A stretch of DNA of 64,000 bases, taken from Bugula neritina (taxonomy: Eukaryota > Animalia > Bryozoa). The stretch covers positions 8,709,751 to 8,773,750 of the forward strand of contig OZ037773.1 of NCBI GenBank assembly GCA_964035545.1, given 5' to 3'. The notes under the pieces are model-generated. The model ran no database searches and was not told where the DNA came from. It worked only from the letters and a program-made list of their open reading frames with translations. Both the position numbers and the translations under genes were made by a program. Below, piece by piece: positions 1 through 64,000 of this stretch; the stretch's first letter is position 1, and each line of letters begins with the position of its first letter.

Positions 1-189
1 TGCAAACTATAAAAAGAAATGCGAAAAGTGCACATCTTTATTATCAAAGCCACTATTAGGTGTTCGAAAAAGCCTTTCAACTACAGCAAAAGTATCAAAA
101 GTAAAGTGTACGTGAAGCAACAATTTATTATTTTCCCACCAAATGCTAAATATTACAAAAAAACAATTGCTAACTGTATTAAGAAAAGT

Positions 190-1150
190 CTAATGATGTT
201 TCCAGAAATCATGAATATTGTTGAAGTGGCTGAACCAGCTCTTTCCTGCGTATTGAGGTCGGCCAGTGGGTCTGTAAAAGAGGGCACAACTCTCACAATA
301 TCATGTGGTTTGCAAAGGGGTAAATAAAGCTTGTAGATGATCCATAAATGAGTGTGACAAAACTATAACACTGCAGGCTATCATAAGGATGAGCAAGTAA
401 GAGTTGCCTCCTCAATGCAAAGTTTTTAAAATATGAAAAGCTTGAATTGCTTTCTAAGAACTGGGGCTATAAGCAAAAGGAGACAATGTTTATCTTAACC
501 TGTTTGTTAAGCTAAAAAAATCCCAAAACTTGACAGTTTGGTTTCAGTCTTAGTAATCTTCCCTACAAACCATGTTAAATTATGTTCACAACAAGGTTTT
601 TAAAGCGATGCTTTTTTTCAACTCATGAAATCAACACAGACCCATAAAGTAAGAAAATATGTTTGGTAACTCAAACTGTGTAATGTTAGTATGAAATTAT
701 TTATTGGTGTCACAAGTATTAGTCTAAGACTGAGTTTCACTCACCGCCAGTTCACCGGTCTCCCAGTAGGCCTGCAAAAACAAATAGTTGTTAGGTAAAT
801 GATAGCTAATACCTACATAATATTTCTCTACCAACTTTGCTACACCTGTAAATATTATATTACAATTCATAAAAGCCTAACCACACAGTATTTTAATGTA
901 TAAAACATCTGCATGAGTAAATTTTAAGCTTAAAGGATTGCTCTATCTTGTCTAATAAATGGCCATTTAGGTCAAACACACATAATATTGTGTTTTTCTA
1001 AGCATGCATTGACAAAAAGCATTTGACCAAAGGTAGAAAAAGTTAGTTGAAGTTGAGGGTGTAAATGTCAGTCACGTGCAAATGTCAGTCATGTGCACGT
1101 TACTGCACGTTCACATGCCTTAAGACGTACTGATGGTTACTGGAAGAGGC
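190..1150 (-). CDS. 3' exons of a small RPTGRP-family peptide gene (paralog of the gene at 11869-14436); first/signal-peptide exon not located
   Basis: Exons 1150-1131 (ASSSNHQ), 771-745 (27 nt, phase 2-2, PTGRPVNWR) and 271-190 (PTGRPQYAGKSWFSHFNNIHDFWKHH*). All have AG acceptors, the first two have GT donors (gtacgt, gtgagt), and the phases are compatible. Motif and exon phases match the + strand paralog. Confidence 0.7.
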
Positions 1151-1656
1151 CTGTGAAGATTAAAATAACTGAGGTACAATGCTTATATATCTCAGACCTG
1201 GTTTTGTCTAAAATACCACCAGGATAATATGCTGGTGGTATCTTTTATATTATTATATAATATATATTATAATATAACGTATATTATAATATATTATAGC
1301 ATATTATATATTATTATTATATATTATAATATATTATAACATCATTATGTGCAATTGAGATGTTTGGGACCATTGAGACTGTAAGCACACAGGCAATACA
1401 GGTATACCAAAATAAAAATCCAACATAAAGCTTTCAAAACAACTTGAAAAAATTATTTAAATTTGACTCCTTGAAATGTTGGTCGCAGCAATACTTGGCA
1501 AACAAAATCTGTATTGTTATATAGGAGTTATTTCCTTTCTTCTTACACACTTCAGTTCGTATATACGTCTTATAACCGTTTATTTCGTAATTATCGTATT
1601 GTTTAGAAACGATCACATAAGAGGCGAGGTTGCTCTGTCACTATAATTTAAACAAC

Positions 1657-2884
1657 ATGTCTGACACAGCAAGTACAGGTGAAAAACAGCCTCACTCGAG
1701 TACATCAGAAATTTTGAAGATTGCAAAAGATTTTTCGTTTGATCAAAAAATAAGTGTCGTTCAAAGTATTTTAGCTTCAATTCCTAGAGAACGTCAAGCA
1801 CCATGGAATGATCAAACAGCTAAGAGAAATTCAAATTTTGCTTCTAAACAAATAACTCAAACTGGGGTTACACCTACTGTTGAAGCTGAGAATACCTTAT
1901 TGAATTCCCGACTAGAAAAAGAGATTTCACGTGATGGTACTACAGCTAATGAATCTTTTAATGAACAACTTGATAAACAACAAGTAACTGAGAGATACTC
2001 GCTTGTTGGAGAATCTATCAGCGCATGCCTTCAAACTCAGCAACCTCCACTGGTTGATCCTTACGAAAAATCTATGAAGTATTATGAAAAGCATATGATA
2101 TTGAACAACTTTCAGGTAAATTACTAATAAAATAATATTTTTAGTAATTTTCATTTAGTAAAATAAAATGGCTAAATTAAATTTTAAATTTGCGTATTAT
2201 TACTTTCTTGCCTTCAAGTTCAATTTAAACATTCTATTACTATTATATTATGCAAAAACCTGTATACCCGGTTGATTCTATAGTGTAGGTTTCATAAACA
2301 AATTATTCTTTTTTTTTATTAAACTAAAAGCATTTACTTTTATTGACTAGGGTTTCTAGATTTCTACTCAATAATTATGCTTCAGTCATACAAGTCGTTT
2401 GTGATATTCCATAACCTTTGTTGCATACAACGGAAACTTTCCATTCAAGCCAAATTGTTTGTAGCATATGACTGCTAAATTGGCTCTACGAAGACCTGAA
2501 GATGCTTTGCAATTCATGATTGATTGGTGCAAGCAGATGCAAATACGACAAGCTGATCAGCAGCTGAAGTCAAAGGCTCTTTATGAAGACAATAAAATAG
2601 ATGTGTATGATGAAGATGGTGGCGAAACAGAGCAAATTAGCAAGAATGCGATTCCATCAGGAGTAAAGAGTGAGACTGAGTCCGGATTAAAGAGTGAGAC
2701 TCAATCAGTAACAAAAAGTGAGACTGAGGTAGTAGTGACTACTAGTAAAGATAAAGATGACTCAGGGTTGGGCGGAGCTATGTCGAGCATGCTCAGTGAT
2801 AAACACACAAGTCAAGAGACATGGAGCGATAAGAAGTCACAAAACACTTCCACAAGTGAGAGCAACTCCTTATCAACTTCCTAA
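1657..2884 (+). CDS. TEX55: TEX55-like protein with a dimerization/docking (RIIa/Dpy-30-type) domain; exons 1657-2115 and 2465-2884
   Basis: A phase-0 GT-AG intron joins DPYEKSMKYYEKHMILNNFQ to HMTAKLALRRPEDALQFMIDW, which resembles the TEX55 DD motif (DP..S..YMEKH.I..FQ.IT..L...PEDPL.FM). The flanks are Ser/Thr/Glu-rich low complexity. Confidence 0.7.
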
Positions 2885-3316
2885 AGTCAAACCATCATCC
2901 TTCAACAGTTAAGAAAGTATATAAAAAAGATGGCCGAGTAGCCATAGTACAATGTATAAGTATGATATTTTTGTTTTATATAATCATTCATTTTATTTTT
3001 TAAATATATAAAATTCACACTGTGGCAGTTACTGTGTTCAACAAATATATCTATAGCAAAGCCACAAGCAAAGGTCTGTTTGGCAATAATCTTCTCTTTC
3101 ATTTGTCTGCACTTGAGTGCATTGATTAGAAATATATTTACAATTGATAATATTTACAGTATAAAAACCGAATGTGTAAGTTACTAGCACCTTCCTAGAA
3201 ACGTAATGCAAGAAGAAATCATTTGTGTATAAAAACAATCTCATGATTTTCAAGTACACCACAAGATCCGTGTTCTCCGAGACTTCCTTCTGCACCAGTG
3301 TAAGGTACTAGAGAAG

Positions 3317-5582
3317 TTACTTCTTATCATTGTAGTCTTCCAGCACGTCGCCCAAGTGATCATTAAGCTTTTTGAAGTTCTTTCCTTTTCTGTTATTGCC
3401 GCCTCGTCTCTTTGGTAAAGCCTAAACAGAAAGTTATGCTAAATTGAGTGCAAATATCTAAAAGAATTAAAATACTTCTAGCCTAGCTTTTACTATATAG
3501 TCTTTCTATCATCTCTTTAAAATACATCATCAAGTATACAAATATTTTTCGTAAAAATAGTAATACAGGGCTAAAAAATAAAGTGAGTGAATAATTATAA
3601 TACAAGTTATATTCTATGAACATTGTATGAAATCAACAATAAAATGAAGAAGAAGGAGAAATAAACTTTCAAGTTACTTCAACTAATAGAGACAAACAGC
3701 TACTACATCACTCAGGTGTAGCAAACTTACAATACGTTTCAGACCAACATGTTCCATTGAGGCAATGCCCTGTTTCTGCAGGTAGTCTTCTATGGTTTTA
3801 TCATCTATTCCGTCGACTGCCACAGCACGCCAGTGCTTTACAAATGCTGCATGTGAATATAATGATATAACAGAATAATATAGTAATATAACAGAATAAT
3901 ATTGTAATATAATACAATAATATAGTAATATAATACAATAATATAGTAATATAATACAATGATACAGTAATATAACACAATAATATAGTGATATAACACT
4001 ATAATATAGTAATATAATACAATAATATAGTATTACAACACTATAATATAGTAATGTGACAATATAGAACAAGCATGGATAAAATGTGTACTATAAATAG
4101 CTTCTAGTAGCATAAGGAAATGCAGCAGTTATTATATTATGATGGGGGGATACTTACCCTCCTCCACCTTATACTCGGCATCAGGGCTCACATCCTTGAA
4201 GTACAAAACACGCTTTTTATCAGCTCTCTGCAGCACAGTGATCTTACCCATATCCCGCAGTTTCTGGAGACGGGAAAGTAAAATACACAGTACATCGGAT
4301 TCCAGCATCATCATTCATACATAGAATAAACTGTACTGATTTTAGAATAGTCTTGGTATTGTTGATGAACGAAGTATGTCATCCAAATGTGCCAAAGAGC
4401 TATATCAGAATGAGCAATGATTAAGGCATACCACAATGACCACCAATGACTATATTAGGGTTATGTAAGTACTATCAGAGTGAGTAGGTATTATCAGAGT
4501 GAGTAGGTACGATATCAGAGTGAGTAAGTACGATATATCAGAGTGAGTAGGTACTATATCAGAGTGAGTAAGTACGATATATCAGAGTGAGTAGGTACTA
4601 TATCAGAGTGAGTAGGTACTATATCAGAGTGAGTAAGTACGATATATCAGAGTGAGTAGGTACTATATCAGAGTGAGTAGGTACTATATCAGAGTGAGTA
4701 GATACTATATCAGAGTGAGCAGGTACGATATATCAGAGTGAGTACGGAGAACTAAACAAGACAAGCACCTCTATATGGCGCTTAGCGTCTGGTAACGCCT
4801 CCTCTACTTGGTCCTCATAAATTCCCCCCAAACCTCTCCGGTCATTTTTCTTGAGATAAATTAACAGCTCTTTACGATTGGATATCGGCAACGCTGGTTT
4901 AAACTGGAACTTGTCACCGTCCACAACTAGCACCTTCCCATTGTTCATCAACGCTTCCTCCGCCAACCAAGTGCGATGTTTAGTAGACAGGTCTAACATC
5001 TTAGCCTCATCTAGCAGTTCGTTTAAAGACAATGGGTAGTTGTCTCCCCTGTGGTGTCGTTTCTTGAGATACTCTATAACCTTGTGTAGTATAGAGAACT
5101 TGTGTGAGGAAGTGGGTACTGCTGTTTTGTAATCTATCGGGGCACTGGTTGAAGTAGAGGGTGTCGACCAATTAGGTTTGGCTTTATCTAAATATAAAAG
5201 TTTATCATTGTGCTGCAATAAAATTTGAAACCTGTTAATTGAAATACTAGAAAAAATTCAGTGTAAATAAAACCTGCAAATCTTGTTAAACATACTTGAT
5301 GCTATCGCGTGATTGTGCTAAACTAGTGAAAGAAAGAAGGTGAATAAGTTTAAACAAATTGTTTGTTGAATGATTCTTGAAATTCATTGATGAGTGTAGG
5401 ACCAGTATTCTGAATAAAGTATACTAACTGATGCAAACCACTCAAACATCAAAAGTTTATTTACTTATTGGTTTGGATTTGTTCAGCAGGGAATCATCTT
5501 TTCTTGGTTTTTTCTCAACTGTTGGCTGGGCAAGAGCTCGTTTTCTAAAAGCCTCCCTCTCTTTCAACAAGGCAGCATCCAT
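3317..5582 (-). CDS. GTF2E2: General transcription factor IIE subunit beta; exons 5582-5465, 5187-4769, 4263-4158, 3846-3731, 3421-3317
   Basis: MDAALLKEREAFRKRALAQPTVEKK start, winged-helix motifs (HKFSILHKVIEYLKKRH, WLAEEALMNNGK, FKP, GLGGI), FVKHWRAV..IEDYLQKQGI and C-terminal NDHLGDVLEDY. All introns are GT-AG with consistent phases. Confidence 0.95.
3858..4060. repeat. ~21-bp AT-rich minisatellite in a GTF2E2 intron, directly next to the acceptor at 3847
   Basis: Repeated aatataatacaataatatagt-like units. Confidence 0.9.
4470..4745. repeat. 21/23-bp minisatellite in a GTF2E2 intron, near the donor at 4768
   Basis: About a dozen copies of tatcagagtgagtaggtacta / tatcagagtgagtaagtacgata. 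Confidence 0.9.
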
Positions 5583-5899
5583 CTACAAGATGGCAAAAGC
5601 AGCATATGATTATGACAGTGTCACTGACTCATTCCATTTATGAGATACTTGGTTTCTATCATGTGTCAGTTTCATTTTATATATCTATATTTATTATATT
5701 TTGTATATTTTTTATATCCGTAACAGTTAGACTTAGTGATATAAAAGTTAATAACTAATTTTGATAATCAATAGAATTATTTATACTTATAAAGATAATT
5801 ATTACTATTGATGACAAAAATAGCCACATTAATGGCCACAATAACTTGGCTTAAAGTTAATCTTAATCTAATTCTCATTACCTAGTTATTGTTCAATTT

Positions 5900-6904
5900 T
5901 ATCTCACCAGAGACATTACAATACTGACATTAGTAATTATTTTTGAGCTTTTCTGAGTACTAACTAATCTTAATTTTAAAGTTATTTTTAATCTACAGTT
6001 CCTTATTAGTTATTACTTACCTAAAGTTAAACTTAAAAACTTATACTGTTACACAATTTCAATATGAATATGACTGCATCATTATTATAATCAGTATTAC
6101 GTTTATAATATCATTAATACTATTAAAATGCAATTTTATGAACCTGAACAACTCTTACTCTTAGTCTTACTCTTAGCTACTTAAAGTTACAGGTAGTCAC
6201 TCACTCACTCACTCTCAGACAGTCTGGGATTAAGTCGCAGTCTAATAGCAATATCAAGAGTCACACTTCCAGTTAGTGTGAGTGTCACTGCCACACTCTC
6301 ACTCCGGAGTCTGACTCACAGTCACTGTGACAGTAAAACTGAAAGTGAATGTGACATCAAACTCAGAAACTCAAACTGAAACTTTATCAGTTTATGTATA
6401 ATTCATTAATTGGATTTTTTAAAATGGTAATCACTCACTTAATGGTTTCCCGCACAGTAAATAAAAGAAAGTCAGCTGAGAATATGAGTTTGTATACTTA
6501 TACTTATAGCTATATATGATATAATGATATTGATGCTATAATTTAGTAATACTAAATACTGAAGTACTAACAATTAAAGGGTACACCAATATTAAAGGGA
6601 AGTTCAAACTTGGAAAACCAATTTTTATAAGTTGACCTTGACAAATAGCAACTACAATATTGCCTTCTTTAGTAGTTTGAGTCTTCAGATTTTGCGTTAT
6701 CTTTGAACGGCTGAAAGGTTCCCCATCAATAATTTGTCTATGTAAGGTTCTAAGGCTATAACACCCATAAGAGAGTTGCTGAGCGACTTTCGCTAAGTTT
6801 TGACACGGTGGTGAAATTTTCAACTAAATTTGAGTTCAGACCCATTCCATGATCTTAATTCTTAATACTAAAAGCCAACATTTGTTTACGAAAATTTATG
6901 GATA
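5900..6904. promoter_or_regulatory. Probable bidirectional promoter region between GTF2E2 and YIPF4
   Basis: The two genes are head-to-head with start codons about 1.3 kb apart. The GTF2E2 ATG is immediately preceded by an acceptor, so a 5'UTR exon should lie in this interval. TCACT/TGACT-rich tract at about 6190-6390. Confidence 0.5.
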
Positions 6905-10024
<3,120 letters not shown>

Positions 10025-11811
10025 ATTTTTCTGATTTTTTATTTATTGGCCTCCGAACAATTTAATTTAATATGTTTTGCTCTGAATGTGTGAGTCATAA
10101 CTCTCCCACTATTTCCTGGAGACTACAACCACTGATTAAACTGCATTCGAGATTACTATAAACTCTTTATACTAAGATACAGCTGTGGCCAAGAGTTAAG
10201 TGGCAGAGTTACCTACAACCTGTACAGTTAGTATAGCTGTGTATATAAGCCCCCACCCGAAGTTTTAGTATAGCTAAATATCCTGTATCTCAAGCTAAAT
10301 GATTATTCAAAGCTGATATATTTTTAATAACGGTTATTACGTCAGCATGCACTTACAGACATGTAATATATCTGTGCTTCAGCCTAGCTTTTCTCTCTCA
10401 AATTGTGTTGGTTTCAGGAGTGTTATACATCTTTTTAATTCTATAAGCAGAGTTATTGTACATATTTACCTTTACCACGGTACAAATATAATAAACATGT
10501 TTACAAATCTTAAATCAAATTATCTAATTTTATTTTGGGGCTTTACAATTTTACTCCCAACAGTTGTTTTACTGAGCAGCCATAACTGTATCTTTGACAG
10601 GTTATCTATGCTTGCTGCTTGCAGCAATGTTTACTAATTTCCAGACGTGCATAGTCATCACATTGGCCTGTTGAGTGTTTTCTGTTTGTAACTATGGTAA
10701 CATACTACATATACAATAAATCCGTCTAATCTTTACATATTTCCCCTGCGGAGTACATATTTGTATAACAATCAATTCTTGCTAATGTGAATGTTAGTTT
10801 AGATATGCTAGTCCATTTCACTCTCTCCTCATCACTGTTCCACATAATGACCTGCTCCACCCTGTTTTCTCAGGAAGTATACTATAATTAGTGCCTTTTC
10901 ACAGATGAGCAGGGCACATGCTTTTTCACATCACCAGGTGCTACAGACATGTCAGATATGTTATGTAATCATGTGGTAGGCATGGCAGGCTGAAAGTGTG
11001 CATAAAGTGCAAATAAGAATATATTATTATATTAAGGTTCTGTAAATTTATATATGTAGCATATTAGAAAAAACTTTGTTGTTCATTGCGGATGCAGTTA
11101 AAAAGTTCTTACATTTAAAATGCTCTAAAAAGATAGTCCTCTTTAACTTGCAATATCGAGCCAGTGCTAAAGATTTCATGTCTCTTTAAAGATTTGATTG
11201 ATAAATGCAAAGATGAATGCTGAAGGTTTAATATGTTTTAACCTATAATAATTAAAATATGAGTCAAATTAACCGATTCACCACCACCTCCGTGACAGCA
11301 AAATCTAAAATTAAAGCAAATGTTGCAGTAGTTTGTAATGTTAGCAGCATAGTAGTTGAAAATGGCTGTAGCGTTAGAAGAGTAGCTGATAAACATGCAG
11401 GTGGTGTTTCTCTCTGCAATTTATAGCAGGTAAAATCAGATGTAGCTGGTATATTGTTTATGGCAAGACATAGAATAGGCTGATACACCCAAATGTAGCA
11501 AGAAAGTTAGTGCCCCTGCAAGATGCACTCCAAACACATGTCTTGCTGTCTCGTATGCATTCCAGGATGAAGTTTGCAAAAAATTGAACACTATCGATAG
11601 AATTTAATCACCTCCCTTGAAGTTTAGATGTATTATGTGGATACCTGGGCTAAATCGAGATACTTGCTGATAAAGACAGCGGCTGCACTTTCCCATTAGC
11701 CTACAGATCTCAACACTAACATATTCTGTAAGTGAAACATAACAGCAACTTTCAGATACCTGTGGTCCCCAGTCTATTGGTTAGCTAGTAAGTTTTTTGG
11801 TTTCATTCCAA

Positions 11812-11850
11812 GTATATAAAGTTGAGAGAAGTTGGTGAGAACTCAGATTC
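11812..11850 (+). promoter_or_regulatory. TATA box and initiator-like element of the secreted RPTGRP gene
   Basis: gTATATAAAg at about 11812-11821, an Inr-like tcagatt about 30 nt downstream, and the ATG at 11869. Confidence 0.6.
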
Positions 11851-11868
11851 CTCGCTGACTCTGTCATC

Positions 11869-14436
11869 ATGAAGGTTTTGATTGCTCTTGGCGTGCTCAT
11901 CGCTTGTGCCTTGGTTAGTCCATAATTATATCTCAAGTATTTATGAGAAAAAAATTAAAAATTATGCTAGAATTGCGTTGAGTTACTTAAAAATCAATTA
12001 GGTTACCCCTCATTCCTGGTGCTTCAAATAAATTTAGAATGTTTATATTGTGTGATTCTCAAAATGTATTTAACTTCAACTTATGTATTTAGGAATATAT
12101 CTGAATATAAGTTTCATTTACTTGTCTATAATTTAGGCTCAGTTCCATGGTGCCCCTCACCACCACCACCCGGGACATCACCACCCACCAAGACCTACCG
12201 GACGTCCAATGATGGTAGGATCTCTGTTTATATCTCTTGTCTCATCTATCTAGTGTTACTGTATCTACCACATAGTGATATTTATTATATACTCTATATT
12301 ATGTTGACAGCCACATGGTCCAATTGGATTTCACCATCCATTGTCTGGAAGACCAACTGGTAGACCTCATCACATGCTTCATGTAAGTCAGTAGTTGAAT
12401 ATTTTATAGTTGACTAAATACACGAGTTTATATAGTTAGTATATGTATAGTATCTGTAGTATACTGTAATATAATAATATACTATATTATATTACTGTGT
12501 TATAATATTATATGTCATATCCACCAACCAGGGAGCTGCCCAGTTCTGGCAGAATATGAGAGACAGAGTGGAGGCATGGAGAAAGTCTCAGCAAGATCAG
12601 ACAGACGTTGAGGGAGATGAAACTGCAAGGTATGTATGTCTATAATACCTGTAGAATCTGTTGATATGCTTTCTGTAGATCTGTAGAATCTGTTGATATG
12701 CTTTCCGTAGATCTGTAGAATATGTTGATATGCTTTCTGTAGATCTGTAGAATCTGTTGATATGCTTTCCGTAGATCTGTAGAATCTGTTGATATGATTT
12801 CTGTAGATCTGTAGAATCTGTTGATATGCTTTCCGTAGATCTGTAGAATCTGTTGATATGATTTCTGTAGATCTGTAGAATCTGTTGAGATGCCTTTTTT
12901 ATAAATAAGATTTGCCAAGTATTTATTCAAAGCTAGAACCTGTATCAATTTAGTCATACAATGGAATAAAATGTTTTATTCAAGAAAAAGATCACTTATA
13001 GCTGACGACTTTATTTTTTTTTGATGAAATTTATAATATTTTCTTCTAATCGATATGTTTAGCTCAGAGGGGAAACTTTTTACATTGTTTATCTTACAGA
13101 TGGAGCTCCTGGGGGCGAGGTAACTTCCGATTCTCATGGAATCCTTATTTTCAGAGCATTCTGGGAAGACAATATGGCAGACGGTGAGTGCCTGAACTCA
13201 CTCTTTAATGACATGTTCTTAGAACTTTATAGTCTTTTCAACTATATAATACTTATAATGATGAGACGTGAAAATTTATTTACAAATATAAAAACACACG
13301 AGTTTCATTTATAATATTTTGTGCTGCGACTTTGTGAATTATATGCCAGGTGATTGAAATATATTGCTTGTTTTTAGGCCAACTGGTAGACCAATTGGAA
13401 GACTGGGACGACGGTAAGTCTAACAGTATATATTCTAGTTGCACTGTCCTCACCAGCAAATCTGATAGATATTGATCAATTATGGCTAGCAGGCTAGTGT
13501 AAAAAGACAACTCTTAAGCTGCACTATTATATTACAGCTAAAATTAATTTGTATTTTATTTTTAGACCAACTGGTAGACCCATGCATATGAGGTGAGCCG
13601 CCTAATGTCATATATTTATATTTTTTTAAAACATATTTTTCTATATGTAAGAAAGTATTGGAAATCACATTATCTAAAGAATATTAATAGTATTTAATTT
13701 CCAAATAACAAAAGAAAAACAAGTGCCTGGAAAACAGTTATAACTTTTACATGGGAAGCCAACTCCTAAAGCGCACAGCTTATTCTGTTCACTGGCCATA
13801 ATGATCAGGCAATATTTGCCATTGATACTAAAGTGAGAAATCTGTCTATATGGTTTACTAGGGCTTCAGTAACAGGTTTTTACTCTTCGATTTATCCTAG
13901 TAATTACAATAGTATTGTGTATAATTTATTTTAGACCAACTGGCCGGCCCATGCATGTCCGGTAAGTTATATAACTCTAATTTTTGTATACTTATTCTAA
14001 TTTAGATAATATAATTTGACATTTTTCCAAGTCAAAAATGACATTTAAGAGCCAATTTGCTCCAGCTAAAAGATTAGTAATTTTATAATATTTTATTCTC
14101 TTGTGAAAATTGAAAACTCCTAAAATTAGTAACTTAAGTTTCACAGGCTGTTTGAAAAGTTTAAATTGCATTTCTGCAATTATTTTTTTAAGATCAATTT
14201 GTGAGAAATTAATTACTGTGCGTCTACATAAGCCTCAGGTAGCCTGCAGGTCATGTGACGACATGTATACTCAGGTAGCATGTAGGTGATGTGGTTACAT
14301 GTGTTGTAGACCCACTGGAAGACCTCAGGGCCCCTTCAGGTTTGGAAAGTTCAACAAGTTCGGAGGCAGAAGACACGGTGGCAGAAGATATGGTGGCAGA
14401 AGATATGGTGGCAGAAGATATGGTGGCAGACACTAA
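11869..14436 (+). CDS. Secreted His/Pro/Arg/Gly-rich protein (197 aa); exons 11869-11913, 12137-12214, 12311-12382, 12532-12629, 13100-13183, 13378-13413, 13566-13592, 13935-13961, 14310-14436
   Basis: Nine GT-AG exons sum to 594 nt in one open frame: MKVLIALGVLIACALAQFHGAPHHHHPGHHHPPRPTGRPMMPHGPIGFHHPLSGRPTGRPHHMLHGAAQFWQNMRDRVEAWRKSQQDQTDVEGDETARWSSWGRGNFRFSWNPYFQSILGRQYGRRPTGRPIGRLGRRPTGRPMHMRPTGRPMHVRPTGRPQGPFRFGKFNKFGGRRHGGRRYGGRRYGGRRYGGRH*. It has a signal peptide, an upstream TATA box and AATAAA at 14470. Confidence 0.88.
12649..12892. repeat. 32-bp minisatellite in intron 4 of the RPTGRP gene
   Basis: About 7-8 copies of ctgtagaatctgttgatatgctttctgtagat, starting about 20 nt after the donor. 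Confidence 0.92.
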
Positions 14437-17400
14437 GCTATGCTTTTCTGTACTTTTTTGGGTTTAAACAATAAAGAGCTATAAGCTGATAAATAAATAC
14501 ACCAATTTACTTGTGCTTATATATCTGTATGCCTGTGTAAGCCCATGTGCTTATACTAACATCTCTATCAATACCTATAACGTACTGCTTAAACTCATGC
14601 ATACTAGCTTGCAACTTTATCTACACTTACATATATTGTTTATATGCAGGCACTTCCATATTTATATACACCTACACACATATTTACACAGCTGTCCATA
14701 TCTACCCTGACGCACATACACCTGCAATCATTTAAAATATATATCGTGCATCTACGCACATCTACAATGTACTTGCTACATACGCATGTACGCCTTAATT
14801 TTTTGGATACTCTGGTTATATTTGCTCAAATGCGACTAGAATACACACAGCCAGCTATAATTCTGCTACCTTTTATGATAGCAGAGACTTTGCATCATTA
14901 TAAGATTATGCGGCAATTATCGAAGAGAGCTGTATTTAGCAGTTGCCTTCTCATGTCCCATCATATTTAGAATTTGTATTACAGTTGCCGTCAGATATCG
15001 TAAGGGTGTAAGCCATTGGCCCTTCAACAATATCAATCAATTATATAGATTCTTCATATTGAGTCTATTTTACCACACACGTATTCAACACTAGTTTTAA
15101 GAGATAATATTTTAGTGTTCGAATTGTCTGTACTTAGCACTCAACTAGAAGCTATAAACTTAGACATAACAAACACCTGCATCTCTGCACCAATGGGATT
15201 TATCCCTATAGACCCCTTAACTAGATGTCTGTATTATAGTTAATATAACTGCAGACATGTGACTACTGCAGAATACGATGCTTTTATATACATGCATATG
15301 CATGAGTACTCAAACATGTATTCATACTTTCAAGTCAATAAAAGATCTGTTACGTTTGCAAATCAAATGATATGAATTGTGCATAAATATATGTATAAAC
15401 TATAAAGACAGTGAATAGTTTGGATGAATACAAAAATAAAGGTGTTATTAGCCATGCAATTGGTCACATGACTATGAATCTATATATTTATGTCTAGTTT
15501 TCTGTTTCAATATAAGACATATTAAGACATGCGTGCATATAATTATATCTAGAGCACGTGCAGATATAATAAAACAAACATAGTGGTTTGGATATTGCAG
15601 GCCTAATATCTAGCATGTACACTGCATGTTTGTATCTCGCTTTACTTAGCAGAATTTTAGAATAAATCTTTTCAAATTTTATAATCCACTAATTCACTGA
15701 GTTCTAAAAAGGTAGATAATATTATAGTATGATTATATAATGAATATAAAATAGTGCATCTGCTAAAATTATAATAAGATTTGAAAAGGTAAGACTATGT
15801 TAGACCAAGTAATAAATGATAACATAAGTTTACCTTTAAAGTTGTTCTTTATTAGCTAATACAAAGTTTGCATTAATCCATGATACAATTGTTTGTTTGT
15901 TAAAGCTACAATTTTAACCTCCAATTAAAATTTAATCCTACGTATTTTATAATTTTTATCTACAAAGCTTTGCATTTTAATAAATCATTATCTCTCTAAC
16001 TTTTGTAGAAAAATTTAATATCTTCTTTTTATTTTTTATTTAACTATCACTGCTTAGATCAATATTTTGCTGGTATGTTGAATTTAACGTTTATGTTCTA
16101 GTTAAGTGACATATTGCATTTGTTTTGTAATCATAAATGCCTATATAATTATCCATTACATTATGCTGGTACAAAAAATATGCAGCATCTTTAAAATTAT
16201 ATTCATATTAATACTTGTGGGAAATTGTGGGAAATAAACATTGCAGTTGTCTGCTCTTGTTGAATCTTAACAACTTAGAATAGCTCCGCCCATTTATCTT
16301 TTAAGTTTTTAAGTGAAAGCCGCAAGTCTATTAATAAACACGTGTGCCTTGAAACAAACACAGCAAATCCGATCAGTAATGTTGGCATTTAGAGAATAGC
16401 TTCCAAAGCGTAAAAAAGTGATTCCAGAGTAACTTGGAGCATATTTGTCGCCCGCAAGCTGGTTACTGATTCAGTTCACTTGGTTATACAACTTAGATAT
16501 AAATAGAAAACCTAGTTTACACCAGGCCTATTGGGTTATATATTATAATTATGCTGGCTGGTCATAAACTGGAATAAAGATTATCGTTGTTGATCAGAAA
16601 CACAAACACAAAGTTATATTTACAAAAAGGTAAGCTGTAACTGTGTAATTATACTTATAGTTATATAACTTTATTCTTCTCCAAATGATATAAATACTAA
16701 TACTAATAGTAATAGTAATTTTTATACTATAAGTATAAGTAGGCCTATATTATTTCAAATTCACTGAAAATAAACTTGTATTACATTTGCTTGTAATTGT
16801 TGCATCTTGACAGATTCAGCTTCATACTCTTAACAGTTGACACTTAGTTTTAGTCCTAGGGCTAGCGTATGAGATACTAATATAATAAATATAATACAAA
16901 TAGCTTAGAACTGTAAGTGTAAATAGCAAAACTCACACTAAATACATGCACCTTCATCTTGTTTTTTGGGGAAACCCATGATACTTATATTCAATATGAA
17001 TATTTTCAAAAACCATAAATCTGTAAGTAAATGAATATTGTAAATAAGGATGCCAGATGCAACTAGACACACCATGCATAATACTATATACTTATACCTA
17101 GGGCTAGTGCTAGGACCAGGGTTGTCACTGCTCATTATTTGTCAATCCATTCTAACACTAGAATCTTCATGTTCAGTTGCAACTCTAACACTGATTGACT
17201 TCACTTGACAGCTAAAATGTTATTAGATTAAATCATTGTTGGCATTAATATAACATTATATAATATATGTTAAAATATGATATAGTATAATATAGGTGAT
17301 ATTAATATAGTGTGGCATATGCATGCTGTAACTAGAACTCGATGTCTAAACTAGTTCTCTTGAAGCAAAGTTAACTGTTGGGAAAGAGATATCAGTATTC

Positions 17401-19734
17401 TTTTTATTGAAAATATTTATATTCAAATTATGTCTATGCGACTGAAATTTTCTGTTCTGTAAAGTCATGAAGTTGTAGCAAAATAAATTCAATACCACTT
17501 TCACATATTTACAGTCGCTAGCTTGTAACAACACAAACTAGCCTAAGGCCCTACTGAGAGTAATATCAATAGTAATTGCTAAGTAGGTTAGCTCTTAGTG
17601 ATATGCTTTTTGCAATAATTACTCACTAAATTTCAGAGTTATGACTTAACTCAATAACTTAACTCATGATATCTGTCTCATTGCTTTGCAGTGAAGTTGC
17701 ATAATATTTCTGCAATTATACAGTTAAACGTAAACAAAACATTACTTTCACCATTGTAGTTACCACAATAGTAACATGAGATGCCATCTATATATATTGT
17801 TACTCTCTGATGTTGAACTTAATGAACAAAGTCGATTACATAAAAGTAAAATCAAAGAGCCAGATGTTGAGATTAGGCTCTTTTATAGTATAGGTTTGCT
17901 GGCTGTTTTATAGTATAGGTTTGTTGAACTTTTGCACAGTTTTTAGGGAATTAAATGAGATCAAACTGACTTCTGACTGCAAATAGATAGAGATGTGATC
18001 TTCAAGTATCCATTTTATAGTTTCTCTAGTGAACAAATTTATTTATTGCTTTGATTAGTGCCTTTAGCAGCTGTGACTCATTTTTCATTCATGTTCACTC
18101 TAATTGATAAAGACAAAAGACATTAAACTCTGCATTATTATCTGTGTTTATAAATTAATTTACTATCCATCTCTGTATCTAAATGAGCTATTTAGATAGA
18201 GCGATGTGATTTGTTGAAAGAAATCTTTTCTGTCAGGTCATTGTTTATCTGTTACTTTAAGCAGGTGCTGCAACTTGGCTTGTTATGTATAAAAACATGA
18301 ATTCGTCAGTCTATTACTACAACTCTGTGTCTTAGGGCTCATTAGTAGTTAAACTTGAAATTATTGATATGCCATGTTTAGTGAATGGCTGAAATTATAT
18401 TTAACGAGCAGAAGTAGCGCATAACCACTTTCCCAGTGAATTAAATTACCCAAACAGCCAACTGGATTGTGAAATTTCTCCAGCCAGCCTAACCTGATTA
18501 AACTGAGAGAATTATTAAAGACGTAATTTATAATCACTTTGAACTGATCTTAATAACCAAGCAATAATTTGCCTGCTTGCCTGGAGATGGGCTTTAAGCT
18601 GTCAACCCTAGATGATACCCGAAGTAGATTATTAATCTATTTAATAGGAGTTAGTAGGGAGGGCTAGTTGGTAGTATGGTGAAATCACCTGCTAGTAACT
18701 TGGACTGAATGCCAATAGATAATCTGGAATTGTAATTTAGATAAAACTGTCAATGCATGCCAAACTTTCAGTTCCACTAAGCTTTTATCCAGACTGGGAA
18801 TCTTGAATCTTGACGTATAAGTCTCTTGATTGAAATATGACTAGTAGATAAGCCAACAAACAAATATACCTTGTAGCTGTATCTCGCTATACAGGGAAAA
18901 CATGGTTGAATATTCCTTAAGATAGATCATCCCATGTTTCATTGTCTAAGTGCTAAAGTAAACATTGTTACACACTAAAGCAGTAGTGTTTGCACTTCTT
19001 TTCAACTCTGTCTAAATTACTGGCTGCACAGTAAAAGAGGGTTTTATATGTGAACACTTTAGGTTTTTGTAGAATCTAATGGTGTGCGAGAGAAAGTTAA
19101 AAAACCTAATCTATTTCGTTTTACAGATATCTCAAGATTTTACCACAGAAATCTTTTTTTACCATTTTTTTGTCTTAACTTACCAGTGACAGTCTACAAT
19201 AAGTATATTGATTACATAATTTGTGATATGAAATTGTGGAACCTGCAACCATTATTATAGTTTTAAGACATTCAATTTGTTTAGAATTTTGGTTTTGGAC
19301 TGTAAAGTATTTGCACTGGGAACTGTACTACTTTGTTGATGTGTAACGGAATTCTCACACTTGATTACTTCACAGCTATTTTGGTCAATTAACTACAACA
19401 TGTTAGCCAATGCAGAAATGATGTTTTATTCTTTAAAATTAATAGCACTGCACTGACAACAATACAAAGGGTCATTAGTCTTCATTAGTACTGTCTATAT
19501 TATTGCCCACCCAACATCTCATCAGATCTATCTAAATCTATGCCTGTAGGAAGCCACAGGAGTGGTGCACTGTTTGCACAGACAGTTGTATAGGGGGTAC
19601 AATGAATAGCTTTACTTATTATAGCATTTTTGGGAGTGGTTATTTTTGGCCGAGATTCTAAAACAAAACGGAAGTTTTTAAATTCATATTTAATGTATTT
19701 TGTAACTAATTTTTAGGCAGTACTGTCGGGAAAG

Positions 19735-20538
19735 ATGTCCGAGAAGCAGCTGCTGTCGACCCTGCTGTTAGCCTTTGTTCCAGTAATCCTAGCTACCTCT
19801 CAGTTCTGTACAGAAGTACCTAACACTGAAGCAAAGTCGTATACTTACATTATATGCAACGGCACGTCTGCTACCAATCTACTCTCTAGCCGAGAGTTCT
19901 GCCAGAAAACCTACCCTTCCAGTGACATTGTTACCTTCGCTAGTAAAGAAGAGTTTGACTTTATATCTAAAGCTATAAATGATACCATAACTGAAAAACG
20001 TGAAGACTTTCGGTATATTCCCGGTTTCTCTCAGGAGAAGAACAGTACTAGCAGATTTAATCCTGAAACCGGGATATACTTCTGGGTAACTGACCCCACC
20101 ATTCCGATAACCAATGAGAGCACTACTTACTGGAACGTCTTCCACCAACTCATCAATAACTTCACTAAGCAAAGTCTGTTTATTCGGCAGCGAGCATCCT
20201 TTGCTCTGGATGCCGATGGTAAATGGTACGCTGGTGAAAGTCTTACCTCCCCTATATCTATCACAAAAATCAGAGGCGGAGTTATCTGTATGAAAGAGGG
20301 TGTGCCAGAGGAGCTGACTCCGCCCCCAACCTCAGCCAATACCGGACAACCTGCGTTTCAATACTGGTTGGTGATCGCTGTCGCTGCCGGAGTAGTGGTG
20401 CTTGGTCTACTACTCGGTGGCATCGCTCTTTGTCTGTACAAAAAGAAGTCAAGGCATACTGAGAGTCAGAAGTTTTCTAAAGTTCCACAGTCTGAAAATA
20501 ACTACAACAACAATGCACCACATAACAGTGATGTGTAA
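19735..20538 (+). CDS. Type I membrane protein with a divergent C-type lectin-like domain (single coding exon)
   Basis: Signal peptide, CTLD-like pattern (C..YTYIIC..SREFC..IVTFASKEEFDFI..FWV..W..ICMK), Pro/Thr stalk, TM segment WLVIAVAAGVVVLGLLLGGIALCLY and a basic stop-transfer. An acceptor at about 19717 implies an upstream 5'UTR exon. Confidence 0.75.
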   Translation: MSEKQLLSTLLLAFVPVILATSQFCTEVPNTEAKSYTYIICNGTSATNLLSSREFCQKTYPSSDIVTFASKEEFDFISKAINDTITEKREDFRYIPGFSQEKNSTSRFNPETGIYFWVTDPTIPITNESTTYWNVFHQLINNFTKQSLFIRQRASFALDADGKWYAGESLTSPISITKIRGGVICMKEGVPEELTPPPTSANTGQPAFQYWLVIAVAAGVVVLGLLLGGIALCLYKKKSRHTESQKFSKVPQSENNYNNNAPHNSDV

Positions 20539-20689
20539 TAGACTACATGACCAACATGCTAATCTAGGTGTGCACTATAGAGCCACCCTCAAAAGTGTAT
20601 ATCGAGTACGGCTGAACTTAAACTAACTTTTTATCTTTATGATGGTCAAGTATATAGTATAATAGTGAGTCATTATTGACACACTTGCT

Positions 20690-21003
20690 GTGTTAGTCAC
20701 TGATATGACACTCAGAACCAGTGCTCTGTGTTAGTCACAGATATGACACTCAGAACCAGTGCTCTGTGTTAGTCACAGATATGACACTCATACTCAGTGT
20801 TAGTCACAGATATGACACTCAGAACCAGTGTTAGTCACAGATATGACACTCAGAACCAGTGTTAGTCACAGATATGACACTCATACTCAGTGTTAGTCAC
20901 AGATATGACACTCAAAACCAGTGCTCTGTGTTAGTCACAGATATGACACTCATACTCAGTGCTCTGTGTTAGTCACAGATATGACACTTAGATCCAGTGC
21001 TCT
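20690..21003. repeat. ~31/38-bp minisatellite downstream of the lectin stop codon (probable 3'UTR)
   Basis: About 9 copies of gtgttagtcacagatatgacactcagaacca(gtgctct). Confidence 0.9.
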
Positions 21004-22732
21004 AAATTTTCCATTATGTTCATCTCTTAGGGTGATGGCAGCTCAATTCTACTTACAGGCAGCATGTGGAAGACTGCGTTGAAATGCCCCAAAATAGCCA
21101 AAGTGAATCTTGTTAATTAGTCAGTGTAATTAAATTATTAAGTATGGTGATGTAATAAAACAGATGCATTTATTGCAGCTACTGTGGAATAATCAATACT
21201 TAATCGTAACAGTCATATTGATTGTCATAAGTATTGAACTTTTGATCAGCTTAGTCCACTGGCAGCAGCTGTCACAACTTGCCCCCCTTTGTCACCACAC
21301 TTATACTCTCCATGGTGTTGCCATAGTACCCTGCATCCTCTTCCACTACACATATATAGGCCCCTAGTATCAAGTGCAATGATTTCTGATTAAAGAATTG
21401 CCATACAAATTATTTTCTTATTGCCTGTTGTATTAAATGCCTGGTAGCCTACACAATAGACATCATATTGTAATATTATTTTTATTGTAATGTTTAGGTG
21501 TTTCATATGATTGAAATGCATGGTTTTGTATATTTTGTGAATCTGGTATTTTACCAGAGTGTATATTTCGTATACTTTGTTGCTTCCTTTACCAACTCTA
21601 CCCAATCAATGTTCAAAGCATTCCGTATTTTAATGTATAGACAAGCTGCTTTGATGCTTTTATATGATCTACAATAATTAATAATTATTTTAATGTCAAG
21701 CAATTGTGTATATAGTTTTATCATAAATCACAATAAAGAAGTGTAAAACGGAAATAGCTTGACCAAATCATTGTAACATGATGGTACCATCTTGCAACTA
21801 ATTTAGATGAAAAATCAGGGCGCAATGATTGCTTTTCTATTATCATTTCTGTGGCACCTGTTTTTTTAAAAGAGTGGTTTTATGAAGATATTAAAAGCTG
21901 TTTGCAGATGTGTAATTATTAAGTGTGGAAGTAGCAACTATTAGTAACTTTTCTAGCATTGCAAACAAGTTCAAGTACCGATATTGACATATTTTATTCA
22001 ATGTTATATATACGTCATACATAAACTTATCTATATAATGGAGAAACTTTTAGTTAATGTAAATTAAGTTAAATATTATGATCATTGCAGATGAACTATG
22101 AAGATCAAACAGTTTTTAAACTTGAACTAATGTGAAAATCTGGAAAAGTTACATAATATAAATTTTATACTAATAATTACTGACTCAGCGCATTTAATAA
22201 TTGCACATCTGTGTACAACATCCGGCAGCCCTCTAGTCTATTACCGGGTATAAACAGACAGCACGTGTAGCTGGGTTAAGGACTTTATTATTCAACAGTA
22301 ATATACAAATAGCTGTATCTCACACAACTTGAAGTAAAATAGAAAGAAATGAACATATAAATAAAAGGTTATAATGTATGAATGGACACTGTTTAGATAT
22401 AATGAATGCACATAGACTAAGTAGTGCACACTGGTTTATAGAATACACTAGCAGCCATCTAACAAACAGGAGCAGAGAGAAAACCCAACCAAGTATAATC
22501 ATACTTGAGTGTGCAAAATAGTAGATTTATCGGAATGAGTAATACCAAGCTGCAGGCCCAGGTGTCCTGGTAGATGACTCACTGGGCATTGGGCAGCGCT
22601 GATGCTGCCTCACAATAAAACACCTTTACTATTTATAATATGAAAGTCAGCAAACAACTCAAACAGTAATAGCAGCTGTCAGCTGAGACGCACTGATCTC
22701 TACTGCATAAAACATGGCTGTGATTGATCTCT

Positions 22733-25700
22733 TCAATCCATTTTAGATAGCTCAAACCTTGTGGTCATTATTTCTTCTTCAGAGTCATTTAGTACTGGCT
22801 GAAGAGCCCTGTAAAGAAGTAAATATACCAACAATATACACACACTATACATAATATACACACACTATACATAATATACACACACTATACGTAATATACA
22901 CACACTATACGTAATATACACACACTATACATAATATACACACACTATACATAATATACACACACTATACATAATATACACACACTATACATAATATACA
23001 CACACTATACATAATATACACACACTATACATAATATACACACACTATACATAATATATGCACATTATACATAATATACACACACTATACGTAATATACA
23101 CACACTATACATAATATACACACACTATACATAATATACGTAATATAACTGCAATATACATACATACATAATATACATGAATGTTAAACTTGGTATACAC
23201 ACAATATACATACCTATTATACACACAGGGAACATAATATAAACATATTGTACATGATCTACATACAGTATATATTATAGCCCATTATATTTTATAGGTT
23301 TGCATAAAACAAAAAGAGGTTAGTTAAATCTTATTTTTTCATAGTTATTTAATTATTGCATTAAACAGATTTAGCCAAAAGTTATAGAACTGCATGTAAT
23401 AGTGAAACATTCTTACATAAAATTTGGTAATTTTATTAGCAGAGTTGAAAGAGTGCAATAACTACAAACTAAAAACAGGATATTATTACCATAACCTCCT
23501 TGTCAACAAAACATACTTCAATAAGCGAGTGGCGCCTGAACAACATTGATTCACATCCTAACTCCACTTTTAATTCACAGCCAAAACAAACTAAGGTAGC
23601 CTACTGTCAAATATATGGCTGTTTTTTAATATGCAAAAAAATAGAATTTTTATTCTAGAAATTTTAAAAACAGGCCATAATAGACGAATGATATTCAGCA
23701 CTAGAAGATGGTTCATACTAGTCACCTAATCAAATAAGTAAACCATTCTACAAACTACTTTATTATTTCTACCAGTGAATTCCCATACCAAATAATACCA
23801 AAAACAGACAGTAGCAAAGTGACTGTAAAATATAAACTTGTTTTTCCACAGCTACAACCTGTGAATGTATTTGGGATAAGTACTGCACCTTTCATAGCTA
23901 ATTTATATCATAAAATATGAGTACAGGATTAGAAGTTAAAGTGATCCATATAGTTAATTGAAACTGGTGAAAATCAAAGAGAGATCAGCCAGTTTATGGA
24001 CACTCTATTTATACTTTTGATGCACTCCAGTTTACGACTATAAAGGACATGAAAGTGGTGGTAATTAGTGTAGTTTTACTGTGTAGCATGTGAATTAGAA
24101 TGTAGGAGTTAGCATCTTGATAACCTTCATGATTGGAACCCTGCACATATGGGAGATGGGGCGCCGGTATGCCCATACCCTTGCTGATTTAGCCTGCAAA
24201 CTTGCCGGAAAAGGGTAATGCATGTATTAGCTCCACCTGAGATCACACGACTGTTTTAAAAACAATTCACTATACAACTATATGCCCCAAAAGCAAAAGT
24301 CTAACAATAGTAAACTGATTAGATCAATTTAAATGTTCTCCACTGTCACTTACTTGGCACTTGGTTGCATAGAAGTGCCCTAATTTAATATATTATAGAT
24401 ATCTATACTGTATTGTTGTTATTAGCTTATATAAATAGATCAATATTGTACGCCAATCAAAGCTGACCAAGAGTTGCTGGCTGGGGGCCATCTTGTGCTT
24501 GTGATGATTGATTTGGTATATTACACCACCCATGGTGCTCAGCCCTGCAAGCTGATAGTTCAGAGAAAAGATGACCACTTTCTACTTTCTTCAACTTTAT
24601 ATACTATTTTGATGCATGAAGAAGTGGCTTTTCATTTTCCAAGAGATATAAACCCGTGTGATGCTCGTATCATAGAACAAGTACCACTAGAGCTATTTCT
24701 GTAAATAGTCCTCTACTCTCTTGAAGTTGATGTAACTCTTGTATTTGCCATTCATAATTCCTCATTATACGGCAGACTAGAGTCAGCATAAGGAGTCTGA
24801 CTAGCTTTGAGGTTGATAAGGTTAGGGTCAAAAGACTCAGGCTCACCACACGCTATCACCACAGAGTAGAGTAGATATCTTCTGCTTCAAACAGTCTGTA
24901 GAATTCTTACAGCTCCTCCCAAAACAGTTTTACTGACAGTAAAACTGAAAATGTCCGAAGGGGATAAGAGAGTGAGCTCTTTTCACAATCAGTACATATA
25001 TAAAGGCCTTTCATCTAGATTCTAGTCAATAGTTTAGAGTTTAGATGGTAAAGCATTCATTACCAGCTCACAAAAACCAGAACCATCAATGGTGGAAAGC
25101 AGAAGTTCTATCAAGATATAGCCTATAAATAATATCTTTAGGTTCAGCTTCAGAATATTGTTACAGTTAGTAATAGCAAAGTATGCTGTAACTGCTGGCC
25201 ATATGCCTATCAACTGATGAGTGTTAAGTATTACGAATACTTTAGTAAAACTTAGTTATCTGTAAATATCAGTATTTCATCAATTGATATATATGATTAA
25301 TGACTTTTCAGGACTTTGAGTGCAGAAAAGTACTTCTACAGTCATGTAACAGGGTGAATGGAGAGATACAAACTTGAAAGTATCTACTGTTTCACATAGA
25401 ACGGAAATTATGTTAATACCATTAGTTTTTGATATGTATACATGAATATATGAGTTAAAATCGTGTGTTTTCAATAGAATGCTGGTGATTAAAGTTTTGC
25501 ATTAAAAAGATATGACCGTATTTCCTGTAATAACGCATGCATGCTATTATTCATAATATAATTAATTGGCTAAAAGATTAAATATTATAGTGACAATGCA
25601 TAATATATATATAAATGGATAGAGTGCGTTAACTTAAGATTTTGAAGTAACATTGAGTTGTACAGATGTCTTGCTTCCAGGAAAACATTGCCAAAGACCA

Positions 25701-28700
25701 ATTAAGCAAATCCCGGTGGTGAAACGAACTTCCAACTGGTAGTGGCTGACTTCCTACCAATTTCCAGCCATCCATGCTGAGTGAATTATAAAGGTGATGG
25801 GTGGATTGACAAATTAGCTTATGATGAGTTATGTGCCTATGAAGAGTGTGAATATATCCAGATATTGTCCTATAGATGGTATCCCAGCATCTCGGCAATT
25901 ACAGAAATGACAAATTGAACCCTGCACTGGACCACTTGTACTATATCTGTACTCCAAGTTTGTGGATTGTGACAATAATTAATGTGGCCCCAAAACAATT
26001 AGAAGAAGCTTTGATAACATATACTAGCTGAAGTCTTAAGTCTGCTTTCTATATTCAAGTATGCAAATTTTATTAAACAAAAATTATGAATTAACGATTT
26101 ATCAATTAAAAGATACCCAATCCTTATTAATTTATGAATCCAAACAATAAGTTACAAGTAGATGGAATGTTTTAATTAAACTCACTGAAACTTATTGGCA
26201 AGATTAACATTTGAAGGTGTAAATCTAGAATTTATTGCAAGTCACTAGTGAAAGACCCAGAAGTACCGGCCAATTAGAACTTTTTATTAACAGTGAGGTC
26301 TTCCCATATGTTATAGGTCAAACACCACCATTTTCTCAAGATGTAAAACAGATTACATACTTGAAAATGTCAATTCAAAAAGTTAAATTAAATATAAAAA
26401 TATAATTGAATAGGTTTTTGTTATAATTTTTTCCTGCTAATTTTCTAAATTTCTGTCCTATTATGAGTTGCATATTGCTACGGTCTTTTAATATCAAATA
26501 TTTGAGTCATGGTTGCATTAAAAACATCAATTATACTCCACCAATCAGAATCAATCAACAGAATTTGAGGTCTGTGATATACTAATACTATAATTCTATA
26601 ATGGAAAGGTGATAGGGCTATGTCTCAACATCTACTACTGTGAGGAAACAGAGAATATTCTTCTATAAACAAGTTAAAACTTCAATCTACTGTTAATTAC
26701 TGAACATAGGGCAGACTAATAAGATGTCATTAACTTAATCTACCCTGTAAACCATTGAAACTAATTAATAATTATGATTATAATTATTTAGTTCTGAAAA
26801 CAAGTATCTTATGATGGCTTAATTGTTTCCTCAGAAGTATTAAAATTCAATTAAAACTGCACCATATTAAATTCACGTTATGTTTAAGTGTTTAAATTAT
26901 ACTTTAGTTTAAATCGTATTTAAGTATTTATTATATTTTAAGGTTATATCATACAAGCACTTCTTGTAGTTCACAGTTAGCTATAAGAAGTGGTTGTAAG
27001 ACTTGGTGTAACACAGAAAGTCTAAGCAGAGTGGTTGGTGATTCCAGAAGCTACTTCCATGCAGGGAGAAATGGTGCTGCTCTACACACACAAACCCTTA
27101 AACCAGCCATTAGCATGTTGTGAAACATAGCACACACAGCCACTAAAGCTTTCATACGAGTTGCAACTAGAAATACACTAGAGTGACATTTTCAATGTTA
27201 TTTTATGGTATATTCCACTTACGAGTCTGCTACACTGGCTGGTATATTATCTTCTATCCATTGAAGATCATCTTCCTACAATATAAAACACATTTATACC
27301 AAACAGGACCGCCAGAAATAAATCAAATAATATAGTTATAGTATAACACAAGTTAGCTAGATGCTACAAACAACCTACAGAAGTGAAGGTAAACGGTAAA
27401 TATAAAGAGTAAGATTAGACTTGGGTCTACTATAACAAACCCCATCATTTGTCAGGGAATTCAGTCAAAAGGTTAAGAACTAAAGCAATATCTTGAAAGA
27501 GATGAGAAAGTAGCGAGAGGTAGACAGGTGTCAGTGGTAAGCTAACCTATTGACCTGACGCTCCCCTCTGAACAGAGTCGCCAAAGAGACCCGGCTGTGA
27601 GTCAGAGGGCTGAGTTTAAAAAGATACAGCAAAAAAGGCAAACCAGAATTTATTAATTTGTCATTAATATTTTTCTTTCAAATTATTTAAAAAAAACTGA
27701 AAGATTGACAAAAAAGGATGAGAGGGCTTCCGGTCTTGAAGCTACAGGATGTTGTGTGGGATGCAGTTTTATTCTCATAGTCATAATTCTATAAGCAGGC
27801 CTTTGTAGCATGTGTGGGGACGTCTACTTAAATACCCCAAACTCAAGCTCATATCTGCACTCTGTAGGCAGCTTATGGGGGTAATAGAGGGGTAATAAAA
27901 ATACACTATATGTAGAGTCAGCATGTCTAAGAGAGAAAAGTGTAGCCAGCATCTGTATAAGAAGTGAGACAAAGATATTCCCTAATTTACTGAAACACGA
28001 GGACAGACAATTCCTGGATCAAAGACTAATGCAGACACAACAGCTCCAAGATACCTTGAGAGGTAGAGACGGACACATGAATAATCAGGCAATATATATG
28101 AAGGTATACAGAATAGACATCAAGACATATCAAAGTGTGGAGCTATATAGGGCTAACATGGAGTTTGTACAACTATCTCAAGCCCTTCACCAAACGCAAG
28201 TATCAAGTCCAAAAGACTCAAACATTTAGCCGATGGTTCAAAGAAAGAGTAAATAAGCTGAGCTGTAAAAAGACCCTTAATCAATTAATCACGGAGCTGC
28301 CAGCCTAAGTAATGCACATTTCTCTCAAACAAAGGAGTAAGTAGTCACAAAAAAAGAAATAAATCATACATCTCATCCCAAATCTCTAAAAGAAAAGCCA
28401 AACCTCCCATGAAACCTTAGAAAAACCAGCCTAAAATAGACCAGCTGTGTGTTTTAATTAACCTAAATTATTCCAGCAAAGTAAATAACAAAGTTAGATT
28501 GACAATGGCCAAATATCTTTAACTATTTGACACCCAGACAACCGAGCAAGGAATTCTCTCCAGAACACTCTGTCCAGAACCAGACCAGATGAAAGCAGAA
28601 CTTCACAGCAACCTATCCAGTTTCTGTCTGCTTCCTATCCTATCTGGAGTGAAGATCAATCAGTGTTTAGTGAGTATTGGTAGGGTATTTGTTGTGTATT

Positions 28701-31700
28701 GAGAGGGTATTTGGTGTGTATTGGTAGGGTATTTGGTGTGTATTGAGAGGGTATTTGTTGTGTATTGGTAGGGTATTTGGTGTGTATTGGTAGGGTATTT
28801 GATGTGTATTGGGAGGGTAGTAATTCAATCAGATGAAGATTAAACTGAAAATAGTTGAATAATGCTTATTGCATGATCTTCATGGAGATTCCAGTCATTT
28901 CTGTAATCATGGACTTGTCTTGTTTACCCTCTCTACTCTCTTACACCCTCTTTACCCTTTCCACACTCCCTTTACCCTTTCCACACTCCCTTAACCCTTT
29001 CCACACCCCTTTACCCTTTCCACACCCCTCTCCACCTCCCTTCCAACACCCCCTTGTCTACCCTCCCTACAACCTCCTCACCGTAAAAAACCTACAATGG
29101 AGTATCAAAAGGTAGAAGTGCCCCTCTGGCAAACCCCCCCACCAAACTTATGACCTCAAGCTATCCACCTCTAAAGCTAGTAAACTAAAAATAAAAGCAA
29201 ATCTGTAAAACATTTCAACATTAGCAAAAATATTGATTTTCAATATTTTGGCAAAAACAACCAGACCAGACAACACATAGTTTTACCAGGTTTCAAGATA
29301 AAAACAGCCTGGACCTGGTATGTCAATATTTCACTAATACCAGGGTAGAGCGTACAGACTGGATGGTTGTGGCATGCTGCAGCTGCCAAATTCTTGTTTG
29401 TCTACAGTGAGAGTCACAGTAGAGTGTGACACATGACATATTACCAGAACCTACGATAGAATGCAGCCTCGTTTTGTAATGTATTACATGTTGTCAAGGA
29501 AAAACATTCCTCCAAATAAATTATTCAAAAAGGTTGTTGAAAATAAGTGAGAGATGTCTATAGTAACCTAGCAGTTGGAATTTACTATCATTTCAACAGT
29601 CAGTTATTTCTAACTGGAAACTAGTACTGGTAGCAACAATGTCACACACTACTACTACAGGAACAGTTTGTGTGGTGATCTTTGTTGTGACACACCCAGT
29701 TGTTGAAGCTATACATACACAGTAACATCAATGTAATTTAATGAAGAGTTACTGATTTTGCATAGCTCTGTGCAATACAGTGTTAGGTGGATACAACTCC
29801 AAACATTACATTTTCTAAAAACAATGATAAATTCTAGAAGCCAAACAGCTGGTAACTGGAAACTATAAAACACGTTCTTTTGTTGCCAAAACTTCACAAA
29901 ACACCATTTTAAGCCAGTCTTGACCGGCAAAAATTAAATAGTTGGCAGTTGGTCATTTGAGCATTCTATAGAGATTTCTAGGATTCTGCGCTACCCTGGG
30001 GCTGCAGCTACATTCTGCAACCAACATCTACATTCTTGTACAACATGTAGTACAACATGTAGTGTAACATGTAGTGTAACATGTAGTACAACATGTAGTG
30101 TAACATGTAGTACAACATGTAGTGTAACATGTAGTACCACATCTAGTATGCACTGAAATAGCAGTAACTCAGTTCCCTGCAGTCTCCTTGCCACAAGCAG
30201 AGTAAATGTTTACACAAATAGTTACAGAGAGGATGAATGTGTAACTTGACTCATTCAAGGAGATTGCACTGACTGTCTCTACGCTGACTTCCAATAGCTG
30301 CCTTTGCTAAATTAATTAACTGCCTTTGGTGAGCTATTTTCAGGTTGGAAAGTATAAATAGCAACTAAGTGAGTAAGCAGAGAGAGCAGCGTTGGTGTTA
30401 CTCCCAGAGGATTGCGCTCAAGCCTCGGGTTTTGGTTGTCAGATGCATGCAACGGTCAAGTGAAAAGTGCTTTTTCTGTTGATCAAAATTATATGGAAAA
30501 GTCTGTTAAAAACATGAGCTAAAACATGTTTAATTCGCTGAAAAGGCTTCTCTGCAGATGTTAGTGAAGACAAACAGACGGACAGCCAGGACCCCTAAGC
30601 GACGTGCCACCATAGCAATACTGGCATTGATTTCCCATGGCAAATCAAGTTATCCCTTACATGTAACGGATGCAGCGATCAGATTATGTATATTGGAAGA
30701 GTAAAACACGAGCCACTGTCAATACAGAGTAAATATCACATTGCTAGGTCAGCCAGCTGCCAACTGAAGGCGGAGTTTGGCTAGGGCAGCAGTGTGCAGT
30801 ATCAGAGCTGTTAATCAATAGTATGGAGGTTACCATGGCACATAACAGATCGGATATGTTGTATACAGGAGAACCAAAGTGTGTGATGTCTTTAAAAAGT
30901 CCAGCTCTAAGATAAGACCAAATTTAGAAGTTAGATATGTTACTCAACAACAGTAAGGGAAATTCCATCCAAACAACAAAAGATGCTTATCATTTTCACA
31001 GTTCACAGCAAAATGACAAGAGTTTATCATTATTGTTGTTATTAAGAGATATACCAATATTAGATACTATCAGGTGATATTGTTGTTTTTATACAGTAGC
31101 TGATAGCAGTTTATATGCGGATTAACTTGTGAAGAAATAAGTTCAGCTTAAAAACAAAACTTAAACTTAGGAGTATCCAGATTAGCTTGTCAGGTTGGTA
31201 GGTTATTGACTTGAATAGTCCACCACCCCTACTAGACACCCAGTGAGAAGGAATCTCAGGCTATATAAAAGCTTACGCAGTTTCATCAGCTACTAGAAGT
31301 TAGCTTTAATGAAGTAATACATCGTATATTACTTTCCCAGGCATTGAACTTATGAAATATTGAATGCAGGAAACGAGATTTGGAATAAAATTGAATCTCT
31401 AAAGCAGCTGCAATAATAATCAGGATTTTCTAGATTCCAAATTTTACTGCTGAATAGAAATATCAGTTCACCAAACTTTATCAGCTATTAATATTTGGTT
31501 TAGATGGGAATGTCAATACAACTATATAACAAACAGGAAATGACAGCATGCAATAAATCCTAGAGTATAGCAATATATACCAGAGTATTGCAATATATCC
31601 CAGAGTATTGCAATAGATTGAATAACAATAAACTATGAAACCTTTTTAGGGAAATTGAATTCCAACATATAGTCAAGTGGAGTTTTTCAGAAATTTTTTT

Positions 31701-34700
31701 TCACAGAGTTGGGAAAAATTATATAAATTTTGATGTGTCACAACATCACCTCCATACTTTTGCTGATGCAAGCAGCTGATATGTAAGCAGATTACAGCGA
31801 AGGTAGATACCAGAGCACAAAGATATGAGGTTAAGAAATCAACTGTCAGTCAAAGTAGTAGAAGTAACAAAGCTTTGACTGAAGGAAGAATGTAACTGGT
31901 TTATCTCAAAACACCATAAGGTGGTGGAAGCATTCAATAAAAGTAGATTATAGATTTCATAGGATGGCTTGACTTAAATTTTTAATCCAATCATATTTCA
32001 GATGAGCATCTTAGTTGGGGCTGACACTATAGCAATATCATTAGAGTTCACAGGCTAGATTCTACATGAGTGTGGGGGGGGGGGAGAACCCCCAGCCTAG
32101 CATTAGAGTGAGATAGTTTGCATGAAGTCAACAGTTGGCAGATTGTAATTCATCATTTGTTTTAGAATTTAGAGCTATCAGGTTGACCAAAGAAAGGACC
32201 AGACTGTGTCAATAAGTTGTTAGCAGAGAGTATTTGTACACATATGAGAACATGTGCCATTATTTAGCCTATGGAGCTAGGAGAGAGGTGTAGCTGCTTA
32301 AGGGCTAGTATGCATCCACACCCTTCCTAATATTACAGAGAGTTGAGCTAAAACCAGCCGAATATTTCACTGCATAGTTTATGGAGCATATCTGACAGCT
32401 ATTGACAGCTAAGCTCTTTTTTATGCATGTCAGAGTGAAGCCAGTAAAATATGACCGACTGCATGCAGCCAAAACAAAAGTAACATAAAATATGATCCCA
32501 AAAGATGACAAATGAGCAATAAATGATCCATTTATAGGCAGTCTATTAGATAGTGTAGAGAACATAACTCCAAATAACTGCCAACATGTACTCTAGGTTG
32601 GTTATATAACTTCACACACCCATGTGTGACTACACACTGTGATGAGGCCTGGGAGAACTACTCAATATAACCAAACACTCACCACAATAGAGTCATACCA
32701 ACTGTTTATTTTTAAAATATTCCCCAATGTGGGGGCAGTGCTGGAATTTCATGACAAAGGTGATGGTTGAATTAACTGTCAGTGTCGGTATTTCTCAGCT
32801 ATTGTTAGCAGTGGACATGGCAGGTCTCAGCTTGGTGTGAGAAATATCACCCAGAGTTACATTTCACATGTTGGGAGACTGAGCTCAACTCATGTCTAGT
32901 AACCACTAGCTAATACTTGAGAAAGATTTGATTCTAAAATGATTTTCCAGGTTTCACTGAATTTTTACACAATAACAGAGAAGAAATGTTATTAAATGCT
33001 TCACTGGTACATCCTGCTTGACAAATAATTTAACGTGTAGCAAAATTCCACACGACTGTGCCTAAAGCTGTAAACACCCCCAACCATAACAGCATGGCAC
33101 TATGAACTGAGGCTACAGTCCAGAAGATGCGCTCACTTGTGTGTAAGTCAACAAAGTGCATTCAAGATTTATTCAGCTTCAGCATACAACACACAATGCT
33201 TAAGAGATAAATCTATTAGGACATCTGCAAGATTTACTAAAAGGTTTCAAAGCCAAACAGCTATTTCCCATCAAGTTTAACAACAATCACTGCGTTTCCA
33301 TTATCGCATTATGCGAATGGATTTGCTCATTCGCCCTATGGAAACAGTTGCATCGAAGCAAAACCGCAGCCGGAAATTACACCGAACGGCTCCTTCGATG
33401 AAAATTTTCCTTCGCATTATGCGCATCATGGAAATGGTTCCTTCGGTTAAATCGAATGAAACCTTTTGTGTCGGAGGCAGAGATCAGCATTTGTGGCGGC
33501 TAGTTACATAGTTACGCGATGTAAACAATAATTGTAAGTTACAACCTACGCTAAAGTGTACTATGACTTTTAAAAATTTAAATTTTTTTATTTATCCTAG
33601 CTGCTATTATTTAGAATAATTACTAATAATCTTAAATTTTGTAAAACTTTTCCGCAAGCCAAAGCTTTCTCGAGCTAAAAATAAGTTGACAGCTATTTTC
33701 ATTTTGAAAATTTAAATTACTTTTAAGCTTTAGTTTATCGATCAAGAAATACTTTATCATTATGCTTTCATTGGTTTATGTTTTTTTTATTTTAAATAAA
33801 CTGACTCAAAGTTTGTGTATTTAGTTAATTTAATCTATCAAAAATGGGGACAGAATTAAAAAATTGTCGTTGTGCATGAACTCAAACTCAAAGTTGGTCA
33901 TATTAATTATAATTTCAGTTCAGCGGTTACAGTTGCAAAGAGAAGATAACTTCGTACGGATTGCATAGGAACGTGTGGTTTTTCCTTCGATGTAATCCGT
34001 ACGGGCATCCGTACGCATTCATTCGCCTTCATGGAAACGCAGTGTAAGTGGGCTCAGCACAATATTTACAATAACTGAAGTGGTTTGAAACTCCTCTCTT
34101 TATTCTAGGATTACGTGTGTTTTCAGTGTGGCTAGAAGTTAATTACTCAGCGTTGCATAATACTAAAAGGTTCCTGGACAGGTTGAAGAGGAATAAACAC
34201 TTATATATGCATGTAATGTTCAAGATAATAAAAGGAAGGAACATTTTATTACAAATCATAACCCATCAACTCACTATATAAAAGCAAGAGTATCTTGTTC
34301 TATATCTTCACAAGCAGCCAGTTAAACAGCTGAAAAAGCTTCACTGCATTTGACAAGCACTTCTAGAACTGACCAACAAATCCCCTAATCCACTGTCTCC
34401 ACCCCTAACCCCTTATCCACTGTCTCCACTCCTAACTACTTTTCACTAAATTTTCAGGCTCATAGACAACTTGCAAAATGCTACAAAACAACCCCAGAAA
34501 TGACACCAAATGTATAGCAACTGGATGTACAGTAGTTGTACAGTGCTCGTGCAGACAGTTCTAAGAGAAGTACAGGCAGGTTTCCCAGGTATCCATGTTG
34601 TTGCATCAGCCAGGTGTTGGCTCAGGTAGGGAGAGGAAAGCTAACCTGGTTTTGGCAAGTTGGGAGATGAAAAGAGGTTGCCATGATGTCATGCTGGTTG

Positions 34701-37700
34701 CCAATCAGCAAACTCTCTGTGCTAGGAGAATGTTGGCACCAGAACACATGGTATAGATATGAAGGTGAGTAGTATACAGTATGATAGATACTAAGGTGAG
34801 TAGTATACAGTATGATAGATACTAAGGTGAGTAGTATACAGTATGATAGATACTAAGGTGAGTAGTATACAGTATGATAGATACTAAGGTGAGTAGTATA
34901 CAGTATGATAGATAGTAAGGTGAGTAGTATACAGTATGATAGATACTAAGGTGAGTAGTATACAGTATGATAGATACTAAGGTGAGTAGTATACAGTATG
35001 ATAGATACTAAGGTGAGTAGTATACAGTATGATAGATACTAAGGTGAGTAGTATACAGTATGATAGATAGTAAGGTGAGTAGTATACAGTATGATAGATA
35101 CTAAGGTGAGTAGTATACAGTATGATAGATACTAAGGTGAGTAGTATACAGTATAAGTAGCTACTTGTTTGTCTGATACACTTCTAGTCAGGTGGCAGTA
35201 ACTCTCTTCTATCTCATGACTTGACAGAGAGACAGACACACAGACAGACAGACACACAGAGAGACAGACACACAGACGTACAATCAAAGGAACAGACAAC
35301 TTACCACTTTTTCTTCTCTGGTTTTCCGTTTATCTCTAGCATTTGTTTTACCATTCATCTGGGATCGCTTCTTAGCATCTGTAGAAATAAACATGCAGAA
35401 ATTACAAACCTGGGGGTAGATAATAACACAATATATAACTACCTGCAGTACGCTATGAAATACTTGAGTAATGAACAGAGTTGAAGGAAGAAAAGTAATA
35501 TTTATTCTACTATAAAACAAATATCCAAGTACTACAATAAAACCTGTACCAAGCATATAGAAGTATACATAATACAGTAATATATTACATGATAAAGTAA
35601 TATATTACAATACACAGTCATATATTAGAATGTACAGTGTGATGTATTACGATATACTCTAAGTCCTAAGATATTACTACATGCTGTAATATATTTTAAT
35701 ACACTGAGATGCATTGCAATAAATTGTTATATCACAATACATTGTGATGTAACAAAACAGAACAGAAACTGAATATCAATTACATCTGTCCTTCCTTTGA
35801 GGTAATTAACATTCAGGGCAGATGATGACACAACATATCCAGGGAAGTTGAGGAGGGTTAACTCCCACAGCTTTGGTCATAGCTGCTACTTCCATTACCT
35901 GCTACTTCCATTACCTGCTACTCCCATTACCTGCTACTCCCATTACCTGCTACTCCCATTACCTGCTACTCCCATTACCTGCTACTCCCATTACCTGCTA
36001 CTCCCATTACCTGCTACTCCCATTACCTGCTACTCCCATTACCTGTACCCAGAGAACCTACCAGACTGCTGCACTACAACTACTTGTGGTGAAACTATAC
36101 TGTCAGTGAGCAGAGTAACTAGTAACTAGCTCACAAGGAAAAGCAGCAGCAACAGTAATAGCATCAGCAGCAACATTTTACCCTTCTAATGCTAACAGAT
36201 CAACTACAGGAGTTCATTTCAAATATATTTTACAGAAACAAAACTGGACTGCTTCAACTCCACAGAGAAATCATCTAACTTTTTCTGCCTGAAAATCATA
36301 AGTGAGACCTAAATTGTTTGCATCATCAAATTTCAAGCCCTATATAACAAGAGAAAATCTTTTTCCATTCCGTACAACTTTACTGAGCTTTCAGAAAATC
36401 AGAAACTTTATATCAAATATCTAAATCAAAACCCAATTTTCAGTTCAACGGACATAGTAGGTCAGCTATCAGCCTGATATAACTAAACTGTAGCCCAGAG
36501 TTAGTGTTTACAACCCTCAGTAGATGGACAGCTGTCCTGGCAGCATGATGATGGGGAATTACATCACTACACCACTAACCAGCTTTTGTCTGCTCTGCTA
36601 CTTTCATGACAACAAATCTGGCATGGCCCGTGCTGCAACTTATTGCGTGACTGGAAATCCTCAGCTAGATGACAATAATGAGGCAACTCCAAAGCATTAA
36701 GTATTATAACCATTGAGTGAAAGTCCATGGTGTGCTTAGTGAACATTAGCTGTAATTAGCAGATTAATAATTAGCAGATGTGACAGCCAAGCTTTCTCTC
36801 TAGCTTAGTAACCAAAGTTGATTTCATATTCCATCTGTTGTATTATAATCTCTAAACATGAATAACAAACTGGAGTAACCATAAAATTAGCATGTATCAT
36901 GGAGCAGGTTTCAGTTCATATGTTAATATAGATGATGTAACCACTATGGCACTCAACTCCTTGCATCACATGATAGCCAAGATGGCTGGTGATAAATTGC
37001 CGTATTTTACATATTTTAGTTCCCCGAAGAGATTTAAATCCAGATAAAGGGAGATTGGCTACTCTGTGAAATGCTGAGCCTGCCTTCCAGTTAGGAATCG
37101 TGTTTTCTGCTACTTGAAAAGGTAATTGAAGCAAAAGTTGGCAACAAATCTGTTACAGATGAAATCCTTACGCTAATTTTATGCAAGATGAAATGCTTTG
37201 TGAAAATATGACTAAAAAATTAATATGCTGAGAGAGTGACTTATACAACAGATAAGTATGTTTAATATCACAGCCAAAAACATTGTCAACACTTGAAGTA
37301 AATATAAACATGTAGATAAACATCGTAAATATATTTATAGTTAGTTATTATAGACTGTATAGTTTGGAGAAGGCACACTCCATGTTCATCCCTACACCTT
37401 CAATGCTGCTAAACAACTAGACACCTGTGTTTGAAACTCAAGAAACTAGAGGGGGGAGGGGGGTTTAGGACATGCTAAGCCTTTGGCAATGGTTGACCAG
37501 GTGATGGAAGTTGGAAGTCTGCATCAGATAGAATAAAGAGGCAAACAGAGAATATGCTACCCAGATAGAGAGTTACTGGAACAAGCCTGGACTGGGCTTC
37601 ACTTATTTATTAAAGTAATTGCAACTTATATAAATAAATATAAGCCAAACATAAAACCTATAAAAACTAGTATTTTTCTAGATTTTGCCAACTAAGCATG

Positions 37701-40700
37701 AAATATTAAAAGGTGAAGGTGGATGTAATGGCCTACAGTTGGGAGATTATTGGTTTGGAAATGAGTGAAGTAGCCTTTGAAACTGTTGCATAAATCAAAA
37801 CTGAGTTCAAATTGAGTGAAAGGCGTATAATTTAGTGACACTCAATAGCCGTTGGTTGAGTATCTTCACTATATCATATCTTCACTATATCGCACCATAT
37901 CTTTAAGTTAGGCAAGGTTAACATTGTCATATCGTATCATATCATGATATCAACAGTGTAAGGACATATATAACTAGTTCTGAAGTATACGATACCAACT
38001 TCACACATGTTCTATTAGGAGTAATCTTCTCTTAATCAAGACATTAAACCGCACAATCAACCTGTACAATCAACACCACTAGCCATGAATCCTAATATTA
38101 GTACTACAATATTGCAGTTTTATAGCATAAGAAAAGCTCCCCCATTTCACAGCCTATTAAGTATGTCATTTTATTAATATGCAGTCTACAGCAGTAACAG
38201 CTTAGTATAAAAATGAATAATAAACTGTTCTACTGTTGATTATTAGTGAAAGGGCAACTTTTTATGTCTTACAATATACAATAACAGAGAGATAGACACA
38301 AGAGGTTAGCTCATACAGTGTGAGCAGTGTATTACCTGTCAGGTACCTGGAGACCAGTGTTTGGCAGGCTATGTACAGTGGGAGATGCAAAATCACCATA
38401 ATGTGACTATTTTAAACCAAATTAGAACAAATACGACACATATTACCATGAAAGGCCTACAGCACGCCGTAGCTACTGAGTTTTAATTATAATTCTGAAG
38501 TTTTACTGAGAGATCTAAGTTGTCATGGTAACCCGGAGAGACCACAACCGCCAGGCCATGGAAAAATGCCTTTAGTAGGACTGCATTTAGTGTGGTGTGT
38601 GTAGAGGTACATGTGGTGTGTGTAGAGGTACAAGTAGTGTGTGTAGAGGTATATGTGGTGTTTCTAGTGAAATTTACAGCTCATTCTATCATATGACTCT
38701 ACAAATTATTTGGAATTCATTTTAAACTATTGAAGTTAGATTCTAACAAACACCCTGTAGATACAAAGTGACTCAAACAAACTCCTACTGTGTCAGTCAC
38801 GTAACACTTCTGACAGTCTGATGCAATGCATGAGTTTCACTGCAGAAAGGTATGGAATACACCACAGAGAGGCTGAATGCTAGTCTGAAATTTAGACAGA
38901 ACTAATAAGAGACACCAAGCAGGCTATTATGCAATACGAGATGGTCACAACCCTGTCTCACTTTGAACTCAGCAATACAGAAATAGATTAGAGCTCCAGT
39001 TTCACAAGCTTTGTGCAATGATATTAACACCCTTATCTGAAACATACTAGACACAGGGCATGGGTTTAGTCAACAAAACCTTTCCGACAATTTCAGTGCA
39101 AAACACAAAAAACCATAATTATAGAATTTATAACAAATTGATAAATTTTATGTCAAACTTTTAAATGTGAATCAGATTAACAATCAGTGGAGAAAAAAAA
39201 GCAGATTTAAAAAGAGCAGTGAATGACCAAATATACTGACACAAGAAATGAACTAGAAGTACGGGGACATCCATTGGCTAATACATCAAGTAGCTTCCTT
39301 AGGCACCCAATCACGTGGTGGAGAATATTTGTCCTGATCATGTTGAAGATGAGCACATTAATGTGAAATACGTGTTTTTTGTTGTTAAAATACCCCAACA
39401 CATGGTACTGGCCAATGAGTATGTATTCAGCAGCTAGGGAAATCTGCTTACAACTGATAACTCTATTATAAGAATTACTCTGTAAATCAGCTGTATAGCT
39501 CAACTGAAATATTATAAACTAAGTTGCAATACAATAATAGTATTACTTAGAAACTAGCTGGTATAATTACAGTAAATATGACAATAATTTGGAATTATGT
39601 TCCCTTGCAAATGGAAATGCAACTCCCAAATGCATGCACAATCATAATAAAATAACATCACACGCATATATAACTGAGCAATGGAGAGCAATGGGAGAGT
39701 AATGGGAGAGTATTTCACCTTCACCTTCCACTGAGAGCAAAATATGTGAGAGACGGGACAGAATGATAGAACATCAAGAAGAAAACTGAATGGAGAAGCG
39801 AGCATTAGACATTACCTGTAGAGCTGTAGAGAAACTGGCTGAGTATATACAAGTGTTAGAAGATGAACTTACCAAACGCCTCAGAACCCATGAGGGTGTC
39901 TTCCTCGTCCTCCCCATCTTCATTCTCCAGTAAGATAGAGTGAGAATATCTGCAACAGGTACTAAGGCTACAGTTTTAAAGAGTCAACTGTGTAAGATAA
40001 CGTTTCTATAAACCGGAGTTGTCTACACGCACAGAGAAAACCTCTCTCTACACCGCAAACCTCACATTGGAAAATAATTGTCGCTAAAATTTCCTTCCTG
40101 AAAAAAATAATTAAAGCAAACAAATAAAAGAGTTTCATGATTAGTTTTCTATGATAATTCATGAAGTAGCAATTTACTTTCTGCTATTAAATGTTTTAGA
40201 GTAAAAATTAGAGCAATTAAGGTAATTAAAAGTGATTTGCACGTGTTAATAGAGTAAAACACAGCCCAGTATTCCGAGAGCTCAACACCATTAAGAAGAC
40301 AACTCCCTGTACAGCCAACAAACCTCTGATTGTTAATACTCGGTCTCCACAGGATCATGATGACCAGAAGGACTATACTGAACAACATAGGCCAGAATCC
40401 TTGCTCTAGCCACAGCTCTCTGATGTCGGTACGGCACGCCACCGCCTTCATCCTAACTAAGCTCCACACCAGATAGATCACAGACACTGCAACACACATT
40501 GAAGGAGGGTCATGGTACGTGCCCCTAACAGCACCTGTTACGTAAAGAAAACTGACTATCTTTGAAATACAAATTTTTAGTCATGCATTTTTGAATTTCA
40601 GTATCAACTAAAGGTAAATATCAATAAAACATGACTTATTTAAAACTTTGGGTCAGGAGTTGTGCCAGGTATCCTAAAAGTTAACAAACTATTTAGAAAA

Positions 40701-43700
40701 GTCAATTCCGTCCACTATTGACTGCTGTATCACATTGACTCACCCAACACACAGAATATCAACAGATTTGTGAAGTGGCGGTAGAGCGACAACTTGACGA
40801 CGTTACGCCGCAGACGTAGCGTCCTGATAGTCTGCAGAAGACTGCTGAACACCCAGTAGATGATTCCGGTTTCGCAGAGAGCCAGGGGAATGAGGGCGAA
40901 CAACTCCGATCTTTTATCAGCATCTTCCTGAGGCAACTACAAGTGGTCGTACACAGGAAGTGACGTAAGCAATTGGTAACGAGAGAGAATAAACAGGGCT
41001 TGAACCAACATGGCGCTACATGTGAAATATGTCTAATTGAGTTTAGTATATAGTTTTTATTGAAAGCTGCATCTAGGCTGTGCATAAACATTGTGAAGCG
41101 ATTTACTCAAAGCACCACAAGTTCTGATATTAGCATTAGTGAGTTGCCATGGCAACCTACAAGTTAGGAGGTACATAACATGGAGGACAGGAAAGATGAA
41201 TCACAAACCCGAGTGGCTCGCAAGCAGCTCTCTACTGATGCTAGAATGAAATAAATGAAGCAGACGGCTAGCAACTTGTGTAGGGTGGGTCCCAGGCGGG
41301 GCTTCACTAGTCCAAACCCGACTGAAACCACGACGACCAGAGCCCGAGCTAAGGTCCTCTTGCCGACGGATACCAACTCGGCTACTATCACCATGGCTGG
41401 AACAAAAGCAGAAATCTGATTGGCCGAGACACATGATGACATAATTGGTTGGAGTTTGAATTAGGACTCCCGTTACCAGAAACACAAAACTTGAAGGTTG
41501 GATCTTTGAGTTAATCATAAAATAAAATAATTCAATTAAAGACATTAAATAAAAGAGACATGAGAGTAAATCACACTATTTCAACTACGCCTTATAAGAT
41601 GGGTATATAAACATATAAATTTACATACTAACTTATGCCATGCAAGCAACGAAATACAAGAGTTACATAACATGAAACATTCTACAGAATTAGTCAACAT
41701 ATAAACCCATTCTGTACAAGTTATATAAAATAACTACTCGTACCTATGTCCCTCTTGGGATATGGCAGAACCACTTATTTAGTGAGTTCAGAGACTAGAA
41801 GGGCATAGCTTGAGAGGGGAATACACGTCTAGACATATTGGAATTGTCTACCCATGTGAGGGAAATTTACGCTTAAACCGATCGTGAGATACAGATGAGA
41901 GGGCAACTCCAACTGGTATCAGGAGACGAGGGAAAACTTACTTTCACTGGACTTGCCGATTCTGTCGACATGTTCATACTCGGAGTAGTAGAAGACCTTC
42001 TCTATGAAGCCGAGGATGATGACAATGAGAATAAAGTACTGTATCCTGAGCAGGTCTCTCCAGTAACACGCCATCATTAGCAGCCAGCCAAATCCGTACA
42101 GCACGTACAGAATGGTCATTATTAGATAGAACTACAACATATACACCGGCATAGAGTAGGTGCTGTATAGTCACACACTGGCATAGAGTAGGTACTGTAT
42201 AGTCACACACTTACATAGAGTAGGTACTGTATAGCGACACTTACAAAGAGATAGAGTAGGTATTGTATAGTCACACTGGCATAGAGTAGGTGCTGTATAG
42301 TCACATGCTGGCATAGAGTAGGTACTGTATAGTCACACACTCGCATAGAGTAGGTACTGTATAGTCGCACTTACATAGAGATAAAGTCGGTACTGTATGG
42401 TCACGCTTACATAGAGATAGAGTAGATATTGTATAGTTACACTTACAGAGAGATAGAGTAGATATTGTACAGCCACACTTACATAGAGATAGAGTAGATA
42501 TTGTATAGCCACACTTACATAGAGATAAGGAAAGTCAGCCGCTGACAATAGTTTCCCCCGACTGTCTCTCGTGTCAACAATCACTGAAATTATTCCGCAG
42601 GTAACATAAATATCGGAGCAGAGGAAACCAACTAAACCAGAATAGCCCACCAACACTTCCACACACAACCACATGGTGCGTCCTCAGCACAGCACAGCTC
42701 AGGTCATGTGATCATTTACCAAGACAAACCCAGACAAGATTTCGCACAACAAACATCCGCAATAAAATCTTCGATTAGAAAGAAAGATAAAATATAAATT
42801 ACATTTTAGTGCATATGGACAGCCAGGTTGACAGCTTGTAGAATGGAGGTATGATTCACAGACATTGTGAGGCACTTTGAGTTTAATTTATATAAATGTC
42901 ACGACACTACGCCACAAAAGCAGACGCGTACCTGTGTAACCGGAACTCTTCTTTGTGTCAGCAGGAGCGTCTCGCTTCACCTGACCTTCACCTTGAGGTT
43001 TCAGAGGCTGAACACTGATGTACACAACATATTTCCCATCCTGCCAGCTGGATACAATGGCGTCTTCAACATCCTGTGGTTAGTGGAGAATAAATCAACA
43101 TGATAAGATAGCAATGTTCCTAAATGAATTTCTACTGAATGGAATTTTACCAGACATTTTACAAAATAACCCATTTAGGTAATACATAAAAAGGCAGAAA
43201 GAATTATGCCCCACCCCCAAATAACATATCTGAATAGTAACACAATTTCTTATTATTGACCAGTTTTCTGTGACATCACAAAATCAATGTTTGAAATTTA
43301 AACCTTGACCCCCAGCCTATGCCTATGCTAGGACACCCTCTAGTTATTCTATACTAAAGACAAGTAGATCATCAGTTAATTCACAAAATACTCCAATATG
43401 AACAGACAACAGATTCAGATGTAAGAGTTATCTCCTTTTTCTGTGTGTATTTTCACTACAGGTACAGGGTGGGAAAACTCTAAATACTGTGAATGAAAGA
43501 TATACACACCTCTTTCTTATCTGCCTTGGCATTGCTTTTCGGTTTGGAACTTTTATCCTTCCCAGCTTTCTTTCCTTTTCCTGCATTCGAAGTCTTCTTT
43601 GAGGGCTCCGCGTCTCTCCTCCTTCTGCGGGAGCTAACACAGAAACAAAGAAACTAAGTCTATCATTACAATCCAGCAGACTTAGTTCCGAGTAAAACTG

Positions 43701-46700
43701 CTTCAGCTGTGCCGTACACCCCAGCCATCCTCAGCCCGACTGAATGCTGAATCCTCGTAAGAACTGAAGCTAGTGGTGGATACCACCCCTTGCTAGACAA
43801 TCTAGAACGAGGCTTCTCCGCCCCACATTGGCCAGTAGTTCACGTAAGGTCACACAAAAGAGACTTTGCGTTGGGAGAAAGACTTGACTATAGGTTTAGC
43901 AGTGACAGCATATAACAACAAGCAACAGGCTGTTTGTTCTAGTATAAGTATACGTAATAGTCTACATGGGGTGAAGAGTCAGTGTATAGTTACTGTCAAC
44001 ATGCCAGCTACCTGTACTATAAATAGAACTTCAGATAAATAAATAACAGCCTGTAGTACAGGAGTTGTGCCATCTAAAGGGAATATTTTACATCAAAGAA
44101 CCATCGCTGACTGGTCCCTCGAAGGGAAAACTATCAAATGGTAAAGTTTCACTGATGGATGAATCCAGAAGGCTACTCGAAGGTGGTTGTTTGTCTGAAT
44201 AAGTTACTAGATGTAGTACTTACCCTTTAGTTAGAGAGGCAGGTGTCCCATCAACAGGTGCCCCATCAGTAGGTGCCCTAGCAGCAGGTGTCCCATCAAC
44301 AGGTGTCTCATCAACAGGTGTCCCATCAGCAGGTGCACTGGGGACAGGTGTACTGGGGACAGGTGTACCGGGGACAGGTGTACTGGCAGCAGGTTTTTTT
44401 GTGACCTTCGCTTTTCCACTCCCTTTATTCTTTGGAGGTACAGGTGCTGCCGTACTGGTAGGGGCAGCAGTAGACGAGTCTGTTGAGATATCATCAGTTT
44501 TAGCATCTCCCTGTTCTTCAGGAGTGACATCACTGGCAAGAGCACTGCCAGCAATCGCCTTGTCTGTAACAGAGGTTAGTGCTACAGCAAACAATAAGAC
44601 GATATCAGCAGGTAAAACAGACAGAATACAGGTAGATATACTGAATACAGGTAGATATACTGAATACAGGTAGATATACAGAATACAGGTAGATATACTG
44701 AATACAGGTAGATATACTGAATACAGGTAGATATACAGAATACAGGTAGATATACTGAATACAGGTAGATATACTGAATACAGGTAGATATACTGAATAC
44801 AGGTAGATATACAGAATACAGGTAGATATACAAAATATAGAAAGGAATTAGTAACTTACTAGGGCAATCTTTTGTTGAGTTGCTGTGCCTCACTCTGGTA
44901 TCCACCTGAAGTATACAATATATAACACAGTTAGACTATACAGTATATACATACAGTATACAATATATAACACAGTTATACAGTATATACATACAGTATA
45001 CAATATATAACACAGTTATACAGTATATACATACAGTATACAATATATAACACAGTTAGACTATACAGTATATACATACAGTATACAATATATAATACAG
45101 TTAGACTATACAGTATATACATACAGTGTACAATATATAACACAGTTAGACTATACAGTATATACATACAGTGTACAATATATAACACAGTTAGACTATA
45201 CAGTATATACATACAGTGTACAATATATACACACAGTTAGACTATACAGTATATACATACAGTGTACAATATATAACACAGTTAGACTATACAGTATATA
45301 CATACAGTATACAATATATAACACAGTTATACAGTATATACATACAGTGTACAATATATAACACAGTTATACTATACAGTATATACATACAGTGTACAAT
45401 ATATAACACAGTTAGACTATACAGTATATACATACAGTATACAATATATAACACAGTTAGACTATACAGTATATACATACAGTATACAATATATAACACA
45501 GTTATACTATACAGTATATACATACAGTGTACAATATATAACACAGTTAGACTATACAGTATATACATACAGTATACAGTATATAACACAGTTAGACTAT
45601 ACAGTATATACTCTCAACTCACAGAGGAATTAGTGTAGGAGTAGTCTGTGCAGTTAATCACTCCGCTGCCTATTCTGAAGCCAATATTTACTTTTTCGGG
45701 GACTTCAGTCAGCTGGATGTTGCAACCGCAATCTAAGTTGAGTGAAGAGTTGTCCAACCCCAGGCAAATCCCCTACACAAAGCATGCAAGTTATCTTATA
45801 AAAGAAGTTGTCATCTCCTTTTACTAGTTTAATTTCGAGGGTGAGGAAGAAATAAAAAAGTTACAAGTCAAAATTTAGGAGTCGTCACCTCTCTCAGAAA
45901 GCAAGCAGATTCAGCTACAAGTGAATGTTTTCTAAGCAATCAAATGAGTCACACTAGTGACTGCCTGTGTCATGGAGAAAGCAACTCCCATAGACAAAGC
46001 AAAGTGCAACATAATATCACAAATACTACACAAGTAGATTTATGCAGGAGTTTGTAGCAAAATTCTACTTTGTCTGCTCCAATAGATTTTTTGCTCTTTC
46101 AGTATACGCAATGATAGCAAAATATGACGTAACTTAAGGAGTAGCAGACAGTGGAAACAGTTGAATAGAAGTAGCAGGTAGCTGCTTCAAGCCAGCAATA
46201 AAGGGCTATCTCAACAGGAAGTGATGTCAGTTAGCAGACGATTGCTAAAACTTATTCGAAGAGGAAATTGTGTTTTGCCGAAGGCTGCATTGCTATGTGT
46301 GCTGACCAGTACTGCCTGCGTGAATGCTTATTGAGGAGATTTGAGAATTGCTTTATATACCACACAGTTTTTTATGCAAATAATAATAATATATTTCAGA
46401 AAGAAGTTGAGAAATGAATTCATGTATTCAACTAAAACATTTCAGAAAACCAGTACCAGTACCGCATAAACAAAACCTTACACAAGATCTTGAAACCTTC
46501 ATCATTTAAATAGGATAGATTGCATATCACAATTTCTCTCATAGACCATGACTTAAATTACACAGACATAACATTGCGCGTCTAGACCAGCTTCGGCGCT
46601 ATCGTACCATAGAACTTAGTCATCATTATTTTTCTTTCTCAGTGATATGTATTTTTCTCACTTACGACAAAATATAACAAAACAAACAAGCATTGCATCT

Positions 46701-49700
46701 TACAGTTAGGAACAAGTCCAGTTTGTTGTTTCATTTCAATAATTTCACTGCACACTGTTAGAGACATATTTTTATGAAGTATATCAAGTTAAAAAATATA
46801 CAGAGAATAGAATAGATGATCATTTGTGTAGATTTTGTAACTAGCTTGTTGCTATGCAACGACAGGAAACAGTTTCAGCACTATTGGCCAGCGAGAATAC
46901 CACATTGAACTTAGGAGATAACAAATAACAGACATACCAAATTTATGTTTACGTCGAAACACATCACGTTGATCATCAACATTTCGACCTTGAACTTGGC
47001 CTCCTTTGACGGTTGGGAATCACATAGCTGCGTGGCATCTGAAACAGGGAGAAGACAACTGCTGAACAGTGACAACTAGATAATACATATACTACATATA
47101 CTATAGGCACCTTATACCTTAATGAGATATACCTTAGACACCAATGATATATAATACACTAGTGACTAGACCTTAATGACATATTCATTAGACCCTAGCA
47201 ACAAAGACCCTAACTACCAGGCCAACTGACAAATCTTACTCAAACATTACCAAAGCACTTGCAAACACCTTAACTCTAACACATTTAGGCCTGTTGTTAA
47301 ATGAAATAGTTGAACACTACAGTTACTTTAGCAGTTGTTGTATCAATCTACAACCACAGTCTAACACTTGTGTTTCACAAGCAAAACGCACTAGTAGAAA
47401 GGCCTGACTTGAGGCCTACACTGTGTTGAGGCTGTTATCAAAAACCGTATTTAGTAAACTTTCCACTACAGTATTACCATGTGCACATCCAGATTAACAT
47501 ACAAGTAGAGCTCTATTAAAAACTAATTAAATATAATAGCTATTAGAAACTAATTAACTATAATTTAATATGATTTAATTATATTCAACATATCAAATAT
47601 ATTATAAAAAACTCACGCAAGTTTATAATGGCTATCCCTGCAAGAAACCCCTGATGAAAAGGGTTTTTGTTGAAACAGGCTAAAGACTTATTTAAATGGG
47701 ACACAGGAGCAATTATGACTAGATGCTCTTCTTAACATCACCAATGGCCTCCCCCCCCCCCCCCGCTCAAACCCATGATTTCTTGTTTACTAAGCAAACG
47801 CTCTAAACCCTAAACCACGGCTGCTCCTAATATATTATATATAAAAGCGAAAACTTGACTCACCAATTAAAACTTTTGTATTGCTGAACATAGTCTTTGA
47901 AATCACTCTTGTGTAATTGCTCTGCAACAAAAAACAGTCTATATATTAAAAGACTTGTTAACAGTCTAACTTAGAGATATTTATTTTCAAATACTTCAAA
48001 CAGTCATATTCAAGCAGGCCGCTAACCCTTTGCACACCTGAATCACTAGACAAGGACATCTATATTATGTTTACAATGAGCTCTAATACATCAGATTTAG
48101 CTGACATATATGATGAGAGTATGTTTGTCAACTAGTGTTGGCTAGGGATATCTCAACACACTTTGATAATAACACGATTATTGTCCTCCATTTATCACCA
48201 CTTCCACTGATAACCAGTCTAACACTGTGATAAGCGTAATTGTATTTATATTTTCCATGCATCTTCATAAGTTACAATGCACAAAAACGCACCAACAACT
48301 GATTTGACTCCAAAACTTTGCCTGTCCAAAGACGACACAGCTACAACACAGCTGCCTATTCACCAGTCCTAAACACTAATATTATTAACATGGTACATAA
48401 TACATGAATAATAATGTATGTACACTTCAACACAGTTAGCTTCCTAGCTTCATCTGTTCAACTTGTTATTATTATTAGTACCATATTTTCAATTTACCAT
48501 CTTCAGATTTTAGACTAAATTTGAGATATTTTCAATTTCAGAATTTTATTTAAATAATCATATGATATTTGAATCGTTTGTTTTTGTCAATTTTGATATT
48601 CAGGTCGATGTTTGCAATTTTAAATACTATAAGCATAAGTGTTTTACTGAAACACATTTCAGTATTTTTAACAGATTTAAAATTCAGAGATATGTAATTT
48701 AAGGGCAGATCTATAATCCTACGAGTAATAATCAGAGCACAAAAATTACATTTTCAATTTTTAGTTCAAGTTTAACATAGGTTAAACAAATTAACTGATA
48801 ATTATACAATGTTTAATCTATTGCAATGCTAGCTCAAAGTTAGTAAATCATAAGTATGATATAACACTAACAGCAAGTGTAACCATTGAAAAACATTATG
48901 AGTATGAGTATAAGTGTTTAATAATGATTCAATTGTTAGTTATCACTATGATTATGGCAATCACAATATCAACATGAATACATGTCAATATGACAGTTAA
49001 GAGTCATACTCGAAGTGATATTATTACTAACTGTACTAGCGAAATGCAAATGTAACGATGTTACTCTTACAGTTATTGGTAGTAGCTGTGCACCGTCGTG
49101 ACGATTATGATGATCATGGCTTACAACTACTCTACTACCACTGCTGCATTTACATGTCAATGGCCAATGCCAACTATTAGTATTACTATCACTATGAGTA
49201 TATAATATGAATGCCATCATCATGTGGCTGTGCAGCCACTGAGTATGAATATGATCATACTTCTGGCTCTAGATGAACTGATTGAATACTGACAGTATAA
49301 TTAATATTATTATTATTATATTATTACTATTAATTGTCCTATATTATATATAACTATAAGTATAGGCTCGAAGCGTCTGTATAGGTACCAACCTAATCTT
49401 AATTGAACCTATAGTTCAATTTCATTAATTAACATTATTATTATTACTATTGGCAAAGATATTATAAAATTTACTATATTAATTTTAAATATTAAATAAA
49501 ATTAAATTACATTTGACACGTAAAGTTATTTTTCAAAACAAAATCATTCAACTTTTACTTTATACTTTATAGTGATTAAGAGAAAACCCCCAGTTACTTT
49601 ACCAGCCTTAAAGTTACTGCTACTGACAGTGACTACTCACTACTGACTACTGTCACTGTGTCTGTTAGACTTAGTGTTAGGCTTAGCCGTTAGGCCTTAG

Positions 49701-49809
49701 GGCTTACCTCTGTAAGTGATAGTGTCCATTTTCCTTGTTCAGGAAATGAGTATATTGATTCAAAGTTGGCTATTAACACTAGCAGCAGAATAAATATATA
49801 TGTCTTCAT
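22733..49809 (-). CDS. TMEM87A: TMEM87 (GOST / lung seven-transmembrane family), ~719 aa; exons 49809-49708, 47921-47864, 47038-46938, 45772-45623, 44905-44860, 44581-44224, 43633-43510, 43073-42932, 42583-42519, 42131-41942, 41396-41209, 40936-40744, 40486-40324, 39949-39873, 35378-35305, 27275-27223, 22808-22733
   Basis: [75 protein letters not shown], and the conserved tail EDDLQWIEDNIPASVADSALQPVLNDSEEEIMTTRFELSKMD*. The 17 exons sum to 2160 nt in frame. The A/B assignment is nominal. Confidence 0.92.
22832..23140. repeat. 20-bp minisatellite next to the last TMEM87 acceptor
   Basis: About 15 copies of ataatatacacacactatac. Confidence 0.95.
25620..26350 (-). mobile_element. Possible highly decayed DNA transposon relic (Academ-like XPG/Cys-rich C-terminus)
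   Basis: Frameshifted fragments HTLHR..DGWKLVGSQPLPV..DLLN..W.QDICTTQC loosely recall the 'H.LRA..GWKL....L.P...LL..C.CK..C...C' end of Academ-type transposases. Judged by eye only. Confidence 0.25.
28674..28820. repeat. 22-bp minisatellite in a TMEM87 intron
   Basis: About 6-7 copies of gtattggtagggtatttggtgt. Confidence 0.85.
30038..30145. repeat. 12-bp minisatellite
   Basis: About 8 copies of aacatgtagt(gt/ac). Confidence 0.85.
33288..34044. mobile_element. ~757-bp non-autonomous TIR element (MITE-like) in a TMEM87 intron
   Basis: Perfect 14-bp terminal inverted repeats CACTGCGTTTCCAT (33288) and ATGGAAACGCAGTG (34031-34044). CpG-rich subterminal repeats flank an AT-rich core. No clean target-site duplication is visible. 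Confidence 0.75.
34755..35155. repeat. 31-bp minisatellite with a consensus AAG|GTGAGT donor on the + strand
   Basis: 13 copies of actaaggtgagtagtatacagtatgatagat. Confidence 0.95.
35884..36046. repeat. 16-bp minisatellite reading TAGCAG|GTAATG on the TMEM87 sense strand
   Basis: 10 copies of ctcccattacctgcta. Confidence 0.95.
42150..42527 (-). repeat. 36/30-bp minisatellite duplicating the TMEM87 exon-9 donor junction
   Basis: Minus-strand units tatctctat|gtaagtgtggctatacaatatctactc, with GTAAG donors every 36 nt from 42518. Confidence 0.9.
44620..44832. repeat. 19/17-bp minisatellite filling a TMEM87 intron
   Basis: About 11 copies of ctgaatacaggtagatata. Confidence 0.93.
44910..45611. 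repeat. ~45/40-bp minisatellite filling nearly a whole TMEM87 intron
   Basis: Repeated cagtatacaatatataacacagttagactatacagtatatacata, running from just after the donor to the acceptor. Confidence 0.95.
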
Positions 49810-50664
49810 GTTTGCGACAGTGTGTTTCTTCTTAATTAACAAACAATAAATTCATTTATACGTAAAGGAATTGCTCCTTCCACTTGTACTTAATCCTGTT
49901 GCTAGAATGTCATCACAGTTTCCGCCAAGTCAGCTACGCTTGAGTAGTCTTATCGGAGCTGCTTTGTGGACAATTTGAAGGATGAATGTTTTAGTTACCC
50001 AGTTTCGCATGCCAGGTGTGCTTGGATTTTTACGAAACAATGTATGGCTAGCTTTTTTACTTGACACATTGGTATATTGTGTTCGCCAATAGAGGTAATA
50101 AAACGAAAATAACGAATCAGAATGTATGACTCAAGTTTGCGTGATGGGCAATTAGGTGTACTGTTTAGTTGGAGTTATTATATCCCGCTAAAATGGAGGC
50201 TCCACTAAACAAGGCAAGATACACCCAGTTAACCTTCATGGTTCATAAAAATATATAACATTAGTCCCCAATTGTGAATAAGTGCATAAATTTTTCTGTG
50301 TGCAAATATACAACAAACACTACAACAGCTATTATTTGTTCAATGTTAACATTGCCAACATAATGTTTTTGTGTAATTATAAAATGCTCTTATAATGCCA
50401 GTTTATAAATTAAGATTGCACGACTATTGGTTGTATTCTTTGTTGGTGCTTATTTTCAATTATTGTGATTTTTGAGTTTATATTATTTATCCCTGTGATT
50501 ATTTATTGCTTCTGAATGTAGTTATTATATATAGGTAAAGGACAACCTTGTTTAGTTTAGTAGAAATTCATTTTTTCCAATAAAAAATTCAACTTCCAGT
50601 AAAGATCTGTTTCAACATATTATAATTTGTTGCTAAAAAACTATTTTTAAGAACAATGATATAC

Positions 50665-50825
<161 letters not shown>

Positions 50826-51698
50826 TTAATTTCTGTTCTATTATTTTTATATAATAATAGGTAGAAGAAATTAAATGAGCGATAGATAATATAAAAAGCG
50901 AAATAAAAATTTAACATTATTTTTGGCAAAAGTACAACTTAGGCTACCTAAAAGACTTAACACAAAATGGGAATAAATATTTTAAAACTTATGTAAAAAG
51001 AGAATGAACTAAACATCGTGATACAAACAGAGAAAGGTTTTTCAGATGGCATAAGGAAAGCTAAATTTTATAATACTTTACATTATTATGGCAGGTTTAA
51101 GTATACGAACTTCTTACAATTAAGGAAGTGACTTTACACTAGGACTAATTGGTCTATAAGTTCAGCTTAATGCTGGTTGGAAGGAAACTTGCTGAGGTGT
51201 TTTGTCACTACAATTTTGTCAACATTTACAAGCCTTAATGAATAAATTCATATACAGACTGCTTTCTATAATACAACATTTTTATCAATAAATATTGGAA
51301 AGTCTAAGTCTGAGCAACTTTTTTTAGGCGTAATTCAAACGTTTTGACAATTTTCTTACATGTAAAAAATCAGAAATCTGTTTCCACTCGCCACTAATTT
51401 AATCCTAGCGACTTTCTTCTACTACTGTAGAGATCTTTTAAAACATTACATAAATAGGATTTTATTCCCAAAGCTTTTTATCAAAGGAAAATTTAGCATC
51501 TAATGAACGTTTTCTCTCAAAACCTATACTGATTTATTTTTATTTAAAACCACACTATAAACGACTAGACTTTCAGTAACACTGTCATTACATGCAGTCA
51601 AACCTGATTGCATATTTAGCTTTTTACAAGAGTGTCATCTGAGTTGACATGGATGGTGGTGACAGGGGGAATAACTATGAAACAATTTCTAGCCTTCA

Positions 51699-53145
51699 TC
51701 AGTATTTAAGTTCGTACTTGAGCTTACTGGAGCGGAAAGGGCAGTATTTATCAAGTGCGTGAGAAAACTCTAAAGCCTGTCCATCCTTTACTCTTATTGC
51801 TAAGCAATCTTTCTCTGAAATAATAAACAATATATTATTTGATTTAACCAAAAGTAATGTTTTCCAGCTTAACATGATTCGAAACAATTTAAAAACTAGA
51901 TTTAACAACAAATTTTCGTAAAACTCTGCAAGGTCAGATATAAAAATATTACACTTAAATATAATTTGAAATTATTTATGGTCTATAATTAGGAGTCTCA
52001 ATAAATTTATTTGCTTATGAATCAAATATAAATCACAATATATTTAATTTACCATTCACAGTTTTTTTGTCTTTTCTGAGAAGAATATGTTTTGGAGAGT
52101 GTTATCAATTATACAGTAATTTACTTCAAAGTTGAATTACTGAATACACAACTAACTTGTATGAAAACCATTCCATGCAATAATTCTCAATAAAGTTAAA
52201 CACACTTTATATGAATGTATTAAACCCTTCACCTCCAAAGTACAATGGGTCTGGCTCCCACTTTGTGGTCAGTTCCAGCTTCAATGATTTGTCTTTTTCC
52301 AGCTCTTGACTGAAGCAGAACTCCCGCACCTTGATGTTGAGCTGTTTGAACACTTTCACCTAATAAAATATACAAATATCACAACTGAGAGAATTAGTAT
52401 TCAAAATGAATATTTCCACTCAATAAAATAATATACTTTATATAAATATTGCCCTTCAGTAAGATGGTAGTTAAAAACAATATTGTCATACATGTATATG
52501 CTTCAATGCAATAATTGAAGTAGAGTATATATATATATATCAGTCGTACAGCTGAACTAAAATTCAGACAACAATTGTCAAAGCATTCGAAAAACTACAA
52601 AGCAAACACATTAGCCCATAACTATTTAATATGGCTTTCTATTCCATCAATTATGCAATTGAAATGATCCTAGTTGATTTCATAATCGAGAGTTGTCCCA
52701 TTCTGCATAGCATATTGAGGAGAGGTTATACTAAGTATTAGGGAGATCAACAAATAGTCTCAAACCTCATCAAAGAACTCGGACTGAGTGGACACTTTCT
52801 CCCAGAAGGATTTGTTGAAGTGTTGATAGAGCATCCAGTCACCAAGGTTGTGATTAATATTCAACAGTTTGTTTATATCATCTTGAGAAAGAACTGTACC
52901 ACTCTTTTTAGTAGCTTCATTAGCATACGAATAGAATATATCTGCAGCAAAACATTTCAAGAAATAGTGTGTGCGTGCGTGTACAAGTGTGTGTGCATGT
53001 GTGCGTGTGTGCGTATGTGTGTGCATGTGTGCGCGTGTGTGTTTGTGCGTGTGCATTTGTGCGTGTGTGTTTTTGTGCGTGTGCATGTGTGCGTGTGCAT
53101 GTGTGAGGGTGTTTGTGTGTGTGTGTGAGAGTGTTTGTGTGTGTG

Positions 53146-53187
<42 letters not shown>

Positions 53188-53241
53188 CGTGTGCATGTGT
53201 GTGTCTATGTGTGTGTGCATGTGTATGTGGTGCGTGTGCGT

Positions 53242-53273
<32 letters not shown>

Positions 53274-56200
53274 AGCTTCATTAGCACAAGAATATAGCAA
53301 ATATCTGCAACAGAACATCTGAGGATATATATTTATATTTTTCTCACCTTTCTCCGCTTTGTCCTGTTTGGTAGCTGAGGATATATATTTATATATTTTT
53401 ATAAAAACTTGAGAAATATTCCTAAATATAACAAGTACGTCTTTAAGTGGAAAAAGTGACAAAAAGCTTTCTAAAAGTTTCTGCTAATACTGTTAATGTT
53501 TGAACAACATATCAGTGCAAAGTTTACTATAAGCCGTAACATAATACCTGTAATAGACTATGTAACCGAAACTATGTAAATATGCGTAGGATATAATATA
53601 CACACAGAATGACTAGAGCACCTCACCTGTCATTGACCAGTTCATGGTTCTTCTAAGTAGCACTAGAGACTCATCAAAGTACTCTGTAAACATGACCAGT
53701 TTGAATCTCCTCTCCACAAAATCGATGTAATCTTTAATAGCTTTCTTGTCGTCAGACCTCTTCACGTTAAAACCTGTAAATTGGTAAAGTTCTAAAATAC
53801 TAAACAAAAGCTCATTTGAAACAATAGGGCTGGTGCATTAGCCACCCTCAGTTATGTAGAATACACATTGATTGCACTATTGCCAGAAACCTCACAAAAC
53901 CAATTTACCTAGATTATTATATTGATCAAATTGAACAAGTTTCAAAAATTGGTCTAAAGTTCTACAAAATTTATAAAATTTGACAAGCAGCTTTTCACAG
54001 TAGCAGGTAAGAGGATGCTAATTTAGAGATCAGCCAAACATTTGTTCAGTCAGGGTATCATAACTTCTAACAGCATTAAAAAACACTAGATGTCTTTTTG
54101 TGCTATAATTTGCTAACTTCTATAAACGAAACGTGTTCACTAAATGTTTCCACTTTCAATTCAATCCAAGCTATTTGGTCTAGTCATAAACGAGTTTCAA
54201 GTGCATATTTTCGGCGCACATAAAAGTGCAACCCAGATCATTACGTTTTAGCAACACGCAAGTGGAACTTATTGCTTTATTTATAAGATTTTAAACGTGG
54301 TTAAGTTTTTTTCAAGTATTGAGTTGGTTTTTTCGAACTGTGTTAAAAAAACTTTGCCCGAAGGTAGTACTGGCTTACTTAGCCACTTGAAATGGTACCT
54401 AGCCATTGAAGGTGATTTTATCTCACCTAACTACTGCTCGTGGGATTTTATCTCACCTAGCCACTGAAGGTGGGATTGTCTCACCTAGCCACTGAAGGAA
54501 GTTGTTGTGAACGTGTCTCTGCATGCCGGTAATGAAGCTCCTCTTCTTATAGAATAACTTGTCACTATGGAGCACCTTCTTTGGTGAGACTCCTCTGGAA
54601 GAAGACATGCTGATACTACACAACACTAGCTAGACATGCTGATACTACACAACACTAGCTAGACATGCTGATACTACACAACACTAGCTAGACATGCATA
54701 CTAATTATACTCTGTAACAGTTTAGCTAATTTATACTGAATAAAAAATATTTTAGTTTGTATGAAGAATGTATCAAATTCTATATATTTAGTATATAATA
54801 GCCCATATTTCAGTTAATATGTAATGTGTTTTATATTTGGTACCGAGTATATAGTATATTTAAAGTGAAAGATGTATATGCCTATTGAAATTGCTGTGAC
54901 TTACTGGTAGGCCTTCATGAAGTCAACGTAAGATATGAACCATTTGACTGGATGTCGTAGGGACGTGATGTACACAGTCTCATTGGGAAAGTTTTTAGTA
55001 TAGAAGGTGTGGTTATATCTAGCATGCTGTTCCATAATGTGCGGATGACTTCTATTGTGGGGCCCAACATCCCATGAGTTCCCAGGCTCCAACTCTCTCG
55101 TATTGACCAGACTTTCTGTAACACAGGCTAAAAGTTGTCAACTCTGCATAATTTTTAATGAATGGACTCAAACTTTCCTTCCATGTTGAGTAACATACTT
55201 TAAATAATGAGTTAGAAGAAGAATTGATATCAATTTTCTGCCTACTGTATCAGGAATGCATTGGTAGTTGTTAAGTACCAGAAGTCAGTTTATAGTAACA
55301 CAATGTAATTAAATGGCTTGCGTTTACAATGTAGTACATTTTTAACAATGTACGTATATGCACTAGCTAGTAAGAAATGCAATTATACAAAAGCTGTACA
55401 GCAAGATAATATATTAACAATGGTGCCATACAAGCAAGGAGGAATACTTTAGGCTAGTGTATAGCTTATACGATAAAATGGATAACTCTGTCACAGCAAG
55501 TTAAAACAGTAAACTTAATGCACGGACATAAGAAAGCCTGAAAAAAGCAGTGGGTATATATTGATTGTGACTTTGGTGATGTTCGAAATTTTTAAATAAT
55601 TATATGTTACCACCAACTACAATCAGAATGACACATATTCTGCCTATAGCTGGGTACAAATTCAGGGATGTAAAGAAGGGCACCCAGTAATTTCTGCATT
55701 AAATTGAGGCTCCTAAGCCTAACAAAATTTATTGTTCTAAAGAAATTCCCAATACTAGTGAAATGACCTAACAAACAGCACCAATATAAAGCTACTTAGA
55801 AACATGCAGACCTTTGCAATGTTGACATAGTCAATTTCTATTTGTTGCCTGAGCAAATAATGTTATACTAGCTAAGCACTTTTTTCTTTGAAAATTAGTT
55901 TTTCTGTAGTGTGAGATTATTTGAAGGTGATTCTGTGGGAATATATACTTATAGCCGATTGGTCTGAAGAAATAAATATTAGTACCAACTAATATCAAAC
56001 TTTTACAAGTTATTCTGTGGCTTTGCCAAAGTATGGAAAACTGAAAATAATTTATTAACAGTAGTATTTCATGTCCCTTCCAGGTCTTGTGTATAGCTAA
56101 AGTGCCAGAGCTATGGAAATACTTGAATGCCAAATGAATTTACTTTTAATATGGAAAGATAACTCTTGCAAACTGTTCAAAGCATGCAATACTAAAATTC

Positions 56201-57234
56201 ACAATGACCCCTTCTCACACTCTCTATGACTCATAGTTTACCTTTAATTGTAGACATCATCATGTTTAAGTTATGTCTGTATCCATACGATGAGAATATG
56301 TTGGAAAATGTAGAACTCCCAGTTTTTTCAATTTTCACATAAACAAAGTGGTCTTGTCTGGGACCAGATGGAGTAATTATACTTTTGGCTATTACTCTTT
56401 TAGAATTCTTTGAAGGAATGTTATTTGTTAGCAACTGAAAAACAAAAATAAAGTATTCTAAAGGCACAAAATTTGAAACATACTAAATGCATGTAGTGGC
56501 TACAAATATACACTTAACTATAACATATAGCTCATATTCAATATATTCAAACTTCAAAAGGCTTTGATATTGTTGGTATCAAAAATTATTTCTCCTGAAC
56601 AGTTTTAATTTATTTAGCTTTTACATTAAGCATGAGTTTAGTAAAGTTTCCAACTGCAATAGTTTTAGCGTTTGGAGCTACTAAACAAAAACTGCTAATT
56701 CCAAAGATGAAGTTTTTGACTTTCAGCTATGGAAAGAATTTCTTTTAGTTTCTTCATTAAACTTTATAACCACTTCTGGCAAGTCTACTATAAAAGAAGT
56801 TTATAAAATTATTGCTGTTTTGTATTAAGTAATTATTTAATTACACAATAGTAATCTATTACAGCTTAAGAAAGTTCAAAATGTCAGATTTTAAACATAA
56901 TAATCACTTGTTCATTATGTTATAGAAAAAAAAATTTCATTAAAAAAAACCTTTGCTCTGGCAAAACACCTATTTAATAATTCTGTTTACATGTGTTTAG
57001 GTTTTGGAGTGTTGATGGGTAATTGCTAACTGGCTGAATAAAACACAAACATCAAAAACATGCATACAATTTATAATATACTATTATGTACTATACTATA
57101 GTATAACTTACTTCTGGTAATTTAGGACCATTGCCATGTTGGATAACCAACAGGTAACATACAATGAACACTCCGAAGATGATGATCACCCTGGATGGAT
57201 GCCGAAAAAAAGTCAGAAATATATTGTTCTTCAT
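51699..57234 (-). CDS. Galactose-3-O-sulfotransferase (GAL3ST family), ~400 aa; exons 57234-57112, 56434-56242, 55115-54905, 54594-54485, 53773-53627, 52941-52766, 52359-52233, 51814-51699
   Basis: Type II membrane anchor, 5'-PSB-like [68 protein letters not shown] and [16 protein letters not shown]. The exons sum to 1203 nt in frame. Confidence 0.9.
52968..53272. repeat. Degenerate (GT/CA)n microsatellite in a GAL3ST intron
   Basis: gtgtgcgt/gtgcatgt tract. It explains the HT/VC-repeat ORFs. Confidence 0.95.
54372..54498 (-). repeat. ~28-bp degenerate repeat duplicating the GAL3ST exon-4 donor junction
   Basis: cttcagtggctag|gtgaga recurs in 4-5 progressively degenerate copies. Confidence 0.8.
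54603..54697. repeat. 29-bp repeat x3 abutting the GAL3ST exon-4 acceptor
   Basis: agacatgctgatactacacaacactagct units. Confidence 0.85.
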
Positions 57235-58080
57235 TTCTAAAACAAAAAGTAAAAATCATGTCCATTTTTATAAATCCACACCTATTGAGGTAGGTGCAGC
57301 GAGGGAGAAATTGAGAAAAGCCTGTGTTCTAGATTAAAAATGTAGCAAGAGGAGTTATGCCCTTGCAAGAATTTCAACCCCCCCCAAACATAAAATTTAA
57401 TAATAAAATCAAGAGACTTAAGCCATTTCAATTTCTTTGCTACTGCTAAATGCACTTACTAGCAAAAGCAGCTACTTTTCAGCAAGCTACAAGTCTTTTT
57501 CAATGACCGGGACAGCTTAAAAGTGGACAAGTGTTTTTGCTATAAAAATTAAAACTATAAATTATGAGTCTAAATTATAAGTTAGTGTTGTAAATCAGAG
57601 TATAAGTTAAATGCAGGTAATATAAATTGTACCGAAAGTAAGTAACATAAGTGCTGTAAATGTATAAGTGCTGTGAATATAATCAACAAAATATTACAAA
57701 AAGAAGGAATGCATAGTAGGAATGCAATATAACTTGCAGTTTGGTATCAACGTGCTTAAATACTTTGTAAATTAAATCTGGTTTAGTTTAAGATAATATG
57801 GACAATTGATGTACCATTCTATAATAAATGTTTTAATATTATATTAAACTAGTAACACACATACTAATGCCAAACTTATGTGCTAAACAGCAAACACATT
57901 GACCATTTATTTGAATTAACTCATCACAAGTTCTCATGTAAACATGACTGTTTTGATATCTTGTGAATCAAATAGCTAAGCATAATTTTAATTAGGTTTT
58001 TAGTTTGTGAAAATGTAAACTGCACAAAATTAAACCTGAACCTGCTATCTAAGATTTCAGTCAAAATGTATTCAACTTAC

Positions 58081-58200
58081 CTTTAAGTTGTTGTACTCTG
58101 GCTACAATAAGTAACGCTGGCTACAGTAAGTAACACTGACAAAAGTAAGTGATGCTGAATACAGTAAGTAACGCTGACTAGAGTAGGCAACGCTGACTGT
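58081..58200 (-). other. Probable non-coding first exon of the GAL3ST gene, containing a ~19-20-bp degenerate repeat
   Basis: AAG|GTAAGT donor at 58081/58080. The GAL3ST ATG is 2 nt after an acceptor. Repeat units resemble gctacagtaagtaacgctg. Confidence 0.45.
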
Positions 58201-58979
58201 AGTTGGTAAGGTACTAACAGCTAAGAGCATTCAATCCAAGGTAAATATTATGTAGTCGGTATGGATTGAGCAACTAGACTTCAAATATACAACAGAAATA
58301 TAAAACCAAATCAATATGGTGCTTTAATAGGCAAAGCAAACATTGATAGGCAAAAGCTTCAATAGCCTCTTATAACTAGCTGGTATTAACCTGTAATGAT
58401 ATGTTTTAAGAAGAGAGAGAATTTTGTGTGAAGAATCAATTAGAGAGTAGAGATTAGAATAAATGATTTCTAAAAGAACGCTGCTTCATACCATCCAAGT
58501 AACTTATTTGATTACGTCACGAATGTATGGTGTGAAAACTATAAGACATATCATTTATGAGGTAAAAAAGACATGCAGATTACATGGAGACAAGCTTGAA
58601 GTTGTTTAGAGTTTTATTTTCAATGCATATAAAACGGCACAGCAAAAAATAGAGTTTTCTAAGTTTTAAAGTTATCACTTCATATATTTATATATTTTAA
58701 GCAACCTATTTGAGCTTATCTAAATATATTATAAGTATAAAAGCAACACATACACATAAAGAAGTTCATAAAAATATATGCAATATAAAGCATTTTCTAC
58801 AAGCTATTTTCCTGAAAAAATTCTCCCAAGTTCATAAGCTCAAACAAAACTGCTAGCCCTATCATTGAAACTGTGACATAACGAAGTGAATTTATTTTTT
58901 ATTTGAACTATTTGAACCTGTTTATAAATATTCCCCCCCCCAGCCACTGCAGTTTTTGTTATTATATATGCAATGATGT

Positions 58980-60201
58980 CTAAACATTGTCTAGATCGGC
59001 CATTGCTGAGCTCAAGCTACCAACGAGGTCTTTATACTTCTGCTCCATTTCTGTTACTGTCTTTTCAAGGTTTTCATTCTCCATTCTCATTTTATTCACC
59101 TAAAAATGAAGATATAGATTATTTTTAGATATTCCACATGAGTAGAAAACTCCCAAAGCCAACACTGGCCAGTATTATCATAGTGAAGATGACTCTAAAT
59201 AGTAATACAAGTGGCTGAGCAACTTTAATTAATAATGATTTCAAAAACCCTAAAGTTTTATTCGAAAAATAGTCTAAAGAAATTTGCATTCAAAGAATAA
59301 GTTGTTTTAAAGATATGATGTCATGGTACCTACAACTGGCATTAAACGCTAATTTATAAAATATTTAAAACTTTTAATTGTAACATAATACAATATAGCA
59401 TAATATAATATATTTTTTAATGAAATTGAACAATTAAATATATTATATAAGATTGATTTGATATATTACAATACGTAATATAATATTATTCTAATCAAAG
59501 ACAATGTAGTATCTTATAATATGATACAGCCTAATGTAATATAATATAATATATTATAACAAATACTAAAACATATAATATCATGATTTGTGATATAATA
59601 ACATATGCTAATATGGTTTAGAAGTTGCTCAAATTTGACCAAGTCACTCAGTAAGTAATGAAAGCTTAACGCTATTACATAAAAAATAATAATTTATCCA
59701 CAGATAAGCAGCTTAAAATAGATCTCAGGAACATGTATAGTTACATAATTATAAAATGAACAAGGTTTTTAATACTTTATTAGATAACATGCTGTTTGAA
59801 ATTTATATAATGATTTCTAAAATAGTTTGAGCAAGAATGAATAACTAGCCTCTCTTTCAAGTTCACTTGACTTATTTTCTTCAGCCTCTAACTTTTCTTT
59901 GAGCTCTTTGATGTTTTCCTCTAGAGCTCCTTGTGTTGTGAAAGCATCGCCTTCCACTTGCTGCAGCTGAAAGTACAAGAGAAACTTGTCAGCAACATTG
60001 ATGTCTTCATTGTAGGCGTGATATACACAGAAGCGCACACAGACAAACAGACAGATGCACACTCTATTAGATTTATATTTTACCTTCCTTTCCACTTCCT
60101 CTCGTTTAGTTGTCTCCCCTTCCAAAGCTTCTGATTTGTCTTTAAGAGTTTGTTCCAGCTGTTCAGCTCTGTCAGCAGCATCTGATGCATCGTTCTTGAG
60201 T
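58980..60201 (-). CDS. 3' exons of a divergent tropomyosin-like coiled-coil protein; exons 60201-60084, 59966-59850, 59099-58980; upstream exons not located
   Basis: LKNDASDAADRAEQLEQ..EENIKELKEKLEAEENKSSELEREVNKMRMENENLEKTVTEMEQKYKDLVGSLSSAMADLDNV* aligns without gaps to the tropomyosin C-terminus (AEFAERSVAKL..DLE..KYK..L..A..D). Confidence 0.75.
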
Positions 60202-63200
60202 CTAAATAATATTCAGTTAATATTACATGATAATTAGTTCATAATACATAGTAAATAGTTTATATTACATAATAACAGTAAACCAGTAAACAGTAAACTT
60301 TAAATGCTGTTTGATTCCTAAGTTAGTGCAATTTCATATGAAATATAACTTCAATAGTGAATGTGTGTCAACTAGGTAAATCTATCACTAAATGTAAGAG
60401 CATAATACAAATAATATAACATAATTTAGCATAAAACTTATAGTGTTTCTACAAATGCTTTAGTCAGCTAATAAAACATACTTTGATATTTTATTTCTAA
60501 CGGCATCAAAGTCGACGTTACATGTTTCTGCCATGTTTGCCTTCAGTCCTGTGTATTAGGTATAAGTCCTGTCAGCGTGCAGCTACTAGTTAGGATCTCT
60601 ACAGTACACCCTGTGTAGTACAGCACTCTGCCCAGATATTGCCTAAATCTAACAAACTTTAAGCTTAAATTGAATGGGAGGCTAATTAGTCTCCAGCTAT
60701 ACAGCACATGAATAGATCTTAAGCTATTATTATGTGCTAGTAAATTTCTAATTATATTCCGAAGCAATCTTTCAAAGGGGTATAAAAGGCCACCCTGAGA
60801 TGATGCGTTAGGATCACTCTAGGATCTCAAACTATGCGGCTTTGTGACCTTTAGCTGGTATTAATTAGCTCAGAAGATGGTAATTAATTACATGTATTAT
60901 GCTGTAAAGCTACCTGGTAATGGACTATATAATTAGTTTAACTATTAGCCCAGTGACTTAATTACCATTTGGGCTTTCCTGCCTTGCCTCATACTCCTGC
61001 TTATTTAGAAATACTCACTGCAAAGCTATGAGTATTGTGTATGGTCTATTTATATCTTCTATTAGCATAATTTAGAAGTGAAAAAATGCAGAAATCAAAG
61101 AACTACATCTGCAGCTATACCGTGCAAATACTCTGCACTGTTCATAAATAAAGTACACTGGCTTTCAGAGTGATTGTAAACTGCGTATGAGTTTGCTAAA
61201 AGCACCATTGGGGAACTAATCACTGAAAGTATGCAATGAAGCTATATTGTGGTTGCTTGTACTAGTATATAGTAGCACATGCTGTAGAAATATTGATGAT
61301 AAAAAAATATTATTCAGATATAAAATTAGCAAAAATGATCAGGTCTTTGGTTCCTTTCATATGCTCAACTTTTATCTTTTTATGTTTATACTTTTCTACT
61401 TTAATATAAAGTTGAAACTGTTATTTCATATAAAATACTTATAATCATTTATAACTATAGTAAAATTGTCTTTGGGTAGTTTTTAACTATACATTATAAA
61501 TAAAAATAAGATAACTCTAAACAACAAATCTGCAAGGCTAGAAAGCAAAATAAATATGTAATTGCTAAAACATATTCAGTTATTGCATTGGTCCAATAAA
61601 AAGTTATGATTTTAGAGTTAAAATTTAGACAGATAGCTTTCTTCTGTTTGTTAAATAAATATAATTGCTGTAACATCATTTAGAGTTATGCTCTCTTGAT
61701 TCCATTGTGCCCAACTCATATCTTAGCTACTTGAGGATTTTATGCAGAAACTTCAAAGCACAAAGTTAAAAGCAACAAAAATAAAAGCATTGCGCAGATA
61801 GACCATCAGTAAGGACAGAAGATGGCTGTACCAAATGGTGTTCTAAGTGCCCATAAAATATGCTATTACCACCTTCAGGTAGGCAGTTAGCTCTATCAAG
61901 ATTCTATTATATGTGAAACATTACTTGTAATTTGTGGGCACATTGATTGAAGATATGAGCTATAAATTACAATAAGTAGGCTGAAGTTATGGGAACTGAC
62001 TGCTAAAGAAACCCGTTAAATATCTTTATATCTGCAAATTTGTTGTAAAAGGGGTAAACAAATTTTAGTTAAAGCTATGATTTGAAGAGAGTAGTGGTGA
62101 TTTAGTGGTAGGAGTACTGTCCTAGTAAACACAAGGTCAATGGTTTGGGTCTAAACACAGCGGTGATGTTAGCAAGAGCATCCAGTCATAACTGCTTTTG
62201 TGCCACATTAAAAAAAGTTCTTGGCCAGCTTTAAAAAGTCCTTTTCATGGGCGGTTCTTACAGAGATAGTGGCTATTAGTTTAGTGAGATTTTTATAATT
62301 TGAAAGAAAAACTATTATCAAAAAATACCAAAGCTTCAATTTAGAAAGCAATGTGCATTGAAAAAGCAAAAGCCTAAAACTGCATGGTTGTAATTTAGCA
62401 CATTTTGGTGTATTTGACTTACAGAACTTCAAATTTATTATGATGTTTATACAGTGCAGTCACTGGCCACCTATAAATGATAATTTAGCTGGAAACTTTA
62501 AAAAGTTAATCATCTACACTTTTGAAACTCTTGATGAAACTGTAGAAGTTTACATTTGATCAAAATGAAGCTTTTGATTAGTCTTTGTTTTATATTAACT
62601 TTGACAACCATAACGCAGTAGCCTGCGGGCTAATGAAGTTTGTTATAAAACAATTATTGCTGTAGTGTGGATAAAAATGTCACAAATTATGAAATCATTT
62701 TTTTAAACTAAACTACTGCTGCTGCTACTGTTGCTGCTGCTGCTAGCTACTACTGTTGATGTAAGATTCTGGTTAAACCTGAGCCCAATGTAAATTATAT
62801 ATTCTACATACACACAGGGTGCAAAACACTATGCTAAATAAAACCAACAGGCTCATAGTGACATAAAAAGCAGATTGCTGTTAGCTTCAGATATATAGCT
62901 TTAGAGTTGTCTTTCTATGGTATATGAGATATTTTATGTTATCAGTATAATTAGTGATATTTGTAAATTCTTGGCTAAAAAAGAATGGAAATTATTCTTT
63001 TGTGCTAATGTTGCTAAAAGTATATTTAAAATCAAAAAAGAAATATAAAATAAAAAAATTTAAACAGCATTAAAGAATGTATATATCAATATTGTGTTAA
63101 ACTATTTGACTGCATTTACTAAATTTGCTATCTAATAAATTAATTTTATGAATGACTACTACGCAATGCTAATGTTTTACTTTTCTCTTTGATAATACAA

Positions 63201-64000
63201 GTTGGATCTTTAAATATAAATTATTATTTCATGGTTAATAGTGACTGAAGAAAATATATCATATAAACTTTGATTACTCTACTGTGACTTGCATATTAAT
63301 ATATAATTTAAGATGCTACAGCAGCTACTGACCTGTCTAACATGCACCATGTTTGTTGTAGGAGCTCTGTAACAGTTACATGAGCTTTCCTCTTAAAAAG
63401 CTTTGTAATAATAATTTGTGTAGTGAATAGACCATTTTAAACTACTGTAAAATTACTTTTAAGTAAGTTATTTTAATGGTGCCAAAACAGTCAATTCCAA
63501 ACAGAAGCAGTATTGCAGTTATACTGAAAATGCAAAAGAGAGAGAAGACTTCTTAATTTTGACACTAGGCAGCAAGTGATTTATAGAAATATAGAAATGA
63601 AGGTTAATAGCAGGTGTTTTGACATTTTCTGTGGAGACTATATCTGTTGAGTTTTGGTGACAAGAAAATTCCGGGTGTAAATAGTAAATATAGAGTCAAT
63701 AAAAAGTAATTTATGACAAATCGTGAATAAAAATAAACGCACAGTAAAATAGTTGCATAGTTTAAAACTAGTCTAGGTCTAATTATACTGTAAATATATG
63801 CACGTACACCAGGTGCTCTGTACCAATGTAGTCAGGGGCTAAACCGTTAAACATTACTTCTAATACAATTATAATTACTACATTCTTACCATTGCAACAT
63901 GCTTAAGTGCTGTACCAGAATTCGGAAAAGGAACTGCATTCAGGCTATAAGCTAATGCCTAAGCTTTTAATTAATGGCCAAATAATAATATTTTATTAAC

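Follow-up and report, generated by a model that had tools for sequence, protein, structure and literature searches.

The Minus-Strand Locus and Its Surroundings

The region analysed (the window) is a 64,000-nt stretch of chromosome 9 (positions 8709751-8773750; GC content about 33%) in the Bugula neritina assembly tzBugNeri2.1 (GCA_964035545.1), which comprises 216,009,554 bp in 9 chromosomes (PMC11480708). Close to its left end, three pieces of the minus strand can be joined in frame, with phases running 0 to 2, 2 to 2 and 2 to the end (Table 1). Their translations are ASSSNH (1150-1133), PTGRPVNW (770-747) and PTGRPQYAGKSWFSHFNNIHDFWKHH followed by a stop codon (270-190), and the codons split between them are restored as Gln (CA at 1132-1131 plus G at 771) and Arg (CG at 746-745 plus A at 271). 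The same translations and phases had been given in an earlier note on this DNA and were reproduced exactly. The motif of the terminal exon is a complete RPTGRP, reading (R)PTGRPQ, and that of the microexon is preceded by Q when the 20-nt exon is joined to it and by R when the acceptor AG is read through.

Donor sites were scored with a generic donor matrix made by the authors. The donor of the microexon (GCG/gtgagt, the exon ending in CG) scores 7.1, a value reached by fewer than 1% of the GT sites of the region. The 20-nt exon has a fair acceptor (cttcacag/G) and a weak donor (TCA/gtacgt, score -1.06); due to this donor it is the least certain of the three pieces. The AATAAA hexamer beyond the stop codon constitutes weak evidence for a poly(A) signal, since the DNA is only 33% GC.

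The locus lies head-to-head with a Tex55-like gene at a distance of about 500 bp. Pfam matches to Tex55 (E=1.4e-4, below the Pfam cutoff), TFIIE_beta and Yip1 bear out the TEX55-GTF2E2-YIPF4 block named by the earlier note. The intron that separates the 20-nt exon from the microexon carries a fragment, truncated at its 5' end, of an interspersed repeat that is very young and present in many copies. Candidate copies number 469; the 40 that were scored are 96-100% identical and are spread over all chromosomes. Other copies reach further 5' and have the 3' end ..gagcaatcctttaag in common. An AT-rich microsatellite of the (ATAATATAT)n type occupies 1245-1340, between the candidate 5' exons, and similar AT-rich arrays are present at 3815-4097, 7731-8000 and 12430-12526. 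No Rfam match was obtained in positions 1-3000 of the window.

The suggestion that more copies lie to the left of the window failed: P[TS]G[RK]P is absent, in any frame, from the 9.75 kb on that side, and the other members are located megabases away on chromosome 9 or on chromosome 2. The tblastn matches in the left flank were discarded as reverse frames of plus-strand G/Y/H-rich open reading frames. Two reading frames for low-complexity proteins that look secreted lie 2-3 kb from the window on the plus strand (L026 6638-7057 and 7321-7905), neither with a Pfam match; in one, a signal-like start (MIRILALAVVMAGVNS) leads into a body rich in G/Y/H/N, and the other consists of N/G/Y repeats (NGNVNYGNGYNGNA..).

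Table 1. Features at and around the minus-strand RPTGRP locus (positions in the window; a slash marks an exon-intron junction)
Feature	Position	Strand	Remarks
Poly(A) signal-like hexamer AATAAA	124..129	-	61-66 nt past the stop codon; read from the sequence
Terminal exon	190..271	-	A completes Arg codon CG/A, then PTGRPQYAGKSWFSHFNNIHDFWKHH; stop TAG 192-190
Terminal-exon acceptor		-	ccctcttttacag/A; good pyrimidine tract
Example peptide within the tail	terminal exon	-	SWFSHFNNIHDFWK
Intron, microexon to terminal exon	272..744	-	473 nt
Microexon, 27 nt, phase 2-2	745..771	-	G/CCT ACT GGG AGA CCG GTG AAC TGG/CG = PTGRPVNW
Microexon splice sites		-	acceptor tttgtttttgcag/G (tttttgcag), good pyrimidine tract; donor gtgagt
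Young interspersed repeat, 5'-truncated fragment	925..1066	-	in the intron between 20-nt exon and microexon
Candidate 20-nt exon, phase 0 to 2	1131..1150	-	ASSSNH + CA; uncertain
TATA-like word TATATAA	1183..1189	-	33-39 nt upstream of 1150; read from the sequence
Start option A (speculative)	1391..1426	-	first ATG downstream of ~1616; peptide MLDFYFGIPVLP; ends in phase 0 at CCT/gtgtgc
Start option B, exon 2 (speculative)	1408..1442	-	signal-like, no ATG; ..VVLKALCWIFIL; phase 1 to 0
Start option B, exon 1 (speculative)	1696..1705	-	ATG TAC TCG A/gtgagg; donor 3.2
RPTGRP paralog, nine exons	11869..14436	+	signal peptide, His-rich exons, four exons beginning at PTGRP, GGRR(H/Y) tail

Relationship to the Plus-Strand RPTGRP Gene

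The nine exons of the plus-strand gene are, in order, one for the signal peptide, two that are rich in His and have an internal RPTGRP, two that are rich in Trp, three microexons and a last exon. The microexons measure 36, 27 and 27 nt (the latter two being exons 7 and 8), are all of phase 2-2 and all begin at PTGRP, and the last exon reads (R)PTGRPQGPF.. followed by GGRR(H/Y) repeats. In intron 4 of this gene (12585-12928), a 32-nt unit (ctgtagatctgtagaatctgttgatatgcttt..) occurs eight times in tandem. The minus locus mirrors the last exons of this gene in size, phase and start, as had been noticed earlier: both possess a 27-nt phase 2-2 microexon starting at PTGRP, an Arg codon split by an intron and a terminal exon starting (R)PTGRPQ, and the products of both are cationic, cysteine-free and rich in His and aromatic residues. 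They differ in that the minus locus has two modules whereas the plus-strand gene has six, and in that the minus locus is without the His-rich N-terminal exons and without a recognisable ATG or signal exon. The tails are also different, an amphipathic W/F/H segment at the minus locus and GGRR(H/Y) repeats in the plus-strand gene.

The window contains eight occurrences of the PTGRP-coding 14-mer CCNACNGGNMGNCC, where 0.03 would be expected, and none of 100 shuffles reaches this count; two of these words belong to the minus locus and six to the plus-strand gene. All eight are perfect, and allowing one mismatch in the window scan adds a single unrelated site at 54900, with no decayed copy at either locus. 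Across the 216-Mb genome the AG-prefixed motif pattern has 24 matches, against 12 for the reversed control. A chance resemblance to exons at a place that has never been one would draw on the shortness of the pieces and on nothing else; given two motif copies that share a strand at a spacing of 500 nt and lie 11 kb from a gene with six copies, splice sites placed exactly at the family phase and a control that yields so few matches in the whole genome, this explanation is effectively refuted.

Outside the motif, no DNA similarity connects the two loci. Introns and untranslated regions of the minus locus could not be aligned with those of the plus-strand gene, and the best alignment covers 37 nt around the motif at 73% identity (E=0.044), the remainder being AT-rich simple sequence. 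Within the plus-strand gene, by contrast, the microexons have intron sequence in common at 72-82% identity, so that the two loci separated long ago, well before the internal duplications of the plus-strand gene. The motif codons of the minus locus (CCC ACT GGC CGA CC and CCT ACT GGG AGA CC) show only synonymous differences from the plus-strand copies, and about 20 constrained or non-degenerate motif positions have remained intact, and so have all four splice dinucleotides belonging to the two exons. In the half of the microexon that lies outside the motif, identity with exons 7 and 8 of the plus-strand gene is about 45% by our own count. Preservation of motif and splice sites despite the loss of intron similarity argues for long-term constraint, and in one part the argument is not circular, because copies with one mismatch are absent.

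The C-Terminal Tail

The earlier note had described the tail as a His/aromatic, possibly amphipathic segment in place of GGRR repeats, and both properties were recovered. Trp, Phe and His account for 9 of 21 residues, a proportion matched by 0.2% of the open 21-codon stretches in the window, and the last 18 residues have a helical hydrophobic moment of 0.44, where shuffled versions average 0.20 (P=0.011). In composition and amphipathicity the tail thus looks like coding sequence in the style of the RPTGRP family. On the other hand, the frame that stays open beyond the motif is short: for 20 codons to remain open by chance at this base composition, we calculate a probability of about 21%. The two solid exons and the junction Arg (35 residues) carry a net charge of +4 (3 Arg and 2 Lys minus 1 Asp), with 5 His uncounted.

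The tail is single-copy in the genome. Queried as a 36-aa open frame against 1.84 billion representative proteins, from a source collection that includes Logan assemblies, it found no relative, and the 102-aa antisense reading frame covering the terminal exon likewise had no match; both are weak blanks. One match to the tail (P0001, E=4.8e-4) was rejected as spurious, being a repeat-derived reading frame. Exons were searched individually; in Pfam-A, no match was obtained with the tail, with exons 4 and 9 of the plus-strand gene or with exons from the chromosome 9 relatives described below. The exact-protein look-up of a reading frame neighbouring the minus locus returned no record, and a metagenome scan with the Tex55-like exon returned no match, again weak blanks. 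A homology search with the Tex55-like exon identified one 38%-identical Logan contig (L034), in which the 540 bp upstream contain no motif.

Candidate 5' Ends and Alternative Readings of the Locus

Between 1150 and the ATG of the Tex55-like gene at 1657 (plus strand), no ATG-first exon with a good donor is present, and no convincing start codon or signal-peptide exon was found within 1.5 kb upstream. What had been called a second RPTGRP gene therefore stands as an opposite-strand locus across the Tex55-GTF2E2-YIPF4 block, but not as a complete gene. An ATG-first exon at 1022-981 was ruled out as it lies inside the young repeat fragment (1066-925).

Two start options may be considered (Table 1), both of them speculative. 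The donor of option A scores 0.1, and its peptide is weakly hydrophobic with poor signal-peptide character. In option B, the mini-exon is antisense within the first coding exon of the Tex55-like gene (1657-2124, plus strand). This antisense ATG with its donor may be due to chance or may be an overlapping head-to-head first exon. The second exon of option B has the acceptor ttttttcaag at the 1443/1442 junction and a very weak donor (TTG/gtatac, -3.9), and its frame is preceded by a stop; it ends in phase 0, which is the phase needed by the 20-nt exon. The 15-residue joined N-terminus would have a hydrophobic core with a mean Kyte-Doolittle value of 2.73 over 9 residues. A two-exon start model as good as this one, which was found post hoc, occurs in 4 of 600 random 650-nt segments. 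As a homologue of exon 1 of the plus-strand gene, exon 2 of option B was rejected, its local alignment score of 8 being met by 9% of random windows.

If the TATATAA word were used, with transcription from about 1155, the 20-nt exon would become a non-coding leader with no in-frame ATG downstream. The exons might then be spliced into a non-coding or differently framed transcript, for instance an antisense RNA from the Tex55 promoter region, and no RPTGRP peptide would be made. The placement of this word 33-39 nt upstream of 1150 and the head-to-head arrangement with the Tex55-like gene across a gap of some 500 bp are consistent with such a transcript. Nevertheless, TATA-like words are common in DNA of 33% GC, and a non-coding role would account neither for the purely synonymous variation of the PTGRP codons nor for the preserved family phase. 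We regard this explanation as distinctly improbable.

A less remote explanation is that the locus is a relic, namely an old partial (3'-end) or start-less RPTGRP duplicate that is untranslated, its two exons having stayed intact or having lost constraint only recently. Such a relic would agree with the missing ATG-initiated signal exon of acceptable splice signals, with the fact that the sole signal-like open frame (1442-1408) has no start codon and a stop before it, and with the contrast between the weak donors of the 5' candidate exons (-1.06 for the 20-nt exon and -3.9 for gtatac) and the strong splice sites of the 3' exons. The tail without a second genomic copy, the lack of any transcript or related protein in the tail and antisense-ORF searches, and the young repeat inserted in the locus point in the same direction, although the insertion is neutral between the readings because of its intronic position. 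However, neutral decay sufficient to erase intron similarity should also have struck the motif and splice positions under constraint, about 28 in number, of which none has changed, and the tail retains the composition and amphipathicity of the family. The relic is thus a reading to be taken seriously, though we doubt it.

We favour, at a probability of about 0.5, the reading that 771-190 on the minus strand represents the two final exons of a real paralog, maintained by selection, of the plus-strand gene, with a very small, cationic product.

Other RPTGRP Genes in the Genome

The genome-wide search proposed by the earlier note (the AG-N-CCN.. pattern) was carried out and revealed three further motif genes, two on chromosome 9 and one on chromosome 2. 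The excess of matches over the control consists of clusters, namely the two loci of the window, C2:25.096 Mb, C9:6.20 Mb and C9:4.409 Mb; single matches on C1, C5, C6, C7 and C212 were dismissed as chance, with short open frames and a control-level rate. All four other RPTGRP genes, including that on the plus strand of the window, begin with signal peptides. The idea of a reusable RPTGRP module with a varying C-terminus has accordingly held up: the motif is present in several genes for secreted proteins, and the tail of the minus locus differs from that of the plus-strand gene.

The gene at C9:4.407-4.410 Mb (minus strand; L027 2036-5000) has four exons and encodes a secreted protein of 128 aa with three RPTGRP motifs. 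Exon 1 reads MNSFTTLLLATA, exon 2 reads VFGVAYGSQLKL, and exon 3 contains ..WWDDAQKALSESWA-RPTGRP-SFPRFPVFPEFNHD-RPTGRP-MLPPYPNFIDHL-RSTGRP.., the third motif being RSTGRP in the genome. A 128-aa protein (P0003) from the Logan assembly of SRR4020085 is 93% identical to it. The corresponding 1,039-nt contig from SRR4020085 (L045) maps to the gene in four blocks with 97, 94, 93 and 84% identity, the values of 93-97% belonging to the coding exons and that of 84% to the last exon and 3'UTR. The splicing of this gene is thereby confirmed by a transcript of a close relative, from a Bugula-type sample. The protein is small, secreted and aromatic-rich, with its motifs 12-14 residues apart, and has an EAWRK segment in common with exon 4 of the plus-strand gene. 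It differs from the minus locus in having the motifs inside one exon, a clear signal peptide and transcript support, and the tails of the two are dissimilar. The RPTGRP family is therefore real, and it is expressed at C9:4.409 Mb.

The second chromosome 9 gene (C9:6.200-6.205 Mb, minus strand; L025 about 2400-6640) has multiple exons, with a frame containing MNFATFFCLFVAVVSTF followed by several exons that combine an amphipathic helix with RPTGRP; one motif copy reads RPTGTP. One of its introns contains a long microsatellite whose open frames read (NIH/IIY)n.

The chromosome 2 gene (C2:25,096,228-25,097,429; L003 1399-2600) has a non-coding first exon and encodes a secreted protein with the signal peptide MWKISAILALAGLALASA and about 12 tandem 16-residue units YRPTGRPVDQSPYRPT, which match the Pfam PT repeat (E=6.6e-12). 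Its Cys-rich last exon has a weak match to the CBM_14 chitin-binding domain (E=0.0035, below the Pfam cutoff). RPTGRP(V) is found both in this repeat protein and in the microexon of the minus locus, whereas the long tandem repeat within a single exon and the Cys-rich C-terminal exon set the chromosome 2 gene apart. The exact 20-nt word TACAGACCCACTGGCCGACC is common to the chromosome 2 repeat and to positions 276-257 of the window, against only 11 nt in common with the plus-strand gene. In the chromosome 2 gene this word encodes Y-R-P-T-G-R-P, whereas in the minus locus its TACAG is the 3' splice site.

In the literature, 'RPTGRP' was found only as an unrelated string, and a search for SRR4020085 and for Bugula adhesive transcriptomes found nothing relevant.

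Possible Nature of the Product

Under the preferred reading, in which the minus locus is a maintained paralog, the well-defined part of the product would be ..PTGRPVNW-R-PTGRPQYAGKSWFSHFNNIHDFWKHH, in which an amphipathic His/Trp/Phe tail comes after two RPTGRP modules, and the locus would represent a 'mini' RPTGRP member giving rise to a very small cationic peptide. This peptide is most likely secreted, if the four other RPTGRP genes, all of which start with a signal peptide, are a guide. For the minus locus, expression, secretion, the motif role and the 5' exons, with their weak candidates, are inferred.

RPTGRP may be a portable short linear motif. It is taken here as a recognition motif of that kind because it is invariant amid variable surroundings and is present in proteins that are built differently. 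As a guess, it could serve as a recognition site for a modifying or binding partner that is extracellular or belongs to the secretory pathway, for example in O-glycosylation of the Thr. A Thr that has Pro at -1 and +3 is favoured as an acceptor in O-glycosylation of the mucin type, and the Thr of RPTGRP has Pro at both positions. The variable tail, in turn, could confer member-specific binding, with an aromatic/His face that might adhere to surfaces, membranes, metal ions or a chitinous matrix.

With regard to biological role, we lean towards the cuticle or an adhesive matrix, as the weak CBM_14 match in the chromosome 2 relative and the neighbouring low-complexity genes would suggest. The marine cement and cuticle proteins, such as the Pc proteins of the sandcastle worm and the mussel foot proteins, are low-complexity, basic and rich in G/Y/H/K. 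They are secreted, rich in His and aromatic residues, taxon-restricted and built of repeats, and their likeness to the RPTGRP proteins is compositional only; we know of no sequence relationship between the two. The reading frames of the left flank, G/Y/H-rich in one case and N/G/Y-rich in the other, are likewise comparable with such proteins.

The alternative is a defence peptide. The predicted minus-locus peptide resembles glycosylated proline-rich antimicrobial peptides such as drosocin (GKPRPYSPRPTSHPRPIRV) and pyrrhocoricin (..LPRPTPPRP..) (PMC7736402) in being small, cationic and secreted with an R-P-T..R-P core. Drosocin carries its glycosylation on one specific threonine (10.1101/2022.12.11.519952). 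The class is defined by a Pro content of at least 25%, a net charge of at least +1 and antimicrobial activity with an intracellular target, DnaK or the 70S ribosome (PMC7736402, Box 1). While the charge of the minus-locus peptide (+4) lies above the threshold, its Pro content of about 11% (4 of 35 residues in the two solid exons) is too low, and it shows no PRP motif and no homology to these peptides. Owing to its Pro content and the absence of the PRP motif, it is not regarded as a proline-rich antimicrobial peptide.

A broader idea, which we consider unlikely, is that RPTGRP serves as a signal peculiar to bryozoans and portable between exons, which has spread among otherwise unrelated secreted proteins and has the minus locus as its minimal member. 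It could be recognised by an enzyme or a binding partner, extracellular or of the secretory pathway, for instance in glycosylation, cross-linking or processing. The carriers of this signal would be the repeat protein whose match to a chitin-binding-type domain is weak, the helix-rich proteins and a protein rich in His and Arg. Its spread could have been aided in part by the Y-R word TAC-AGA, which may double as a 3' splice site (TACAG/A) and so yield phase-2 microexons. The minimal member would then have a signal peptide ahead of two modules and a single amphipathic His/Trp tail, and might act as a host-defence or surface-binding peptide.

Significance

The minus locus is an ordinary unconfirmed paralog and not a discovery. 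If it is a relic, it merely documents the turnover of RPTGRP genes. It bears on annotation in either case, since its pieces give no Pfam match. If it is expressed, the orphan RPTGRP gene would not be a singleton but would belong to a small family of secreted proteins that is confined to its lineage, in an animal of major importance in fouling. As a minimal member, an expressed minus locus would present the conserved module apart from a tail that evolves freely and thereby offer a handle on the function of the motif, whether in glycosylation, cross-linking, chitin or surface binding, or defence.
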